Positions 1 through 64,000 of a stretch of 64,000 bases of DNA are shown here, one piece after another; the stretch's first letter is position 1, and every line of letters starts with the position of its first letter. Where the stretch lies: the NCBI GenBank assembly GCA_963774265.1, contig CAVZDU010000010.1, positions 367,289 to 431,288 of the forward strand, given 5' to 3'. The DNA comes from an uncultured Chloroflexia bacterium. Lineage in GTDB: Bacteria > Chloroflexota > Anaerolineae > CG2-30-64-16. Under the pieces are notes generated by a model. The model did no database searches. It was not told where the DNA came from and saw only the letters and a list, made by a program, of their open reading frames with translations. A program made the translations under genes and the position numbers.

Positions 1-761
1 CGGACGTAATGGCAGGGGATTTCGAGACACTGGCCGAGGCGACTCAGTCCGCGCTCAGCCGCGTGGAGATCGATGCGGCGTCCGAGCCTGCTAAGGCAGG
101 CAATGAGGTCCACTATTGGCTGGCGGAGTGGCGTCGGCTTCCGATCGGCCTGCAGCGCGCGACAGCGCGGGCAGCGGTGGTGCGTCTCCGGCGTAGTCTG
201 CGCGATATCAACTGGGAACACATCGACGCCGCAGTCCGTATTGGCCGCGAGGGCAAGACCGGCGACTCAGCCACGATCTCGGCCGGGCTGGCCTTGACGG
301 TCGGCTATGATGTGCTGCGCATCGGGCCAGAAGATGCGACGACACCGGGTCTGGGGCCCCAGGTGCAGGAACCGCTTTCGCTCAGTGCTCCGGGCGCAAC
401 CGATATCGGCCGCGGCTGGCGGGTGGCTGTTGAGCTTTTGACCGCTGCAGATGTGGCGCAAGCCTATGGGGTGAACGCCGATACCTGGACTGCCTACCTC
501 GACGCCGATGCGGTGGGATCGCAGCTGGCCTTGCGTCCGCGACAGCCCGGCGACCGGTTTCAGCCGCTGGGGCTGGGGGGGCATTCGGCGCGCGTCAATG
601 AGTTCATGATCAACGCGAAAGTTCCCGCCGCGGATCGGGCCGCCTGGCCCCTGCTGATCGGTGCGGCAGGCATTGCCTGGTTGTGCGGCCTGCGGGTCGA
701 TACGCGTTCCGCAATTGGTCCTGCAACGCAGCGGGTCTGGCGAGTGAGGTTTGAACGATGA
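1..761 (+). CDS. tilS: tRNA(Ile)-lysidine synthetase, C-terminal part (5' end outside the window)
   Basis: TilS C-terminal motif LRPRQPGDRFQPLG...FMINAKVP...WPLL...IAWLCGLR; hpt lies a short distance downstream. Confidence 0.88.
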   Translation, partial: DVMAGDFETLAEATQSALSRVEIDAASEPAKAGNEVHYWLAEWRRLPIGLQRATARAAVVRLRRSLRDINWEHIDAAVRIGREGKTGDSATISAGLALTVGYDVLRIGPEDATTPGLGPQVQEPLSLSAPGATDIGRGWRVAVELLTAADVAQAYGVNADTWTAYLDADAVGSQLALRPRQPGDRFQPLGLGGHSARVNEFMINAKVPAADRAAWPLLIGAAGIAWLCGLRVDTRSAIGPATQRVWRVRFER

Positions 762-1956
762 GTGGGATCGTCCAATTAGCAGCAGGCAAGGACAGGCCCG
801 TACGCCAGGGCCATCCGTGGGTCTTTTCTGGGGCCATTCGGGAGACGCGTGGCGCGGCGAAACCCGGTGATATCGTGGAGGTGGTCGACGAGCGTGGCGA
901 CTGGCTTGCCCGCGGCTACTACAACCCGAAGTCGCAGATCGTTGTCCGCATCCTCACGCGGGAGCACGAAGAAGCCATCGACCGTGACTTTTGGGCGCGC
1001 AGGCTTCTCGCCGCATCTGGCATGCGCGACGCGCTCGAACCTGGCGCGGGACACGACCGGTTATCGCCTCGTCTTCGCGGAAAGCGATCGCATTCCCGGC
1101 CTGATCGTCGATCGATATGACGACTGGCTGAGCGTGCAGTTCCTCACACTCGGCGTAGATGTTCAGAAAGAGCTGCTCGTTGATCTGCTCGTGGATCTCT
1201 TCAAGCCCGCGGGCATCGTGGATCGCTCGGACCCGGTTGCGCGGCGGCAAGAGGGATTGCGACCAGAGGGGGGGCTGCTGGTCGGGCGCACGCCGCCCGA
1301 AGACCTGCAGATCGTCGAGCACGGGTTGCGGTTCCCTGTGGATCTGCTGGGCGGTCAGAAGACGGGGTTTCTACCTGGACCAGCGAGAGAATCGCCGCGT
1401 TGTGGCGCGACTCGCGCGCGGCAAGCGTGTGCTCAATGCGTTCAGCTTCACGGGCGCGTTCGCGGTCCACGCATTGGCAGAGGGCGCTGCCCACGTGACC
1501 AACATCGACACTTCGTTTGATGCCCTGGAGGGTGCCGAGGCTGCAATCCGGCTGAATCGCTTTGACCCGGATCTCCAGGCCGAGGGGATCCACGGTGACG
1601 TGTTCCAGGTGCTGCGTGGTTTTCGCGATGAGGGCCGGCAGTTCGACATGGTGATTCTTGACCCGCCGAAATTCGCGCGCAGCAAGGCCGATCTTGACGC
1701 CGCGGCACGCGGTTATAAGGACATCAATCTGTTGGGCATGCGGCTGCTTGCGCCGGGCGGTGTCCTGGCAACGTTTTCCTGCTCCGGTTTGGTTACTCCT
1801 GATTTGTTTCAGAAGATCGTCTTCGGCGCCAGCATCGATGCGAGCCGGGCTGCCCAGGTCATTGCGCGCCTAACGCAGGCATCCGACCATCCACTGCTGC
1901 TTACCTTTCCGGAGGGCGAGTACCTCAAGGGACTGCTGGCAAGAATGGTGGATTAG
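758..1956 (+). CDS. RlmI/RlmK-family class I SAM-dependent rRNA methyltransferase (two apparent frameshifts, ~1040 and ~1365)
   Basis: PUA-like start GHPWVFSGAI, ESDRIPGLIVDRY, GQKTGFYLDQRENR, VLNAFSFTG, DMVILDPPKFA and FPEGEYLKGL spread over ORFs 758-1120, 849-1520 and 1159-1956. Confidence 0.88.
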
Positions 1957-2062
1957 GTGGCGATATTCGCGCCCTGCGCGCTTTTGCGGTATTATGAGGG
2001 CATCGGGTGGTGCCGGTCGCACGTCCGATCTTGATATCCTCAACCTGACATGTGGAGCCATA

Positions 2063-3223
2063 TTGATACGTTTTCGATGCCTTGCCGTGCTCCTGGTTTT
2101 CGCAGCATTGATCGGTCCAGGCAGCACTGTCCAGGCGCAAAGCCCTGAGCGGCTGGTCCTGGCTTTCTACTATACGTGGTTTGATGAGCATAGCTGGGGC
2201 GCGAACAAAGTCCCCGATGTCCCGCAGCAGACTTATGTATCGCGCGATCGAGGCGTGATGGGACGGCACATCGACCAGGCCAAGGGCGCAGGAATCGATG
2301 CGTTTGTGGTGTCGTGGTACGGCCCGCGGACGGAGAACAACCAGACGGAGACCAACTTACGTGCGATGCTCGACGAGGCGGCCGCGCGCGGTTTCCGAAT
2401 GGCAGTTGACGTCGAAGTGACGAGTCCCTTCTTTGGCGGAACCGGCGACGTCCAGGCCGCGTCTGGCGACCTTGCTGGCCACTCATGCGCAGCACCCGGC
2501 CTATTTGCGCTCGGACGGCAAACCGGTGATCTTCTTCTGGCGGCAGCAGCGTTTCAACTCGGGCACGTGGGCCGCCATCCGCAACGCGGTGGACCCTGGG
2601 CACGACAGCGTCTGGATCGAGGAAGGGGTGGATGTGTCGCCGTTGTCGGTCTTTGACGGTCACCATCTTTACAGCGTGACGTGGAATCCGCCGACCGACA
2701 TGGCGGAGCACGGCAAAGAAGTTCGCGCAGCGCACGCGTGCGGCCGCAGCGAAGTTGGGTGTGCCGAAGGTCTATGTGGCCACCGTCATGCCGGGATACG
2801 ATGACCGGAAGACCGGCCGCGGTAATGCGTTCGCGGTGGGGCGGGAAGATGGCGCATACTATCGCGCGATCTTGGCAGGCTGCGATCGGCAGTGCACCGG
2901 ATTGGATCGTGATCACCAGCTTCAACGAGTGGCCCGAGGGCACCTATATCGAAGCCAGCCAGGCCTACGGGACGAAGTACCTGGAGCTGACGGCCCAGTG
3001 GTCATCTGCGTTTCGGGGTTCAGCGCCGCCACCCGTGCAAGCTGTGTCCGCGTCGCCTGAACCTGCCCCCGCGAAGCCCGCGGGCGCAGCCGCTGCGCCG
3101 AGGCCGCCTGCACTGAAGATCACGCCGCCTGCACCGACGCCGACGCCCGTCCCCACTCCCAGCCGGCCGCCGGTGACGCCTGAACCAGTCTATACAGCGC
3201 TTGGAGTGCCAGCGCGTTTGTAA
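2063..3223 (+). CDS. Secreted GH99/GH71-like glycoside hydrolase with Pro-rich tail (frameshifted)
   Basis: Signal peptide, LVLAFYYTWF, AGIDAFVVSWYG, ATVMPGYDDR and ITSFNEWPEG across ORFs 1994-2656, 2433-2804, 2755-3060 and 2681-3223; start inferred at a TTG after GGAG. Confidence 0.75.
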
Positions 3224-3241
3224 TGAAAGGAGTCTTGCCTC

Positions 3242-3785
3242 ATGATTGACCCATCGTACATCGCTGAGATCCTGATTCCTTCGGACAAGCTGCAGGCCCG
3301 GATCTGTGAGTTGGGGGCCGAAATCGATCGTGATTATGGCGGGCAAGACCTGCTGCTGCTTTCCGTGCTCAAAGGCAGCGTCCTGTTCCTGTCCGACCTC
3401 ATGCGTTGTATCAACACACCGCACAGCATTGACTTCATGGCCACGTCCTCGTACGGTAACGCGATGGAGTCCTCTGGCGTTGTCCGCATCCTTAAGGACC
3501 TTGACCAGCCTATCGAGGGCCGCAATGTGCTGATTGTCGAGGATATCATCGACACGGGGCACACGCTCGAATACCTGGTGCGCATCCTGCGCGCGCGGCT
3601 TCCCAAATCACTGGAGATTTGCACACTGCTCAATAAACCCAGCGCGGCGCAAGGTTGACGTACCGGTCAAGTACATCGGTTTTGACATTCCCGACAAATT
3701 CGTGCTGGGGTATGGCCTGGATTTTATCGAGAAGTACCGCAACTTGCCGTACATTGCCGTTCTTGCGCCCGAGTACTATTCGTAA
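3242..3785 (+). CDS. hpt: Hypoxanthine phosphoribosyltransferase (frameshift ~3645)
   Basis: [16 protein letters not shown] motif [22 protein letters not shown]...YRNLPYI. Confidence 0.95.
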
Positions 3786-4761
3786 CAAGCGTCGACCCGC
3801 GCTGATTGCGCTGGGAGCCGCCTGTTTCGTACTCTGCCTGTGGCTCGGCGGGGCCTCCATCGCGCGCGCCGAAGAATTGGTCATCGATCTGCGAGAGACG
3901 CCTGCAGCAGCGTTGAAGCACGATGATGGCGTGGACCCGTTCGCGCCGATCCTCTCGCCCTCCTATCGTATGACTGGCGACCCCACGATGACGCGTGTGC
4001 GGGTTTGGCCGTGGCCGCCAACGCAGGGCGAGACGCTCGCCGTTTCTGTCCGGGCGCGCGAGCCTGTTACCTATACGCTGACCTTCGGAGGCCGTCCGTA
4101 TGTCGTCCATTCTGCCGGCGGCACGGGATGGTCGCTGGTTCCGATCCCGCCTCTCACAGCTCCAGGCTATGTCCCCCTGGCGATCCGGGCGGGTGACCAG
4201 CAATTCTTGCTGAACGTTCTCGTTCGCGCTGGCCTTTTTGACGCTTTCAATATCCCCGCGACAGCAGCCGCATCGATCCTCTCAAATGCCGATAAAGTCA
4301 GCGCTGAGGCCGCGCGTATGACCCGGCTCTTTTCGGGCCTGACAACAGGTGGGTGGAACCTGCACAGCCGGTTTGTTGCGCCGTTGCGCGGAGAATTCCG
4401 CCACACGTCTCCTTACGGCTCGCGCCGCACGTATGGCAATGATCCGGCGGTCTCCGCGGACGCGGGCGAAGACTACAGCGCGCCGGCCGGAACGCTGGTG
4501 TATGCGCCGGCCGCCGGACAGGTGGTGTTGGCCGAGACGCTATTCGTGCGGGGTAACGCCGTTGTGCTCGATCATGGGAACGGTGTATTCACCGGCTACT
4601 GGCACTTATCTGCGTTGGACGTCAAGCCTGGTGCGCAGGTTGCCCCAGGGGAACTCCTTGGCAAGGTTGGCAGCACTGGCCTCAGCACCGGCGCCCATCT
4701 GCACTGGGAACTCCGCATCGCAGGGATGGCGGTGAATCCGCTGCAGTGGGTCAGGCCGTAA
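3754..4761 (+). CDS. M23 family peptidase with N-terminal signal/TM segment
   Basis: [39 protein letters not shown]; start inferred at an in-frame TTG overlapping the end of hpt. Confidence 0.85.
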
Positions 4762-4763
4762 AC

Positions 4764-4793
4764 AAAAAGCGCAGGGACGACGCCCTGCGCTTT
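4764..4793. terminator. Probable bidirectional intrinsic terminator between the convergent M23 gene and rplY
   Basis: aaaaaGCGCAGGG-acgacg-CCCTGCGCttt hairpin with A/T tails. Confidence 0.75.
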
Positions 4794-4812
4794 CAATCGA
4801 GACCTGAGTCGC

Positions 4813-5466
4813 TTATTCGGCCTCTTCCTCTTCCTTCTTACCCCGCTTGACCACTTCCACTTCATCCGCCACCGGAGCTTCCTCGACTGCTTCTTCAACA
4901 GCCGCCGCGCGGGACGGAGTGATGGCGAAGAGAACCTGCTCTCCATCGGTCAGAAGCTTGACCTTGTCGGGCATCTGAAGCTGCTTGGCGAGGACTTCAT
5001 CGTGCATGGACGCCAGCGACGACAGATCGGCAACGAGATGTTCAGGGATATCTCCAGGCAAGCACTCGACTTCAACCGAGTCGAGACCGCGCACCAACAC
5101 CATGTCCGGGTTGGTCATGGCAGGGCCCTGGCCTTGCGGGACCACGGCGACGCTCACGCGCACCAGTTCGGTCATCGATACAGCCAGAAAATCCACGTGC
5201 AGGATGTTGTGCTTGGTCGGATGGCGCTGAACCTCGCGTGCTAACACGTTCAGCAGCGCCTGGCCCGGCACGCTCAGCTCGATCATGCGGCCACTGGCCT
5301 TGTGCAACGCGATACCGAGCAGCTTGCGATCCATCGATACTGCCAGCGCCTCCTGGCCCTTACCATACACGACGCCTGGCACGCGCTCTGCATCGCGCAC
5401 TTCACGATTACTATGGCGGCCCGCAGCGCGGGGCTCCGCCTGAATGGTTACGTTCTCCATGTTCAT
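4813..5466 (-). CDS. rplY: 50S ribosomal protein L25/Ctc
   Basis: RVPGVVYG, REVQRHP...ILHVDF, VEVECLPGDIPE, acidic tail. Confidence 0.95.
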   Translation of the reverse strand: MNMENVTIQAEPRAAGRHSNREVRDAERVPGVVYGKGQEALAVSMDRKLLGIALHKASGRMIELSVPGQALLNVLAREVQRHPTKHNILHVDFLAVSMTELVRVSVAVVPQGQGPAMTNPDMVLVRGLDSVEVECLPGDIPEHLVADLSSLASMHDEVLAKQLQMPDKVKLLTDGEQVLFAITPSRAAAVEEAVEEAPVADEVEVVKRGKKEEEEAE

Positions 5467-5536
5467 GTTCTCCCTTAATGAATGCAACACTTTATTCTAT
5501 CGCAGAGCGGACTTTTCGTCAAAAGAATGGGCATGG

Positions 5537-7156
5537 CAGCAATTCTAAATATGGCGGGGAGTGGTAGACTGGGAGGTGAGCCAGCGAATCCGGCGTGAGG
5601 TGGGGCGAGGCATGGGTGGGAAACAGGTAAGGTTCAGCGAGTTGCTGCGGTTTTTGCGGGCCAGCCTGGAACGGATTCCGGAGCACCGGCGGGGTGAGAA
5701 CGGGCACTATGCGATTGCGGATGCCGGGCTAGCGGCTTTCTCGGTGTTCTTCATGCAGGAGCCCTCCTTTCTGGCCTACCAAACGAACCTGCAGGAGAAC
5801 CACGGGCGCAATAACGCCAAGAGCCTGTTTGGCGTGGCGGAGATTCCCAGCGATGGGCAGACTCGCAATCTGCTCGATCCAGTCGATCCGGTCCTGCTGG
5901 GCGAACCCTTTTGGGCGAGCTACGAACTGCTGGCCCGGCGTGGGGCGCTGCGGGACTATCACGGTGCGACTGGTAGTCAGTTGGTGTCGCTGGACGGCAC
6001 GCAGTCCTTTGCATCCCAGAAGGTGCACTGTGACAACTGCCGGGTGACGGTACGCGACGGACGTACCTATTATGCGCATCAAGTGTTGCTTGCAGTAGTG
6101 GGCGCGCCCGCGCAGCCGCACGTGGTCTGTCTGCCGCCGGAGTTCATCACGCCGCAGGACGGGGCAGACAAACAGGACTGCGAGCAGCGGGCCATCAAGC
6201 GCTGGGTCAAGCAGCATGCCGGGCGCTTTGCGCCTTGGAGTACGACCGTCTTGACCGACGATCTGCATGCGCACCAGCCGGTCTGTCAATTACTCTTGGA
6301 TCACCACCTGCACTTCATCCTCACCTGCAAACCCGACTCGCACCCGACGCTGTACGAAGAGTTGCAGCTTCTGGAGCGGGTCGAGGGGGCAGTGGGAAGC
6401 AAGCGCATCCGGCGCTGGAACGGCCGCCATCATGAGGTCTGGCAATATCGTTGGGCGAGTGAGTTGCCGATCCGCGAAGGGCAGGACGCACTCAAGGTCA
6501 ACTGGTGTGAGTTGCGGCTGATCAACCAGGAGAGCGGCGAGCAGCTGTATCACAACGCCTGGCTCACCGACCACGCTTTGGACGAAACTTCAGTCGAGGC
6601 CGTCGCCCAGGATGGGCGGAGCCGCTGGAAGGTCGAAAACGAAGGCATCAACGTGCTCAAGCAGCGCGGCTACCATTTCGAGCACAACTACGGACATGGC
6701 GACCAGCACCTGGCCGCTGTGCTTTTGAGTTTGCTGCTGCTGGCCTTCCTGTTCCACACGGCGCTGGACCTGGCCTGCCTGATGTACCAGGCCATCCGCC
6801 AGAAGCTGCGCACCCGCCGCAAGTTCTTCGATGACCTGCGCGGCTTGACGACCTATCTCTACTGGCGCAGCTTCCAGCACCTGCTCAGCTTCATGTATCG
6901 CCAACTGGAGTTGGGTCCGCCAGCCCCAGCCTAATGCCCGATGGGCCTGACCGCCCATTGATCCCGGCCCCGGTCGGAGGCTGTCGCCTGTCCAGCGCCA
7001 GCGCCCAGTGCCGCCAGCTCCACTCCCGGCCGCCCGACCCGCCTCTTTCCGGCCCTCAATCTGCCACCGCGGCTGTCCACCCGCACGCAGGCAGCCCCCG
7101 GCTACCTCCGACCTTGACTTCACCGGCTTGGAGCCATGCCAAATTCAGAATTGCTG
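5537..7156 (+). mobile_element. Complete 1620-bp insertion sequence (ISNCY-like DDE type)
   Basis: Left IR CAGCAATTCTAAATATGGC (5537-5555); right IR reverse complement CAGCAATTCTGAATTTGGC (7138-7156); 9-bp target duplication TGGGCATGG at 5528-5536 and 7157-7165. Confidence 0.92.
5561..6934 (+). CDS. DDE transposase (ISNCY-like)
   Basis: LVSLDGT, QDGADKQDCE, LTDDL, GRSRWKVENEG, HFEHNYGHG; lies between the inverted repeats. Confidence 0.9.
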   Translation: MVDWEVSQRIRREVGRGMGGKQVRFSELLRFLRASLERIPEHRRGENGHYAIADAGLAAFSVFFMQEPSFLAYQTNLQENHGRNNAKSLFGVAEIPSDGQTRNLLDPVDPVLLGEPFWASYELLARRGALRDYHGATGSQLVSLDGTQSFASQKVHCDNCRVTVRDGRTYYAHQVLLAVVGAPAQPHVVCLPPEFITPQDGADKQDCEQRAIKRWVKQHAGRFAPWSTTVLTDDLHAHQPVCQLLLDHHLHFILTCKPDSHPTLYEELQLLERVEGAVGSKRIRRWNGRHHEVWQYRWASELPIREGQDALKVNWCELRLINQESGEQLYHNAWLTDHALDETSVEAVAQDGRSRWKVENEGINVLKQRGYHFEHNYGHGDQHLAAVLLSLLLLAFLFHTALDLACLMYQAIRQKLRTRRKFFDDLRGLTTYLYWRSFQHLLSFMYRQLELGPPAPA

Positions 7157-7211
7157 TGGGCATGGCGTCTACGTTGCGCCCGCATTGCGCCTGTGGTAGC
7201 ATGCACCCGCT

Positions 7212-10200
7212 ATGTCCACGGCTCGGCTTCCGCTCGCTCTGATTCGTTGGTTGCTTGCCCTGGGGATGCTTTGGGCTCTCGCCGCAGGCATGCTCATCCG
7301 CACCTCGGGCGATCCTTCATTTCCTGAGGCGGAGACCATTGACCAGGACTACTCGGCTCGCCCCGGCGTTAAATCTGCAACGGGAAGAAATCGCGCCAGA
7401 GCACATTGATGCCACTCTGGCGGAGCTGTCGCAAACAGGCGTCACTTGGGTGCGCTTTACATTGCCGTGGGATGAGATCGAGCCGGCGCGGGGGCAGTTC
7501 AATTGGGGACCCTGGGATGCGATCGCGGCATCCTTCGCAGGCTGGCCGGACATCCATCCCATCGTTGTGCTTGACCGTTCACCTGTCTGGGCGCGTGGCG
7601 AGGCGGATGCGGACAATCCCTCCGCTCCGCCGCGCGAGCGATCGGATTTCGGCGCATTTGCTCGCGCTGTCGCCGAACGCTATGGCACCCAGCTTACCTA
7701 TTACCAGGTGTGGCACGAGCCGAATATTTCGCCCCATTGGGGGAGCCGGCCGGCCGATCCAGCGGATTACCTGGGGTTGCTCCGCGAGGCAGCTGTGGCG
7801 ATTCGCGGAGCGGACCTCGATGCACGAATCATCGCGGCAGCGCTCGCGCCGACCACTGAGGCGGGCGGCGCCAATCTCAGTGACCTCACGTACCTGGATC
7901 GGCTCTACAGCTTGGGGGGGCGATCCTGGTTCGATTTCCCTGCAATCCAGCCCTATGGTTTCTCTGTCGGACCCGATGAACCGCCGGACGCTGCGAAGCT
8001 GAACTTCGCCCGCGCCCACGAAGCGCGACAGGTGATGCTGCGGCACGGCGACGCGGGATCATCGCTGTGGGCGACGTCGTTCGGTTGGAACGCGACAACG
8101 GATTCGCAGGTGGTGTCGCCCTGGGGGAGTGTCGCACCGGACGTACAGGCCGCCCACACGGCGGCCGCATTCGTGAAGGCGACGGGCGAGTGGCCCTGGC
8201 TCGGCCCGATGTTGTGGACTGCTTACTTCCCCCTCGAACCAGGGACGCGTGAGGTCCTCACTCGCGCCGCCTCGGAGCCCTCTCTTCTGCCGCCCGGCAG
8301 CCATGGGACCAGCCATCCGGCATTGCACTACAGCAGCGGATGGCGCGTAACGCCCTCGGCAGCATATCCTCGGCCGATGGTGATGCCATCGATTTCACTT
8401 TTCGCGGCTCAGGCGTGGCGCTGACCGTACAGGGCGGCGCCTACTGGGCTTATCTGACGGTGAGCATCGATGGTGGGCCGGCGAATCGGCTCCCGCGTGA
8501 TGAGACAGGCGCGACCTACCTGGTATTGCATGATCCCTCCTCCGCCCGGCGACTGGTGCCGTTGGCCGCAGGCTTGCCTCTTGACGAACACACCGTGCGA
8601 CTCGTCGCGACCGGCGGTTGGGGTCAGTGGGCATTGCAGGGCGTCGTGGTCACCGCGGCGACACGCTCGTCCGCCCGATTGGGGTGGGGATTGTTGGCGC
8701 TCGCACTAGTGGTGACGGCGTTGGCTGGGGTCCGGTTTGCCCGGGTGAGCCAGGGACGCGGCGCCGGTGGCCAGGCCGGCTCGGGGCGTGGTCTTCGTCT
8801 CGCGTCGAAGTGGGCGAGCATTGCGGTCCCTGATGCGATAATGTGGGGCATCGCCCTTGCTCTGATTCTTATCTACCTCGCGTCACCGTGGGCGCTGGTT
8901 GATCTGGCCTCACTTGCCCTGCTGGGTCTTCTTTTCCTAGTTCGTCCCGGCCTTGCGCCGCCGCTGATTGCGGCCAGTTTGCCGTTTTGGCAGCGCACCG
9001 AGCCTCTGCTGCGCTGGCAGTTCGGGCTGTTCGAATTGCTGACCTGGATCGGGCTTCTGGCATGGGGCGCCCGTCGGCTGGTCGAGCTCTTGACCCGGAC
9101 CGCTCCACTGCGCAAGGACGCTGCCGCACTTGCGTCCAGGTATCGGGCAGTGGCCTTTGTTGCTTGACATAACAGCATTGGTGATGTTCTTGTCGGGCCT
9201 GATCGCGACCATCTTCGCCGCAGAGCAGGGCGTTGCATGGCGCGAGTTTCGGATCGTCTTTCTCTTCGGCCTGGTTCTCTACGTCCTGATCACCCGTACG
9301 GCGGAGAAGGATGTGGAAAGCACGATCAGGCCGCTTGTGACCGGCCTCTTGGCTGGGGCGACAATCGCCAGCCTGATCGGACTCTGGCAAGGGGTGACGG
9401 GCCAGGGGCGGGTTGACGTGGAGGGTGTGGGACGCATCGCCGCGCTCTACGGCTCACCGAACAACCTGGCGCTGCTGCTTGACCGCGCTGTTCCTCTGTC
9501 TCTCGCAATAGCCCTCTTCGGCTCATGGTCGCCAGGTGCGGGGAGCGCTCGCGACCAGCATCGGAAGCGCCTTGTGCAGCGTGGCGCTTTGGCCGCAGTC
9601 TTCAACATCACCTTTACCGCGGCTGTTGCCACATTCAGCAAGGGAGCACTCCTGCTCGGCTTGCCCGCCGGGCTAATCGTTGTTCTGGCAGGCGGCGCAT
9701 GGCGCAGCGGTCGTCGGTGGCCCATTTGGGCATTGGTAGGGTTGGTCGTCGCCGGTGCGGTCGGCCTGTTGCTTCTTTTCCGCACGCCCCGCTTTGCCGA
9801 CTTGTTCAATTTCGAGTCCGGGACGAGTTTCTTGCGGCTGAAATTATGGCGCGGAGCGCTGAACATGGCCATGGATCACCCCCTCCTTGGGGTGGGACCG
9901 GATAACTTTCTTTACGCTTATCGTTCGCGCTATGTACTGCCTTCCGGTTGGCAGGAGCTCAACCTCAGCCACCCCCACAACATCCTGCTCGACATGTGGA
10001 CTCGGCTGGGCCTATTGGGCGTGGCCGCGTGCAGCGGCTCTGGTCGCCGCATTCGCAGCCGGCTGGCGCTTGTTCACCGCACGACCGGCCTTGCCCGGTG
10101 GACATCCACGCCGGGGCATCGGAAGCGGTAGTGAAGATGAAGTCGCGAAATCGCCCCAGGCCAGGGCAGTCTGGCCTCTGGCGTTAGGACTCCTCGGCGG

Positions 10201-10321
10201 TCTTGCAGCCACAGTGGCTCACGGCCTGATCGATAATTCGCTATTTCTGCCCGACCTGATGGGCTGGTTTGTGTCGTCATCGGGCATGTTCTGGCTCTAC
10301 TCTGCTCAGCGAGAGGATTAG
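7212..10321 (+). CDS. Large membrane protein: N-terminal GH-A-type (GH5/GH39-like) glycosidase, a beta-rich domain and an O-antigen ligase (Wzy_C)-like C-terminus; several frameshifts
   Basis: [13 protein letters not shown]...YYQVWHEPN (7255-8424); multi-TM region; [19 protein letters not shown] and SHPHNILLD (9130-10131). Confidence 0.7.
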
Positions 10322-10322
10322 T

Positions 10323-11259
10323 ATGAGAGTATTGGTAACGGGCGGCGCGGGGTTCATCGGCTCCCATCTGTGTGACCGTTTGCTTGCCGACGGACACGAG
10401 GTGATCGCGATGGATAATCTGGTCACCGGGTCCGCCGACAACATCGCACATCTTGCCGGTGAGTGGCGCTTCAAGTTTGTTCATCACGACGTAACCGACT
10501 ACATCTACGTGGCCGGGCAGCTCGATGCGGTCATGCACCTTGCATCACCCGCCAGCCCTGTGGATTTTGCACGGATCCCCATCCAGATTCTTAAAGTGGG
10601 TTCCCTCGGCACGCATAACGCGCTCGGTTTGGCGTTTGCCAAGGGTGCGCGCTTCTTGCTTGCGTCCACCTCTGAGGTGTACGGCGATCCCCTCATTCAC
10701 CCGCAGCCCGAGAGCTACTGGGGCAATGTCAACCCCATTGGTGTACGCGGGGTGTACGATGAGGCCAAGCGCTTCGCGGAGGCCATTACGATGGCCTATC
10801 ATCGTATCCACCAGGTCGACACACGCATAATTCGTATCTTCAATACTTACGGACCGCGGCATGCGGCTGAACGACGGCCGCGTCGTCCCGAATTTCATCA
10901 GCCAGGCACTGCGCCGGGAGCCCATAACGGTCTACGGCGACGGCTCACAGACCCGTTCATTCTGTTATGTGGCGGACTTGGTGGATGGCATGGTCCGCCT
11001 GCTACTGTCTGACGAGGTCTACCCGGTCAACATCGGCAACCCGAACGAAACCACCATTCTGACTTTTGCTGAGACGATTAATCGTCTGACCGGCAACGCG
11101 GCGGGTATCGAGTACCGCCAACTCCCCGAGGATGATCCCAAGCAGCGGCGGCCCATCATCGCGCGTGCACGGCAAATTCTTGACTGGTCACCACAGGTGG
11201 ATCTGGAACAAGGTCTCTCGCGCACCATTTACGACTTCGAGGAGCGGCTGGCGCGTTGA
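10323..11259 (+). CDS. UDP-glucuronate decarboxylase (SDR family; frameshift ~10860)
   Basis: [55 protein letters not shown]. Confidence 0.92.
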
Positions 11260-12559
11260 GACTCTCGCAAGTAGTGCGGACCTGGTGGCCGCTTGCTGCC
11301 AGTTGGCTCCTGATGGGCGCGGAGCTGCCGGCCCTGAGCGTGGTTGTGGCGCGGCTGCCCGACGCCAGGATTAATCTTGCGGCCTATGGCGGTGTCGTTT
11401 TCCCGGTCGCTCTGATTATAGAGTCGCCCATCATCATGCTGCTGGCCGCTTCCACAGCACTGAGCAAGGACTGGGCATCCTACCGGAAGCTGCGGAACTA
11501 CATGATGATTGCCGGAGGCGCGCTCACCGCGCTTCACGCGCTCGTCGCTTTTACGCCGCTTTACTACATTGTCGTGCGAGGCCTGCTCGGAGCGCCTGAG
11601 GAGATTATCGAACCGGCGCGCATCGGTCTACGAATCATGCTGCCGTGGACGTGGACTATCGCATACCGCCGGTTCAATCAAGGCGTTATGATTCGCTTCG
11701 GCCATACCCGCTCGGTAGGCGCGGGAACGATGGTGCGTCTGAGCGCAGGAATGATCGTGCTGTTCTCGGGCTTGATCCTTGGCACGCTGCCCGGTATCGT
11801 TGTGGCGACCCTCGCCGTTGCAGCAGGGGTGAGCAGCGAGGCGCTGTTCGTCGGCCGCCTCGTTCGCCCGGTGCTGCGCTATGAGCTCGCCGCAGCGCCT
11901 CCGGTTGACCCGCCGCTCACCTATCGGGCGTTCTTCCAGTTCTACATCCCGTTGGTCTTCACATCGCTGTTGAGCCTGCTGGCTCAACCCATCGGCAGCG
12001 CAGCCTTGAGCCGCATGCCCGGTGCATTATCCTCTTTAGCCGTGTGGCCCGTCGTGACCGGGTTGATCTTCATGGTGCGCGGGTTGGGCCTGGCGTTCAA
12101 TGAGGTAGTTGTCGCACTGCTGGACGAGCCGGGTGCACGGCCTGTGCTGCGCCAGTTCACGATCATCCTCAGCGGGGCGGCTCTCGTGATTCTCCTGCTG
12201 CTCGCAGCAACGCCACTCAGCCGGTTGTGGTTCGAGGGGGTCACGGCGCTCCCCGCGGATCTCAGCAGTCTCGCCCGTGCATCCCTTTGGCTCGGCATCC
12301 CTGTGCCCGCACTGATAGCATGGCAGAGCTGGTATCAGGGCCAGCTTCTCCACAGTCGTCACACACGCGTGCTATTTCGGAGTCAGTTGTGATCTTCCTC
12401 GCGGTCAATGCCGCGATACTGATTGCCGGTGTTGTATCGGGTAGGATGATAGGCGTGTTTGTGGGCATGGTCGGCACGGTGGTGAGTACGATCGCACAGA
12501 CCGTATGGCTGGGAGTGCAGGCGCACAGGGACAGTGCAAACGCGACTACGTCTCGTTAG
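11256..12559 (+). CDS. Multi-TM MATE/ANKH-like membrane protein (frameshift ~12370)
   Basis: About 12 hydrophobic segments in two homologous halves; [18 protein letters not shown]. Confidence 0.55.
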
Positions 12560-12633
12560 TTGAGGTTGGACGACCTTCGTCTCGACCGCACCATCTGGCC
12601 CCATGTTGCCGGACGGCGGTCACCGCGAACACA

Positions 12634-13893
12634 TTACCGCCACCGCTTCACGGCCAGGCATGCATTCTGCCCGCCAAACCCGAATGCGTTCACCAAAACG
12701 CATGATACATCGGCGTTTCGGGCGAGGTTGGGCACGTAATCCAGATCGCACGCGGGGTCAGTGCTGGTGAAATTGATCGTCGGTGGAATGATCCCTGTCT
12801 GGATCGCTTTCACGGCTGCCACAGCGGAGACAGCACCGGACGCGCCAAGCATATGCCCCAGCCCTCCCTTCAGGGAACTCACCGGGACCTGGTATGCAGA
12901 CTCGCCGAGCGCCTTTTTGATTGCTTTTGTTTCCGCGAGGTCGTTGAGCGGCGTTCCCGTTCCGTGCGCACAGATCCAGCTGGGTGGGTCGGCCGCTCCA
13001 CCGTTCAGGTTGAGCGCGGCGCGGATGGCAGCCGCGGCGTGCTCGCCTTCAGGATCAGGTGCAACCAGGTGGAAGGCATCCGACGTCTGCCCATAACCGG
13101 AGATCTCGGCCAGGATCGTTGCACCCCGGGCCTGAGCATGTTCGAGTGTCTCCAACACCAGTACGGCCGCACCTTCGCCCACCACCGTGCCATCGCGGTC
13201 CCCGGAAAAGGGCGCACACGCGCGCTCGGGCGTATCGTTCTTCGTGGAAAGCGCTCCCAACCGGCCGAAAGCCGCGACCGCCAGGGGGGTCATGACGCTG
13301 TCGGTGCCGCCTGCGATCATCACGTCGGCATCGCCGCCGCGGACTCGCCGGTACGCCTCCCCCAGCGCGATAAGGCCGGACGCACACGCCGCCACAGGCG
13401 CATTGACGGCGCCGTGGAGGCCGTACCGCATCGACACGGCGCAGGCGGCTGAATTGATGATGATCGCGGGGATCAGGGTCGGGTTAATCGATCCGGGACC
13501 GCGCGCCTTCAACACCAGGCGTTGTTCCTCGATGATGCCCGCGCCGCCCAGGCTGCTGCCGATCTCAACGCCACAGCGCGTCAGATCCTCCGTGGCGAAG
13601 TCGAGACCCGCCTGAGCGACCGCCTGAGCCGCTGCAACGATCCCGTAATGGATGAATGGCGAGAGCCGCCGCGCCTCTTTCGGGTCAATCGTTTGGCTGG
13701 GATCGAAGTCCTTCACGGTTGCCGCGATACGCGCGGGGAAGCCGCTCGTGTCGAAGGCCGTGATCGGCTGGACGCCTGAATGTCCTTCAATCAGGCCTTG
13801 CCAGGTCGTCTCTACATCGTTTCCCAACGGCGAAATCACACCCATCCCGGTGACCACGACTCGCCGTCGCCCATTATCTGAGTGCTCTGTCAT
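12634..13893 (-). CDS. fabF: 3-oxoacyl-ACP synthase II
   Basis: RRVVVTGMG, AACASG (Cys), AHGTGT (His), GHMLGA (His), NAFGFGGQNA. Confidence 0.93.
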   Translation of the reverse strand: MTEHSDNGRRRVVVTGMGVISPLGNDVETTWQGLIEGHSGVQPITAFDTSGFPARIAATVKDFDPSQTIDPKEARRLSPFIHYGIVAAAQAVAQAGLDFATEDLTRCGVEIGSSLGGAGIIEEQRLVLKARGPGSINPTLIPAIIINSAACAVSMRYGLHGAVNAPVAACASGLIALGEAYRRVRGGDADVMIAGGTDSVMTPLAVAAFGRLGALSTKNDTPERACAPFSGDRDGTVVGEGAAVLVLETLEHAQARGATILAEISGYGQTSDAFHLVAPDPEGEHAAAAIRAALNLNGGAADPPSWICAHGTGTPLNDLAETKAIKKALGESAYQVPVSSLKGGLGHMLGASGAVSAVAAVKAIQTGIIPPTINFTSTDPACDLDYVPNLARNADVSCVLVNAFGFGGQNACLAVKRWR

Positions 13894-13954
13894 TGGCCTG
13901 CCTTCGCAACTCGCGTGTGCGGCCGCGCCGGTCGCTCGCCTTTAGGGCTGAATG

Positions 13955-14800
13955 CTAGCGAACCCATGCCCCGGTCATCACCGGAACGACGGTGCCCGTC
14001 AGCCGCACCGCCCAGTTCGCGTCGATTTCTGCGAGCATTTCCCCGCCCGGCATGCGCACCGTCACCGGGCTGGCGCACCGGCCCGTGCGAACCGCCACCG
14101 CTGCGGCTGCACAGCTCGAAGTGCCGGAGGCCAGCGTATACCCCGCGCCGCGTTCCCAAATCGCGATCTCCAGCGTGTGCCTGTCCGCCACGCGTGCGAA
14201 CTGGACGTTGGTCCGGTTCTGGAAGAGCGGAAGCCGTTCGAGATGGGGCCCGATTGAATGCGCAAAACCAACTAACGCGTCCATACCTTCGATTTTTGTT
14301 CCGTCCACCGCAAAGACTACACAGTGTGGATTGCCCATGCTCACCGCCGACAGGCGGACCGCCCGGCCGCCCGCTTGCGCCTCCTCTTCGATGATTTCGC
14401 GCCTGGCGCCCGCGATCCCGATATTGCAGGAGTCGAATGATGCGCGCCCCATATCCATCGCGATCCGGTTTCCCTCGGCGTCGAGCACGTGCGCCGTGAC
14501 CATGCCCCCGGGTGTGCTGATATCGAAATCGCGGCCGCGTGGCAGCCGCCGGTCCCACAGGTAACGCGCAAAGATGCGCAGCCCGTTCCCGCTCTTTTCG
14601 AACTCACCACCGTCTGGATTGAACAACCGCAGTGCGAACGGATCGCGGCCCACCGGTCCCCACAGCGCCCCGTCAGCGCCTACACCGTGGTGCCGGTCGC
14701 AAATGCGTCGCACCGTGTCCTCATCGGGGCATTCCCGCCAGTCCACAGGATCGAGAACAAGATAGTCGTTGCCGAGTGCGTCGTACTTGTGGAAGGGCAT
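13955..14800 (-). CDS. dapF: Diaminopimelate epimerase-like domain (Ser/Ser active site), in frame with lysA as assembled
   Basis: FHKYDALGNDY, GVGADG, NPDGGEFEKSGNGLR, SMGNPHCV, NVQF, WERGAGYTLASGTSS. Confidence 0.85.
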   Translation of the reverse strand: MPFHKYDALGNDYLVLDPVDWRECPDEDTVRRICDRHHGVGADGALWGPVGRDPFALRLFNPDGGEFEKSGNGLRIFARYLWDRRLPRGRDFDISTPGGMVTAHVLDAEGNRIAMDMGRASFDSCNIGIAGARREIIEEEAQAGGRAVRLSAVSMGNPHCVVFAVDGTKIEGMDALVGFAHSIGPHLERLPLFQNRTNVQFARVADRHTLEIAIWERGAGYTLASGTSSCAAAAVAVRTGRCASPVTVRMPGGEMLAEIDANWAVRLTGTVVPVMTGAWVR

Positions 14801-16123
14801 GCTATTTTTGGCGTCCGGACCTGCGTCTCTGTGCACCAGGTCTTCGTAGGTCTCGCGGCGTTGGATCACCCTGGCCTGGCCGCCGCCAAGCAGGATGACC
14901 GCCGGCCGCAGCGCCAGGTTGTAGTTGCTCGCCATGGAGAGTGTGTATGCGCCCGCCATGGGGATCGCGAGGAAGTCGCCCCGGTCGAGACGCGGGAGCG
15001 CGATATCTCGGATCAAAATGTCGCCGGACTCGCAGTATTTGCCGGCCAGGGTCACCGTCTCCAGGGGTCGGCCCAGGCCCCCTGACACTCGTCGTGCGGT
15101 GTACAGCGCACCATAGAGCGCCGGACGAATGTTGTCGACCATGCCTCCATCCACGGCCACGTAGGTGCGTACGCCGGGGATCTCTTTGCGCGCTCCGGTG
15201 GTGTAGACCGCCACCCCAGCTTGGGCCACGAGCGACCGTCCGGGCTCGACGATCAGGTGGGGCAGGGGGAGATTGTTCTGCTCGCAGGCGGCGGTGACCG
15301 CCGCGCACAGCGTCTTGAGGTACGCCTCTACCGGCGCCGCCGCATCCGCCTCAGTCATCGGCACACCCCAGCCACCGCCCGGGCTGAGCTCGCGCAACAC
15401 GAAGCCATGCTGTACCTGCATCTCCGCAGCAAATGTCACCAGCCGCTCTGCCGCTTCGGCCAGCGACTCCGGCTCGTAGATCTGTGAGCCGATGTGGGCG
15501 TGCAGCCCCGTAAGCTGCAAACTGCCTGCGCGCAATGCCTGGATCACCGCCTTTTCGGCATCCCCGGATTGAATCGAGAAGCCGAACTTCGTGTCCTCCT
15601 GGCCGGTTTGAATGTGGCTGTGGGTGTGGGCCTGAACGCCCGGCGCGAGGCGCAACCAGATCTGCGCGCGTATGCCGCGTGCAGATGCCAGCTCGTCGAG
15701 CAGCGCCAGTTCCGCGAAGTTGTCCACCACGATCCGGCCGGCGCCCGCGGCCAACGCCTCGCTCAATTCTTGGGGTGATTTGTTGTTACCGTGAAAGTGG
15801 ATGCGCTCGGGCGGGAAGCCAGCGCGCAGCGCGACGAATAGCTCGCCGCCTGAGACCACATCCAGGTCAAGTCCTTCTTCCATCACGATCTGTGCGATCG
15901 CGGTGCACAGGTATGCCTTCGAGGCATAAGCCGCCTGGCTGCTCCCCCGGTAGAGGGCGCCCAGGGTGTTTCGATAAACGCGGCAGCGGTTGCGCAGCGA
16001 TGCCTCGTCAAGAATGTACAGGGGCGTACCGTACGACTGGGCCAGCTCAGCGACGGCGAGGCCGTCGATCGAGAGGCTGTCGTCTTCGCCGAGTGATGCG
16101 GTCAACGGCCACAAGTGGTTCAA
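14801..16123 (-). CDS. lysA: Diaminopimelate decarboxylase (N-terminal part of the 722-aa ORF 13955-16123)
   Basis: YGTPLYILD, YASKA (PLP lysine), HFHGNNKS, HAHIGSQI, EPGRS, CESGD, GAYTLSMASNYN. Confidence 0.93.
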
Positions 16124-16277
16124 AGGGATGCTCGTTTCATGAGGATTTTCCCGCAGTATACCGGTCCCCTCCCCTAAGCGTCAAGCTTCATCGGGGCTGT
16201 AGCCTGAATAGCACCGTCCGCATCCAGCCGGCGCTTCTTTACTTTCCGATTGTGCGCTTCTCCGCTAGAATGGCGGA

Positions 16278-17102
16278 ATGGACTCCGAGTCGCCCCCAAC
16301 CCAACCGTCTGTCAAGCCGCGCAAGGTCAGGCTCGACGAATTGCTTGTCGCCCGCGGGTTGGCTGAGAGTCGTTCGCAGGCGCAGCGACTGATCCTGGCC
16401 GGTGAAGTGCGTGTGGGCGATCGCGTGCTCGACAAGGCAGGGCAGGCATTGCCGGAGAACGCAGACGTACACGTCGCTGCAGGCTTGCGATACGTCAGTC
16501 GTGGCGGCTTGAAGCTTGAGCACGCACTCCACGCATTCGCAGTCGACCCGAGTGGCTGGACCTGTGCGGATATCGGCGCATCCACGGGTGGCTTCACCGA
16601 TTGCTTGCTGCAGCACGGCGCGCTGAAGGTCTACGCGATCGACGTGGGTTATGGTCAACTGGCTTGGTCCTTGCGGCAGGACCCGCGCGTTGTGAGCATG
16701 GAGCGCGTCAACATTCGGCTCCTTGATCCCCTGCCTCAGCCGGTGCAACTCGCGGTGGTCGATGTCTCGTTCATCGGGCTGGAATTGGTGCTGCCCTGCA
16801 CGGCCGCCCTGCTCTCACCCCACGGCATGGCGATCGTCCTGATCAAGCCGCAGTTTCAGGTAGGCAAAGGGCAAGTGGGCAAGGGCGGCGTTGTGCGCGA
16901 TCCTGCCTTGCATCGCAGCGCGATCGAGAAGGTTTTCGAGGCGGCGGGCGCGCTCGATCTGGCGCCCTCAAATCTGGTCCGCTCGCCGATCACCGGCCCA
17001 GCGGGCAACGTCGAGTTTCTTGCACAGCTCTTGCTTGGCGGCGCCGCACCAGGCGCCCTCGAAGTCGAGGGCTGGTTACATGATGTGCTGAGGGGAGCTT
17101 GA
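16278..17102 (+). CDS. tlyA: TlyA family rRNA 2'-O-methyltransferase
   Basis: RLDELLV (S4 domain), YVSRGGLKL, DIGASTGGFTDCLLQ, LIKPQF, GPAGNVEFL. Confidence 0.95.
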   Translation: MDSESPPTQPSVKPRKVRLDELLVARGLAESRSQAQRLILAGEVRVGDRVLDKAGQALPENADVHVAAGLRYVSRGGLKLEHALHAFAVDPSGWTCADIGASTGGFTDCLLQHGALKVYAIDVGYGQLAWSLRQDPRVVSMERVNIRLLDPLPQPVQLAVVDVSFIGLELVLPCTAALLSPHGMAIVLIKPQFQVGKGQVGKGGVVRDPALHRSAIEKVFEAAGALDLAPSNLVRSPITGPAGNVEFLAQLLLGGAAPGALEVEGWLHDVLRGA

Positions 17103-18223
17103 TGACTCCACAACGTCGCAATCGGTTAATCCTCGTGCTCGCGCTGGTCCTCTCAGTGCTTTCGCTGTTGTGGGCGGCGCGCAGCGGGCTGTTTCCGTTC
17201 GTCTTCGCGCTGGTATTGGCCTACATCCTGCTGCCGCTTGTCAATCTGTTGGACCGGACGCTGCGCAGGCTGGCGCCCCGTTTCGGCGGTGCGCGGCCGG
17301 TTGCGATTCTGCTGGCCTATCTCATCTCGGTCCTGGTGGTGGTGGCATTCTTTCAGCTACTGCTGCCAGTGATCGGGAAACAATTCAATGCCCTATGGGA
17401 CAATCGTCAGGAGATTGCATCTGCTGTGGAGCGATGGGTTGACCAGGGGTTGGTTTGGTATCGCGAGACAATCCCGGCCGACATCCAGACGCAGATCGAC
17501 ACCGCAGTGCGTCAGGCCGGTGCCCGGCTGGCAAGCGCAGCCCAGACCGCGCTGGTCCAGACGATCAGCGCGGTCACAAGCACCGTCACCTTCGTCATTG
17601 GACTGGTCATCGTTCCTATCTGGTTGTTTTACGTCTTGAATGAGCAGTCCCGCTTCATGCGCGCAGCCGTTCAGATTGTGCCTGAAAGCATTCGCGCAGA
17701 CGTGGTCAATGTGATGCGTATTGCAGATCGCATTTTGAGCAAGTACTTGCGTGGGCAATTGCTCCTCTGCGTTGTGGTGGGTTCCCTGTCGGCGCTGGGT
17801 CTGATGCTCCTTGGCGTCAATTTCCCGATCGTGCTCGGCGTAATCGCCGGGGTCTTCGAAATCCTGCCGTTTGTTGGGCCGATTCTTGGGGCGGTGCCCG
17901 CGGTTCTCGTAGCGCTCATTCAACGGCCCCTGCTTGCGGTTTGGACCATCCTGTTGTTCTTGGTGATACAACAGGTCGAAAACACGGTATTGGTGCCTCG
18001 TATTTCCGGTAAGGCCGTGGAATTGCACCCCGCGTTGATCGTTGTGGTGTTGATCGTGGGAACTCAGGTAGCTGGACTCTGGGGCGCCATCCTCGCGGTG
18101 CCCCTGACTGCGATCGTACGTGATGTGTTCAAGTACCTGTATCTGCGCCTTCAAGACTCACCCGTAGAACCCAGGGAGGCGATGGCGCGAATCAGCAAGG
18201 CGCCATTGCAGTTGGATATCTAG
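17099..18223 (+). CDS. AI-2E family transporter
   Basis: YLRGQL, PFVGP, IQQVENTVLVPRISGKAVELHP, GAILAVP. Confidence 0.9.
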   Translation: MMTPQRRNRLILVLALVLSVLSLLWAARSGLFPFVFALVLAYILLPLVNLLDRTLRRLAPRFGGARPVAILLAYLISVLVVVAFFQLLLPVIGKQFNALWDNRQEIASAVERWVDQGLVWYRETIPADIQTQIDTAVRQAGARLASAAQTALVQTISAVTSTVTFVIGLVIVPIWLFYVLNEQSRFMRAAVQIVPESIRADVVNVMRIADRILSKYLRGQLLLCVVVGSLSALGLMLLGVNFPIVLGVIAGVFEILPFVGPILGAVPAVLVALIQRPLLAVWTILLFLVIQQVENTVLVPRISGKAVELHPALIVVVLIVGTQVAGLWGAILAVPLTAIVRDVFKYLYLRLQDSPVEPREAMARISKAPLQLDI

Positions 18224-18233
18224 GTTGCCTGGC

Positions 18234-19061
18234 TTACGTGGAGAATACGTTCACACCGATCGCCTGCAATGCAGCGCGGATATCAGCCTCGGCCGAGTCG
18301 AGCAGGGCTGCAACCTCTTGCGGGTCCCCGCCTCGGGCCGCCAGGGTCACAAAATCCGCCTGGCCGCTGCCGTAGACTTGTGCACGGGACTTGACATAAA
18401 CGAGAGGGTGACGGTTTGCGACCCCATCGACGGCCGGAGCGAGAACCGATTCGTCCCAGGCGTCCGTCTTGAGTGTTCGCTCCGCGTAGACCTGCCGCGT
18501 GAACAGCGCAGCAAGGCGAGGGGCCAGGCTGTTCTCGAAAATATCAATCATCTCCGCCGGCACGCCCGGCAGCAAGACGACGGTTGTTTTCCCGCGTCTG
18601 AGAAGTACACCAGGCGCCGCTCCCAGGGTGTTGAGCAGCGGTTCGGCTCCGGCAGGAAGCCGGGCCATCTTCCTGCGCGCCGGCGTCATTTCGGCGACTG
18701 AAACGTGACCTCGAGCGTGTAGTGCAGTATAGAACTCCTGGACCATGCCGTGTGCCGTGGGATCTTCCCGCACCTCCAGTCCTAGCGCTTCGCCAATCGC
18801 CGCAACGGTAAGGTCGTCCTGTGTGGGCCCCAGGCCGCCGCAGGAAAGGATCATGTCTGGGTGGCGCGAGAGGCTTTCCAGCAGTCCATCAGCGATGTCA
18901 TTAGGCTCGTCAGGAAGGACCGTGATCCGTCGCACTCGGGCGCCCCGTGCGGCTGTCTGCTGGCAGAGCCAATGCGAGTTGCTGTCCAGCACATTGCCCG
19001 CCAGGACTTCATTGCCGATCACGAGAATCTCGACATTCACTACGTCGGTGCTGGCTTGCAT
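18234..19061 (-). CDS. CinA-like molybdopterin-binding-domain protein (no PncC domain)
   Basis: IGNEVLAGNVLDSNS, GGLGPTQDDLT, GAAPG, LPGVPAEM. Confidence 0.85.
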   Translation of the reverse strand: MQASTDVVNVEILVIGNEVLAGNVLDSNSHWLCQQTAARGARVRRITVLPDEPNDIADGLLESLSRHPDMILSCGGLGPTQDDLTVAAIGEALGLEVREDPTAHGMVQEFYTALHARGHVSVAEMTPARRKMARLPAGAEPLLNTLGAAPGVLLRRGKTTVVLLPGVPAEMIDIFENSLAPRLAALFTRQVYAERTLKTDAWDESVLAPAVDGVANRHPLVYVKSRAQVYGSGQADFVTLAARGGDPQEVAALLDSAEADIRAALQAIGVNVFST

Positions 19062-19078
19062 TCGCTCTTCCTTCAATG

Positions 19079-19107
19079 AAAAACGGGCTGATTATCTCAG
19101 CCCGTCT
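19079..19107 (-). terminator. Possible intrinsic terminator after ORF 19127-19555
   Basis: ACGGGCTGA-loop-TCAGCCCGT followed by a T-tract on the minus strand. Confidence 0.55.
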
Positions 19108-19126
19108 CTCCTTAGAATCGTCCGGC

Positions 19127-19555
19127 TCAATCCAGCCCGGTGGCTGGACGAATGCCCATGTAGATCTGGCCGCTGGCCAGGGTCCGCAGAATGGTCTCCG
19201 CACTGGTCCACGGCATTTGCTTCGCCAGTTCGCGTGGGGTCAGCGCCTGGTTGCTGCCCAGCAAGAAAACGCGGAAGATGTTCGTCACCAGGGCGTTGCC
19301 CATGCTGATGAACTCAGTCTGTCTCGAACAATGGCTGCGCAGCGTCTGTAGCAGCGCGTCCGCCCGCACCACCTCCGCAGTCTCCTGGTCCACCCAGTCG
19401 ACCGACTCCAGGTTGCGATGGTCAGGAAAACGCGTCTGGCAATCCCGGCACAGCTGTCCGCGCACAGATACGCGGAGATCCTTGCCGCTGGCTTGCCACC
19501 AGTCGTAATCAATGTGAAACTTCGTGTCGAGAGAGGGTCGCTTCCAACCAGTCAT
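19127..19555 (-). CDS. Hypothetical protein with CxxC...HC motif and a possible C-terminal winged helix
   Basis: TKFHIDYDWW, LCRDC, HCS, IFRVFL..NQALTPREL; overlaps the stop of the upstream ORF region. Confidence 0.7.
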   Translation of the reverse strand: MTGWKRPSLDTKFHIDYDWWQASGKDLRVSVRGQLCRDCQTRFPDHRNLESVDWVDQETAEVVRADALLQTLRSHCSRQTEFISMGNALVTNIFRVFLLGSNQALTPRELAKQMPWTSAETILRTLASGQIYMGIRPATGLD

Positions 19556-19577
19556 GCACTGCCGTCCTGTCTCATGC

Positions 19578-21146
19578 CTATGCGATCAACCGGAAATTGC
19601 CGTCAGGCAATCGCTCAAGCCGCTCATCTCCGGCGAGGGCCGCAAACACCGGTTCTGGCGTGACGCGGCGAATTACGTTCACGGCGCTGTACACGGTCTT
19701 GGCGTTGACGATGCCAGATAGTCCGGCCAGGTCGGAAAACATCTCGAATACCAGGTCCGGCAGGGGTGTCGCACCATAGAGACCGCGAAGCTTCGTCAAT
19801 TCCTCGCTTTTCTCAGCTCCGATCACCATTTGCTCGTCGTACTCGCAGGAAATCTCCTGCTTGCGAAGCTGAATGTCTGCGCGGCCTTCGCTTGAAATCT
19901 GTGCCCAGCGCATCCACTCACGACGCATTCGTTTGGGACGGAAATCAACCACGATCTCTCCATCGCCGCGGCGCTCGAGCGTGATGTAGGCGCCCGCAGG
20001 CAGCTTGTGCTTCTCCATCCATCCTTGCAGGCCCGCGACGTAACGGCCCGCGTTATTGACCCATGCAGAGAAGTGGTTTCCCCAACGCCCGTCCACCAGG
20101 GTGAGCATTGTGCGTTCGCCATGCCCCACGGGGAGGAGTGGCCGCGTGCGGCGATTGAGAGGCAAGGTGCCGGACGCTGCGTGTGGAAAAGTCAGGGTGA
20201 CCGTCGTAGTTTGTGTCGCCCGTCGCTCCGCCGTCTCCTCGACACCTTCAGACCACTCGTCATCCAATTGGAACGCCAGTTGTTCCAGGTCGGGTGGCAG
20301 TGTGATGTCATGATGGAGGTTCTGTGCATAGCGCAGCGACTCAGGTGCCAGGAGCGCCTCGGCCGGTTCAAGACGTCGGAGGAACCAGCGGCGCTCGTCG
20401 CCAGAGCCAACCTGGTCGAAACGGTCATCCGCTCCCAGTGCAGCTTGCAGCGAGAACGCGGCGATCTCATGGCCGATCTCTTTCGGAAGGTCGAGTTCTC
20501 TCTGAAGTGTTGCGGTGTCGAGTGCCGTTGCGTTCATCTCGATGATCGCCTCGGCAATGTTCAAGTGGCCGACATGCACTTCTGCCAACAAATCGCGCGG
20601 CAGCCAGCGATCCTCGAACGTGGCGAAGGCATCGTCGCCACGCAGCGCCTCGGCGAGTTGCCCAGGCAGGTTTCTCGCCTCGCCTTTTAGTACGGTTTCA
20701 GGGTTGATCACGGGCGGCAGCAAAACATCCGGTGCCTCCGCGTTGAGTTTGTGCGGTGCGATCAGGCCCGCGGCGAAGCTTCGTTGGCGTTTGCCTGCGC
20801 CGAAATCGACCGAGATAACCTCGAACTGCCCATATTCCGGGTTCTCACCCGCTCGCAGGTCGATGACTTCGCCCAACCGATAATCGAGTTGCGGGAAGAG
20901 GATCTTGTCACCGACGGCGAAACGCTTTTTGGGCTGATAGATCGTACCACGCGTCAGTTCCGCGCGCATCTCGGACTCCTCGCGGCGGATGCGTTCAGTC
21001 ACGAGGGACCGGGCCATCTCACCGGTGGTCAGTGGCCGCCCGGCGTCCAGCAGGAGGGTGCGCAGGAACTCGACATCGGTCGGGGAAAGTGAGAATGATT
21101 GCCAATACTCAGGCGTCTGCGTCTTCCTTTGAATCACGCGCCGCAA
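19578..21146 (-). CDS. Hypothetical protein, 522 aa
   Basis: Long ORF with normal composition; apparently co-transcribed with the DUF2007-like and 142-aa ORFs. Confidence 0.8.
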   Translation of the reverse strand: MRRVIQRKTQTPEYWQSFSLSPTDVEFLRTLLLDAGRPLTTGEMARSLVTERIRREESEMRAELTRGTIYQPKKRFAVGDKILFPQLDYRLGEVIDLRAGENPEYGQFEVISVDFGAGKRQRSFAAGLIAPHKLNAEAPDVLLPPVINPETVLKGEARNLPGQLAEALRGDDAFATFEDRWLPRDLLAEVHVGHLNIAEAIIEMNATALDTATLQRELDLPKEIGHEIAAFSLQAALGADDRFDQVGSGDERRWFLRRLEPAEALLAPESLRYAQNLHHDITLPPDLEQLAFQLDDEWSEGVEETAERRATQTTTVTLTFPHAASGTLPLNRRTRPLLPVGHGERTMLTLVDGRWGNHFSAWVNNAGRYVAGLQGWMEKHKLPAGAYITLERRGDGEIVVDFRPKRMRREWMRWAQISSEGRADIQLRKQEISCEYDEQMVIGAEKSEELTKLRGLYGATPLPDLVFEMFSDLAGLSGIVNAKTVYSAVNVIRRVTPEPVFAALAGDERLERLPDGNFRLIA

Positions 21147-21206
21147 CTCCTCTTAGTTCATCACTGTGGGGAACCAAGCCGTTATTATAGCAGGGGAACA
21201 CATCAA

Positions 21207-21491
21207 TCACAAATGTGGGTGCGAATCCTCACTATTCTCTGTCATGTCATCGTCTTGGGCGGGCGCTTCGTCGTCGCTTTCCAGCACCAGCTCGGCAGCC
21301 TCAACGGCGTTCTCGGCCGAAACATACACGTCCACGCGGCCGAGCCCATCCACGGTAATCCCAATGACCTGTCCGACAGACTCGTATTTCAGCATGGCCG
21401 GTATGCCATTGGCTTCCAGCTTTGCCTTGACCACCTCGGCGGCGAACATTCCCTGGGACTCATAGATCTTCACAAGACTTCTCTGCGTCAT
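21207..21491 (-). CDS. DUF2007-like small protein
   Basis: AEVVKAKLEANGIP...GRVDVYV...AVEAAEL pattern. Confidence 0.75.
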   Translation of the reverse strand: MTQRSLVKIYESQGMFAAEVVKAKLEANGIPAMLKYESVGQVIGITVDGLGRVDVYVSAENAVEAAELVLESDDEAPAQDDDMTENSEDSHPHL

Positions 21492-21505
21492 AGCCGCACC
21501 TCCAG

Positions 21506-22438
21506 TCAGCTGCGCGAATTGACGAGCAGCTGGAACACATCAGGTCGCGCATAATGCCCTGTTACGTCAAAGTCGAACCGTGCTCGTACAACCTCGCTCA
21601 TATCCAGATCTGCCACGAGCATGCCCTCCTCATCCCATAGCGGACCAGCGACATAGTCGCCGTAAGGCGATACGATCGCACTGCCCCCTCGGCAGAGCAC
21701 CTCGGGCAGGGCCGCCAGGTCGTCGATGCCGGGCAAGTCCCTCGGGTACATGGTCTTCGTGACGAATTGATTGCACCCCAACACGAAACATCGACCTTCG
21801 CACGCGATGTGCCGGAGTGTTGCCTGCCACGTGTCGCGGCTGTCGGCCGTCGGTGCAATGTACAGGTCGAGCCCTTTCTCGTACAATGCCGTCCGCGCAA
21901 GCGGCATATAATTCTCCCAGCAGATCAGCCCGCCCATTCGGCCGTAAAGCGTGTCCACAACTGTGAGTGTGGAACCATCGCCCTCACCCCAGACCAGCCG
22001 TTCAGCCGCCGTCGGCTTCAGTTTCCGGTGCCGGCCCAGCAGGCTTCCGTCCGGCCCGAAGTAGAGCACCGTGCAATAGAGCGTTCCTCGAGTGCCGCTC
22101 GTCTCTCGTTCTATGACTCCGATGGCCGCGTAAGCGCCGGCATCCTGGCAGGCTGAGGCCAGAGCAGCGACCGTCCTCGAGGGGACCTCGACCGCGTTTG
22201 CCCAGTAACGTTCCCATGTGCGCCGGCCTTCGGGGCTGCGGCTCCCGACGGTGACCCCGAAGCCGAGTCCGCGCGGATACGCGGGGATAAACGCCTCCGG
22301 GAACACGATTAGCTGGCTGCCGCGTGCCGCGGCCTCGCTGATCAAACGGCAAGCCTTCTCCGTCGTCGCTTCGCGGTCAAAAAGGCACGGTGCAGCCTGA
22401 ATAACGGCCGCTCGTACCCGGGGTAAAGCGTCACCCAT
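21506..22438 (-). CDS. Nitrilase (carbon-nitrogen hydrolase family)
   Basis: Catalytic Glu (VFPEAFIPAYP), Lys (HRKLKPTAAER), Cys (LICWENYMP); FDVTGHYARPD. Confidence 0.92.
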   Translation of the reverse strand: MGDALPRVRAAVIQAAPCLFDREATTEKACRLISEAAARGSQLIVFPEAFIPAYPRGLGFGVTVGSRSPEGRRTWERYWANAVEVPSRTVAALASACQDAGAYAAIGVIERETSGTRGTLYCTVLYFGPDGSLLGRHRKLKPTAAERLVWGEGDGSTLTVVDTLYGRMGGLICWENYMPLARTALYEKGLDLYIAPTADSRDTWQATLRHIACEGRCFVLGCNQFVTKTMYPRDLPGIDDLAALPEVLCRGGSAIVSPYGDYVAGPLWDEEGMLVADLDMSEVVRARFDFDVTGHYARPDVFQLLVNSRS

Positions 22439-22526
22439 GATTTCTCCTTGACGCAGCATTTTGTTCGTGATAGCATACCGGAACCTGGCGTCACTGTCAA
22501 CCTGATCGGTTTAGCAGGTCCCATTC

Positions 22527-23033
22527 ATGAGCGATATGCATCGACTTGAGGAATTAACCTTGGGGGCCACGCCGGTTTCCAGCTCACTCCTGGAACTGGG
22601 CATCCCTCACCGGGTCTTTCGTCATCTTACCCCCTTGAGTTCGCTGGAGCAGGCCGCCGTGGAGCGCGGGCAGCGACCGGAACAGGTTGTCCGGAGCATC
22701 GTCTTCAGAACGGCAGCGGGCGATTTCGTCATGGTTCTCGTCGCAGGTCCCGCCCAGATTGCCTGGCCCGCATTGCGGGAGTACTTGGGTCAGTCGCGGC
22801 TCACCACAGCAACCGAAGAGGAACTTCTCGTTGTGACTGGCTACACCAGGGGCGCGGTCGCTCCCTTTGCGCTTCCGGTTCCCATGCGCATCCTGGTCGA
22901 TCGCGGTGTGCTGGCAGAAGAGATCGTCTCCATGGGCTCAGGCATCCAGGGGACAACCGTCATCCTGCGCAGCGCAGACCTGCTCAATGGCTTGCCCGAT
23001 TCAGAGGTGGGCGCCTTCTCAACGGCCGGTTAG
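22527..23033 (+). CDS. YbaK/EbsC-like aminoacyl-tRNA editing protein
   Basis: [28 protein letters not shown]. Confidence 0.8.
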
Positions 23034-23045
23034 CATCGTCTTTCT

Positions 23046-23074
23046 TTGACAATCCTCCCTCCTTCCCGTAAAAT
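23046..23074 (+). promoter_or_regulatory. Sigma70-type promoter for the alaS operon
   Basis: TTGACA-17 bp-TAAAAT, followed by a GC hairpin at 23083-23109. Confidence 0.75.
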
Positions 23075-23153
23075 GAAATCTTGCGCGCTGGCGGTTCGTT
23101 CCAGCGCGCCTTGAATTGACTAACAACCTGACCCTGATACGAGGTTTATACGC

Positions 23154-25930
23154 ATGACCCAAAAGCCCACCAGCGCGCAAATCCGGCAGCAGTTCTTGGA
23201 TTTCTTTCGCGGCAAGGGGCACCTTATCGTCCCAAGCGCATCCCTGGCTCCCGTTGGCGACCCGACCCTGCTGTTCACCAACGCCGGGATGAACCAGTTC
23301 AAGGATTACTTCCTCGCTCTGGCCGAGCCGGAGGCGCGCCGGGTCGCGGATGCGCAGAAGTGCATGCGCGTAAGCGGCAAGCACAACGACCTTGAGGACG
23401 TTGGTCGTTCGCCCTATCATCACACGCTATTCGAGATGCTTGGGAACTGGTCGTTCGGCGACTATTACAAAAAAGAGGCGATCAGCTGGGCGTGGGAGCT
23501 GCTCACCGAAGTATGGCGCCTGCCCAAAGAGCATCTCTGGTCCACCGTTTTTCACGATGACAAAGGGCAGGTTGAGCAGGATGACGAGGCCGCTGGGTAC
23601 TGGCGTTCTCAGACGGACATTAATCCGGAGCACATCCTCTTCTTTGGCCGCAAAGACAACTTCTGGGAAATGGGTGACACTGGGCCGTGTGGGCCGTGCA
23701 GTGAGATTCACCTCGACTTGGGTGCGGATCGATGCGACAAGAAGGATGTCCCTGGCCATGTCTGTCGCGTGAACGGCGATTGCCGTCGCTTCGTTGAACT
23801 GTGGAATCTGGTGTTCATCCAGTACAACCGTAGCGGCGAGGGCGAGTTGTCACCCTTGCCTGCACGGCATGTGGACACCGGCATGGGATTCGAGCGTATC
23901 GTGGGCGTCTTGCAGGGGACCCGGAGCAACTACGACACGGATCTGTTCGCACCTATCATCGCCGCCACACAGAAGCTGCTGGCCGAGGCCGGGATAGATC
24001 GCGATGTGACACAGGACTCGAAGACGAGCGGCGTCGCGTATCGTACCACGTCATCGCTGACCATTCCCGGGCGATCACCTTCTTGATCGGCGACGGTGTG
24101 ATGCCAGCGAACGAGGGCCGCGGATACGTGCTGCGGCTGATTCTGCGCCGGGCTGCGCGGCATGGCCGCATGCTGGGCTTCACCAGGCCATTCCTCGCCG
24201 AACTGGCTAAAACCGTTATCGAACTTATGGGCCCCCACTATGATGAATTGATCCGGCGCCGCGAGTTCATCTTGTCCAACATCGAGCAAGAAGAGAGCCG
24301 TTTTAGCACGACGCTGATGAACGGACTGGCCTTGTTGGACGAGCTGGTTGCGGAAGTAAAGGTGCGCGGAGAAACCCGCATCCCGGGCCAGGACGCGTTT
24401 CGACTTTATGACACCCATGGCTTCCCTCTCGACCTCACGCAGGATGTCGCGCGCGAGCAGGGCCTCACGGTCGACGTGGACGGTTTCAAGGTCGCGCTCA
24501 ACGAGCAGAAGGAGCGCGCCCGCGCGTCCGCCCAGTTCGCCGGCCATACAGGCGACTCGGTGCAGGTCTACCTTGACCTGTTGCGCGATTTAAAGGCTGA
24601 CGGCGTGCTTGCGGCGAGCGGCGTTAACCATCGACCTTATGAGGACTTTGAGCTGGAGACCACCGTCGCGGCGATTATTCGCGAGGGCCAGCGCGTCCGA
24701 TCGGCCCGACTCGGCGATAAGGTCGAAATCATTACGCCTGAGACGCCGTTCTATGTGGAATCTGGCGGGCAGGTGGCCGATACGGGTTTCATCACGCGCT
24801 ACGCAGGCGAGAGCGAAGACATTGTCTGGGAGGTCACGATCCACGATACGCGCAAACCCGTGGCCGGCATGATCGTCCATGCAGGTGAGGTGACCCTCGG
24901 GTTGCCTCAGGTGGGTGATCCTTGCTGGGCCGAGGTCGATTTTGATCGTCGGCTGGATATCATGCGCAACCATACTGCGACGCACGTTCTCCACCGCGAG
25001 TTGCGCAACCTGCTCGGCGAGCACGTGCATCAGGCCGGCTCGGTCGTTGCCCCGGAACGCCTCCGCTTCGACTTTACCCATTCCTCCATGTTGACCCAGG
25101 ACGAGCTGGATGAGATTGAAGCCGGTGTAAACGATGTCGTCCTTGAGGATTACCCGGTCAACTTCGAGCAAATGGCTTACAAAGAGGCGGTGTCCGGTGG
25201 GGCCACGGCGCTCTTCACCGAAAAGTACGGTGATGAAGTGCGTGTCATCGAAATCGGTTGGGAGGATGAAACCTACTCGAAGGAATTGTGTGGCGGGACC
25301 CATGTGTCTCACACCGGCGAGATAGCGTTCTTCCACATCGTTTCCGAAGAGAGCATCGGCGCTGGCGTGCGGCGTATCGAAGCAGTGACCGGACGTGAGG
25401 CGCAGCGCCTGGCTCAAGAGCGCCTGCGGCTGCTCGATCAAACCGCTGCGATTTTGCGCGTGCCGGCCGATCAGGTGGATCGCGCAGTGCGCAACCTCTA
25501 CGTGGATTTGCAGTCGGCGCAAAAGGAAAGCGCCCGGCTGAGGGCGCAGCTTGCCATGCAGCAGACCGACCGCTTGATCGCCGCAGCTGTGGAGGTGAAC
25601 GGCGCCAGGGTCGTGGCGGCCGAGATCCCCGACGCTGAGATACAAACACTCCGCGACATGAGCGACAAGTTCCGCGATGAGTTGGGCTCTGCCGTGGTGG
25701 TGCTTGCGACGGCAGTCGACGATAAGCCGCAATTCATCGCCGCTGTGACAGACGACCTGTTGAGCCGCGGCGCACACGCGGGCGAGCTCGTCAAGGCCGT
25801 TGCCCGCGTGGTGGGCGGAGGCGGCGGCGGCCGTCCCGGTTTGGCTCAGGCGGGAGGCCGCGACCTGTCGAAGCTGCGTGAGGCGTTGGATCAGGTCCCC
25901 GATTTGGTGCGACAGCAACTGAAGAAATGA
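23154..25930 (+). CDS. alaS: Alanine-tRNA ligase (frameshift ~24045)
   Basis: [56 protein letters not shown]. Confidence 0.97.
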
Positions 25931-27516
25931 CCATCAAGCATGTCATAGCTGGGGCTGAGAACACGCTGGCCGGCGCGATCGCGGCACTTCGTGTCACCCC
26001 CCAGGGTGAGCGGATACTTTTCGTCCTGCCGCCTGATGTGCAACTGGATGCCGCGGCGCTTCGGGTCATTCGCCGTGAAGCCGCGACCAGGGACATTAGC
26101 GTGGCGTTGGTGACCCGACACCCCGGCACGCGCATGGCTGCCTCACATGAAGGAATCAGCAGCTTCCGTGATGCCGCGCGAGCAGAAAGTGCCCGATGGC
26201 ACCGGGTGACACTGCCGAAAAGCCCCCGTCGTTCGGGGCCCCTTGATGGCGAGGTCGTCGCGCCCTTGCCCGCTGGACTTTTCCAGAAGAGGTCACCCTC
26301 CGGCTTTCGGCCTTTCTTCTTCGTACGATCGTTCGCACGTAAGTCCAGTCCGTGGTGGACCACGTTGATGCTGGTGCTCGCACTGGGGCTGTTCATGGGC
26401 GGGTTGCTGGTAGCGCTCAGCATTATCGTCCCGGCCGCCGAGATTACGGTCACGCCCGGCGCAGAACCGGTCGAGGCAACGGTCCAGCTGCGCGCAATCC
26501 CTGATGTCCGCGCCGATCTTGAAGCAGGTATCGTGCCGGCACAGATCGTCAGCACCCAAGTCTCAGGTGAGGCGCGCACGCGTACCACTGGACGTCGTCC
26601 GGAACCCGCAACCAGGTCGCGCGGCCGCGTCGTCTTCATCAATCGGACGAGCCGCCAGATTAACATACCGCAGGGGACGATCGTATCGACCGCAACGGGC
26701 AACAACGCCCAGTTCGGGACGGTCGGCCCTGTAGATCTCGCCCCCAGCGGTCGTGTCATCGCCACCGTGGAGGCGTTGTTGCCCGGTCCGAACGGTAACG
26801 CGCGTGCTGGCACCGTTACGCGTGTGGAGGGCTCTCTTTCGCTCTCGATCGCGGTCTCTAACGACGCTGGCTTTGCCGGCGGCACCACTGCACCACAGCC
26901 CGTTGTGACGGAAGAGGACAAGATCCGCCTGCAAGCCCAGCTGCTCGAGGAACTGAAGGTACAGGCGCTTGAGAAGTTGTTGGAGCGTGATGCGAAAGGC
27001 AGCTTCATTTCGCCGGATTCGATCAGTGTCCTGCCCTTGTCGCCCACATTCACGCCTTTCGTCGGTGAGGTCTCAGACGAGTTGTTCCTGAGTATGAGCG
27101 TGCAAGCTGTGGGCCTGGCCGTGAACCAGGCCGATGCCAATACGGCTGCCTTGAGCGCGCTTCAGGCAGCGATGCCACGGGCGACGCGGCTTATCTCAGA
27201 CACGGTGCGTTTCATCCCTGGCTCAGTGACCGCAGCAGGCGACGGAAGTATCGGCTTCTCAGTCACTGCGAAGGGAACGCTCTTGCGATCGCCTGACACA
27301 AGCGCGGTCCGCCACGCGGTTTTGGGCATGGCGCCTGCAGAGTCAGTCAAGGCTTTGCAGGGGCGATTTGCGCTCGCAGATGCCCCTCAGATCGAGCTTG
27401 GTCCAGACTGGTTGCCCTATTTGACCCCGGCCAACCTGCCATCGCTGCCGTGGCGCATTCGTGTCGTGGTCGATTGGGATGGGGCGGCCCGGATCGCCAT
27501 GCGGAAAACCGGGTGA
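25927..27516 (+). CDS. Single-TM protein with an extracytoplasmic baseplate-J/gp47-like domain
   Basis: TM segment WWTTLMLVLALGLFMGGLLVAL; GRVVFIN...IPQGTIV...VEALLPGPNGN...VSNDAGFAGG; coupled to alaS by an ATGA overlap. Confidence 0.65.
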   Translation: MTIKHVIAGAENTLAGAIAALRVTPQGERILFVLPPDVQLDAAALRVIRREAATRDISVALVTRHPGTRMAASHEGISSFRDAARAESARWHRVTLPKSPRRSGPLDGEVVAPLPAGLFQKRSPSGFRPFFFVRSFARKSSPWWTTLMLVLALGLFMGGLLVALSIIVPAAEITVTPGAEPVEATVQLRAIPDVRADLEAGIVPAQIVSTQVSGEARTRTTGRRPEPATRSRGRVVFINRTSRQINIPQGTIVSTATGNNAQFGTVGPVDLAPSGRVIATVEALLPGPNGNARAGTVTRVEGSLSLSIAVSNDAGFAGGTTAPQPVVTEEDKIRLQAQLLEELKVQALEKLLERDAKGSFISPDSISVLPLSPTFTPFVGEVSDELFLSMSVQAVGLAVNQADANTAALSALQAAMPRATRLISDTVRFIPGSVTAAGDGSIGFSVTAKGTLLRSPDTSAVRHAVLGMAPAESVKALQGRFALADAPQIELGPDWLPYLTPANLPSLPWRIRVVVDWDGAARIAMRKTG

Positions 27517-27522
27517 GATAGC

Positions 27523-27984
27523 ATGGCCATTCTGGCTGAGCCCTTTGACTTGCCTCCCGGTCGCCTGCTGGCACTGGACCTGGGCCAGGCGCGCACCGGC
27601 GTGGCTGTCTGCGACGAAGCCGGGCTGCTCGCCTCGCCATTGACCGTCCTTCGGCGCCATCCGACTCGTGCGGAAGACTTCGCCGAAATCGCCGCGCTGG
27701 TCCGGCGCGAAGGGGCGGTGGGGGTGGTTGTGGGTCTGCCGTCGACAGGCGGCGCGGGCGATGGGGCCGCGGAAGAAGGGGCACAGGCTCGCTGGACAGT
27801 TCGCTACGCGGGCCGGCTCGCTGGCGGCCTCCCCGTTCCGGTCGTATTTTGGGATGAGACGCTGACGTCTGTAGATGCCGCCGAGCTCCTCCACGAGGGT
27901 GGCGGCAAGGCAGGAATCGACGCGGCCGCGGCTGCGCTGATCCTGGCCGACTATCTTGATTCTCGAAGGAAGAAGGCCCACTGA
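27523..27984 (+). CDS. ruvX: YqgF/RuvX family RNase H-fold nuclease
   Basis: LALDLGQARTGVAVCD, VVGLP, WDETLTS, IDAAAAALIL. Confidence 0.92.
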   Translation: MAILAEPFDLPPGRLLALDLGQARTGVAVCDEAGLLASPLTVLRRHPTRAEDFAEIAALVRREGAVGVVVGLPSTGGAGDGAAEEGAQARWTVRYAGRLAGGLPVPVVFWDETLTSVDAAELLHEGGGKAGIDAAAAALILADYLDSRRKKAH

Positions 27985-29194
27985 TGGTCCATCGGGTGCT
28001 TCGCCTGCTCTTGCGTTTTCTGCTTTTCCTGGTCCCACTCACGGCACTGGTTGTGCTCGGATTTGTGGTGGTCAGTTTCGTCTCCGCGCAGCTCGAAGAT
28101 GTGCCGGCTGCTCCTGAAGTCGCCTTGCTGCAGCCTGCTTCCGAGCAGCCGCTTGACATAAGCCCGGAGACGATCGAGCAGCGGGTGGTCGGTCTCTATC
28201 TGCGCACGCAGCAGGCCGTTATCGACACGCCTGCGAGCGCAAACGTGGAGCGTCGCATCTTCACAATCGAGCCAGGCGAAACGGCGCTAACCGTGGCGAC
28301 GCGACTGGAAGAGGAAGGCTACGTTACGGATAGCAACATCTTCCGGCTCTACATGCGCCAAAACGGTATCGACCAGAAACTGGCCGCAGGTGATTTCGAG
28401 AATCTCACCCAGCATGTCGATGGTTGAGATTGCGGATCGCTTGCAGCGCGCGCGCTACGAGGAGATCGTATTTACTGTGCCTGAAGGGCTGCGCGGCGGA
28501 GGAAGTGGCTGAACTCCTGGACGTTCAAGGGGTCATGGATGGTGCGGCCTTTTTGGCCACGGTGCAGGGCGGCAGCGCATCGGCCGGTGCTATAGGTGAC
28601 TATGACTGGCTGCCTGCTGGCCTGACCACGCTGGAGGGCTACCTGTTCCCCGATACGTACCGTCTGCCTGTGCCCACTCAGCCGTCTGACTTGATCCGGC
28701 GTATGCTTGACAACTTCGAATCCAAGGTGACCGAGGAGGTCCTCGCGCCGGCACGGCAAGCCGGCCGCAGTGTGGAACAGGTCGTCATCATGGCATCCAT
28801 CATCGAGCGCGAGGCGCCGCTTGCAGATGAGCGGCCGTTGGTGGCCAGCGTGTACTGGAACCGCGCGAGCGGTGCATGCAGTAAGGAAACGGGCGGTGCG
28901 TACCTGCAAGCCGATCCCACCGTGCAGTATGCTGCGGGCCGTGCAGGTGAGTGGTGGTGGAAGCCGCCAAGCGTAGAGGCTTACTCGACCGTGCAGTCGC
29001 CCTACAACACCTATCTGCGCCCGGGCCTTCCTCCTGCGGCCATCGCCAGCCCTGGCTTTTCCGCGATTGAAGCTGCCGTGAAGCCCGCCGAAACGCGGTA
29101 TTGCTTCTTCGTCGCGACAGGCGAGAATGGCGGTCACGTCTTCGCTGCAACGCTTGCCGAACATCAGGCGAACATCGCCACGTATCAGAAGTGA
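27984..29194 (+). CDS. mltG: Endolytic transglycosylase MltG (frameshifts ~28400-28500)
   Basis: LEGYLFPDTY, MASIIEREA, LQADPTVQY, SPYNTY..PGLPP. Confidence 0.92.
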
Positions 29195-29745
29195 TGCGTC
29201 TTCGAATTGCCCGGCGACTCAGTGTTGCGATTCCCGCTCTCCTGTTTCTGCTGTCTTTTTCGGCCGCATGTACGCTTCCTGGTGACGCTGCGCCTGTCAT
29301 TAAGCTCGGCGTCATCGCACCATTCGAGGGTGAGGGCCGCCCGTTGGGCTATGCAATTCTGCCCGCGATTAAGTCCGCGGTTGCGGACGCGAATGCCAGC
29401 GGCGACTTGGGCGGTTTTCGCGTGAGCATGGTCGCGCTCGATGATAGCATGGACCCCGCCGCGGCGGCTCAACAGGCCAAAGCTCTCTCCCTGGACCCCG
29501 ACGTGCTCGCCGTAATTGGCCCCTTCTCAATGGAGGCCGCGGACGCTGTCGAGCCTGTCCTGGCGGCCGCTGTCATCCCAAGCGTGCCTGTTATCACCGC
29601 TGTGCCGGCCCAGGGAAATTACGTTGAGGAGATCACGGGGGCAAAAGAGGCGGCCAACGCCGTTTTGCGGGCGCTGGCCGCCGATATCGCCAAACGTGGC
29701 CGGCCCAGCCGATCCGGTATCTCAATCGAGCTTGCCGCTCCCTAA
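29194..29745 (+). CDS. Short lipoprotein resembling the N-terminal lobe of branched-chain amino-acid ABC binding proteins
   Basis: Lipobox SAAC, IKLGVIAPFEG, VALDD, VLAVIGP. Confidence 0.6.
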   Translation: MRLRIARRLSVAIPALLFLLSFSAACTLPGDAAPVIKLGVIAPFEGEGRPLGYAILPAIKSAVADANASGDLGGFRVSMVALDDSMDPAAAAQQAKALSLDPDVLAVIGPFSMEAADAVEPVLAAAVIPSVPVITAVPAQGNYVEEITGAKEAANAVLRALAADIAKRGRPSRSGISIELAAP

Positions 29746-29760
29746 CGGCTCACCGCCGGC

Positions 29761-31083
29761 TCACTGCCGGATCACCGTGTGAATCAAGGGGGGCGCAGGG
29801 ACCGGTTCGTGGCTGATCTGAATGGCGCCGCTTAGCCTCCTCAGCGCGGCATCCTGGCTTGCCTGATTGGCCGCATGCACCCACAGCAACGGTGCTCCAC
29901 GGGACACGCGCTTTCCAACCTTGGTCCCTTGGGCGAGAACGACGCCTACTGCTGGATCGATTGAGTCTTCCTTGCGTGCGCGCCCGCCGCCCAGGTCCAC
30001 GACCGTGTACCCCACCTCCCGCGCATCGACTTGTGCAATAAAGCCGGTGGCCGGTGACAACAAGGGCGCGATAAGCGGCGCAGCCGGCAATCGTTCGGGT
30101 TGGTCCACGCACCTCAAATCGCCTCCCTGTGCAGCGACGAACGCACGGAACATCGCCCACGCGGACCCATCCTCAAGTGTCCTGCGCGCCGCCTCAGCCG
30201 CATCCGCCGGATCCGCCGGATCGCTCGTTTTGTCAGCAATCAACAACATCTCCCGCGCCACGTCCACGCAGTGATCCCGGAAATCCGCAGGCCCCCTCCC
30301 GTGGAGCGTCTCCACCGCTTCCTTTACCTCTAGAGCGTTCCCGACTGCGAGACCCAATGGCTGGCTCATGTCGCCGATCAGGGCGCTCATTTTGCGGCCT
30401 AAGTGTTGCCCGATCTGCACCATGAGCTCCGCCAGCTCCGTGGCTTCCGCAACTGTCTCCATGAACGCGCCCTGTCCCACTTTTACATCGAGGACGATGG
30501 CATCGGCGCCCGCCGCGATCTTTTTGGACATGATCGAACTTGCGATGAGTGGCAGGGAGGGCACCGTTCCCGTGACATCGCGTAACGTGTACATCTTTCC
30601 GTCCGCCGGCGCCAGCTCCTGCGTCTGGCCTGCCACCACCAGTCCGACTTCTTTGAGTTGCTTTTTGAATTGCTCGAGGGTGAGCTGGGCGGAGAACCCA
30701 GGGATTGACTCCAGCTTATCGAGTGTCCCGCCTGAATACGACAGGCCCCTGCCCGACATCTTTCCCACCGGAACCCCGAGTGAGGCAACCATCGGTCCGA
30801 CCACCAGGGTGGTCTTGTCGCCGACCCCTCCTGATGAGTGTTTGTCGACGATGAAGGGAAGCGTATCGTGCAGATCGAGCGTGGCGCCCGAGAATGCCAT
30901 TGCCTCGGCCAACCTGGCCGTCTCTGCCGCGCCCATGCCCCGGAAGTAAACTGCCATCGCCCATGCAGCCGCCTGGTAATCGGGTATGTCGCCGGCGACG
31001 TATCCTTTCACGAAGAACTCGATCTCCTCGCGGGTCAGTTCCCCGCCATCACGTTTCTTGGTAATTATATCGACAGTACGCAT
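29761..31083 (-). CDS. pdp: Pyrimidine-nucleoside/thymidine phosphorylase
   Basis: [40 protein letters not shown]. Confidence 0.95.
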
Positions 31084-31191
31084 CTTTTTCCAAGTCCTTC
31101 CCGTGTAGATGGAACGCGTTTGGCTCAGCATACCCCGCCCTGGGGGTGGTGTCAACCAGGAAGTTGCGTGATTTTGTCTAGTAATTACTAC

Positions 31192-31219
31192 TTGCTTTTT
31201 GTTGGCAACGGTGTATAAT
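31192..31219 (+). promoter_or_regulatory. Probable trmFO promoter in the AT-rich divergent region
   Basis: TTGCTT-16 bp-TATAAT. Confidence 0.5.
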
Positions 31220-31302
31220 GCGCGGCGATCGACAAATATTAGCGTTACTTTTTGCACGTCAGATCGTCATTCTTATCAAAACCGCACGCGATTTGAGGGA
31301 GA

Positions 31303-32711
<1,409 letters not shown>

Positions 32712-32793
32712 ATAAATGAGTGTGCAAGGCGCAATAACTGATCCAAAGAGGTCACGAAAGTATAATTGTGATTGAACTTGACTTGAAGACCTA

Positions 32794-32822
32794 TTGCGTT
32801 CGCGCGGAACATGTGCTACAAT
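32794..32822 (+). promoter_or_regulatory. Probable promoter for the first LysM gene
   Basis: TTGCGT-17 bp-TACAAT with extended TG. Confidence 0.55.
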
Positions 32823-32926
32823 TCGCGCGAGAGTTGTCCTATTACTTGTGAGCCTGCCTGAGTATGGCGCACCGTGTCCCAATTAGGCGCTTTGTCGGGC
32901 TCACTGGCGATGTGAAGGAGGGTCGT

Positions 32927-34651
32927 ATGCGAATTTTGAAGAACCGCCGGCGTCTCATGTCGCTGGCGCTTGCCCTCGCAATCCTCGTAAGCCTGACGCT
33001 TGGCAGCGCCACGGGTCTTGCCGTGACCACCATGGACGTGATTCATAATGGCAGCTTCGAGGATGGCTTCGTTATGGTTCCCGGTTGTGGGATGGTCGGC
33101 GCGGGATGGGGCTGCTTCACCAACGGCGGCAGCGCTGCGTATGGCTTTTATGATGATCAGTGGCAACCGGTCGTGGCCGATGGCCTGCACAGCCAGTTGA
33201 TCGAGATCAATACCAAACAATTTGCTGCATCTGAGCCGGACCGCTTTGCCGGCATTTATCAGACCGTTGCGTTGAGCAGAGGCTCGGTCTACACCCTACA
33301 GCTCAAGGGTGGCATGCGCGAGCAGGATCCGGATCCGACGGAAGAAAAGTACCGCTACCGTGTGCAGTGGGGCTACACCACCGATGGTTCGCCGGACTGG
33401 ACGCAGGTGACAAACTGGGTTGAGTTGCCGTGGGACAAGATCGATGAACGTACGGCCCCCACCGGTTTGCAGAGCTTCGCCACCTCCTTCATAGCGCCAG
33501 GTCCGAAGGTCACGCTGTTTATCCGCGCGTGGAAGAAGTGGGGCAATGCCTACAAGGAGCTGGACGTCAACATCGACGCGGTGAGCCTGACAGGACAGGT
33601 GGTGAAGCGCCCGCATGAGTTGGCCGGTTCCGTTGTGGTGCTTCCCGGCGCGCCTGTGGACGGACCGCATCGTATCCCGGACGCCAGGCCAGCGCCGGTC
33701 GAGGTCGCCCCTGTACCGCTGGTTTGTGGTGGCGCATCAGTGCTTTCCAACGGCGATTTTGAGGGCGGCTTCGTTAACGGCGTAGGCAAGTACTGGCAGG
33801 CATTCAACAATGGCGGGGCTGCCGGCTACGGTTTCTACGATGAGATGTGGAAGCCGGTGGTCAAGGATGGCCTGCACGGTCAGTTGATCGAGATCAACAC
33901 CTGGGGACTGGCCGCCTCTCAGCCTGACCGGTTTGCGGGCATCTACCAGGCCGTCTGGGGTCTGACAGCCGGCGCGACCTATGAGATTTCGGCCTTTGGC
34001 ATGCTGCGCGAGGATTCGGTTCACCCCATGGAGGATCCGTTCAGCTACCGCGTGCAGTGGGGTTATGCGCCGGCAGACCTGGACCCGAGCGAGGCGGACA
34101 TCACAAATTGGTCGGAGCTGCCCTGGGATACGGTCTATGTACGCACCGCTCCCGGCAGCATGTCTTCGTTCAGTGCTCGCTTCACCGCCCCAGCCGGCAA
34201 GGTGGTCGTTGCCTTCAGAGCGTGGAAGAAGTGGGGCACGGCACAGCGTGAGCTGGATGTGAACCTGGATGCGATCAAGCTGGTGGGTTGCTCGACGCCC
34301 GAAACCAGCCATCCGCCGGTCGACCCTGGAACCTGCCACCACAGCATTCAGTCCGGCGACGCATTGGCCGCCATCGCCAGAGACTATGGTACGACCGTGG
34401 ATCACCTGGCGGCGACGAACGGCATACGCAATCCGAATATCCTGGTCCTGGGTCAGCGGCTCGTGGTGCCCTGTAAGGGTGCGGAGCCGAAGCCGCCCAG
34501 CGACGCGTGTACGTGGTACGCAGTGCAGCGCGGTGACACTCTCACTAAGGTGGCGGCGAAGTACGGGTCGACTGTGCAAGCGATCGCGCAGCGCAATGGT
34601 CTTCGCAACGTCAACCTGATCTACGTGGGGCAGCGACTCTGCGTTCCTTGA
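32927..34651 (+). CDS. Secreted protein with two tandem CBM-like domains and two C-terminal LysM domains
   Basis: Signal peptide; duplicated NG.FE.GF...SQLIEINT...RAWKKWG...ELDVN.DA domain; LysM motifs IQSGDALAAIA and VQRGDTLTKVA. Confidence 0.85.
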   Translation: MRILKNRRRLMSLALALAILVSLTLGSATGLAVTTMDVIHNGSFEDGFVMVPGCGMVGAGWGCFTNGGSAAYGFYDDQWQPVVADGLHSQLIEINTKQFAASEPDRFAGIYQTVALSRGSVYTLQLKGGMREQDPDPTEEKYRYRVQWGYTTDGSPDWTQVTNWVELPWDKIDERTAPTGLQSFATSFIAPGPKVTLFIRAWKKWGNAYKELDVNIDAVSLTGQVVKRPHELAGSVVVLPGAPVDGPHRIPDARPAPVEVAPVPLVCGGASVLSNGDFEGGFVNGVGKYWQAFNNGGAAGYGFYDEMWKPVVKDGLHGQLIEINTWGLAASQPDRFAGIYQAVWGLTAGATYEISAFGMLREDSVHPMEDPFSYRVQWGYAPADLDPSEADITNWSELPWDTVYVRTAPGSMSSFSARFTAPAGKVVVAFRAWKKWGTAQRELDVNLDAIKLVGCSTPETSHPPVDPGTCHHSIQSGDALAAIARDYGTTVDHLAATNGIRNPNILVLGQRLVVPCKGAEPKPPSDACTWYAVQRGDTLTKVAAKYGSTVQAIAQRNGLRNVNLIYVGQRLCVP

Positions 34652-34909
34652 GCGAGCGATCCTACGGTCGGAGTGCCGGAGTGGTTGGGACTGTGCCAGT
34701 CCGGTATTCCGCCCGTTCTGATCTAAATGGATCGATATCACCGGCGAGGTAAGATGCTCATGATGACTGCCTGCTTTTGTTCTGCATCGAACTTGCTGAG
34801 GGGTTCCTGTTGGAGGTGACCGCGCCCGAAGGGGCTGGCATCCCATATTGGTGTCTGGGGCAATATGCGCCCCGGTATTTACCGGTTCATCATTCTTAAG
34901 GAGGGATAG

Positions 34910-36499
34910 ATGTTCAGTAAGCGTCGCACTTTCGTCGTCGTGCTGGCTGTGGCCCTGCTCATGCTGCTGGCGTTCACAAGCATGGCTTCGGCGCAGGTGA
35001 AGGGCCCTGTATGCGTGGATGGTTACGTGATTAACCATCGCGAGATGGCGGTCGACGGGACCAAGACGTCACCCCCGTTGGTCGTGACGGCGGCCGGTGC
35101 AAATGCTACGGCCACCGCTGAGGTGGACAAGAACGGCTACTTCAAGTTCGATGAGCTCGCTGAAGGCGACTGGGAGTTCTCGCTGCAGTTGCCCACCGGC
35201 TGGGAAGGCATCGCGCCTGAAGCTCGGCTCGAGGGCGTAGCAGTGGCTGGCCTTGCGAAATTCGAGAAGAACAAGACCTGCTACAAGATCGTCTTCAAGA
35301 TTCGCCGCCAGGTCACGATCCCCGTTCTGAAGTGGGAAGAAATGCTGGACGGCACCGTGCAGCCCGGCGACGACTGGCTGATTACGGCTACCCCGGTGAA
35401 GGATCCCTTCGCCAATGTCGTGACCGCCACTGTCAAGAGCGGACAGACGTCTCTCACCCTCACCCCCGGCACCTGGCAGATTGCCGAGACCGTGAAGAAG
35501 GGGTGGATTCCGCTCACACCGCCAAAGGTAACCCGGATCGTCGATCAGTACGAGGTCGGGGGCGCAATCAACCCGATCGTCTTCAAGAACCGTGAGCCGA
35601 GCTGCTACGGGCAGATCACGGTAACCAAGACCGGTTTCGGCACCGACGCGACCGGCAACGAGACGGCCCTGGGCACGCTGGCTGGCTGGAAGGTTACGGT
35701 CAGCCGCGCGGACAAGACCGCTCCGCCCATCACCAAGGTCACGGACGGCAGCGGTACTGCGGTGTTCAAGGGTCTGCTGCCGGGCGTCTACAAGGTCACC
35801 GAGACCGTGCAGACCGGCTGGAAGGTTGTCGGAGATAACCCGGTGGTCGTTGTTGTGGCACTGCTTCCCGACAAGGATAAATGCGATGAGGTCGATGTCA
35901 GCTTCGAAAACAAGGAGCTGATCGGTGATCTGAAGATCACCGGGAAGAAGCTTTTGAAGGCCTGGGTGAAGCCGTACAAGGGCACGCCGGTCGGCTTGCC
36001 TGGCTGGAAGATCACCGCGACTCTCGTTGGCACCGAAGACCTCGCCGTCCCGGTGACGGTCTCCACGGCAACCAATGCGCTGGGCGGATATGAGTTCTCG
36101 ATGGCGGACCTCAAGGCTGCAGGTATGGCCTTTGGCGGCGCCAGCATCAAGGTCTGCGAGGAAGTCCGCGATCACTGGATTAACGTAACGCCCAAATGTG
36201 TGACAGTGAAGTTCCCGTTCCCCGTTCCGCCGGAGTATAAGGGCGAGGTGGTGAACTTCACCAATATCCAGGATCCGCCTCCTGGGGCGGACGTCGCGAC
36301 CTATGACGGCGCCACGGCTGACGTTGAGGCTGACGCAGTCACCGCTGACTCCTGCGCTACAGTCCACAAGGTGGTTCGCGGTGATACCCTGGCCAAGATC
36401 GCCGGCAAGTACGGCGTATCAATGAAGAGCCTGATATCGGCCAATCACATCCGCAACGCCGATGTGATCTTCCTCGGGCAGAAGTTGTGCGTCAAGTAG
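34910..36499 (+). CDS. Secreted protein with CnaB/SdrD-like Ig repeats and a C-terminal LysM domain
   Basis: Signal peptide; repeats TDGSGTAVFKGLLPGVYKVTE and PGTWQIAET; LysM VVRGDTLAKIA; strong RBS TAAGGAGG. Confidence 0.85.
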   Translation: MFSKRRTFVVVLAVALLMLLAFTSMASAQVKGPVCVDGYVINHREMAVDGTKTSPPLVVTAAGANATATAEVDKNGYFKFDELAEGDWEFSLQLPTGWEGIAPEARLEGVAVAGLAKFEKNKTCYKIVFKIRRQVTIPVLKWEEMLDGTVQPGDDWLITATPVKDPFANVVTATVKSGQTSLTLTPGTWQIAETVKKGWIPLTPPKVTRIVDQYEVGGAINPIVFKNREPSCYGQITVTKTGFGTDATGNETALGTLAGWKVTVSRADKTAPPITKVTDGSGTAVFKGLLPGVYKVTETVQTGWKVVGDNPVVVVVALLPDKDKCDEVDVSFENKELIGDLKITGKKLLKAWVKPYKGTPVGLPGWKITATLVGTEDLAVPVTVSTATNALGGYEFSMADLKAAGMAFGGASIKVCEEVRDHWINVTPKCVTVKFPFPVPPEYKGEVVNFTNIQDPPPGADVATYDGATADVEADAVTADSCATVHKVVRGDTLAKIAGKYGVSMKSLISANHIRNADVIFLGQKLCVK

Positions 36500-36519
36500 T
36501 CGCAACTGCCTGAAATGCA

Positions 36520-36552
36520 GGGGCCGCAGCAACCGCTGCGGCCCCAACTTTT
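36520..36552 (+). terminator. Intrinsic terminator after the second LysM gene
   Basis: GGGGCCGCAGC-aacc-GCTGCGGCCCC then aaCTTTT. Confidence 0.8.
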
Positions 36553-36556
36553 AAGA

Positions 36557-36636
36557 GGTGATTGAAATCACCGTCTGGTACGAAAAGTGCATTGAAACGC
36601 ACTGCACCCCGTGGCGTCAACCCGTTTCAACGGGTT
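36557..36636. repeat. Cluster of three REP-like mini-hairpins with TGAA loops
   Basis: GGTGATTGAAATCACC (36557-36572), AGTGCATTGAAACGCACT (36586-36603), AACCCGTTTCAACGGGTT (36619-36636, opposite orientation). Confidence 0.55.
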
Positions 36637-38005
36637 TGGGCGATGCCGGCTGCCCGATCATCGACCACGGCCCTGTCCAGGTGATCCTCACGGATGCCAG
36701 CCGCCCGCGCCAGTCGCGGGGATCATCGAAGTAGACCAGCTTGTTCGTGCGCGTGCGCCCACGCCAGCGGCCCTTGTGCTTCTCCTCGACCAACACCTCG
36801 ACGATCTCCCCCAGTGACCGCCCGTTGATCTCCCCTACCACCTCCGCCTGCAGCGCATCCAGGACATCCCACCGGCGCTTCTTCTCGATTGCAGGGACAT
36901 CGTCGATCATTCGCCGCTCGCTGACGGTGCCGGGTCGCGGCGAGTACATGGCCAGGTGGACCTTGTCGATCTTCAGCTCAGCCAACAGCTCGTAGGTGCG
37001 CCGGAACTGCTCTTCCGTCTCCCCGGGAAAGCCGACGATGATGTCGGTGTGGATGGCTGAATGGGGCATCTTCCCGCGGATGTGGCGCACGAGCCGCCGG
37101 TACGCTTCCACCGTGTAGCCGCGCTTCATATTGAGCAGCACCTCGTCGTCGCCCGCCTGCACCGGCACCTCGATCTGTTCGCACACCTTCGGCAGCTCGG
37201 CCACCGCGTCCAGGATGCGGTCGGTCATGTAGCTCGGGTGGCTGGTCAGGAAGCGAATGCGCCACAGCCCGTCGACTTCGTGGACCGCTTCGAGCAGGTC
37301 GGCCAGGTCCGGCCTGCCCTCGGGGAAGTCCTTCCCGTAGCGGTCCACGATCTGGCCCAGCAGGGTCACTTCACGCACGCCTTGCGCCACGAGCCCACGC
37401 ACTTCGCGCACGATTTCGTCGAGCGGCCGGCTGCGTTCGACCCCTCGCCGGAAGCGGGATGATGCAGAAGGTGCACGCGTGCGAACACCCATACACGATC
37501 GGCACGTGCGCCACAATCGGCGCCTCGCCCTGCAGCGACAGGTGCCGGATGCTCTGCAGGGGGTGCTGTGGCTCAGTCGGTTCCGCGTCCAGCTCCTGCA
37601 TGGCGTGCCGGGCCGTTGTCAGCTCCTCGTCCAGCCGCCGCGCATCGGCCTCGACCTCGCCGCTGCTCAGGTAACTCACCAGCGGCCCCGGATCGGACGG
37701 CGGCATGAACACATCGACGAACGGGAAGCGCTCCTTGAGCACGCCGTTCGGCTTGATGCCCACCATGCAGCCCATCAGCGCAATCACCCGGTCCGGGTTC
37801 TCGTCCTTCAGCGGTCGCAGCGACCACAGCCGGCCGACCGCGCGGTCCTCGGCGCTCTGCCGCACCACGCACGTGTTCAGGACGATGACGTCGGCGGTCT
37901 CGGCGCGATCGGTCGGCGCGTATCCCAGCGCGTCCAGCTCGGCCGCCACGCGCCCCGAATCCGCCTCGTTCATCTGGCAGCCGATGGTCCAAATATAGTA
38001 TCGCT

Positions 38006-38009
<4 letters not shown>
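36617..38009 (-). CDS. miaB: tRNA methylthiotransferase MiaB (frameshift ~37455)
   Basis: [21 protein letters not shown], radical-SAM [22 protein letters not shown] domain GRTRTNK. Confidence 0.93.
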
Positions 38010-41144
<3,135 letters not shown>

Positions 41145-41264
41145 ATGACCCCAGTTCTGCCTCTCAAACCATGTCCGTAAGCGCCGCGCGAGCGCGGCAA
41201 ACTCCTATTCTACCACAGGATGTCAAAAAAGATGATCCGTGCTCAATTCGATTTTGCGATGAGT

Positions 41265-41768
41265 TTAGGGGAGGTCTTTCCCGAGGACTAGGAGCCGAGG
41301 CGCATATCCGGGCAGATCGCGGCGATACTGCCCACCCGTATAATCGTAACCCTGCGACAGCCAGAAAGCGATCTCCACCGCCGCGTGGCTCACCACACCC
41401 GTCTCCACGCGCACTGCGCCGAACTGGGCCGCCAGCCAACGTTCGAGGATGCGCAGGCTAAGCCCGCGGATGCTGGGGTCATCGTACGGGGCCACAAGGA
41501 GGAGCATCCCGATATGGGCGAGGCCTTCCTCTGCCTCGTCCAGCTTGCAGTCGATCGCACCGATCAGGTCGTCATCGAAGAAGACGCCGAATTGAAACCG
41601 GCCGGGCGTGGTGAGCGCATCGATGAAATCCCGCGCGGCCAGCTCCGGGTCCGGAGGCTTTCTGATCCACTGCTGAAAGCTCGCGGGCGACGCATCGTAG
41701 AGGCGCTGCAGCGCAGGCAGGTCCGAGTCAGCCACGAGGCGCAGCTCAAATGACAGTGGACGGCCCAC
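41265..41768 (-). CDS. GNAT family N-acetyltransferase
   Basis: LIGAID, AHIGMLLL, AFWLSQGY. Confidence 0.75.
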   Translation of the reverse strand: MGRPLSFELRLVADSDLPALQRLYDASPASFQQWIRKPPDPELAARDFIDALTTPGRFQFGVFFDDDLIGAIDCKLDEAEEGLAHIGMLLLVAPYDDPSIRGLSLRILERWLAAQFGAVRVETGVVSHAAVEIAFWLSQGYDYTGGQYRRDLPGYAPRLLVLGKDLP

Positions 41769-41780
41769 AGGTTGCGCCGC

Positions 41781-43547
41781 CTACAGGGCCTCGACCCTGG
41801 TCGCCAGCGCCTGCAGCTCGTCCTTCATGCCGCGCAGCGTCTTCTCCGCGTCGATGAGCATCACCTGCTGCGTCTCGACGAACCGCGTGTAGGGCCGCAT
41901 CGCCTCCCGGATGTTCGCCAGCGACCGGGTGATCTCCGTCTCGAACTGGCTGCTCAGCGCCTTGCCCAGCCGCTCGCGCAGCTCATTGATCTTGTCTTGC
42001 AGCTCCAGCTTGGCGCGGCGTCGCTTGTTCGGGATGATGTAGAGGCCCAGCGCAGCAACCGCACCCGCGGCCAGCACCCCAGTCACATCCGCCAGCGTCG
42101 CAACCAGCACCTTCACCAGCAGCGCGCCCAGCCCCACCGCGCCCACCTCGACCAGCGCGGTCTGTGCCACCGCCCGCTGCACCGACTCGCCCAGCTCGCG
42201 CGCCTCAGCCGAGTGGTCGTACGTGGCCACCACCTCGCGCGCGGTCCGCCCCACCGACTCGATCAGCTTCTGCCGGTTGAACTCGAACGCACCCCCCACC
42301 TGTCCCACGATCTCGTCCTGGTGCCGCGCGATGCGCTTGTTCAGATACTCCATCACCGCCTGCCACTGCCGGTAATCCTGGTCCACCAGCCAGTCGATCA
42401 GGTCGCGCGTCTGCGTCTCCACCTGCTGCGGCGTGTCCGCGATCACCTGGTGCTCGAACATCCCGCGCACCCGGTCCGCGTTGATCAGGTCAAAGATCCG
42501 TTGGATGCGGATCGTCTCGTCGAAGAAGTTATCCCCCCGCTGCGCCATCCCGTAGAGCACGTTGTCCACGTGGCTCAAGTGGTACTTGAACTCACGCCGC
42601 ATGTCGCCCTCGTAGGCGCCGAGCTGCGCCTCGATGGTGCGCACGGTCTGCACATCATCCTTGATCAGGTCGCGCCGCGCCCCTGCCACCTCCAGGTACT
42701 TGTCGACCAGCCGCTGCGCCACCCCCAGCGGATTCGCCAGCTTCAGCCGCAGCCGCTCCTTCTCGTCCAGTGTATTCAGGATGAAGCGCTCCAGCGGCTC
42801 GAACCGGCTCGCGGCCCACAGTCGCGTGCGCTCATCCGCATCTGCCGACCCTTTGGCCTGCCGCGCCTGCCGGCTCGACACGCCGAACACGATCGGCTCG
42901 CGGCCCAGCAGCACCTGCGCGTTCTCCTTGACAAACTCCATCACCTGGTCGAGATCCACCGGCTCGTGGATGTCGATCTTGTTGACGACAAACACGACCT
43001 TTTTGCCCCAGTCGCGGATCTGGGCGATGAACTGCCGCTCGCTCTCGGTGAAGGGACGGTCGGCCGAAGTGACGAAGAGAATGAGGTCCGCGCGCGGCAC
43101 AAAATCGGTCGTGATCTGTTCGTGCTTGCGGATGATGGCGTTGGTCCCCGGCGTGTCGACGATGTTGATGTCTCGCAGCCACTCCGCAGGATAGGTCACC
43201 AGGATGATCTCCCGGTCGCCCGGCCCATAGGCCGTCGCCGCGCCGGGTATGATCGTCGGGTCGTCCCCGTATTTGATGATGTGGATGGCCGAGGTCGTCG
43301 GGGTCACCCCCTCCGGTAAGAACCGTTCCCCCAGCAGGGCATTGATGAACGCGGTCTTGCCCGAGTTGAACTCGCCGACAATGACGAGCAAGAACAGCTC
43401 GTCCAGCTGCAGCTGCGACCGGTCGAGCACCGCCAGGTCCTCGTCCGCCGCATCCAGGCTCTGCAGCGGCCCGCGCAGCATCGTCAGCTGCCGCCGCTCC
43501 GCCCTCAGCAGCTCCTCTTCCCCCGGCGTCAAAAACCTCTTCAGCAT
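41781..43547 (-). CDS. Bacterial dynamin-like GTPase
   Basis: G1 GEFNSGKT, GVTPTT, G3 DTPG, G4 NKID, helical stalk and hydrophobic paddle. Confidence 0.9.
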   Translation of the reverse strand: MLKRFLTPGEEELLRAERRQLTMLRGPLQSLDAADEDLAVLDRSQLQLDELFLLVIVGEFNSGKTAFINALLGERFLPEGVTPTTSAIHIIKYGDDPTIIPGAATAYGPGDREIILVTYPAEWLRDINIVDTPGTNAIIRKHEQITTDFVPRADLILFVTSADRPFTESERQFIAQIRDWGKKVVFVVNKIDIHEPVDLDQVMEFVKENAQVLLGREPIVFGVSSRQARQAKGSADADERTRLWAASRFEPLERFILNTLDEKERLRLKLANPLGVAQRLVDKYLEVAGARRDLIKDDVQTVRTIEAQLGAYEGDMRREFKYHLSHVDNVLYGMAQRGDNFFDETIRIQRIFDLINADRVRGMFEHQVIADTPQQVETQTRDLIDWLVDQDYRQWQAVMEYLNKRIARHQDEIVGQVGGAFEFNRQKLIESVGRTAREVVATYDHSAEARELGESVQRAVAQTALVEVGAVGLGALLVKVLVATLADVTGVLAAGAVAALGLYIIPNKRRRAKLELQDKINELRERLGKALSSQFETEITRSLANIREAMRPYTRFVETQQVMLIDAEKTLRGMKDELQALATRVEAL

Positions 43548-43563
43548 CTTCCCCTCAACCCCC

Positions 43564-43602
43564 AACCTTCAATCTTCAATCTTCCATCTTCAATCTTCAA
43601 TC
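43564..43602. repeat. Heptamer tandem array (ATCTTCM)n
   Basis: aaccttc aatcttc aatcttc catcttc aatcttc aatc; supplies the stop codon of the CapA-like gene. Confidence 0.9.
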
Positions 43603-45371
43603 GCCCATCTGCTTACATCAAACACGCTCTTCAACACCTGGATCCGCTCCTCCGGCGTCGCCCAGCGCAGCTGGAAGTTCTTCTCGATGACGGTGACCAG
43701 CAGCTCGGTGTTGATCAGCTTCCCGTCATAGATCGTATGCCGCGCCACCAGCCCGGTCCGCGTCGGCCAGCTCCACGTCTGGTCGAAATACAGGTTCCCA
43801 AGCCCATACAGTATCAGCCTGCCGTCCCGAATCTCCACGGCCTGCGGCGCATGGGCCATCACACCGGTCACGACATCCGCGCCCGCGTCGATCATGCCGC
43901 GGAAGTCGGTCTCCTGCACGCTGATCGGCTCGGTCTGGTAGTCCCCCGCACTGTTGAACTCGGTGTGCTGCACTTCGGCAAACACCAGGTCCACCGTCGG
44001 CTTGAGCGCCTGGATGTCCGCCTGCATGGTCGCCAGGTCGAACCGCGCGGCCCCCGGATTGTCCTCCCCCGCCCACGCGCTTACAGCCTCGCCCTTGCCG
44101 TTATAGTACTTCTCCGGTCCCCACTGGTTCGCGGCCAGGAACCCCAGCCGGTTCCCGTTCTGCGTCAGCACCAGGGGCTTCCGCGCCGCCTGGTCGTTCA
44201 GGCCACCGCCGTAAATCGGGATCTTCTTCTCTTCGTAGAACGCCAGCGACTGCCGCATCGCCTCATACCCGAAGTCGTTCTGGTGGTTGCCGCTCAGCCC
44301 GATGGCATCCACCCCCGACAGCGCCAGGTTCTCCCAGTAGTCGTTGTGCGAGCACAGGATCAGGTTGTTCAGGGTGTTGTCGGCCACGCAGTCCGGCAGG
44401 AACGGGATCTCATTGCTGATGATGGTGAGGTCCGCCGCAGCCAGCTCCGGCCCCACGACCCGCGCGAGGAAGCCGCTGTCTCCCGACCGGTCGATGGCCA
44501 CCGCCGAGTTCCGCGCCATGGCAGTGACGCCCGTCATCACCAGCACGGTCAGCTTGCTCGCGTCCCGGTTGGTCACCGGCAGCCGCCCCGCCACCGCGGC
44601 CAGCGCCTCGCGCCCCCGCTCCGTTGCCCCGACCAGCGCGGCCCGGCGGGTCAGCGACCACTCGTCCGCCCGGAAACGGTTGTCGACCGGCGACTGCCCG
44701 TCCACCTTGATCGCGCGCAGGCTCACGGTCAGCGCATCGAACGGGACGATCCCCAACCCCATCTTGTCGCCCCATACCGCGGCCTCGACCCCCTCCGCCG
44801 GCGTCGGCTTGACCTGGGCGCCCGCCTCGCCGAGCAGCGGTGTCAGCAGCGCCACATCCTCCTGCCCGACGTAAATGTTATCGAAGTTGGGGGTCGTGCC
44901 CTCTCCCGTCCACACGGCCACGAGCTCATCGAGCGTGATGCTCTCCAACACGCTTGACATCCGGTCCACCGGGGTGAACACCTGCTCCCACGCCAGCACC
45001 GCGCCATCCGTGCCGGGGTTGATCACCCGCAAGTCGGCCTGCTCGGTCACCTGAGCCACGTCGCCCCCCTCGGCCGCCAGCGCCTCCAACACGGGATCGA
45101 TCGCAACCCCAGGCGCATCGGGCGCCAAACCCACCCCCAGCGGCCGCAGGTCCGCGGTCGGCGTCGGGGCCACCCGCGTCTCGGGGGCGAGGGCGGTCGT
45201 CGCAGCGCCCGCAGGAGCAGTGAGGGCCGCCGCCGGCGCAACCGGAACCCCGGTGGCGGCCACCGCGGGCGTGACCCGCGCCGGCGCAGCCCCGTTACCA
45301 CAACCCCCAACGAGCACGGCCACGAGCAGGGCAACCGCCGCCGTGCGACACAGGCGAATCATCAGACCCAC
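43590..45371 (-). CDS. CapA/PgsA family metallophosphatase-fold lipoprotein
   Basis: Lipobox LVGGC, LSGNHQNDFG, GADVVTG..AHAPQ, YGLGNLYFDQ; extended -10 TGTTATAAT at ~45411-45419 and GAGGAG RBS upstream. Confidence 0.85.
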   Translation of the reverse strand: MGLMIRLCRTAAVALLVAVLVGGCGNGAAPARVTPAVAATGVPVAPAAALTAPAGAATTALAPETRVAPTPTADLRPLGVGLAPDAPGVAIDPVLEALAAEGGDVAQVTEQADLRVINPGTDGAVLAWEQVFTPVDRMSSVLESITLDELVAVWTGEGTTPNFDNIYVGQEDVALLTPLLGEAGAQVKPTPAEGVEAAVWGDKMGLGIVPFDALTVSLRAIKVDGQSPVDNRFRADEWSLTRRAALVGATERGREALAAVAGRLPVTNRDASKLTVLVMTGVTAMARNSAVAIDRSGDSGFLARVVGPELAAADLTIISNEIPFLPDCVADNTLNNLILCSHNDYWENLALSGVDAIGLSGNHQNDFGYEAMRQSLAFYEEKKIPIYGGGLNDQAARKPLVLTQNGNRLGFLAANQWGPEKYYNGKGEAVSAWAGEDNPGAARFDLATMQADIQALKPTVDLVFAEVQHTEFNSAGDYQTEPISVQETDFRGMIDAGADVVTGVMAHAPQAVEIRDGRLILYGLGNLYFDQTWSWPTRTGLVARHTIYDGKLINTELLVTVIEKNFQLRWATPEERIQVLKSVFDVSRWAIED

Positions 45372-45425
45372 GACTAAATAACTCCTCTTGTCCCAGGCAC
45401 AACCAGCGCTATTATAACACACCCC

Positions 45426-46067
45426 TCAACCTTCAATCTTCCATCTTCCATCTTCCATCGTCACCGCAATCTCCCCCCGCCCCAGCTCACCCACCGCCCG
45501 CACCAGCCCCGCCGCCTGCTCCTTGGGCGCCTCCACGTGCCACGTGACATCCGCCGCGAAATCCCGCCCGATCACGGTCGCCTCGAACTCGGGCAGCAGC
45601 CGCTCCAGCGGCGTGACCCAGTGATACGCGCCGCTCAGCAGCAAGGTCACGACCTGTACTTTCTCCCGCACGGCCAGCACTTCGAGCACGGCCTTGACCC
45701 CCCCGCTGTACGCGCGCACGAGCCCGCCCGTGCCCAGCTTGGTCCCGCCGTAATAGCGCGTGACGACCACGGCCAGGTCCCCCACGCCGCTGCCCAGCAC
45801 CACGGCCAGCATGGGCCGCCCCGCCGTGCCCGAGGGCTCGCCGTCGTCGCTCATGCCCGCCATGCCGGTCGAGCCCGGCGGGCCCGCGGCAAACGCATAA
45901 CAGTTGTGGGTCGCATCGGGGAATTCGGCCCGCACGGCCGCGATGAACGTTTTGGCTTCGTCCACGCTTGCGGCCGGGCCCGCGGTGGTGATGAACCGCG
46001 AACGCGTGATGACCTCCTCAACGCGCGCCCTTCCGGCCGGGGCCGGGTAGCGCGTGGGGGAGGTCAT
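45426..46067 (-). CDS. yigZ: YigZ/IMPACT family protein
   Basis: SRFI, DATHNCYAF, SDDGEPSGTAGRPM, VTRYYGGTKLGTGGLVRAY. Confidence 0.92.
   Translation of the reverse strand: MTSPTRYPAPAGRARVEEVITRSRFITTAGPAASVDEAKTFIAAVRAEFPDATHNCYAFAAGPPGSTGMAGMSDDGEPSGTAGRPMLAVVLGSGVGDLAVVVTRYYGGTKLGTGGLVRAYSGGVKAVLEVLAVREKVQVVTLLLSGAYHWVTPLERLLPEFEATVIGRDFAADVTWHVEAPKEQAAGLVRAVGELGRGEIAVTMEDGRWKIEG
45428..45459. repeat. Heptamer tandem array forming the yigZ C-terminus (MEDGRWKIEG*)
   Basis: aaccttc aatcttc catcttc catcttc catc. Confidence 0.9.
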
Positions 46068-46087
46068 CGACTGCTTACCTTGCTTTT

Positions 46088-48632
46088 CTACTTCACCCAG
46101 AGCGGGTCCCAGTCATTGTGGGGTGAGTCCAGCAGCCGCCGCTGATTGCTGCCGTCGGCATTCATGATCCACAGCTGGCGGCGGCCCGTCTCCCGGTTCG
46201 ACCAGAAGACGATCTGCTTCCCGTCGGGCGACCAGGAGGGATGCTTGTCCCACTCCCAATTGTTGGTCGTCAGGCGCCGGAACTCGCTCCCGTCCGGCTT
46301 GATGGTGTAGATCTCGTCGTTGCCCGGCTCCTCGGACACCAGCACGATGCGGATCATCCACCGGCGACCAGACCGGGTCGTAGCTCCAGCTTGAGCCGAC
46401 GTCAGCTGGCGCGTGTCTTGAACTCCGCGTCGCTCACGAAGAGCTGCGGTGACTGCACGGTGAAGGGCTTGCCTGTGGTCTCGTTGACCAGGTCCGTGTT
46501 GGCGTTGCGCACGGAGACCGTGAAACGCCCGTCCGATGAGCGCGTTTCCTTCGCCAGCGCCAGGTTGTACGGCCAGCTCTGCGTCACCAGTGCCAGCCGT
46601 CCGCTGGCCGGATCCAGCGCGAACAGCTGGGCCTGGCCGCCGTCGCGGTCGCTCACGAACAGGATCTTGCCCGCCAGCTCGCGCGGCATCGCCGCCGGGA
46701 TCGCCGGCGTCGGCGCCGGTCTGGCCGTCGGCGGCAGCCGGTCGAGGTAGAGCACCAACGGCAGCGCGGTCGGCACGGGCGTGCGCGTGGCCCTGACGGA
46801 GTTCGGCGGGAACGGGGTGAACGTTCCGGTGGTCACGGCGACCGCGGTCGCGTAGGCTGCCTGCGCCTCCCTGGTCGCCGCGTTTCCCGGGATCGGCGTG
46901 TCCACGATGATGAACGTCTCGGGGTCAGGGTCGCCAGGATCGCGTTGAACGGCAGCGGCGTCATGGTGCCCGCGCGACCGCGACCTGCGCCGTCGCCGTT
47001 CGCATCTGTGCGGCCGCGGTGATGACGTTTCTCGGCATCGGCGTCGGCAGGACCACGACCGGCGTCACCGCGTTGGTGGGAACGGGCGTGAACGTGCCGG
47101 TCGTGACCGCCACCGCCGTCGCGTACTCCGCCAACCGCGTTGCAGTGGCCGCATTCGCCGGCGTGGGCGTGCTCACCACGATGGGCTGCCAGCCGGGGAT
47201 GCCCAATGCCTGCGCAGTCGCCAGGTTGGCTGGAATCGGCGTGGGAGTCACGACGCGATAGGTCAGCGGCGTGGGCGTGCCGATGGTCTCGACCATCGCG
47301 GTTGCGGTCCAGGCCTGGGCTGCCACCGTGAGCACGTTTGCCGGGGTCGGGGTCAACGTGGCGATGATCACCGCCTCGGTCGGCAGCGGCGGCGTGTGGG
47401 TCGGCGCAGGCCCCACGGTCAGGGCGAGCTCGGGCCCCTCCCCCACGGTCGCCGCGCCCGCGCCGCTGTCCCACGCAAACACGGTGTCGCCCCCGCCCGC
47501 GGGCCCGGTGATCCGCACGATCACGGCGGTGGCGCCGTCGATCAGCTGTCCCTCCAGCCACGCCCGCGCCGAATCGTCGAGCTGTGCGACGTTCACTTCG
47601 CCCACGCCCAGGTCAGCCGCAAAGAAGGTCGGGAACAGGCTGACCGCCGGGGGCGCGTTGTATATCGTCTGGAAGTCCGTCCGCGCAAAATCCGGGAACG
47701 CCGCATCGGCTAGCAGCTGTACGGACCACGTGCCCCCCGCGTTCGGATCGAACCGCCCGCCATCCAGCCCCGTCAGCCGCAGCTCGCCCGCCCGGATCGG
47801 CGCCCCCCGCGCCACGCCGCTCAGCTCGATCCGCGCCGCCGCGATATATGGCTGTCCGCCCGCATACCCCGCATACAGGAACGAGTCCCCCAGGTGGTTC
47901 CCCCGCGCATCCCCGCCGGTCCACCACCCGGCTTCCCCCGCCTTCGCGGCGAGCCCCACCATCCGCCCCCCCGGCTCCGCAGTCGCCGCGCTTGTCCGCG
48001 GCGCCGCCGCGCTTGTCCGCGGCGCCGCCGCGCTCCCGCGGCGCCACAACCCCGGCCGCCGTAGGCCGCGGACTGGCCGGCGGCAGCGGCGTGGACGTCG
48101 GAACCGCCGTCACGGAGGCCGTGGCGCTCGCGTTCGGCAGGGTCGCCGCCGCCTCCCGCCTCGCCGACCTCGCGTCGGCCCAATACACCAGCGCCGCCGC
48201 CAGGATCACCACCCCCAGCACCCCCCAAACCGCCACCGGCAGCCACCGCCCACCTCGTCGAAGACCATCCTGAGCGGAGCGGCGCGCAGTCGCATCCTGA
48301 GCGGAGTCGAAGGCAGCATCCTGAGCGGAGCGCAGCGAAGTCGAAGGACTCTTTGCCCTCTTTGGCGTAACGGTGAGCTCAGTCTCCCACTCCCCGATCA
48401 CAAACCGCGGCAGCGAGGGCGGCCCATCCTGCGCGGCCTTATACTCCGCCGGCGTATAAAGCGGACACCCCACATGCTCGCTCGACAGGCAAAACCGCTC
48501 CTGGTGCCCCAAATCCGGCGCGTCCACCGGCCGCACCGCATAACACCGGTTCTCCCCGTGCGGCGCCCCGTGCACCATGCTGCGATCACGCACCATCCCC
48601 AAATGCGGGCAATAACTCACTCTCTGCTCCAC
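46088..48632 (-). CDS. Single-TM protein: N-terminal Cys/His motif, Thr/Pro-rich repeats, C-terminal TolB/PD40 propeller repeats (frameshifted)
   Basis: CPHLG...NRCY...FCLS..H..CPLY; TM segment; [13 protein letters not shown] repeats; ILFVSDRDG and [17 protein letters not shown]. Confidence 0.7.
47984..48044. repeat. 21-bp tandem repeat (about 3 copies) encoding AAAPRTS
   Basis: CGCCGCGCTTGTCCGCGGCGC twice plus a shorter degenerate third copy. Confidence 0.8.
48266..48348. repeat. Three tandem CATCCTGAGCG(...GTCGAAGG) units inside a CDS
   Basis: Units start at 48266, 48293 and 48317 (spacings 27 and 24 bp). Confidence 0.85.
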
Positions 48633-49892
48633 CCTTCGCGTTTATGCATGAGTCTATCATACACCGCGTCGATCCGCTCGTACACCGCCTGCCACGAATA
48701 CCGCGCCTCCACCCACGCCCGGCCATTCCGCCGCAGCGCCTGGTTCAGCCCCGGCTCCGTCAACAACCGGATCGTCGCGACCGCAAACGCAAACGCCTCG
48801 CGCTCCGCATCGTCCGTGGTGCTCGTAAGGAGGATATTCTCCCCGTCTCGCACCTCGATCCCCTCCGCGCCGATCGCGGTCGAGACCACCGGCAGCCCCC
48901 GCATCCACGCATCCAGGATCTTGACGCGCATCCCGCCCCCCGCGTGCAGCGGCACGATGAACGCATCCGCCGCGGCCAGGTACGGCGTGGGATCCGCGAC
49001 ATACCCCGTAACTTCGATCAGGGGATCCGCCTTGCCCAGCGCCACCACCTCCTGCGGCGGGTTCTTGCCCACGATTGCGAACCGCGCCTGGGGCACGACC
49101 TTGCGCACGCGCGGCAGGACCTCGCTCGCGAACCACAGCACCCCTTCCACGTTCGGCGGCCAGAACATCGTCCCCAGGTGCAGGATCGTCGGCGGACCCC
49201 CCTCCGCCCTCGCTACAGGCGCCTCTCGCTCCGGATCCACGCAAATCGGCGCCACGGTCATCCGTGCCGCCAGCCCCTCCCGCTCCGCCTCGGGCAGCAG
49301 CGCCAGCAGATGCTGCCGGTCCTCCTCCGTCACCGCCAACACCGCATCGAACGCCCGCATCATCTCCCGCTCGTATCGCGCAAACGCCCGCGCCTCCCGC
49401 CACATCACTCCCCGCTTGAGCCGATTCCTCTCCCCCTCCGCCATCCGCCGCGTCAACATATACACCGCATTATGCTCATCTAGTAGGGCCGAAGGACTCT
49501 GCGGCTTCCCCGCAGCCGTCATCGCGTACCCCGCCATCGACAACTGGTCCGCATGCACCACATCGAACCGCTGCTCCCCCACCAACCGCTGGAGCAGGCG
49601 GAACATCTCCCCCATCTCATCCCGCGCCACCACCATCGGCAGCCCCGTCAGCAGCCCCTTGGCCCCTGCCCGCAGGTTCCGCAGCAGCGACCGCCGCATC
49701 GGGACGGTCAGTCACCCGCACCCCCAACCCGCGCAAATGCCCCACGGCCTCCGCCGTGTCATCCGCGCGCACAAACGACGCCAGCGTCACATCATGACGC
49801 CCCGCCAGGTGCCGCAACATGTGATAAGCCCGAACCTTCGGCCCCGCATCCAGAGGAAAAGGGAGGACCTGCGTGAGGAACAAGATTTTCAA
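48617..49892 (-). CDS. GT4 family glycosyltransferase (frameshift ~49710)
   Basis: MKILFLTQVLPFPLDAGPKVR, LGTMFWPPN, GGGMRVKILDAW, TAIGAEGI. Confidence 0.88.
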
Positions 49893-49950
49893 TCTTCAAT
49901 CTTCAATCTTCAATCGTAATCTTCCATCTTCCTTCTTCCATCTTCCATCC
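49887..49950. repeat. Intergenic heptamer array supplying the TTG start of the downstream glycosyltransferase
   Basis: (aatcttc)3 aatcgt aatcttc catcttc cttcttc catcttc catc. Confidence 0.9.
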
Positions 49951-49951
49951 G

Positions 49952-51466
49952 TCACTTCCCCTGCAACCTCAACACCACCGCCAACGTCTTCAACAAAATC
50001 AGCGCATCCAGGTAAAACCCCGCCTGCCGCACATAATACAAATCATATTCCAGCTTGATCCGCGCATCCTCGACCGTATTGCCGTACCCGTACTTCACCT
50101 GCGCCCACCCCGTCAGCCCCGGCCGCACCGCATGCCGCGCCCGGTAAAACGGGATCTCCCGCGCCAGCATCTCCACGAACTCCGGCCGCTCCGGCCGCGG
50201 GCCGATGATGCTCATCTCCCCGCGCAGCACGTTGATCACCTGCGGCAGCTCGTCGATCCGCGCCTTGCGCAGCAGCCGCCCCACCGGGGTGACGCGCGGG
50301 TCCCCCGCCCGGGCCCACACCGCGCCCGTCTCCTCCTCCGCATTCGTCACCATGGTCCGGAACTTGATCACGGAGAACGGCCTTCCCGCCTTGCCCACGC
50401 GCACCTGCCGGTAAAACAGCGGCCCCCGGTTCCAGGGCAGGTTCAGCAGCGCCACCAGCGGGATGATCAGCCCCAGCGGGATCATCGTCAGGCCCGCGAT
50501 GAGCAGGTCCGCGGCCCGCTTGCCCAGCACGTACAACCGCTCCCCCGGCCCGCGGTCATCCTCCGGCAGCACCGCGCTGATGTTCCGCCCGATGTGCTCC
50601 ACCGGCACCCGCCCCAACATCCGCTCGTACACCGCCTGCATGGTGGTCACGTGGAAGCCCTGCTCCCGGCACGCCATCAGCGCATCGAATGCTTCCTGCC
50701 GGATACGTGTTCCGGTGGGTGATTGCCAGCACGACCTGGGCCGGCCGCAGCTCGTGCGCCAGCCTGAGCAGGTCACCGCTCCCTCCCAGCACCGGCGCGC
50801 CGAGCGCCTGCGCCTGGACCATCTTGTCCGGGTCGTCGTCCACGAACCCGATGATGCGGTACCCCGTGCCCTGGTACGGGTTGACCGAGCTCGTGTCGGC
50901 CTTGCCGTTCACCGCCCGGGCCAGCGCCTGCCCCGCGACCCCCGCGCCGAACACCAGCACCCGCGTCTCGAACGCCGGCTGCACGAACAGCACCGCATAC
51001 ACGCCCCGCCAGACCATCACCGCGGCCACCGCCATCACGACGAACAGCACTGCCAGCCCGCGCGAGCTGAGCGGCGGCGTGTACACCGGGATGAACTGGT
51101 ACAGGATCGCGGTGACCGCGGCCGCGCCCCCGCGGACAGCATGCTGTGCGGCGCGCTCGCCGCGCGTGCCAGGTCGTAACCCTCCGCCAATGTCGCGACG
51201 ATCCACCACAACAAAGTCAGGCTGACCCACCACCGCCACAGCGCGGTGAACGCGCCGGGTGTATCCAGCCAGTCCGTGCGCGCCTTCAACGCCACGACGA
51301 GGCTCCCCACCATCAGCGCCACGTCGACCAGGAAGAGCAGCATGGCCCGTTCGGACGCGCGCAAGCCGAACCCCCGCAAACGGATGCGCGGGATTCGGCT
51401 GGCCCCCCGTCTCAACGGTTGGCTGACGACCTCTTCCAGGCTGCTGATGTCTGGCTCCATTATCAC
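49952..51466 (-). CDS. Polyprenyl glycosylphosphotransferase (WcaJ/WbaP-like priming sugar transferase; frameshifted)
   Basis: KRAADL, KFRTMV, DPRVTPVGRLLRKARIDELPQ, GPRPERPEF, PGLTGWAQV, KLEYDLYY. Confidence 0.92.
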
Positions 51467-51481
51467 ACCTGCGCGGGGAAA

Positions 51482-52705
51482 TCAACTTGACCGGACTTCC
51501 GCTGAAGGCGTTGCAAAATTATACAATTGACCCAAAATGTGATGCTCTTGCCTGCGTGCTGCATCGTACCATGACTGTGCAGCGCTGCCAAATCGCGCGA
51601 GTCGCTCACGGTCCCCCAGCGCCTCCCGCAGCCCTGCGGCCAGCGCCTCCGCGTCCCCGGGCGCCACCACCCAGCCCGTCTCCCCCTCGACCACGTACTC
51701 CGGCAGCGCGCCCGTCCGGGTCACCAGGCTGGGCACCCCCAGCCGCGCCGCGGCCCCGATCAGCGCCGACTGCGTCGCATCCCTGTACGGCAGCACCAGC
51801 AGCGCCGCTCCCCCAAACAGCTCCGTCGCCTCCTCATCCCCGATCACCCGGTCCCGCACCTCCACCCCCTCCGGCAGCTCCCCCAACCGCACCCCCTCTC
51901 CCACCTTCCCCGCCAACACCAACCTCCAGTTAGCATCCTGAGCGAAACCGCCAAGCGGTGTAGTCGAAGGATGCGGCGCCATCTTCCATCTTTCATCTTC
52001 CATCCGTAATCGTCGCCACGCCTCCACCAACACCTCCACCCCTTTATACGCCTCAATCCTTCCAAAGAAAATTACATCTCTTCGATCTTGATTTCAGTTT
52101 TTCATTGAAGTAATCCAATCTTCCATCTTCCATCTTCCATCTGTAATCCGTGGTAAACCCATGCAACAACGGCGCCCACACCACGCGCTCGGGGCTGAGC
52201 CCCTCCCGTATCAGCTGCTCCCGCCAGCACTTCCCATGCACCAGAATCGTCGCGCCCGACCCGATGATCATCCGGTTCCACAACCGAATCAACCCCCCAT
52301 GCCTCACCCCGCTGTGCGGCGCCAGGTCGTGCAGCGTATGCACCACCCGTCGCCCCCCGCCGCCTCAACCCATAGGCCAGCGGTACGTTCCACAGATGCA
52401 CGCCGGTGAAATGGAAGATGGAAGATGGAAGATGGAAGATGGAAGATTGAAGATTGCGATACGCCCGCAGGTTCATTCCCTCCCGCGAAAAGCCCGTCCC
52501 GTGGGTGGTGATCGGGGTGATGAAGCTCAACGTCGGGCCCATACACCCCCCGCGGCGCGGTAGTGGTCGTCACCACCCGCACCGCCGTCGAAGATCTTCC
52601 TTCTTCCTTCTTTCTTTTTCCTTCTTCGATCACCGTCCGCGCCAAATCCGCCGTATACAAATGCATCCCGTACGTCGGCGACAACAACACAAACGTAATC
52701 TTCAA
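51482..52705 (-). CDS. GT4 family glycosyltransferase interrupted by repeat insertions (frameshifted)
   Basis: HTLHDLAPH, LVLPYRDATQS, TGALPEYV..GETG across ORFs 52304-52705, 52102-52542, 52053-52346 and 51482-52039. Confidence 0.8.
51933..51974. repeat. 42-bp palindromic element inside the glycosyltransferase CDS
   Basis: GCATCCT-GAGCGAA-ACCGC-caa-GCGGT-GTAGTCGA-AGGATGC. Confidence 0.85.
52411..52456. repeat. Heptamer array in inverted orientation inside the glycosyltransferase CDS
   Basis: (ATGGAAG)5 ATTGAAG ATTG. Confidence 0.95.
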
Positions 52706-52727
52706 TCCGTCATCCGTCGCACTTCTG

Positions 52728-52736
52728 TGCTATAAT
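52728..52736 (+). promoter_or_regulatory. Extended -10 promoter, probably leaderless, for the antisense cassette
   Basis: TGCTATAAT ends 7 nt before ATG 52744; no SD sequence. Confidence 0.7.
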
Positions 52737-52743
52737 CCCCTTC

Positions 52744-53052
52744 ATGAGTTGGCTAAACCGCGGCCCCCACCGTTATTACATTCGTAAAGTCCGTGACCGC
52801 GGCCGCTTCATCTCGGTCTACGTCGGCCGCGGCCCCGCCGCCGAAGCCGTCGCCGCGTCCGACGCCGAACGCGTCGCCTCCCGTCGGCAGGTCATCGCCC
52901 GTCACGGGGAGCAGATTGCGCTCGCGGAGGAGATCGACGCGGCCGCCGCGCTCGTCGCCGATCTTGTCGAAGCCCTCGCCGATGCCAGCCTCCTGGCCAC
53001 CGGCCACCACTTCGACGACCATCGCGAGTGGAAACGCCTGCGAGGTAAATAA
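52744..53052 (+). CDS. Hypothetical protein, 102 aa (cassette ORF1)
   Basis: Basic/aromatic N-terminus YYIRKVR..GR..SVYVGRG, helical middle, C-terminal GHH...EWKR. Confidence 0.75.
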   Translation: MSWLNRGPHRYYIRKVRDRGRFISVYVGRGPAAEAVAASDAERVASRRQVIARHGEQIALAEEIDAAAALVADLVEALADASLLATGHHFDDHREWKRLRGK

Positions 53053-53055
53053 CCC

Positions 53056-53678
53056 ATGACCGCACCCAAGAAAAAAGTCGACCCTGCCGCCGAGATCGCC
53101 CGCCTCCTCGCCCCCGCCGAGGAAGCCGGGGAGGGCGACCCCGCGTCCGACCTCACCGTGGCCGGCCTCCGGACCTTCTTCGACCTGGTCTCCCGCACCG
53201 ACCGCAACCGGCCCGATCCGTCCGATCTGCTCGCGCTCGAAGGCGCCCTCATCGCCAACCCCGGCATCTGGCGCAGCGTCGCCGACCTCGCCTCGCGTGC
53301 GGTTGACCTCATGATCGACCAGCTACATCCCACGCCTGCCGTCCGCGTCTCCCTTCGCCGCGGGGCCGACGAGCTCCGCGTCGCCCTCGCCGGGACCGGC
53401 GCCTCCCCCTCGAGTCCGCCCTTGCCGAACAGATCGCCGTCTGCTGGGTCCGTCTCCGCATCTTCGAGATCTGGCTCATCAACGCCACCGCCGCCGCCGA
53501 CCCCGTCACCATCCGCTTCTGGGAAGGCCGCGTCACCAGCGCCCAACACCGCTACCTCGCCGCCTGCGAATCCCTCGCCCGCATCCGCCGCCTCGCCGCC
53601 CGCACCCCCCAGCTCTTCCAGATCAACGTCGCCGGCCAGCAAATCAACGTCGCCCGTGCCGACCCCACTCAGGAGTAA
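53056..53678 (+). CDS. Hypothetical helical protein of about 200 aa (cassette ORF2; apparent 1-bp deletion in the C-run ~53405)
   Basis: After correction it reads ...LAGTGASPLESALAEQIAVCWVRL...RYLAACESLARIRRL...QINVAGQQINVARADPTQE*, with stop TAA at 53676-53678. Confidence 0.7.
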
Positions 53679-53703
53679 TCTTCAATCTTCAATCTTCAAT
53701 CTG

Positions 53704-54918
53704 TCATACACCTCGTCCACGCGGCGGTAGACTGTTTGCCAGGCGTAGGTGGCTTCGACCCAGCCGCGGCCGGCGGAGCGGAGGCGGGCATTCAGGCTGG
53801 GGTCGGTCAGCAGGCGTATCGACAGCGGCCGAGAACGCCGGCTTCGCCGTCCTCAATGAGGATGTGCTCGCCGTCAGCCAGCTCGATGCCCTCCGCGCCG
53901 ATGGAGGTGGAGACAATTGGCAGGCCCCACAGCCAGGCGTCCAGGATCTTGACGCGCATCCCGCCGCCCGCGTGCAGGGGCACGACGAACGGGTCTGCGG
54001 CCGCCAGATAGGGGGTCGGGTCGGGGACATAGCCGGTCACCACGATGGCTGGGTCGGCCGCCAGCGCCTGCACCTCGGGGGGCGGGTTCTTGCCCACGAT
54101 GACGAAGCGCGCCTCAGGAACCGCCACATGAACCAGGGGCAGCACCTCGGACGCGAACCACAGCACCCCGGCCACGTTGGGCGGCCAAAACATGGTGCCC
54201 AGGTGCAGGATGGTTGGCGGGCCGCCCCCTGCCGCGGTGTGACCGCCACCTGCTCCGGGTCGACGCAGATGGGGACAACCGTGATCTTTGGAGGTTGAAG
54301 GTTCTCCTTCCCGGGCGCCTGCAACCTTCCACCTTTCACCTGCAACTCATCGTCGAGCAGCGCCTGGAGGCGCAGCATGGCGGCTTCGTAGCGACGGAAC
54401 GCGCGGGCCTCGCGGCGCATGATGAGCTTGCGCAGCGGCCGGCCCTCGATGGCTGCCATGCGCTCGGTCAACAGGTAGATGGCGTTGTGCTCGTCAAGTA
54501 GGGCGCGGGGCGGCCGGCCAGCAAAAGCACCCGCCTGCACCGCCAGCCGGCTCCACCACGCCATCGAGAGCTGGTCCGCATGCACCACGTCGAACGCGGT
54601 CTCCGCCACCAGCCTTCGCAGCAGGCTGGCCATCTCGGGCATCTCATTGCGCGCGATCGTGACCGGCCGGCCGGTGAGCAGGCCCACGAGCCCCGCGCGG
54701 AGGTTGAGCAGGGTCGAGCGCCGCATCGGGACCGCGTGCACGGCCGCGCACATCCCCCGCAGGTGCGCCAGCGCGTCCGGCGGGTCGTCGGGCCGCACGA
54801 ATGCGACTAGCGTCACCTCGTGCCGGCTTGCGAGGCGTCGTAGCATGTGATACGCCCGCACCTTGGGGCCGGCATCCAGGGGGTAGGGCAGGACCTGGGT
54901 CAGGAAGAGGATTTTCAT
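53704..54918 (-). CDS. GT4 family glycosyltransferase, paralog of 48617-49892 (frameshifted)
   Basis: MKILFLTQVLPYPLDAGPKVR, MFWPPN, GGGMRVKILDAW. Confidence 0.88.
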
Positions 54919-54967
54919 GCTCGCCTGGCCCGCTGCGCCAAGTCCGCTATGCCCGCCCCTGCAAAGG

Positions 54968-56230
54968 TCAGCAACCTGGGGCCAATCTGCGATCTTCAAT
55001 CGCTCCAGCAATTCGCGCGATCGCATATCCCGCGAACACCAGCAGCACCGTGTCGGCTGGCACGCGATACCGGATCATCACCCAGGAGGCCAGGTACACC
55101 GCGTAGTGGACCAGGAGAAAGATGTAGAGCGGCAGGAGATCGCGCCACTGCCGCCGTGATAGGATGAGGCCCGCGACCATAAAGGGGAGTGTGACACCAA
55201 ACGACAAAACGCGCGAAACATTGCTGATCAGACTAGAGTCGTCTGTGGGCCAGAACGTGAAGAAGAACTTGACGCGGCTGAGCGAAAGCAGCAGGAACCG
55301 CTTCGGGTCCCGCAGGATGTTCTCCCTGCCGCGCCTGGCCAGCTCGTTGGTCAGGTCAACTTCATTAAGGCCCCTGAGCTCATCCGGGATCGGCGCGACC
55401 CAGGGGCCGCGGAAGCTCGTGCCCTGGTCGGGATGGTTCGAGTTCCACAGCACATGCCCGTATTGGGATTCGAGCAGCATAAAGCGATCGTATAGCAGGT
55501 AGTTACGGACGGTCCATGGCGCAACTGCCAGGACGATCATGGCGACGGGGATGGCCAAGCGCCAGGCTCGGAGCGGCTGGCTTGACCTTCGCGCTCGCCA
55601 GAAGGCCCACCCGGTCAGGAGTATGAGGAACGGCAGGGCGGCCATCCGGAACACCACGCACCCCGCCAGTCCCAGCCCCATGACGGTCAGCTTTCTGGGC
55701 CCCGCGCCATCTGCCACGTCGTACGCCGCGTTGATGGCAATGAGCAGAAAGAAGATGAACGGCGTCTCTGTGAGCAGCGTCGCGCTGTACAGGATCAGGT
55801 ACGCGTACCCGGCGGCCAATGCTGCCGCAATCAGCCCGGCCTTCACGCCGAACACACGGCGGCCCAACCGGTAGACGAGATACACGATCGCCGTCCCTAG
55901 TGCGACGTAGAGCAGCCTCGCGATCAGCGGATGGTAGCCGAACAACTTGTAGATGGCCGCCAGGTGTAACACCATGGTGCCTGAGTAGTAGGATGTCACC
56001 GTATCTGGCGGCACCCAGGGATACCAATAGTTGGGAAACGTGAAGCCGTGGCCGGTCGCCACCCGGTGGGCCAGCATGTCATAGGAGACCTGGTCATGCG
56101 TGCCGCCCGCGTCCAGTACCTCCATCGTGTCCCCCAGCCAGACCGCGACCGCCACGCGAGGGATGAACGCCAGGATCAAAATGATGACCAGCCACTGCCG
56201 GGGCGTAATGCGCTTGATTCGCTCGATCAT
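54968..56230 (-). CDS. GT-C (ArnT/PMT-like) membrane glycosyltransferase
   Basis: DQVSYDMLA, LLTETPF, PWTVRNY, RYRVP, many TM segments. Confidence 0.8.
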   Translation of the reverse strand: MIERIKRITPRQWLVIILILAFIPRVAVAVWLGDTMEVLDAGGTHDQVSYDMLAHRVATGHGFTFPNYWYPWVPPDTVTSYYSGTMVLHLAAIYKLFGYHPLIARLLYVALGTAIVYLVYRLGRRVFGVKAGLIAAALAAGYAYLILYSATLLTETPFIFFLLIAINAAYDVADGAGPRKLTVMGLGLAGCVVFRMAALPFLILLTGWAFWRARRSSQPLRAWRLAIPVAMIVLAVAPWTVRNYLLYDRFMLLESQYGHVLWNSNHPDQGTSFRGPWVAPIPDELRGLNEVDLTNELARRGRENILRDPKRFLLLSLSRVKFFFTFWPTDDSSLISNVSRVLSFGVTLPFMVAGLILSRRQWRDLLPLYIFLLVHYAVYLASWVMIRYRVPADTVLLVFAGYAIARIAGAIEDRRLAPGC

Positions 56231-57135
56231 CCCTGTCCTCGCACGGCCTTGACCAGCGTCACGATGGGAAGTTTTGGCGCGTCGGGCAGTTCCAGGACCT
56301 GCTCGACGCGGAAACCGGTTTGCTCGAGCAGGCGCACCCACTGATTTGTGCCGAAATCGCGGTCGATCGGCTGGAAATCGGGGCGGCCGAACAGCAGCGT
56401 GCGCTGGACGAGCACGCGGGCCAGCCTGAAGAGCAGCCGAAAGTCGGGCGCCTGGCGCAAGAAACGGTTGTAGCCCCACCTGCGTAGAGAATTCGGGATG
56501 GGGAAGGACGCTCCAAGCACCCCGTCCGGCCGCAGCACGCGGCTGATCTCCTGCAGGGTGCGCGCCGGCGAAAAGGTGTGCTCGAGGGTGTCCGCGGCAA
56601 TGACAACATCGAAGAACCGGTCAGGATAGGGCAGGAACTCTCCGACGGAGACCGACACGGTGAGGTCCGGGTAACGAGATGCGGCTTTGGCAATGCCGGT
56701 GACGGAGATATCTAAAGCATAGCCTTCCACGCCTGGCGGCACATAAGCCCACAGATTGCCGGCGCCGGCGCCCAGGTCAAGCAGCCGCTTGCAGGCGAGA
56801 GGCGAGCCGAACGCGAGCATGGCTTCCTTCGTGGTCCGGTCGTATCCCCCGTCCAGGTCGGTGCCCATCAGGCCGTCGTGAGCGTATACCTTGTCGTAGA
56901 TCAGCTGGTATTGTTGGAGTGTGATGCGTTGAGCGTCCTCGGAGGCGATCGCCTGCAGCTGCTCGATGCTTGGCAGCAACACCGGCACGCTTTGTTGCAC
57001 TGGATAGTCGGCGCCACATACGGAACAAATCAGCTGATGATCGCCCGGACGCAGCGCGGATGCGGCGCAACTAAGACATCGGAAGGGTAGGCCTTGCTGC
57101 GCAGCGGGGGCGGATGCTGAGTTTGATTCTCTCAA
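56227..57135 (-). CDS. Class I SAM methyltransferase with a Trm112-like Zn-ribbon N-terminus
   Basis: CLSC...CSVCGADYP; LLDLGAGAG; LPYPDRFFDVV; EISRVLRPDG. Confidence 0.8.
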   Translation of the reverse strand: MRESNSASAPAAQQGLPFRCLSCAASALRPGDHQLICSVCGADYPVQQSVPVLLPSIEQLQAIASEDAQRITLQQYQLIYDKVYAHDGLMGTDLDGGYDRTTKEAMLAFGSPLACKRLLDLGAGAGNLWAYVPPGVEGYALDISVTGIAKAASRYPDLTVSVSVGEFLPYPDRFFDVVIAADTLEHTFSPARTLQEISRVLRPDGVLGASFPIPNSLRRWGYNRFLRQAPDFRLLFRLARVLVQRTLLFGRPDFQPIDRDFGTNQWVRLLEQTGFRVEQVLELPDAPKLPIVTLVKAVRGQG

Positions 57136-58634
57136 GTTCGATGTCCTTCTGCCGGAGGCTGCCTATCGTGTGTCAGGATTTCCTGATCCGCTACTCCTCC
57201 ACATGGCTCGCGCAACCCGTCACCTGATCTCGTATTCTCCAGCGCCACCAGCCCACCCATGAACAGCCACACCAGCACGCTGGCCTGGAAACCGGGGAAG
57301 CCGACGTTGTAGACGAAGGGCAGAAAGACGTCGGCCAGCAGCATGCTCACCATGCAGGCAACCCAGACGGCCAACATGCCGTTGGCGTAGCCTGCGGCGA
57401 AGCCGCTCTCAAAGCGCCGGCGCAGCTGCCAGGCCAGCCGGGCCACCTCCGCCATGAACCAGAGAAACAGCGCCAGGCCGAGCAGTCCCGCGTGGGAGAA
57501 GATGTCCACGTAGTTGTTGTGAGAGTTGATCTGCGGCGCAAGCCAATTGGCGCCCAGGTAGCGCAGCGGCTCCAGGGCCGTATAAGGCCGGTACGCGGCC
57601 GGGCCCAGGCCGGTGATCGGGTTGCGCAGGGTGACGCTGACCACGCGCTCGATGAGCACCAGACGCGAGGCGCCGCTGATGGTCCACTCTTCATCGCCGC
57701 CCGCGAAGCCGTAGAGCGTGGGAAACAGCACGCCCAAGGCGAGCAGCGCGACGATCACGATTGCCACGGGCCAGCGCAGCCGCGGAAAGCGCAGCCAGGC
57801 CAGGGCGCCCAGGGCCGCGGCCAGCGTCACCCAACCGGAGATCTGCTCCCGATTGATCGCGAGGGCAAAGGCCAGGGCGGCGAGCAGCGCCGCGACCAGG
57901 AAGATCCGCCACGCCGGGGAGAGCTGCCGGTTGAAGAGCAGTTGCCCGCCTCCGAGCCCGGCGAGCAGTGCCCACAGCGGCGCGCGGCGTAGGCGCCTGC
58001 GGGGATGCGTCCGATGAGCTCGCGCCAGGCCGGGCATTAGGATCACAATGGCCGCGCTGCCGATCAGCAGGAGGCAGAAGGCGGTCAGGCGCCACAGGCC
58101 GGACTGATCCGTGATCAGGTTAGCTGCCAGCCAGAAGGCCAGGGCCGAGAAGGCGAAGATGGCCCACTGGGCGAATTGCACCAGCAGGAAGTTGCCGCCC
58201 ACCGGCACGGTGGATCCCAGGTGGCGCGTCCGATCAGCAGTGAGAGCAGGTTGGCGGCCAGGAAGAGCAGCAGCGGCAGGTTGGCGCGGGCGCCCGCGAA
58301 CGCGCACATCGCGGCGGAGCATCCCTTTCAGCATCCAGACCACAGCCAGGATCGGGATCAGCAGGCTGACGACGTTAAGCGTTACATCTGTGCCGGTGCC
58401 TATTCCGATCGGTGAGAGCAGAGCCGCGGCCGCCACGGCCGGCGGGATCAGGGCCGGCCGCGCGAGCACGATGGATCCACCGATGCCGGCCGCTATCAAG
58501 CCCAGCCAGAGGGGGGAGGCCCGCTGGCCGAGCAGAAAGGCCAACGTCAACACGCCTGCGCTGACCAGCAGCATCGGCCAACTTGAGCGAGCGCTGGTTA
58601 AGCGGTGAGACGCAGAACGCAACATCAAAGACAT
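57132..58634 (-). CDS. O-antigen ligase/polymerase (Wzy_C)-like membrane protein (internal frameshifts likely)
   Basis: NPITGLGP, SHNNYVDIFSHAGLLGL, multiple TM segments. Confidence 0.8.
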   Translation of the reverse strand: MSLMLRSASHRLTSARSSWPMLLVSAGVLTLAFLLGQRASPLWLGLIAAGIGGSIVLARPALIPPAVAAAALLSPIGIGTGTDVTLNVVSLLIPILAVVWMLKGMLRRDVRVRGRPRQPAAAALPGRQPALTADRTRHLGSTVPVGGNFLLVQFAQWAIFAFSALAFWLAANLITDQSGLWRLTAFCLLLIGSAAIVILMPGLARAHRTHPRRRLRRAPLWALLAGLGGGQLLFNRQLSPAWRIFLVAALLAALAFALAINREQISGWVTLAAALGALAWLRFPRLRWPVAIVIVALLALGVLFPTLYGFAGGDEEWTISGASRLVLIERVVSVTLRNPITGLGPAAYRPYTALEPLRYLGANWLAPQINSHNNYVDIFSHAGLLGLALFLWFMAEVARLAWQLRRRFESGFAAGYANGMLAVWVACMVSMLLADVFLPFVYNVGFPGFQASVLVWLFMGGLVALENTRSGDGLREPCGGVADQEILTHDRQPPAEGHRT

Positions 58635-58686
58635 GGTTTTCCCTGTGTTTCCCTGAGACTGTCCGCCGTCACTGGGCGGCGACCAT

Positions 58687-59949
58687 CTACGTCGGCCCTG
58701 GCTGCGCGGCCGCTGTCAGCACCTGCCGGAACCGTGTGCACACGGAATCGGCATCGTGGGCCGCCAGGGCTAGCTGGCGCGCCCGGCGCCCCAACGCGGC
58801 GCGCGTTTCCTGCGATGCCATCAGCGCTTCGATAGCGCCGCGGAGCAGCGCTTGGTCGCGGCGTTCGACCACATAGCCCCAGCCTGCGTCCCGCGCATAG
58901 CGCACCGGTGGAACGTGCGCGGGGCCGTACACCAGGATGGGGGCGCCTGAAGCCATGTACTCAGGCACTTTTGTGGGCATGGAATACTGGGAGAATGCCA
59001 GGCTTTCAGGATCGAAGTTGACCGGCAAGACGAGCAAGTCGGCAGACGCCAGGCAGTTGCACAGATCGGGGCGGGCCACCGGGCCCGCAAATCGAACGGC
59101 TGCGAGCGCGCCAAGGTGATGGTCGTACACATCGCGGTAGATCTCGCCGCCATACACCGTGAGGTTGATCGCCGGACCTTGCGCCGCTATGAGCGAGATG
59201 GCCTGTGCAATATCCACCAGGCTGTGGAGCTGCAGGTTATGAGCCAGCGCTCCAAGATAGACAACCCGAAACTCTGTGCCTGACCGGGCGTAGTTGTCTT
59301 TCGGCGTGGACCAGTCTGCGCGATCGATCACATTGTGGAACGGAATGAATGAAGTTTCGTACCGTTTGGCGAAGGCCGCGGCCATCTCATCTGAGATCGC
59401 AAGGTTGTAACTGGCGCTGCCGAACAGCGCGGCCAACTGCCGCCGCAGGATCGGGACCATGATTTGCCTGTAGATCGGCGGCCATTCCTTCTTCACCGCG
59501 ACGGGCCAGTCGTCCATGATATGGTTGACCAGCGGCGCCTTGAGATCGCGAGAGAGCCAGCGCGGCAGCCACCACGTGTACATCGGATAGGGGGTCGCCT
59601 GGGAATAGATGACCTGAGGTCGGAATTCCTGGGCCCAAGCGCGAACCCTGGCGTAGGGCAGGCGAATCCCGGGACGTAGAATGGCTCGCGCCCATTTGAC
59701 GAGCGCCTGTTGCTGTCGGACCGTCTTGGGCACAAACGAGTCCCCCGGCATCCGATGCTCGCCCAGGTGCAGCGAGATGGAGCAGACCTCCGTGTCCAGG
59801 GAGAAGCGGTGGTGGGCCCATACCTGGGCAAGTGCCTCCTTGGGCCAACCCCGAAACAGGTTGCGCATGGTCACCCCGCCGCCTCCGATCGGGTTAATCG
59901 GCTCGTCGCAGAGTACCAGCACCCGCGGCAGTTGGTCCGAGTCAAGCAT
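58687..59949 (-). CDS. GT4 family glycosyltransferase
   Basis: HIMDDWP, ADLLVLPVNFD, SMPTKVPEYMASGAPIL. Confidence 0.85.
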   Translation of the reverse strand: MLDSDQLPRVLVLCDEPINPIGGGGVTMRNLFRGWPKEALAQVWAHHRFSLDTEVCSISLHLGEHRMPGDSFVPKTVRQQQALVKWARAILRPGIRLPYARVRAWAQEFRPQVIYSQATPYPMYTWWLPRWLSRDLKAPLVNHIMDDWPVAVKKEWPPIYRQIMVPILRRQLAALFGSASYNLAISDEMAAAFAKRYETSFIPFHNVIDRADWSTPKDNYARSGTEFRVVYLGALAHNLQLHSLVDIAQAISLIAAQGPAINLTVYGGEIYRDVYDHHLGALAAVRFAGPVARPDLCNCLASADLLVLPVNFDPESLAFSQYSMPTKVPEYMASGAPILVYGPAHVPPVRYARDAGWGYVVERRDQALLRGAIEALMASQETRAALGRRARQLALAAHDADSVCTRFRQVLTAAAQPGPT

Positions 59950-61004
59950 CAGTTGCCAACGCCTTCGCCTGTTCGGCCTCGATCATTTCGTCCACGATGT
60001 TATCTAATGTTCGTGTGATTCCCCAAGCCGGGTAGTCGGCTTGCAGACGCCGGAGGTCCGAGATGTAGCAGATGTGATCGCCCACCCGGTTCTTCTCATC
60101 ATAATGACAGTCGATGGGCCGGCCCAGGCGCGCCTCGATCATTTCGAAGGATTCGATCACCGATGCGCTGTTGCCGCGGCCGCCGCCCAGGTTGTAGACC
60201 GCGGCCACGCGAGGGGCTTTGATGAATTCCTCAAATGCGCGCACCACATCGTGGCTGTGGACCTGGTCCCGTACCTGTTTTCCCTTGTAGCCGAAGATGG
60301 TGTAGTGGCCCCCGCTGACGGCGACCTTGACCAGGTAGGAAAGGAAGCCGTGCAGCTCTACGCCGCTGTGGTTGGGGCCTGTTAAGCATCCGCCCCTGAA
60401 ACAGACCGTCGGCAACCCGAAATACCTGCCGTACTCCTGGACGAGCAGATCCGCGGCCGCTTTGCTGGCGCCGAAGACGCTGTGTGTGCTTTGATCAAGG
60501 CGGCAGGTCTCAGCGATGCCGTGGTAGTCCTCCTCGCGCGGCATACTCCCAGCGTGTTTCGAGCTCAACGAGCGGAAGCTCATTCGGCGCGTCGCCGTAC
60601 ACCTTATTGGTGCTCATGTAGACGAAGGGACTCTCGGGGCAGTGCTTGCGGGCCGCTTCCAACACGTTCACCGTTCCCACGACGTTGACGTCAAAGTCGT
60701 CCACCGGCCGCTGGTGCGACAGATCGTGCGAGGGTTGGGCCGCACAATGGATCACGGCATCCGGCCGATGCTCGATGAAGAAGCGGTCGACAGCCGACCG
60801 GTCGCGGAGGTCGATGTCAAAATGGCGAAAAGAGCGGGTGCTGGCTTGCAAGCGTTTGAGATTCCACCGGGTGTCGCCTTTCGGCCCGAAGAAGTCCATG
60901 CGCATGTTGTTGTCGATGCCATAGACGGCGTGCCCGAGTGCGTCGAAATACGTGACGGCTTCGGAGCCGATCAGACCACTCGAGCCGGTTACCAAAAGCC
61001 TCAT
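59942..61004 (-). CDS. NAD-dependent epimerase, CDP-paratose 2-epimerase-like (frameshift ~60540)
   Basis: [55 protein letters not shown]. Confidence 0.88.
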
Positions 61005-61030
61005 GAAACCTCCTTCGAAAATGATCTCGA

Positions 61031-62272
61031 TTACCCGGTTGGGACGGCGGCTGGCACCAGTTGGACCTGATAGCCCAGCTTCTCCAGGCGTTTGACGGCC
61101 CGCCGCTTCACAGCTTCACGGTCGCGCTCGTCGAAGTAGTTGCCGCCTAAGTCCTCGTACTTGGTTTGCCGAGTGATCAAGTAGTAGCCGGTGACCAGCA
61201 AGCTGTGCCCGACGGCCATTAGCGCCCGTTGTTTGCCCCGCCGGGCCGCCAGGCGCCCATAGAGCGCCTGGAAGTACTTGTGCTTGGTGCGGGCAGCGCC
61301 GTGCGCCGCTTCCACCAAGGCTCGCCGCAGCCAGGGACTGCCTTTGCGGGTCTTGCCACTGTAGCGTTTGCCGGCACTTTCGTTGTTGCCGGGACACATG
61401 CCCGCCCACGAAGCCAGATGCTCCGCATCCTCGAACGGCTGCAGGTCGGCCCCAATCTCAGCGACGACGATCTCCGCAATCCGCTGGTTGATCCCCGGCA
61501 GCGAGTCCCAGGCCGCCAGCGCCGGCGCAAAAGGGTGCATCTGCTCCGCGATCTGCTGGTCGAGCCGGTCGATGGCCTCGTCCAAGAAGTCGATGTGGCT
61601 CAGGTGTTGCGCCAACATGAAGCGATGATGCGCCTGCACGCGTCCACTTAGCGCCTTCTGCAGCAGGTCCAGCTTGTCCCGCAGGCGACCCTTGGCCAGC
61701 TCGGCTAACACGGCTGGATCGGCCTGGCCTTGCACGATCTGATCCAGCATCGCTCGTCCGCTGACACCCATCACATCGGTCGCCACGCTCGCCAGCTTGA
61801 TGTTGGCGTCTTCCAGCACCTTCTGCACCCGATTGATCTCACTGACGCGCTCATCGCCCAGCTTGGTGCGATAGCGAGTCAGATCGCGTAACGCACGTAG
61901 CTCAGCCGAAGGAATGAAGCTCCCTTTGAGCAGCCCGTGCCGCAGCAGGTCCGCAATCCGCTCCGCATCTTGCACATCCGTCTTGCGGCCAGCTAACGCC
62001 TTGATGTGCTCTGCATTGACCACCAGAATGGCAAACCGCCCGTCGAGCAGGTTGTACACCGGCTTCCAGTACACCCCGGTGCTCTCCATCGCCACGTGCG
62101 TGACCCCAAGGCCCTGCAACCATTCCGCCAGTGCTTCCAGGTTCTCGGTCAAGGTATCAAACGTGCGGGTCTCCTTCACCGATTGCCCATCCGGCCCAGG
62201 CACGATCGCACACGCCACCACCGTGCGCTTGTGCACATCGATCCCGCAGCACCGCTCATAGACCACTTGCAT
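61031..62272 (-). CDS. IS110-family DEDD transposase/recombinase (413 aa)
   Basis: [40 protein letters not shown]. Confidence 0.95.
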
Positions 62273-62294
62273 CGTGCGCCTCCGCTTGCTCGTG

Positions 62295-62450
62295 ATCGCC
62301 CCAGCGGAGTGCCTGATATGCGAAGAGTCTCCTTCGCGTACTCCCCCAAATTGGAGGGCCACAGTCTACGGTGCCTGCAGGCACTCGAGCCAAACTCCCT
62401 TGCGGACTCGTGGCACCAGGTAATTCATCCGACTTCATGCCAGGGCGTCT
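62295..62450 (-). ncRNA. Putative bridge RNA of IS110 copy 1
   Basis: Non-coding scaffold conserved with copy 2; stem GAGTGCCTG/CAGGCACTC (62307-62315/62378-62386); guide-like variable segments match the element end and flanks. Confidence 0.7.
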
Positions 62451-62455
62451 CCACC

Positions 62456-62483
62456 ATTCTACGCCCCCATTTTCATCCGTCAA
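62456..62483 (-). promoter_or_regulatory. Promoter in the IS110 upstream end, pointing into the putative bridge RNA and transposase
   Basis: TTGACG-16 bp-TAGAAT on the minus strand; TAGAAT also present in copy 2 (63950-63955). Confidence 0.6.
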
Positions 62484-62527
62484 CGGTGAGCCAACGGCTA
62501 ATCAGCAACTCCCTTGAAAATGACCTG

Positions 62528-63769
62528 TTACCCGGCTGGGGCAGCGGTCGGCGCCAAGTCGACCCGGTAGCCGAGCTTCTCCAAACGGCGTACAGCTCGG
62601 CGCTTGACTGCCTCACGGTCGCGTTCGTCGAAGTAGTTGCCGCCCAGGTCCTGGTAGGTCGTCTGCCGAGTGATCAGGTAGTAGCCGGTGACCAGTAAGC
62701 TGTGCCCGACGGCGACTGCTGCCCGCTGTTTGCCTCGCCGGGCGGCCAGGCGGCGATAGAGCGCCTGAAAGTACTTGTCTTTGGTGTGGGCGGCGCCATG
62801 TGCGGCTTCGATGAGCGCTCGCCGCAACCAGGGACTGCCTTTGCGGGTGCGACCACTCTTGCGCTTGCCCGCACTTTCGTTGTTGCCGGGACACATGCCG
62901 GCCCAGGAGGCCAGGTGATCCGCATCCTCGAAAGGCTGCAGGTCGGCCCCGATCTCGGCGACGATGATCTCAGCGATGCGCTGGTTGATGCCCGGCAGCG
63001 AGTCCCATGTCGCCAAGGCCGCCGCAAAAGGGCGCATCTGCTCCTCGATCTGCTGATCGAGTTGGGCGATTGCTTCATCCAGAAAGTCGATGTGGCTCAG
63101 ATGCTGGGCCAGCATGAAGCGATGATGCGGCCGCACCCGCCCGCTCAACGCCTTCAGCAACAGGTCTTGCTTGTCGCGCAGGCGACCTTTCGCCAACTCA
63201 GCCAAGATGGCGGGATCGGTTTGGCCCCCGACGATCTGGTCCAGCATCGCCCGCCCGCTGACGCCCATCACGTCGGTGGCCACACTGGCCAGCTTGATGT
63301 TGGCGTCTTCCAACACCTTCTGCACCCGGTTGACCTCGCTCTTGCGCTCATCGCCCAACTTCGTGCGATAGCGCGTCAGGTCGCGCAACTCGCGCAAGAC
63401 CTGTGAGGGGATGAAGCTGCCCTTCAGCATCCCGTGGCGCAACAGGTCCGCGATCCACTCCGCATCCTGCACGTCCGTCTTGCGCCCAGCCAAGGCCTTG
63501 ATGTGCTCGGCATTCACCACCAGGATGGCGAAACGCCCGTCCAGCAGGTTGAACACCGGCTTCCAGTACACCCCGGTGCTCTCCATCGCCACGTGCGTCA
63601 CCCCAAGCCCCTGCAACCAGCCCGCCAGCGCCTCCAGGTTCTCAGTCATCGTCGCAAAGGTCCGGGTCTCCTTCACCGGTTGACCGTCCGCCCCCGGCAC
63701 GATCGCACACGCCACCACGGTCTGCTTGTGGACATCGATCCCGCAGCAGCGCTCATACACCACTTGCAT
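62528..63769 (-). CDS. IS110-family DEDD transposase/recombinase (413 aa)
   Basis: Same motifs and length as copy 1, but diverged. Confidence 0.95.
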   Translation of the reverse strand: MQVVYERCCGIDVHKQTVVACAIVPGADGQPVKETRTFATMTENLEALAGWLQGLGVTHVAMESTGVYWKPVFNLLDGRFAILVVNAEHIKALAGRKTDVQDAEWIADLLRHGMLKGSFIPSQVLRELRDLTRYRTKLGDERKSEVNRVQKVLEDANIKLASVATDVMGVSGRAMLDQIVGGQTDPAILAELAKGRLRDKQDLLLKALSGRVRPHHRFMLAQHLSHIDFLDEAIAQLDQQIEEQMRPFAAALATWDSLPGINQRIAEIIVAEIGADLQPFEDADHLASWAGMCPGNNESAGKRKSGRTRKGSPWLRRALIEAAHGAAHTKDKYFQALYRRLAARRGKQRAAVAVGHSLLVTGYYLITRQTTYQDLGGNYFDERDREAVKRRAVRRLEKLGYRVDLAPTAAPAG

Positions 63770-63789
63770 GGCTCACCCCCGCTGATCTC

Positions 63790-63945
63790 GATCGCTCCAG
63801 CGGAGTGCCTGATCATCGAAGAATCTCCCTTGCGTGCTTTCCCCTGGCGGGGCGCAACAGTCAGCGGTGCCTGCAGGCACTCAAGCCAAACTCCTTACGG
63901 ACTCGTGGCACCAGGTAAACATCCGACTTCGCACTGGAGCGTCAC
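63790..63945 (-). ncRNA. Putative bridge RNA of IS110 copy 2
   Basis: Homologous scaffold to 62295-62450 with different guide segments. Confidence 0.7.
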
Positions 63946-64000
63946 TCGTATTCTACCCATTTTCATCGCGCAGCGGTGAGCCTTGGCTCATAGACAACTC

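Follow-up and report, generated by a model that had tools for sequence, protein, structure and literature searches.

We conclude that the two insertion sequences lying at one end of the window (the whole stretch of 64,000 nucleotides that was analysed, from an uncultured Chloroflexia bacterium) very probably belong to a sub-lineage of bridge-RNA-guided elements of the IS110 group whose natural target is the translation-initiation region of genes. Direct evidence comes from the family membership of both elements, the covariation of the RNA scaffold, the covariation of the guides with flanks and with element ends, the statistics of the insertion sites and one empty site. The original prediction had read Shine-Dalgarno (SD) plus ATG strings in the non-coding element ends as guides against ribosome-binding sites (RBSs); the observation is confirmed and this reading is supported. 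The elements and genes concerned are the following:

59942 to 61004, minus strand: gene for an NAD-dependent epimerase/dehydratase, in two overlapping open reading frames (60510-61004 and 59942-60583).
61010 to 62508, minus strand: IS110-family element copy 1 ("type 1"), 1499 bp with one core dinucleotide counted in.
61031 to 62272, minus strand: transposase (recombinase) gene of copy 1, 413 aa, assigned from Pfam, NCBIfam and alignment to IS621.
62509 to 63997, minus strand: IS110-family element copy 2 ("type 2"), 1489 bp.
62528 to 63769, minus strand: transposase gene of copy 2, 413 aa, assigned from Pfam and NCBIfam.

Both elements belong to the IS110 family and, within it, to the IS110 group. 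Their transposases match the Pfam families DEDD_Tnp_IS110 (PF01548, E 1e-32) and Transposase_20 (PF02371, E 4e-20), and the IS621 recombinase is likewise composed of an N-terminal DEDD RuvC-like domain and a C-terminal Tnp domain. Against NCBIfam NF033542, "IS110 family RNA-guided transposase", with a cut-off of 140 bits, copy 1 scored 274.8 bits and copy 2 285.1 bits. The copy 1 protein, the one of the two that was aligned, matched IS621 chain 8wt6_A with E 7e-17 (phmmer; chain numbering +2); residues D11, E60, D102, D105 and S241 of IS621, whose catalytic roles have been described (PMC11208158), are all conserved in it and lie opposite the motifs GID, mEStG, KTDvqDA and nnESaG. The layout of copy 1, with a long non-coding left end (236 nt, 62273-62508), a short right end (21 nt past the stop codon, 61010-61030) and no long terminal inverted repeats, is that of the IS110 group. 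Both reading frames of the epimerase gene match Pfam Epimerase, at profile positions 2-144 and 127-240.

The limits of the elements were set by comparison of copies. Copy 1 is 99.5% identical to two copies at other sites of the same genome (C3 and C5), and the similarity stops at GGAG|TTG on the left and at ..CGAAGGAG| on the right. Copies 1 and 2 form a diverged tandem pair (protein identity 89%), and an assembly duplication was rejected as its origin, since the copies are only 82.5% identical in DNA. The right end of copy 2, CAAGGGAG (62509-62516), doubles as the left flank of copy 1. Beyond copy 2 the contig continues only to 64000, so that three nucleotides (GAG) of its left flank are known. 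All the guide and insertion strings quoted in the original prediction were recovered in place: 62395-62402 reads ctcccttg, the reverse complement of CAAGGGAG, and 62418-62428 reads aggtaattcat on the plus strand; 63891-63897 reads ctcctta, the reverse complement of TAAGGAG, and 63913-63922 reads aggtaaacat; the minus strand of 61002-61021 reads TTTTCGAAGGAG|GTTTCATG, with the CAT at 61002-61004 being the start codon of the Epimerase-family reading frame.

The left end of copy 1 is predicted to hold an RNA gene with its promoter:

62287 to 62449, minus strand: predicted bridge RNA of copy 1, about 163 nt, composed of an outer stem, a target loop (loop 1) and a donor loop (loop 2).
62456 to 62483, minus strand: sigma-70-like promoter (TTGACG-16-TAGAAT), a consensus match only, inside the left end of copy 1.

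The two-loop scaffold upstream of each transposase is backed by covariation. In an alignment of 32 sequences, the four helices were 93.0% paired compared with 78.5% after shuffling (0/500 shuffles as high) and 25-53% in slid controls, and 17 of 21 base pairs showed changes on both sides; alignment and structure were derived from the same sequences as tested, which somewhat favours this result. Within the lineage, defined by amino-acid identity of at least 66%, the outer stem is canonical at 89% in the 19 RNAs, and in a 71-sequence alignment the outer stem of loop 1 is canonical at 95% and the closing stem of loop 2 in 583/620 pairs. One pair is U-G in 67 of the 71 RNAs, and G-U pairs are possible only on the transposase-sense strand. 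Folding of the single sequence was no better than that of shuffled ones (z = -1.14), and Rfam 15 gave no match in 60800-64000 at E up to 1, leaving aside whether Rfam includes any bridge-RNA family. The promoter-like site, which agrees with the consensus at 10 of 12 positions and is the sole match in 60900-64000, was used together with the outer stem to place the ends of the RNA. Contigs from four RNA libraries contained pieces of the transposase gene, 85-99% alike, and parts of the left end; such contigs carry no start, strand or level, and DNA carry-over is possible. We infer that the bridge RNA is expressed, but not from these contigs.

This arrangement follows that of IS621 in several respects. 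As described for the latter (PMC11208160; PMC11208158), the recombinase gene is preceded by a long left end that contains a non-coding RNA, the first of the two internal loops of this RNA serves the target and the second the donor, the two sides of each loop pair with opposite DNA strands, and a core dinucleotide is common to both loops, which here holds for the last two bases of target and donor guide in 70/71 RNAs (AG 56, AA 12, AC 2). Just past the 3'-side guide of loop 1 come two bases that fit the other DNA partner in the manner of the IS621 handshake guides; in copy 1 these are 62393-62394 (UU), which agree with bases 1 and 2 of the left end. In contrast to the IS621 descriptions, the core is AG on the transposase-sense strand, that is CT on the opposite strand, and the IS621 rule that the 5' side carries the left guide can be applied only by taking the RNA and transposase genes as inverted with respect to the core. 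Moreover, the 3' sides hold long guides of 8-9 nt that match well, and the 5' sides hold short guides that match loosely, opposite to the IS621 text; the left arms of donor and target resemble each other past the core; and what is targeted is a functional motif of a generic kind, nearly matched at thousands of positions in a genome, and not a repeat such as REP.

The guides in question are the following:

62395 to 62402, minus strand: SD-side target guide of copy 1 (CAAGGGAG), on the 3' side of loop 1, equal to the left flank.
62418 to 62428, minus strand: ATG-side target guide of copy 1 (AUGAAUUACCU), on the 5' side of loop 1, antisense to the core and right flank.
62329 to 62336, minus strand: donor guide of copy 1 (CGAAGGAG), on the 3' side of loop 2, identical to the right end of copy 1 at 61010-61017.
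63891 to 63897, minus strand: SD-side target guide of copy 2 (UAAGGAG), on the 3' side of loop 1.
63913 to 63922, minus strand: ATG-side target guide of copy 2 (AUGUUUACCU), on the 5' side of loop 1.

The SD-side guide of copy 1 corresponds to the left flanks TCAAGGGAG (C3) and GAAGGGAG (C5) and to the right end of copy 2. This relation is repeated in C3 and C5, in the 10 copies of another genome (G024) and at dozens of metagenome and genome loci and is therefore beyond chance. SD-side guides agreed with left flanks at 130/182 positions in the lineage (97.4 when shuffled) and at 281/399 in the wider clade (116.5 when shuffled), in both cases with 0/5000 shuffles reaching the observed value; the left-end boundary was placed at the best guide match (at most two mismatches), which makes the left-flank and handshake counts partly circular, and the constant distance to a conserved left-end hairpin supports the boundary independently. 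For example, CCAACAAUG occurs with flank CCAACAATG, and CCAGCAGUG with flank CCAGCAGTG. Donor guides follow the right ends in the same way, the copy 2 string CAAGGGAG being present at both 63825-63832 and 62509-62516, and the core is seen at the junctions GGAG|TTG.. and ..GGAG|flank. In the lineage 18/19 target guides and 17/19 donor guides end in GGAG, compared with 6/52 and 9/52 in the wider clade.

In the lineage, covariation with the flanks stood for the SD side and depended on the scoring for the ATG side. ATG-side guides agreed with right flanks at 113/196 positions in the wider clade (60.6 when shuffled, 0/5000 shuffles). In the lineage the fixed register gave 31/88 compared with 27.6, a value equalled by 951/5000 shuffles, and a core-anchored score with bulges allowed gave 95.0 compared with 77.7 (2/3000 shuffles); this gapped score was a second scheme, tried after the fixed register had failed, and several sites share one guide. 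The match on this side had been called imperfect from the start, and in the lineage it does fit only with bulges. The ATG-side flanks of type 3 and type 1 also outscored random ATG-bearing SD-like sites of the host genome, G000 (12/10000 resamples for each type). Inspection by eye of the 5' side of loop 2 identified no guide for the donor's left-end side and no clean covariation.

The guide segments track flanks and right ends across the 71 RNAs. A recombinase that itself reads CATG..CTCC, with the likeness of left end and flank as a by-product, would agree with the conserved (C)ATG at 5-8 nt from the left-end tip and the CAT in the right end, by which donor and target are alike, and ISPpu10 is described as having a determinant beyond base pairing (bioRxiv 10.64898/2026.03.19.712850). 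We consider this highly improbable, however, as guides change together with flanks and right end while scaffold and protein family stay constant, and as the structure covaries as RNA, including G-U pairs that only the transposase-sense strand can form.

The insertion sites bear out the guide-based reading and are not unrelated to RBSs. Independent non-tandem insertions, of lineage members or of their miniature derivatives, numbered 38; in 36 of these an ATG lies 3-9 nt past the element end, at a spacing of 6 nt in 20/36, and the transposase invariably runs in the direction of the downstream gene. By comparison, 12-24% of guide-like motifs in G000, the one genome used for the background, have an ATG at +3 to +9 (CAAGGGAG 16/109, AAGGGAG 63/303, TCAGGAG 108/693, AAGGAG 569/2408), and so do 10/48 insertions of the wider clade. 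In the latter, the relatives L029 and L030 insert at palindromic repeats. After 29/38 insertions comes an open reading frame that either has 75 codons or more or runs off the end of the stored sequence without a stop, and short closed frames of 2-49 codons follow 7/36 of the ATGs. Pfam families were found in 13/20 downstream frames (LGT, PPK2, ADH, URO-D, cyclase, LMWPc, OppC, VKOR, AsnC and others), with matches beginning at the profile start, which indicates that these are real genes. The lgt site of G000 is occupied, reading ATTCATCAAGGGAG [IS] TCATCC ATGAAT, and the orthologue in a congener (G002) is empty, reading ATTCATCAAGGGGG TCGTCC ATGAAC; the insertion was thus precise.

It is possible, though rather unlikely, that only the SD half is recognised (a 7-8 nt SD-like half-site plus the core) and that the downstream ATG is a survivorship effect, insertions at intragenic SD-like motifs being lost and those at real RBSs tolerated because the right end restores the SD. 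The negative fixed-register result for the ATG-side guide in the lineage, the variable spacing of 3 to 9 nt and the higher frequency of SD-like motifs before starts than elsewhere are in line with this, as is the report that IS621 recombines with only half of the bridge RNA matched (bioRxiv 10.64898/2026.08.31.748434). On the other hand, the 10 copies in G024 are identical and therefore recent; all nine with a known right flank precede an ATG, and none lies at the approximately 85% of guide-like motif sites that lack one. Selection for intact genes would not yield the seven sites with a well-spaced ATG and a short reading frame, and the gapped score prefers the elements' own guides.

The insertion in front of the epimerase gene leaves the following signal:

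61002 to 61017, minus strand: rebuilt RBS of the epimerase gene, consisting of CGAAGGAG (61010-61017), the host spacer GTTTC (61005-61009) and ATG (61002-61004).

As the original prediction had proposed, the element end rebuilds the SD sequence: the right end (..GGAG) takes its place with the spacing to the ATG unchanged. On the minus strand of 60900-64000 no terminator-like site was found. Judged from the DNA, the downstream gene would still be translated after insertion. Right ends that resemble an SD are likewise present among relatives with other targets than SDs (9/52), and the rebuilt RBS may therefore have been inherited rather than have arisen as an adaptation.

In the mechanism that we propose, the left end would encode a bridge RNA, about 160 nt long, that contains two internal loops. 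In loop 1, the 3' side would present the SD-like guide equal to the left flank and the 5' side a guide antisense to core, spacer and start-codon CAT; in loop 2, the 3' side would present the element's own, likewise SD-like, right end. Recombination at the common core dinucleotide, which we infer to take place at SD/ATG sites, would place the element after the SD and before the ATG, reading in the same direction as the gene. The left end would then be preceded by the old SD, and the right end, about 26 nt after the transposase stop, would stand at the old SD's distance to the ATG; with this spacing and no terminator-like site on the strand, the downstream gene would keep an SD and be readable as the next cistron. 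Every insertion would remake an SD-like junction, which would allow relatives to stack in tandem. Most likely the first element to insert into the epimerase RBS was copy 2; its right end equals the copy 1 guide CAAGGGAG, and copy 1 was later inserted into the rebuilt site.

Such stacking might also be taken as the primary process, with the right ends of siblings or miniature derivatives as the proper target and RBSs as purine-rich look-alikes hit secondarily. The copy 1 guide CAAGGGAG indeed recurs as the right end in copy 2, in type 3 and in most miniature elements; directly behind such an end lie copy 1 and two further elements (L079, L091), tandem events make up 5/43 in the lineage, and 14/46 left flanks in the wider clade resemble sibling right ends. 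Nevertheless, we regard this as unlikely: 38 of the 43 lineage events are at host sites and not behind another element, all ten type 3 copies (guide UCAGGAG) are at host sites with flanks that follow their own guide and not the CAAGGGAG right end, and of the three type 1 copies in this genome, two occupy native RBSs, one of them confirmed by an empty site.

For the IS110 family, insertion between SD and start codon was published as early as 1997, for IS900 and IS901 of Mycobacterium avium (PMC2942039). New here are a basis in guide RNA, a layout co-directional with the gene, a rebuilt RBS, miniature derivatives and tandem stacking. Doran et al. and a 2003 study are reportedly the sources for the IS900/IS901 insertion site. 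The site in the window, CATG-AAAC|CTCCTT on the plus strand, conforms to the IS900/IS901 target consensus, CATGN4-6*CNCCTT. The hosts are different (Chloroflexota here, not Actinomycetota), and the likeness drawn here is one of site and description. In IS900, the hed reading frame lies opposite the transposase, spans the element and relies on host signals (PMC8141618), which places the IS900 transposase antiparallel to the targeted gene; the transposase described here is co-directional with it, and copies 1 and 2 contain no element-spanning antisense frame of the hed kind (antisense frames of 140-234 aa, the longest 230-234 aa). A rebuilt RBS, miniature derivatives and a bridge-RNA explanation are absent from the accounts available to us from PMC2942039 and PMC8141618. 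A literature search for a bridge RNA linked to SD sequences or to IS900 found nothing relevant. IS110/IS1111 elements that target REP sequences, attC sites or inverted repeats, reportedly described by Tobes and Pareja in 2006, Partridge and Hall in 2003 and Post and Hall in 2009, likewise insert with orientation and sequence specificity at short conserved motifs recurring genome-wide; here, by contrast, the motif is a translation signal before genes and is remade by the insertion.

Tentatively, and with somewhat less than even confidence, we propose a Chloroflexota bridge-RNA clade that combines an SD-mimic guide, a bulge-tolerant second half-site (spacer plus CAT), a right end acting as a portable RBS, non-polar operon insertion with tandem pile-up, and RNA and transposase genes inverted compared with IS621 and IS900. 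If this is true, the SD-mimic guide would offer thousands of potential landing sites per genome, and the RNA and transposase genes would be inverted relative to the recombination core when compared with IS621 and, by the literature, IS900. With the right end as a portable RBS, full elements and their miniature derivatives of 70-190 bp would enter operons without polarity, recreate a target wherever they join the host DNA or one another and accumulate in tandem, which would amount to a natural "safe-harbour" strategy at the starts of translation.

Two IS110-family elements lie head to tail in the last 3 kb of the window:

61010-62508, minus strand: copy 1, IS110-family element, upstream of an epimerase gene
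62509-63997, minus strand: copy 2, IS110-family element

Each encodes a 413-aa protein with the Pfam domains DEDD_Tnp_IS110 and Transposase_20, and both proteins score far over the cut-off of NCBIfam NF033542 (IS110 family RNA-guided transposase). The copy 1 protein aligned with the solved IS621 recombinase (8wt6) at E 7e-17, and it keeps equivalents of IS621 D11, E60, D102, D105 and S241, whose roles are described in the accessible text of PMC11208158. Since the two copies are only 82.5% identical in DNA, the tandem did not arise by duplication in the assembly. The window reaches the end of contig C10, in a genome (G000) of 10 contigs, and the contig stops 3 nt past the left end of copy 2, so that the left flank of this copy is known only as GAG. 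At this end (63998-64000) the repeated element probably broke the assembly, and what comes next may be another copy or the original Shine-Dalgarno (SD) sequence. The last 60 nt of another contig of G000, C8, contain repeats of a pentamer, (TGGAA)n, and after these long runs of T and A, and look like an assembly artefact or foreign sequence.

In total, G000 carries four full copies and one truncated left end. Copy 1 and the copies C3 and C5 (mutual identity ~99.5%) constitute type 1; copy 2 is type 2.

Junctions of the type 1 copies, read in transposase sense (a slash marks the junction)
C5: left ..CAAGAAGGGAG / TTGTCGATTAGCC; right ..TTTTCGAAGGAG / GTCAGC ATG
C3: left ..TTCATCAAGGGAG / TTGCTGATTAGCC; right ..CGAAGGAG / TCATCC ATG
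Copy 1: left adjoins the copy 2 right end ..TTTTCAAGGGAG /; right ..CGAAGGAG / GTTTC ATG

The gene downstream of C3 is lgt (Pfam LGT, E 2e-73), and that downstream of copy 1 is the epimerase. All sequence strings on which the original prediction had relied were recovered at their positions. The epimerase/dehydratase gene (59942-61004, minus strand) reads as two overlapping ORFs, 60510-61004 and 59942-60583, which cover positions 2-144 and 127-240 of the Pfam Epimerase profile, respectively; the cause of this split lies near 60510-60583 and is either a frameshift or an indel introduced by sequencing.

An empty site was found in the congener G002, where the lgt orthologue is uninterrupted (..ATTCATCAAGGGGG TCGTCC ATGAAC..); G000 reads ..ATTCATCAAGGGAG, the 1499-bp element, and TCATCC ATGAAT.. 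at the same position. The lgt ribosome-binding site in the genomes G006 and G003 is an unoccupied CAAGGGAG-N5-ATG. For a census of insertions, 43 right-end events were listed and then corrected by hand in five places (L-numbers denote loci of relatives or miniature derivatives): the spurious row L083:2212 was removed, L082 was merged with L045 (same site), L088 was re-classed as tandem, and L053 and an element-to-miniature junction in L083 were added. The corrected census holds 5 tandem and 38 non-tandem events. An ATG follows the element end at +3..+9 in 36 of the 38 non-tandem events, against a background of 12-24% across all guide-like motifs tried in G000; 20 of these 36 have a 6-nt spacing.

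ATG at +3..+9 after guide-like motifs in G000
CAAGGGAG: 16/109
AAGGGAG: 63/303
TCAGGAG: 108/693
AAGGAG: 569/2408

The proposal that these elements insert at ribosome-binding sites is supported by this comparison. The two exceptions are L045, with GTG at +4, and L051, a miniature element in a Bryobacterales record, with no start codon. Behind 29 of the 38 events there is an ORF that either has 75 codons or more or runs open off the end of the available DNA, and closed ORFs of 2-49 codons lie behind 7. Pfam families were assigned to 13 of 20 downstream ORFs, the matches starting at profile positions 1-11 in most. At L043:5948, L139:870 and L062:3035 the ATG stands at the usual distance and a stop follows after 5, 2 and 10 codons, respectively; this points either to a role of the ATG in targeting or to leader peptides or errors from indels. 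In the wider clade, the same ATG was found at 10 of 48 sites.

The predicted bridge RNA was analyzed across relatives from four sources: a genome search of the same taxonomic family and class, a left-end pattern scan of one genome per species (37 loci), a protein scan of metagenome contigs (80 loci, 55-96% aa identity), and G000 itself. From these, 73 distinct left-end RNAs were obtained and 71 were aligned (185-275 nt; one is from genome G370, flagged unpublished). The scaffold is kept down to 46% protein identity.

Helices of the predicted bridge RNA (71-sequence alignment unless stated)
Outer stem: 89% canonical in 19 close-lineage RNAs (transposase at least 66% identical to copy 1)
Loop 1 closing stem, AGUC/GGCU: 95% canonical, 4/4 pairs changed on both sides
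Small inner hairpin, UGG/CCG: 212/213 canonical
Loop 2 closing stem, 9 bp: 583/620 canonical, 9/9 pairs changed on both sides
Distal hairpin within loop 2: 5/5 pairs

In an independent MAFFT alignment (A1) of 32 of the 71 RNAs, the four inner helices showed 93.0% paired cells compared with 78.5% in shuffles (0/500 as good) and 25-53% in slid controls, and 17 of 21 pairs were changed on both sides. G-U pairs, such as a U-G in 67 of 71 RNAs at one position, place the RNA on the transposase-sense strand, and a promoter-like TTGACG-16-TAGAAT (62483-62456) lies just upstream of the copy 1 RNA. A long-range GGUGCC/GGCACC pairing (pseudoknot) was also considered; with 88% canonical against 87% expected in the 71 sequences, and 93.2% against 91.6% on A1 (3 cells changed on both sides), its support was no better than conservation, and the nested model was therefore kept. 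A local hairpin GUGCC/GGCAC was without support in the 71 sequences. The Rfam scan of 60800-64000 gave no match, and the single-sequence fold of the copy 1 RNA had z = -1.14. Contigs of four RNA libraries contained short pieces 85-99% alike, mostly of relatives; start, strand and level are not readable from contigs.

The guides relate to the element and its flanks in four ways. First, the 3' side of loop 1 holds 8-9 nt (the SD-side guide) that are identical to the left flank up to the junction throughout the clade; in 57 of 68 cases the 2 nt that follow are those with which the left end begins, a count that is partly circular. Second, the 3' side of loop 2 holds 8 nt (the donor guide) identical to the element's own right end. 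Third, the last two bases of target and donor guides agree in 70 of 71 RNAs, the core dinucleotide being AG in 56, AA in 12 and AC in 2. Fourth, loop 1 has on its 5' side a variable stretch (the ATG-side guide) that is antisense, across the clade, to the core and right flank. For the donor left-end side, ..GACUGU.. and its neighbours on the 5' side of loop 2, compared by eye with left-end starts, showed no clean covariation.

Permutation tests of guides against flanks (row L053 left out, its right end being mis-assigned; left boundary placed by best guide match, at most 2 mismatches)
Wider clade, left side: 281/399 observed, shuffled mean 116.5, 0/5000 shuffles as good
Wider clade, right side (+1..+4): 113/196 observed, shuffled mean 60.6, 0/5000 as good
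Close lineage (at least 66% aa identity), left side: 130/182 observed, shuffled mean 97.4, 0/5000 as good
Close lineage, right side, fixed register: 31/88 observed, shuffled mean 27.6, 951/5000 as good

Covariation of guides with flanks is thus borne out for the SD-side guide in both groups, with none of 5000 shuffles as good. The match of the ATG-side guide stood in part. In a fixed register, its complementarity to close-lineage right flanks was not above shuffles; when bulges were allowed in a core-anchored alignment, a second attempt made after the fixed-register test had failed, own flanks scored higher (95.0 vs 77.7 ± 5.7 for 17 non-tandem sites and 8 guides, 2/3000 shuffles; 111.5 vs 94.3 for all 21 sites, 6/3000; 237 vs 149.8 in the wider clade, 0/3000), sites sharing one guide not being independent in these scores. 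Compared with random ATG-bearing SD-like sites of G000, type 1 sites scored 6.33 vs 3.54 (12/10000 resamples) and type 3 sites, those of the G024 copies, 6.17 vs 4.54 (12/10000), although G000 is not type 3's own host. The ATG ahead of the genes may be read by the RNA, be read by the protein, or be left by selection. The gapped match suggests that the second half-site can be read loosely, and two reports bear on such a reading: the available parts of bioRxiv 10.64898/2026.08.31.748434 describe IS621 recombination on a half-match, and those of bioRxiv 10.64898/2026.03.19.712850 an extra target determinant in ISPpu10.

Targeting of SD sequences characterizes the close lineage. GGAG terminates 18 of its 19 target guides and 17 of its 19 donor guides, compared with 6 and 9, respectively, in the other 52 RNAs; wider-clade relatives target palindromic repeats, other motifs or sibling right ends. 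Genome G024 contains 10 identical type 3 copies with the guide GUCAGGAG, and their left flanks are ..TCAGGAG (5), CCAGGAG (2), ACAGGAG and ..AAGGAG (three). In three of the 10 flanks, positions -13..-11 relative to the junction read CAT, roughly matching the place of the CAT in the right end; this may be chance or a protein-read position. The left-end pattern scan also revealed miniature derivatives of ~70 bp and 145-176 bp, in which the left-end hairpin and a promoter remnant are fused to a right end ..ATTTTCAAGGGAG. The records containing them are titled Anaerolineae, Chloroflexota and Candidatus Amarolinea (Chloroflexota records for L041, L044, L052, L055, L056, L057, L062, L063, L064 and L066). 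The derivatives are placed between ..AGGAG and ATG, and the genes behind them include a cyclase, VKOR, LMWPc and a heparinase-like gene. At L062, two miniature derivatives stand in tandem. At L090:1104-2253, a lineage member occupies the ribosome-binding site of another IS110-family transposase gene, which is only distantly related and matches Pfam Transposase_20 and, weakly, DEDD_Tnp_IS110.

As the crossover falls at the shared AG and the right end finishes in ..GGAG, the downstream ATG is still preceded by an SD, and the distance between them is unchanged. After insertion, lgt has GAAGGAG in place of AAGGGAG, and the epimerase is preceded by CGAAGGAG-GTTTC-ATG, the transposase stop of copy 1 lying 26 nt upstream of its ATG. 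A terminator search of 60900-64000 gave no candidate on the minus strand. The predicted restoration of the ribosome-binding site therefore holds as far as the nucleotides go, and translation of the downstream gene would continue after insertion. SD-like right ends are found also in relatives that do not target SDs, so the rebuilt SD may predate the target preference.

Several features of the left ends may be mentioned here. Those of copy 2 (63960-63997) and type 3 (e.g. L031:2243-2290) start TTGTCT ATG AGC.., where the ATG opens a 12-codon ORF, and the -10 box provides its stop, TAG. The host SD displaced by an insertion comes to lie 6 nt ahead of this ATG. Copy 1 has ATT instead. Throughout the clade, a (C)ATG is kept at a distance of 5-8 nt from the tip of the left end, and the right end keeps a CAT (within CATTTTC); together they resemble a short subterminal inverted repeat. 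The orphan left end of G000 (C2:601496-601680, plus strand) has the bridge-RNA scaffold and is ~86% like copy 2, with a 5' guide AUGCUCUGUUU of its own, the SD-side guide UAAGGAG and the left flank CTCTGGAAGGAG; it stops after the loop 2 guide and continues into unrelated sequence.

Each insertion leaves two SD-like junctions, host SD with left end, and right end with host spacer and ATG. Copy 2, type 3 and most miniature elements have a right end identical to the type 1 guide CAAGGGAG. In the simplest history, copy 2 would have entered the epimerase ribosome-binding site first, and copy 1 would then have entered the rebuilt site behind it. The same arrangement is seen at L079 and L091 (behind another right end), and also at L080, L083, L088 and L062. 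In the wider clade, 14 of 46 distinct left flanks resemble a sibling right end (TTTTCA....AG; e.g. L077, L104, L116, L127, L137 and L156), and stacking behind relatives thus seems common across the whole clade.

The target consensus of IS900 and IS901 is reportedly CATGN4-6*CNCCTT, and we know of no bridge RNA recognized when their site preference was described, in 1997-2003. Insertion of both between SD and start codon is stated in the accessible text of PMC2942039, citing Doran et al. (1997) and the 2003 work on IS901 (Inglis). IS900 also carries hed, which the available text of PMC8141618 describes as an ORF on the strand complementary to the transposase, spanning the element and without its own ribosome-binding site or start codon; this implies an IS900 transposase antiparallel to the targeted gene, whereas here the two are co-directional. 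As regards IS621, whose handshake bases come after the 3'-side guide in the part of PMC11208158 consulted, the RNA described here has a long guide and two handshake-like bases on the 3' side. It fits the IS621 scheme when the strand opposite to the transposase sense is taken, on which the core reads CT. On the CT reading, the 5' side is the left target guide, (C)AUG..CU, the 3' side is the right target guide, ..AAGGGAG in the RNA, and the following UU would pair with the donor after exchange; in contrast to IS621, the RNA and transposase genes then have the opposite orientation with respect to the core, and the guides show the reverse length asymmetry. A literature search on IS110 and IS900 found no paper linking bridge RNAs to SD targeting; supplementary natural-target tables (e.g. 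Durrant et al.) may contain such cases.

Our results confirm the observation of IS110 elements directed at ribosome-binding sites and, at the level of sequence, support the interpretation that predicted guide RNAs would aim them there. A guide RNA that spells the SD offers a molecular reading of the IS900/IS901 site preference, and represents a natural, predicted bridge RNA aimed at a generic functional signal and not at a unique or repeat sequence. Together with a second half-site that may be read loosely, such a target bears on off-target rules for bridge recombinases in genome editing. These elements also break assemblies, as in the contig of the window, which ends at one. With a right end that reinstates the ribosome-binding site, and with miniature derivatives placed before housekeeping genes, they would be nearly neutral passengers in operons, and would also supply variation in translation-initiation regions.

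Follow-up and report, generated by a model that had tools for sequence, protein, structure and literature searches.

Introduction

In IS621 of Escherichia coli, a bridge RNA carries a target-binding loop and a donor-binding loop (Durrant 2024, PMC11208160; Hiraizumi 2024, PMC11208158). In these accounts, RTG and RDG are the guides of the 3' loop sides; each extends to the first core base, and next come two handshake bases, which read the other DNA. In the description of the IS1111-type seekRNA elements, the two target-matching regions come in reverse order relative to those of IS110-type RNAs (Siddiquee 2024, PMC11187229), and the same article cites Partridge and Hall (2003) for members that target the ends of other mobile elements. 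Complete IS110 modules duplicated in tandem (n = 437) and a lack of target immunity were reported in a preprint by Hu et al. 2026 (10.64898/2026.08.14.744561).

Here, we analyzed a 64,000-nt stretch of DNA from an uncultured Chloroflexia bacterium (the window). Reading of the sequence placed two complete IS110-family elements at the end of the window, head-to-tail on the minus strand. It is very probable that each of them encodes a DEDD/serine recombinase together with an upstream two-loop bridge RNA that guides the recognition of donor and target.

Results

Two Complete IS110-Family Elements at the End of the Window

Copy 1 occupies 61010..62508 on the minus strand (1499 bp including one AG core). 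Copy 2 (1489 bp) follows at 62509..63997 on the same strand and shares 82.5% identity with copy 1; the contig ends 3 nt into the left flank of this second element. The recombinase genes were located at 61031..62272 (minus strand) in copy 1, encoding 413 aa from the ATG (PF01548, E 1e-32; PF02371, E 4.4e-20), and at 62528..63769 (minus strand) in copy 2, also encoding 413 aa (PF01548, E 1.4e-32; PF02371, E 4.1e-21). Against NF033542 ("IS110 family RNA-guided transposase," cut-off 140), the products of copies 1 and 2 scored 274.8 and 285.1 bits, respectively. The recombinase of copy 1 is only distantly related to the IS621 transposase (E 7.4e-17), and its 413 aa contrast with the 328-residue chain of the latter. 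The alignment spans both domains, including the GID, ESTG, KTDxxDA, and ES motifs, and the putative catalytic residues were assigned by reading it. Both copies have the DEDD RuvC-like domain and the serine Tnp domain expected of IS110-family bridge-RNA elements, as does IS621 in its published description.

The boundaries of copy 1 were read from several sources. The element is present in three genomic copies with 99.5% identity, which have the sequence TTGCTG...CGAAGGAG in common and differ outside it, and the likeness of metagenome contigs to copy 1 begins at 61010. At the orthologous site of a same-genus genome, the element is absent and there is a single Shine-Dalgarno sequence. This empty site, from one relative, has no extra bases, so there is no duplication beyond the core, as reported for IS621. 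The three copies and the empty site show that the right-end bases are carried by the element and are not flanking DNA. In the element sense, the right end of copy 1 (61010..61017, minus strand) reads C + GAAGG + AG, with the core at 61010-61011, and that of copy 2 (62509..62516, minus strand) reads C + AAGGG + AG.

Both ends contain a subterminal repeat. In copy 1, the right repeat is CATTTTC in the element sense (61017..61023, minus strand), kept as (C/T)ATTTTC in relatives, and the left repeat is GAAAATG in the element sense (62468..62474, minus strand), 34 nt inside the left end. In 85 of the 89 relatives for which a boundary was available, the left repeat lies 30-37 nt from the left end. 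IS1111-type elements are likewise described as having inverted repeats in subterminal position, beyond which short, asymmetric extensions follow (PMC11187229). However, the repeats are 7 bp long here, at the lower edge of the 7-17 bp that Durrant gives for the IS1111 group, compared with 11-13 bp given for IS1111 and 2-3 bp for IS621, and the left extension is 30-37 nt instead of the 6-7 nt given for IS1111. The RNA region lies upstream of the gene, whereas that of IS1111 is described as downstream, so the elements fall outside the IS1111 type. A candidate promoter, TTGACG-16-TAGAAT, was recognized by consensus match upstream of the RNA, within the left end of copy 1 (62456..62483, minus strand; 10/12 matches, one site compared with 0.5 expected).

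Predicted Structure of the Bridge RNAs

A structured bridge RNA is predicted in the long left end of each element, upstream of the gene as described for IS621, at 62307..62444 in copy 1 and at 63803..63938 in copy 2 (both minus strand). The covariance model R1 matched 62321-62444 with 93.6 bits (E 2.9e-25) and 63817-63938 with 99.6 bits (E 5e-27), and the 3' strand of the outer stem of loop 2 extends the copy 1 RNA to 62307. Among the window and 159 related loci, R1 gave 152 matches at E <= 0.001. The three modeled helices were 98.3% paired, with 37 compensatory cells compared with 9.7 in shuffles.

The stem enclosing loop 2 of copy 1 is formed by GAGTGCCTG/CAGGCACTC (62307-62315 and 62378-62386), and its counterpart in copy 2 begins at 63803. 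RNAalifold on the first MAFFT alignment recovered the two inner hairpins only, so the outer stems needed separate testing. A helix of at least 8 bp was found for the loop-2 outer stem in 82 of 116 elements, compared with 10% of shuffled pairs. An Rfam scan of 60900-64000 gave no match at E <= 1, and single-sequence folds of the two left ends were not better than shuffles (z -0.37 and -1.34). According to the R1 model, the long non-coding end would thus contain the two-internal-loop RNA that characterizes IS110 bridge-RNA elements, and as published for IS621 the first loop would serve the target and the second the element's own ends.

The Loop-2 Guide Covaries With the Right End of Its Own Element

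The initial annotation had noticed in the second loop of each RNA an 8-mer identical to the downstream end of the same element, and direct reading confirmed both cases. The plus strand at 62329-62336 is CTCCTTCG, the same as the copy 1 end at 61010-61017, and the plus strand at 63825-63832 is CTCCCTTG, the same as the copy 2 end at 62509-62516. In the RNA sense, the donor guides on the 3' side of loop 2 are therefore CGAAGGAG for copy 1 (62329..62336, minus strand) and CAAGGGAG for copy 2 (63825-63832, minus strand), each corresponding to its own right end plus the core. The two 8-mers differ at two positions (2 of the 7 guide positions), and the changes in loop and end are identical.

Two copies in one window cannot by themselves separate covariation from chance, but relatives can. 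The loop-2 guide was therefore compared with the 7 nt that follow the TTTTC motif of the right end. The relatives drawn upon included 80 of at least 579 from metagenomes. In a regex-anchored set of 80 elements, which held 47 distinct guides, all seven positions matched in 67 elements, six in 6, and five or fewer in 7, while 0.2% of the shuffled pairs matched perfectly. In a non-redundant set anchored by the covariance model (n = 107), the corresponding numbers were 78, 10, and 19, with 0.1% perfect matches after shuffling; the relatives are not independent, so the significance taken from shuffling is overstated in both sets. Some of the 19 poor matches were mis-anchored. Five matched guide/end pairs were found within the close clade alone: GAAGGAG, AAGGGAG, AGTGGAG, AAGAGAG, and AGAGGAG. 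The covariation thus persisted on the wider alignment called for in the initial annotation, and the earlier proposal that loop 2 is the donor-binding loop, with a guide that follows the element's own right end, was supported. This guide corresponds to the donor guide of published bridge RNAs, a kind that is already known.

A Second Donor Match Inside the Left End

The 5' side of loop 2 in copy 1 (CACCGUAGAC, 62365..62374, minus strand) resembles, in the same sense and with one mismatch, the segment CACCGTTGAC inside the left end (62480..62489, minus strand). The two covaried in the same sense among relatives (z 7.3-11.6); the variable 6-mer was identical in 33 of 101 elements and agreed at five of six positions in 42, compared with 0.8 and 14% in shuffled pairs. 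The segment lies about 22-27 nt inside the left end, beside the left subterminal repeat and behind a conserved DNA hairpin, AGCC-GTT-GGCT (62489..62499, minus strand), whose stem reached at least 5 bp in 61 of 85 relatives, with 44 arm types, compared with 10% of shuffles. At the end of the loop 2 5' side, the final base bore no relation to the core, and the penultimate base did not complement the base with which the left end begins.

The initial annotation had called its donor model incomplete and had pointed to a match of about 3 nt between the other half of loop 2 and the left terminus. The model was indeed incomplete, but the 3-nt match showed no covariation and was discarded as the other half. 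In IS621 as published, the second donor guide reads core-adjacent bases, whereas here it reads the left-end interior on the same strand, so that a single DNA strand would be the pairing partner of both loop-2 guides.

The junction between the right end of copy 2 and the left end of copy 1 was also considered as folded single-stranded DNA. The fold gave z -1.34 and was equaled by 26 of 200 shuffles, which is no evidence for such a structure. In the best structure, the subterminal repeats pair with each other.

Target Guide, Core, and Handshake Bases in Loop 1

On the 3' side of loop 1 in copy 1 (62392..62401, minus strand), the target guide CAAGGG and the core AG occupy 62394-62401. They are followed by UU (62392-62393), identical to the two bases that open the left end and located at the handshake position. 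Direct reading of copy 2 gave the target guide UAAGGAG plus UU at 63889-63897. Among 101 elements, the target guide matched the left flank at 7/7 positions in 51 and at 6/7 in 38, at a fixed distance of 30-37 nt from the left repeat, although these counts are partly circular since the boundary was picked by that match. Independent support came from the flanks of the three copies of copy 1 and of ten copies of a relative. In 77 of 85 elements, both handshake bases agreed with the initial two bases of the left end, compared with 15% after shuffling (z 10.5 and 12.8). Loops 1 and 2 carried an identical core in 77 of 85 elements, AG in 60 and AA in 17.

A core dinucleotide common to both loops and two handshake bases behind the 3'-side guide are also described for IS621. 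The arrangement of the guides differs. Here they are 7-8 nt long, core-adjacent, and on the 3' side, whereas the LTG and LDG of IS621 are given as 8-9 nt on the 5' side; since both guides come after the inner hairpins, the layout is not of the IS621 type. The core is AG in the RNA sense (CT on the other strand), unlike that of IS621. For the 5' side of loop 1, no partner could be detected here, again unlike IS621: no column pair with the right flank or the donor reached z 5 in 60 elements. A likeness of AUG on this side to start codons had been seen by eye and was dropped.

Shine-Dalgarno Targets and the Order of Insertion

The right end of copy 1 now forms a Shine-Dalgarno-like sequence 6 nt before the ATG of an epimerase gene. 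All three copies of copy 1 are followed by an ATG 5-7 nt after the right end; in one genome, the ten copies of a related element all have it, as judged by eye, within 4-8 nt. Elements in the clade of the window target a Shine-Dalgarno sequence and supply the downstream gene with a new one through their right end, while the target described for IS621 is a REP element. Extending this preference to the whole family was rejected, as 11 of 60 target guides were Shine-Dalgarno-like; an ATG was found 4-11 nt behind the right end in 12 of 60 relatives, compared with 3 of 60 in a control window.

The IS900 group of Mycobacterium inserts between the ribosome-binding site and the start codon, and the IS900 transposase gene is opposite in direction to the target gene. 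The elements of the window resemble it in landing after a Shine-Dalgarno sequence and before a start codon and differ in that the recombinase gene has the direction of the target gene. IS900 is listed as an IS110-family member with a hed ORF (PMC8141618).

The target guide of copy 1, CAAGGGAG, equals the right end of copy 2, which explains why copy 1 stands directly behind copy 2 and means that the pair, for which the initial annotation had suggested possibly orthogonal donor specificity, is coupled and not independent. The same arrangement, a target guide equal to a sibling's right end, was found for 19 of the 85 relatives, some of which sit behind miniature elements. A pattern search of the window's own genome for miniature elements of this IS110 type returned none, its one match being unrelated. 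Most likely copy 2 was inserted before copy 1, an order that is based solely on guide matches because the left flank of copy 2 is cut at the contig end. At the window's own locus, the start of the epimerase gene had no orthologue in 25 relatives, with short weak matches only, so the original site and the order of insertion are not directly readable there. The loci of Hu et al. (2026) likewise show head-to-tail modules whose boundaries retain a match to one donor half. That report attributes the pattern to recombination of the resident element at a half match, whereas here a different family member carries a target guide equal to the first element's right end.

Public sequencing runs were also searched. 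All 24 runs listed were available as contigs, and none contained half of the sampled words. Neither a circle nor a joint free of copy 1 was found in the assembled contigs of the four runs examined. The four joints listed for these contigs fall within the gene, have sides of 22-30 letters, and are taken to be other family members.

Discussion

The guides suggest the following mechanism. The 3' side of loop 1 would read 5-6 nt of the target plus the AG core, with two more bases matching the element's own left end. The 3' side of loop 2 would read C, 5 nt from the right end of its own element, and again the AG core, and the 5' side of this loop would match, in the same sense, the stretch 22-27 nt inside the left end. 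By homology to IS621, the recombinase-RNA complex would pair these guides with the target and with the element ends joined by circle formation, and strands would be exchanged at the core. Copy 1 would then have landed behind the earlier copy 2, whose right end its target guide reads.

A resemblance due to chance or shared descent would need the same two changes at two places of two related copies with no functional link. The window does hold only two copies, which are rather similar to each other, and purine-rich 8-mers recur in the region; but 47 distinct guide/end pairs in the regex-anchored set, perfect matches in 78 of 107 elements against 0.1% in shuffled pairs, and five different matched pairs within the close clade leave this explanation a negligible probability. 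It is also highly improbable that loop 2 binds the target and that the 8-mer at 61010-61017 is no element end but host flank, namely the epimerase gene's Shine-Dalgarno sequence. Such an assignment draws on the position of CGAAGGAG, 6 nt before the epimerase ATG and similar to a ribosome-binding site, and on the 30 of 60 loop-2 guides in the family that are Shine-Dalgarno-like. However, TCATTTTCGAAGGAG is found in all three copies before three different genes, and CAAGGGAG is constant in ten copies of a relative with differing flanks. Moreover, the single Shine-Dalgarno sequence at the relative's empty site matches the left flank and not CGAAGG, the left flank is matched by loop 1 and not by loop 2, and covariation is equally good for guides without Shine-Dalgarno likeness, for example CAGAACAG and CATGGTAA.

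With loop 2 taken as the donor loop, the polarity of the system can be read in two ways. The system may use the IS621 mechanism in opposite polarity, with the RNA antisense to the strand that has the core as CT, as in IS621, the guides of the 3' sides corresponding to the IS621 RTG and RDG with their handshake bases, and the RNA/gene module inverted relative to IS621; the right end would then be, in geometric terms, the "right donor." The order of guide, core AG (CT on the opposite strand), and two nucleotides covarying with the donor is the one described for the 3' side of IS621, and a reversed guide order relative to the IS110 type, seen here as well, has its precedent in the IS1111-type RNAs (PMC11187229). 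On the other hand, the 5' sides should then read the other strand beside the core, while that of loop 1 showed no covariation and that of loop 2 reads the same strand 22-27 nt away. We regard the case for this reading as evenly balanced. A further possibility, which we put forward tentatively and think rather unlikely, is that both arms of the donor loop recognize a single DNA strand in a folded single-stranded junction and that target guides are set to the right ends of siblings. Recognition of the donor would then not involve a short duplex spanning the core. Instead, both arms would pair with the strand antisense to the RNA, one at the right end and core and the other about 25 nt away in the left end, across the DNA hairpin and between the 7-bp subterminal repeats. 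Head-to-tail stacking would follow, with miniature left-end/right-end relics serving as landing pads. As far as their published descriptions go, the single-strand circle models of 2025-26 preprints agree with such a folded donor junction.

With the donor-guide finding, the logic already published for bridge RNAs is obtained anew from raw sequence; the finding is sound as annotation and does not amount to a discovery. Large surveys of bridge-RNA variants exist, reported to comprise 86 models and 32,190 RNAs, and may already cover this clade. What may interest specialists is the layout in this Chloroflexota-centered clade: one-sided core-adjacent recognition, an inner donor site on the same strand behind a hairpin, and target guides that often equal a sibling's right end. 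The pair in the window and the two other insertions of copy 1 offer natural substrates for studying cross-recognition. If the inner left-end site is truly required, it would broaden the rules for what counts as a donor and would bear on whether the intermediates are single-stranded or double-stranded.

Two Head-to-Tail Elements and Their Bridge RNAs

The final 3 kb of the window, which form the end of contig CAVZDU010000010.1, contain two IS110-family elements arranged head-to-tail on the minus strand. Copy 1 spans 61010-62508, as delimited by the junctions of three copies and an empty site in a relative, and copy 2 spans 62509-63997, its left flank alone being missing at the contig end. ORF calling gave each element a gene of 413 aa (61031-62272 in copy 1 and 62528-63769 in copy 2, both minus strand). 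Each ORF has a DEDD_Tnp_IS110 and a Transposase_20 domain and exceeds the cut-off of the NCBIfam model "IS110 family RNA-guided transposase", and the copy 1 ORF, the one compared with solved transposases, matched IS621 (E = 7.4e-17) and ISCro4 (E = 1.1e-13) distantly. The DNA identity between the copies is 82.5%. Two more copies of copy 1, with 99.5% identity, lie on contigs C3 and C5 of the same genome, and a third type, similar to copy 2, is represented on contig C2 by a 170-nt left-end remnant (L162, 601493-601673). The remnant is devoid of a recombinase gene; its loop 1 is intact, with the guide UAAGGAG and the left flank GGAAGGAG, and the sequence stops within loop 2. Copy 1 adjoins an NAD-dependent epimerase/dehydratase gene (59942-61004, minus strand), which a frameshift or a sequencing error splits into two overlapping ORFs of 164 aa (positions 2-144 of 240 in the Pfam profile) and 213 aa (positions 127-240).

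Relatives were gathered from genomes (79 loci, from the best 80 of 107) and metagenomes (80 loci, the best 80 of 579). When 47 upstream regions were aligned as a seed, three helices were supported, with 98.3% of cells paired and 37 cells compensatory versus 9.7 in shuffles. The covariance model made from this alignment gave 152 matches at E <= 0.001, including the two window copies at 93.6 and 99.6 bits. The stem GAGTGCCTG/CAGGCACTC, named in the initial annotation as enclosing the second loop, is real: a helix of at least 8 bp, formed by many different sequences, occurs at this position in 82 of 116 non-redundant elements, and shuffled pairs reach 10%. In element sense, the RNA starts with an outer stem and the 5' side of the target-binding loop 1 (~12 nt), followed by the hairpin UGGUGC..GCCCG, the loop 1 3' side (guide, core, two bases and U) and the outer stem. 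A second outer stem then leads into the 5' side of the donor-binding loop 2 (..GCACC-NNNN-GAC), the hairpin UGU.GC..GCACG and the loop 2 3' side, where C, five bases, the core and A.UC... precede the outer stem.

The Donor Guide Matches an Element-Borne Right End

In element sense, loop 2 of copy 1 reads CGAAGGAG and the right end reads ...TCATTTTCGAAGGAG; the corresponding sequences of copy 2 are CAAGGGAG and ...TCATTTTCAAGGGAG. Direct reading bore out the positions and letters of the four 8-mers in which this identity of loop and right end had been noticed (62329-62336 and 61010-61017 in copy 1, 63825-63832 and 62509-62516 in copy 2). Since CGAAGGAG lies 6 nt ahead of the ATG of the next gene and resembles the ribosome-binding site of that gene, it matters whether the right end belongs to the element or to the flank. 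All three copies of copy 1 finish in TCATTTTCGAAGGAG and diverge beyond it (GTTTCATG, GTCAGCATG, and TCATCCATG), and on the left side they diverge upstream of AAGGGAG|TTGCTG. In a genome of the same genus, the empty site orthologous to the gene start at the C3 copy reads ...CATCAAGGGGG TCGTCC ATGAACCC, in which the two flanks, left and right, meet directly, with a single ribosome-binding site and no element. The three-copy junctions and this empty site together indicate that CGAAGG at the right end of copy 1 was brought by the element, with AG as the shared core and no other duplication.

Guides, Core and an Inner Left-End Site Covary With the DNA

Covariation was evaluated in the 116 non-redundant elements, whose related sequences are non-independent, so that shuffles overstate the significance. 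The proposal that the loop 2 guide covaries with the right end held in this larger alignment. The loop 2 3' side was identical to the 7 nt behind the TTTTC-type motif downstream of the gene at all seven positions in 78 of 107 elements, at six in 10 and at five or fewer in 19, compared with 0.1% (7/7) and 6.7% (6/7) of shuffled pairs. An earlier independent anchoring had matched 67 of 80 elements, with 47 distinct guides. The loop 1 3' side matched the left flank at 7/7 in 51 and at 6/7 in 38 of 101 elements, and in 85 of the 89 elements scoring at least 6 this target match preceded the left subterminal repeat by 30-37 nt. With the left-end boundary located independently of them, the two bases after the loop 1 core equalled the first two bases of the left end in 77/85 (shuffled, 15%). 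The core was identical between the two loops in 77/85, being AG in 60 and AA in 17.

The 3-nt match of the loop 2 5' side to the left terminus, also reported in the initial annotation, showed no covariation. Instead, the last seven bases of this side covaried in the same sense (z 7.3-11.6) with left-end DNA 5-10 nt ahead of the GAAA of the left repeat. The variable 6-mer was identical to this inner left-end site in 33 of 101 elements and matched at 5/6 in 42 (shuffled, 0.8 and 14%). No complementary signal between the loop 2 5' side and left-end DNA reached z 4.5, and the loop 1 5' side had no partner in target or donor at z 5 among 60 elements. The inner site adjoins the 7-bp subterminal repeat (CATTTTC/GAAAATG) and is preceded by a hairpin whose stem is at least 5 bp in 61/85 elements versus 10% of shuffles, with 44 arm types. 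Despite the kinship of the sequences, the donor, target, post-core pair, core and inner-site signals are robust because of the number of distinct guide types. These results confirmed the loop 2 observation and its reading as a donor loop, and the donor guide in the window is an instance of the published mechanism.

Directly upstream of its RNA, copy 1 carries a promoter-like TTGACG-16-TAGAAT, recognized by consensus match only. In the stretch 62468-62483, the inner left-end site overlaps the -35 hexamer TTGACG of this sole promoter-like site, and by eye no good -35 was seen at the corresponding place in copy 2 and the related locus L002.

Shine-Dalgarno Targets and Tandem Insertion

The target of the window clade is a Shine-Dalgarno sequence, for which the right end supplies the replacement. 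An ATG lies 5-7 nt downstream of the right end in 3/3 copies of copy 1; for a related element, 10/10 copies in a single genome have it within 4-8 nt (by eye). A family-wide test ruled out such targeting as a trait of the whole family and limited it to the window clade. A similar insertion site is known for the IS900 group of mycobacteria. IS900 is described as an IS110-family member with a hed ORF (PMC8141618).

The target guide of copy 1 is CAAGGGAG plus UU, and CAAGGGAG is exactly the right end of copy 2; the ribosome-binding sites left of the other two copy 1 insertions are CAAGGGAG and GAAGGGAG. The possibly orthogonal donor specificity suggested initially is complicated by this, because the copy 1 target guide reads the copy 2 donor end. 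Copy 2 would have entered the epimerase ribosome-binding site first, and copy 1 would have followed behind the copy 2 right end, which is the likely order. The reverse, copy 1 before copy 2, needs poorer guide matches and is less probable, but it keeps some likelihood because the left flank of copy 2 is cut off and the epimerase locus was found in none of 25 relatives.

A metagenomic relative with 96% identity to copy 1 lies behind the same motif, CATTTTCAAGGGAG, there part of a ~75-nt miniature element composed of a left and a right end of the copy-2 type, and contigs from a further metagenome run have ATTTTCAAGGGAG to the left of an element resembling copy 1 and diverge beyond it. A TTTTC-type motif occurred exactly 7 nt ahead of the left end in 19/85 elements versus 7/3380 at control offsets. 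Upstream neighbours were inspected in a previous set of 41 elements, 17 of which had such a motif before the left end; the upstream partner had a transposase gene in three (L015, L018, and L028), the window being the fourth case, and was a miniature element in several others. Tandem IS110 modules and a lack of target immunity, ascribed to half-matches, are reported in a preprint (Hu et al. 2026, 10.64898/2026.08.14.744561). The words "tandem", "Shine" and "ribosome" are absent from the main text of Durrant 2024 (PMC11208160).

Miniature elements of ~55-120 nt were seen at L082:370-446, L097:~700-820, L134:~885-942 and upstream of L045, each directly followed by an inserted full-length member of the family. 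They retain only the left end from base 1 as far as the left repeat, with its hairpin and inner site, the right repeat and the last 7 nt, and may mark the donor parts required in cis. MITE-like derivatives have been described for ISPpu9. The element at L045:238-356 follows a right end of the type that it carries itself, and its target guide UAGGGUAG is nearly identical to its donor guide CAGGGUAG, which would give self-stacking arrays.

In the genome that also holds L002-L010, the copy at L013 (1150-1210 and 2400-2500) is missing 31 nt at the start of its left end; a second copy of its right flank, 37 bp long, stands there instead and directly abuts the left subterminal repeat (TGAAAATGG). Its right junction is normal. 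The duplicated flank contains a CCGTT stretch resembling the inner left-end site, and the arrangement suggests an aberrant event in which that site was used. The right-end motif recurs in the downstream flanks of L028, as short direct repeats (CCCCTGATTTTCAGGAGA twice), and of L032, as CAGAG repeats.

Comparison With IS621

In the IS621 bridge RNA, LTG (A50-U58) and LDG (A123-C130), guides of 8-9 nt pairing with the bottom strand, are found on the 5' loop sides. The 3' sides hold RTG and RDG; each of these stops at the first base of the core, and the next two are handshake bases reading the other DNA (Hiraizumi 2024, PMC11208158). Set against this description, the core-adjacent guides of the window clade are on the 3' side with two donor-reading bases behind. 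On the simplest mapping, they would therefore be equivalents of RTG and RDG together with the handshake bases, the core would read CT on the antisense strand of the RNA, and the module of RNA and gene would, in comparison with IS621, be inverted with respect to the site. Guide regions in opposite order are described for IS1111-type versus IS110-type RNAs (Siddiquee 2024, PMC11187229). Unlike in IS621, the site read by the second donor guide of the window clade lies 22-27 nt away from the core and shares its strand with the site of the first guide. The published accounts consulted contain no counterpart to the inner left-end site. According to large surveys, the structures of many bridge RNAs differ from that of IS621 and still show covariation with target and donor (2026 preprint), and the window clade may already be described there. 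Its layout departs from the IS621 model in ways worth a bench test.
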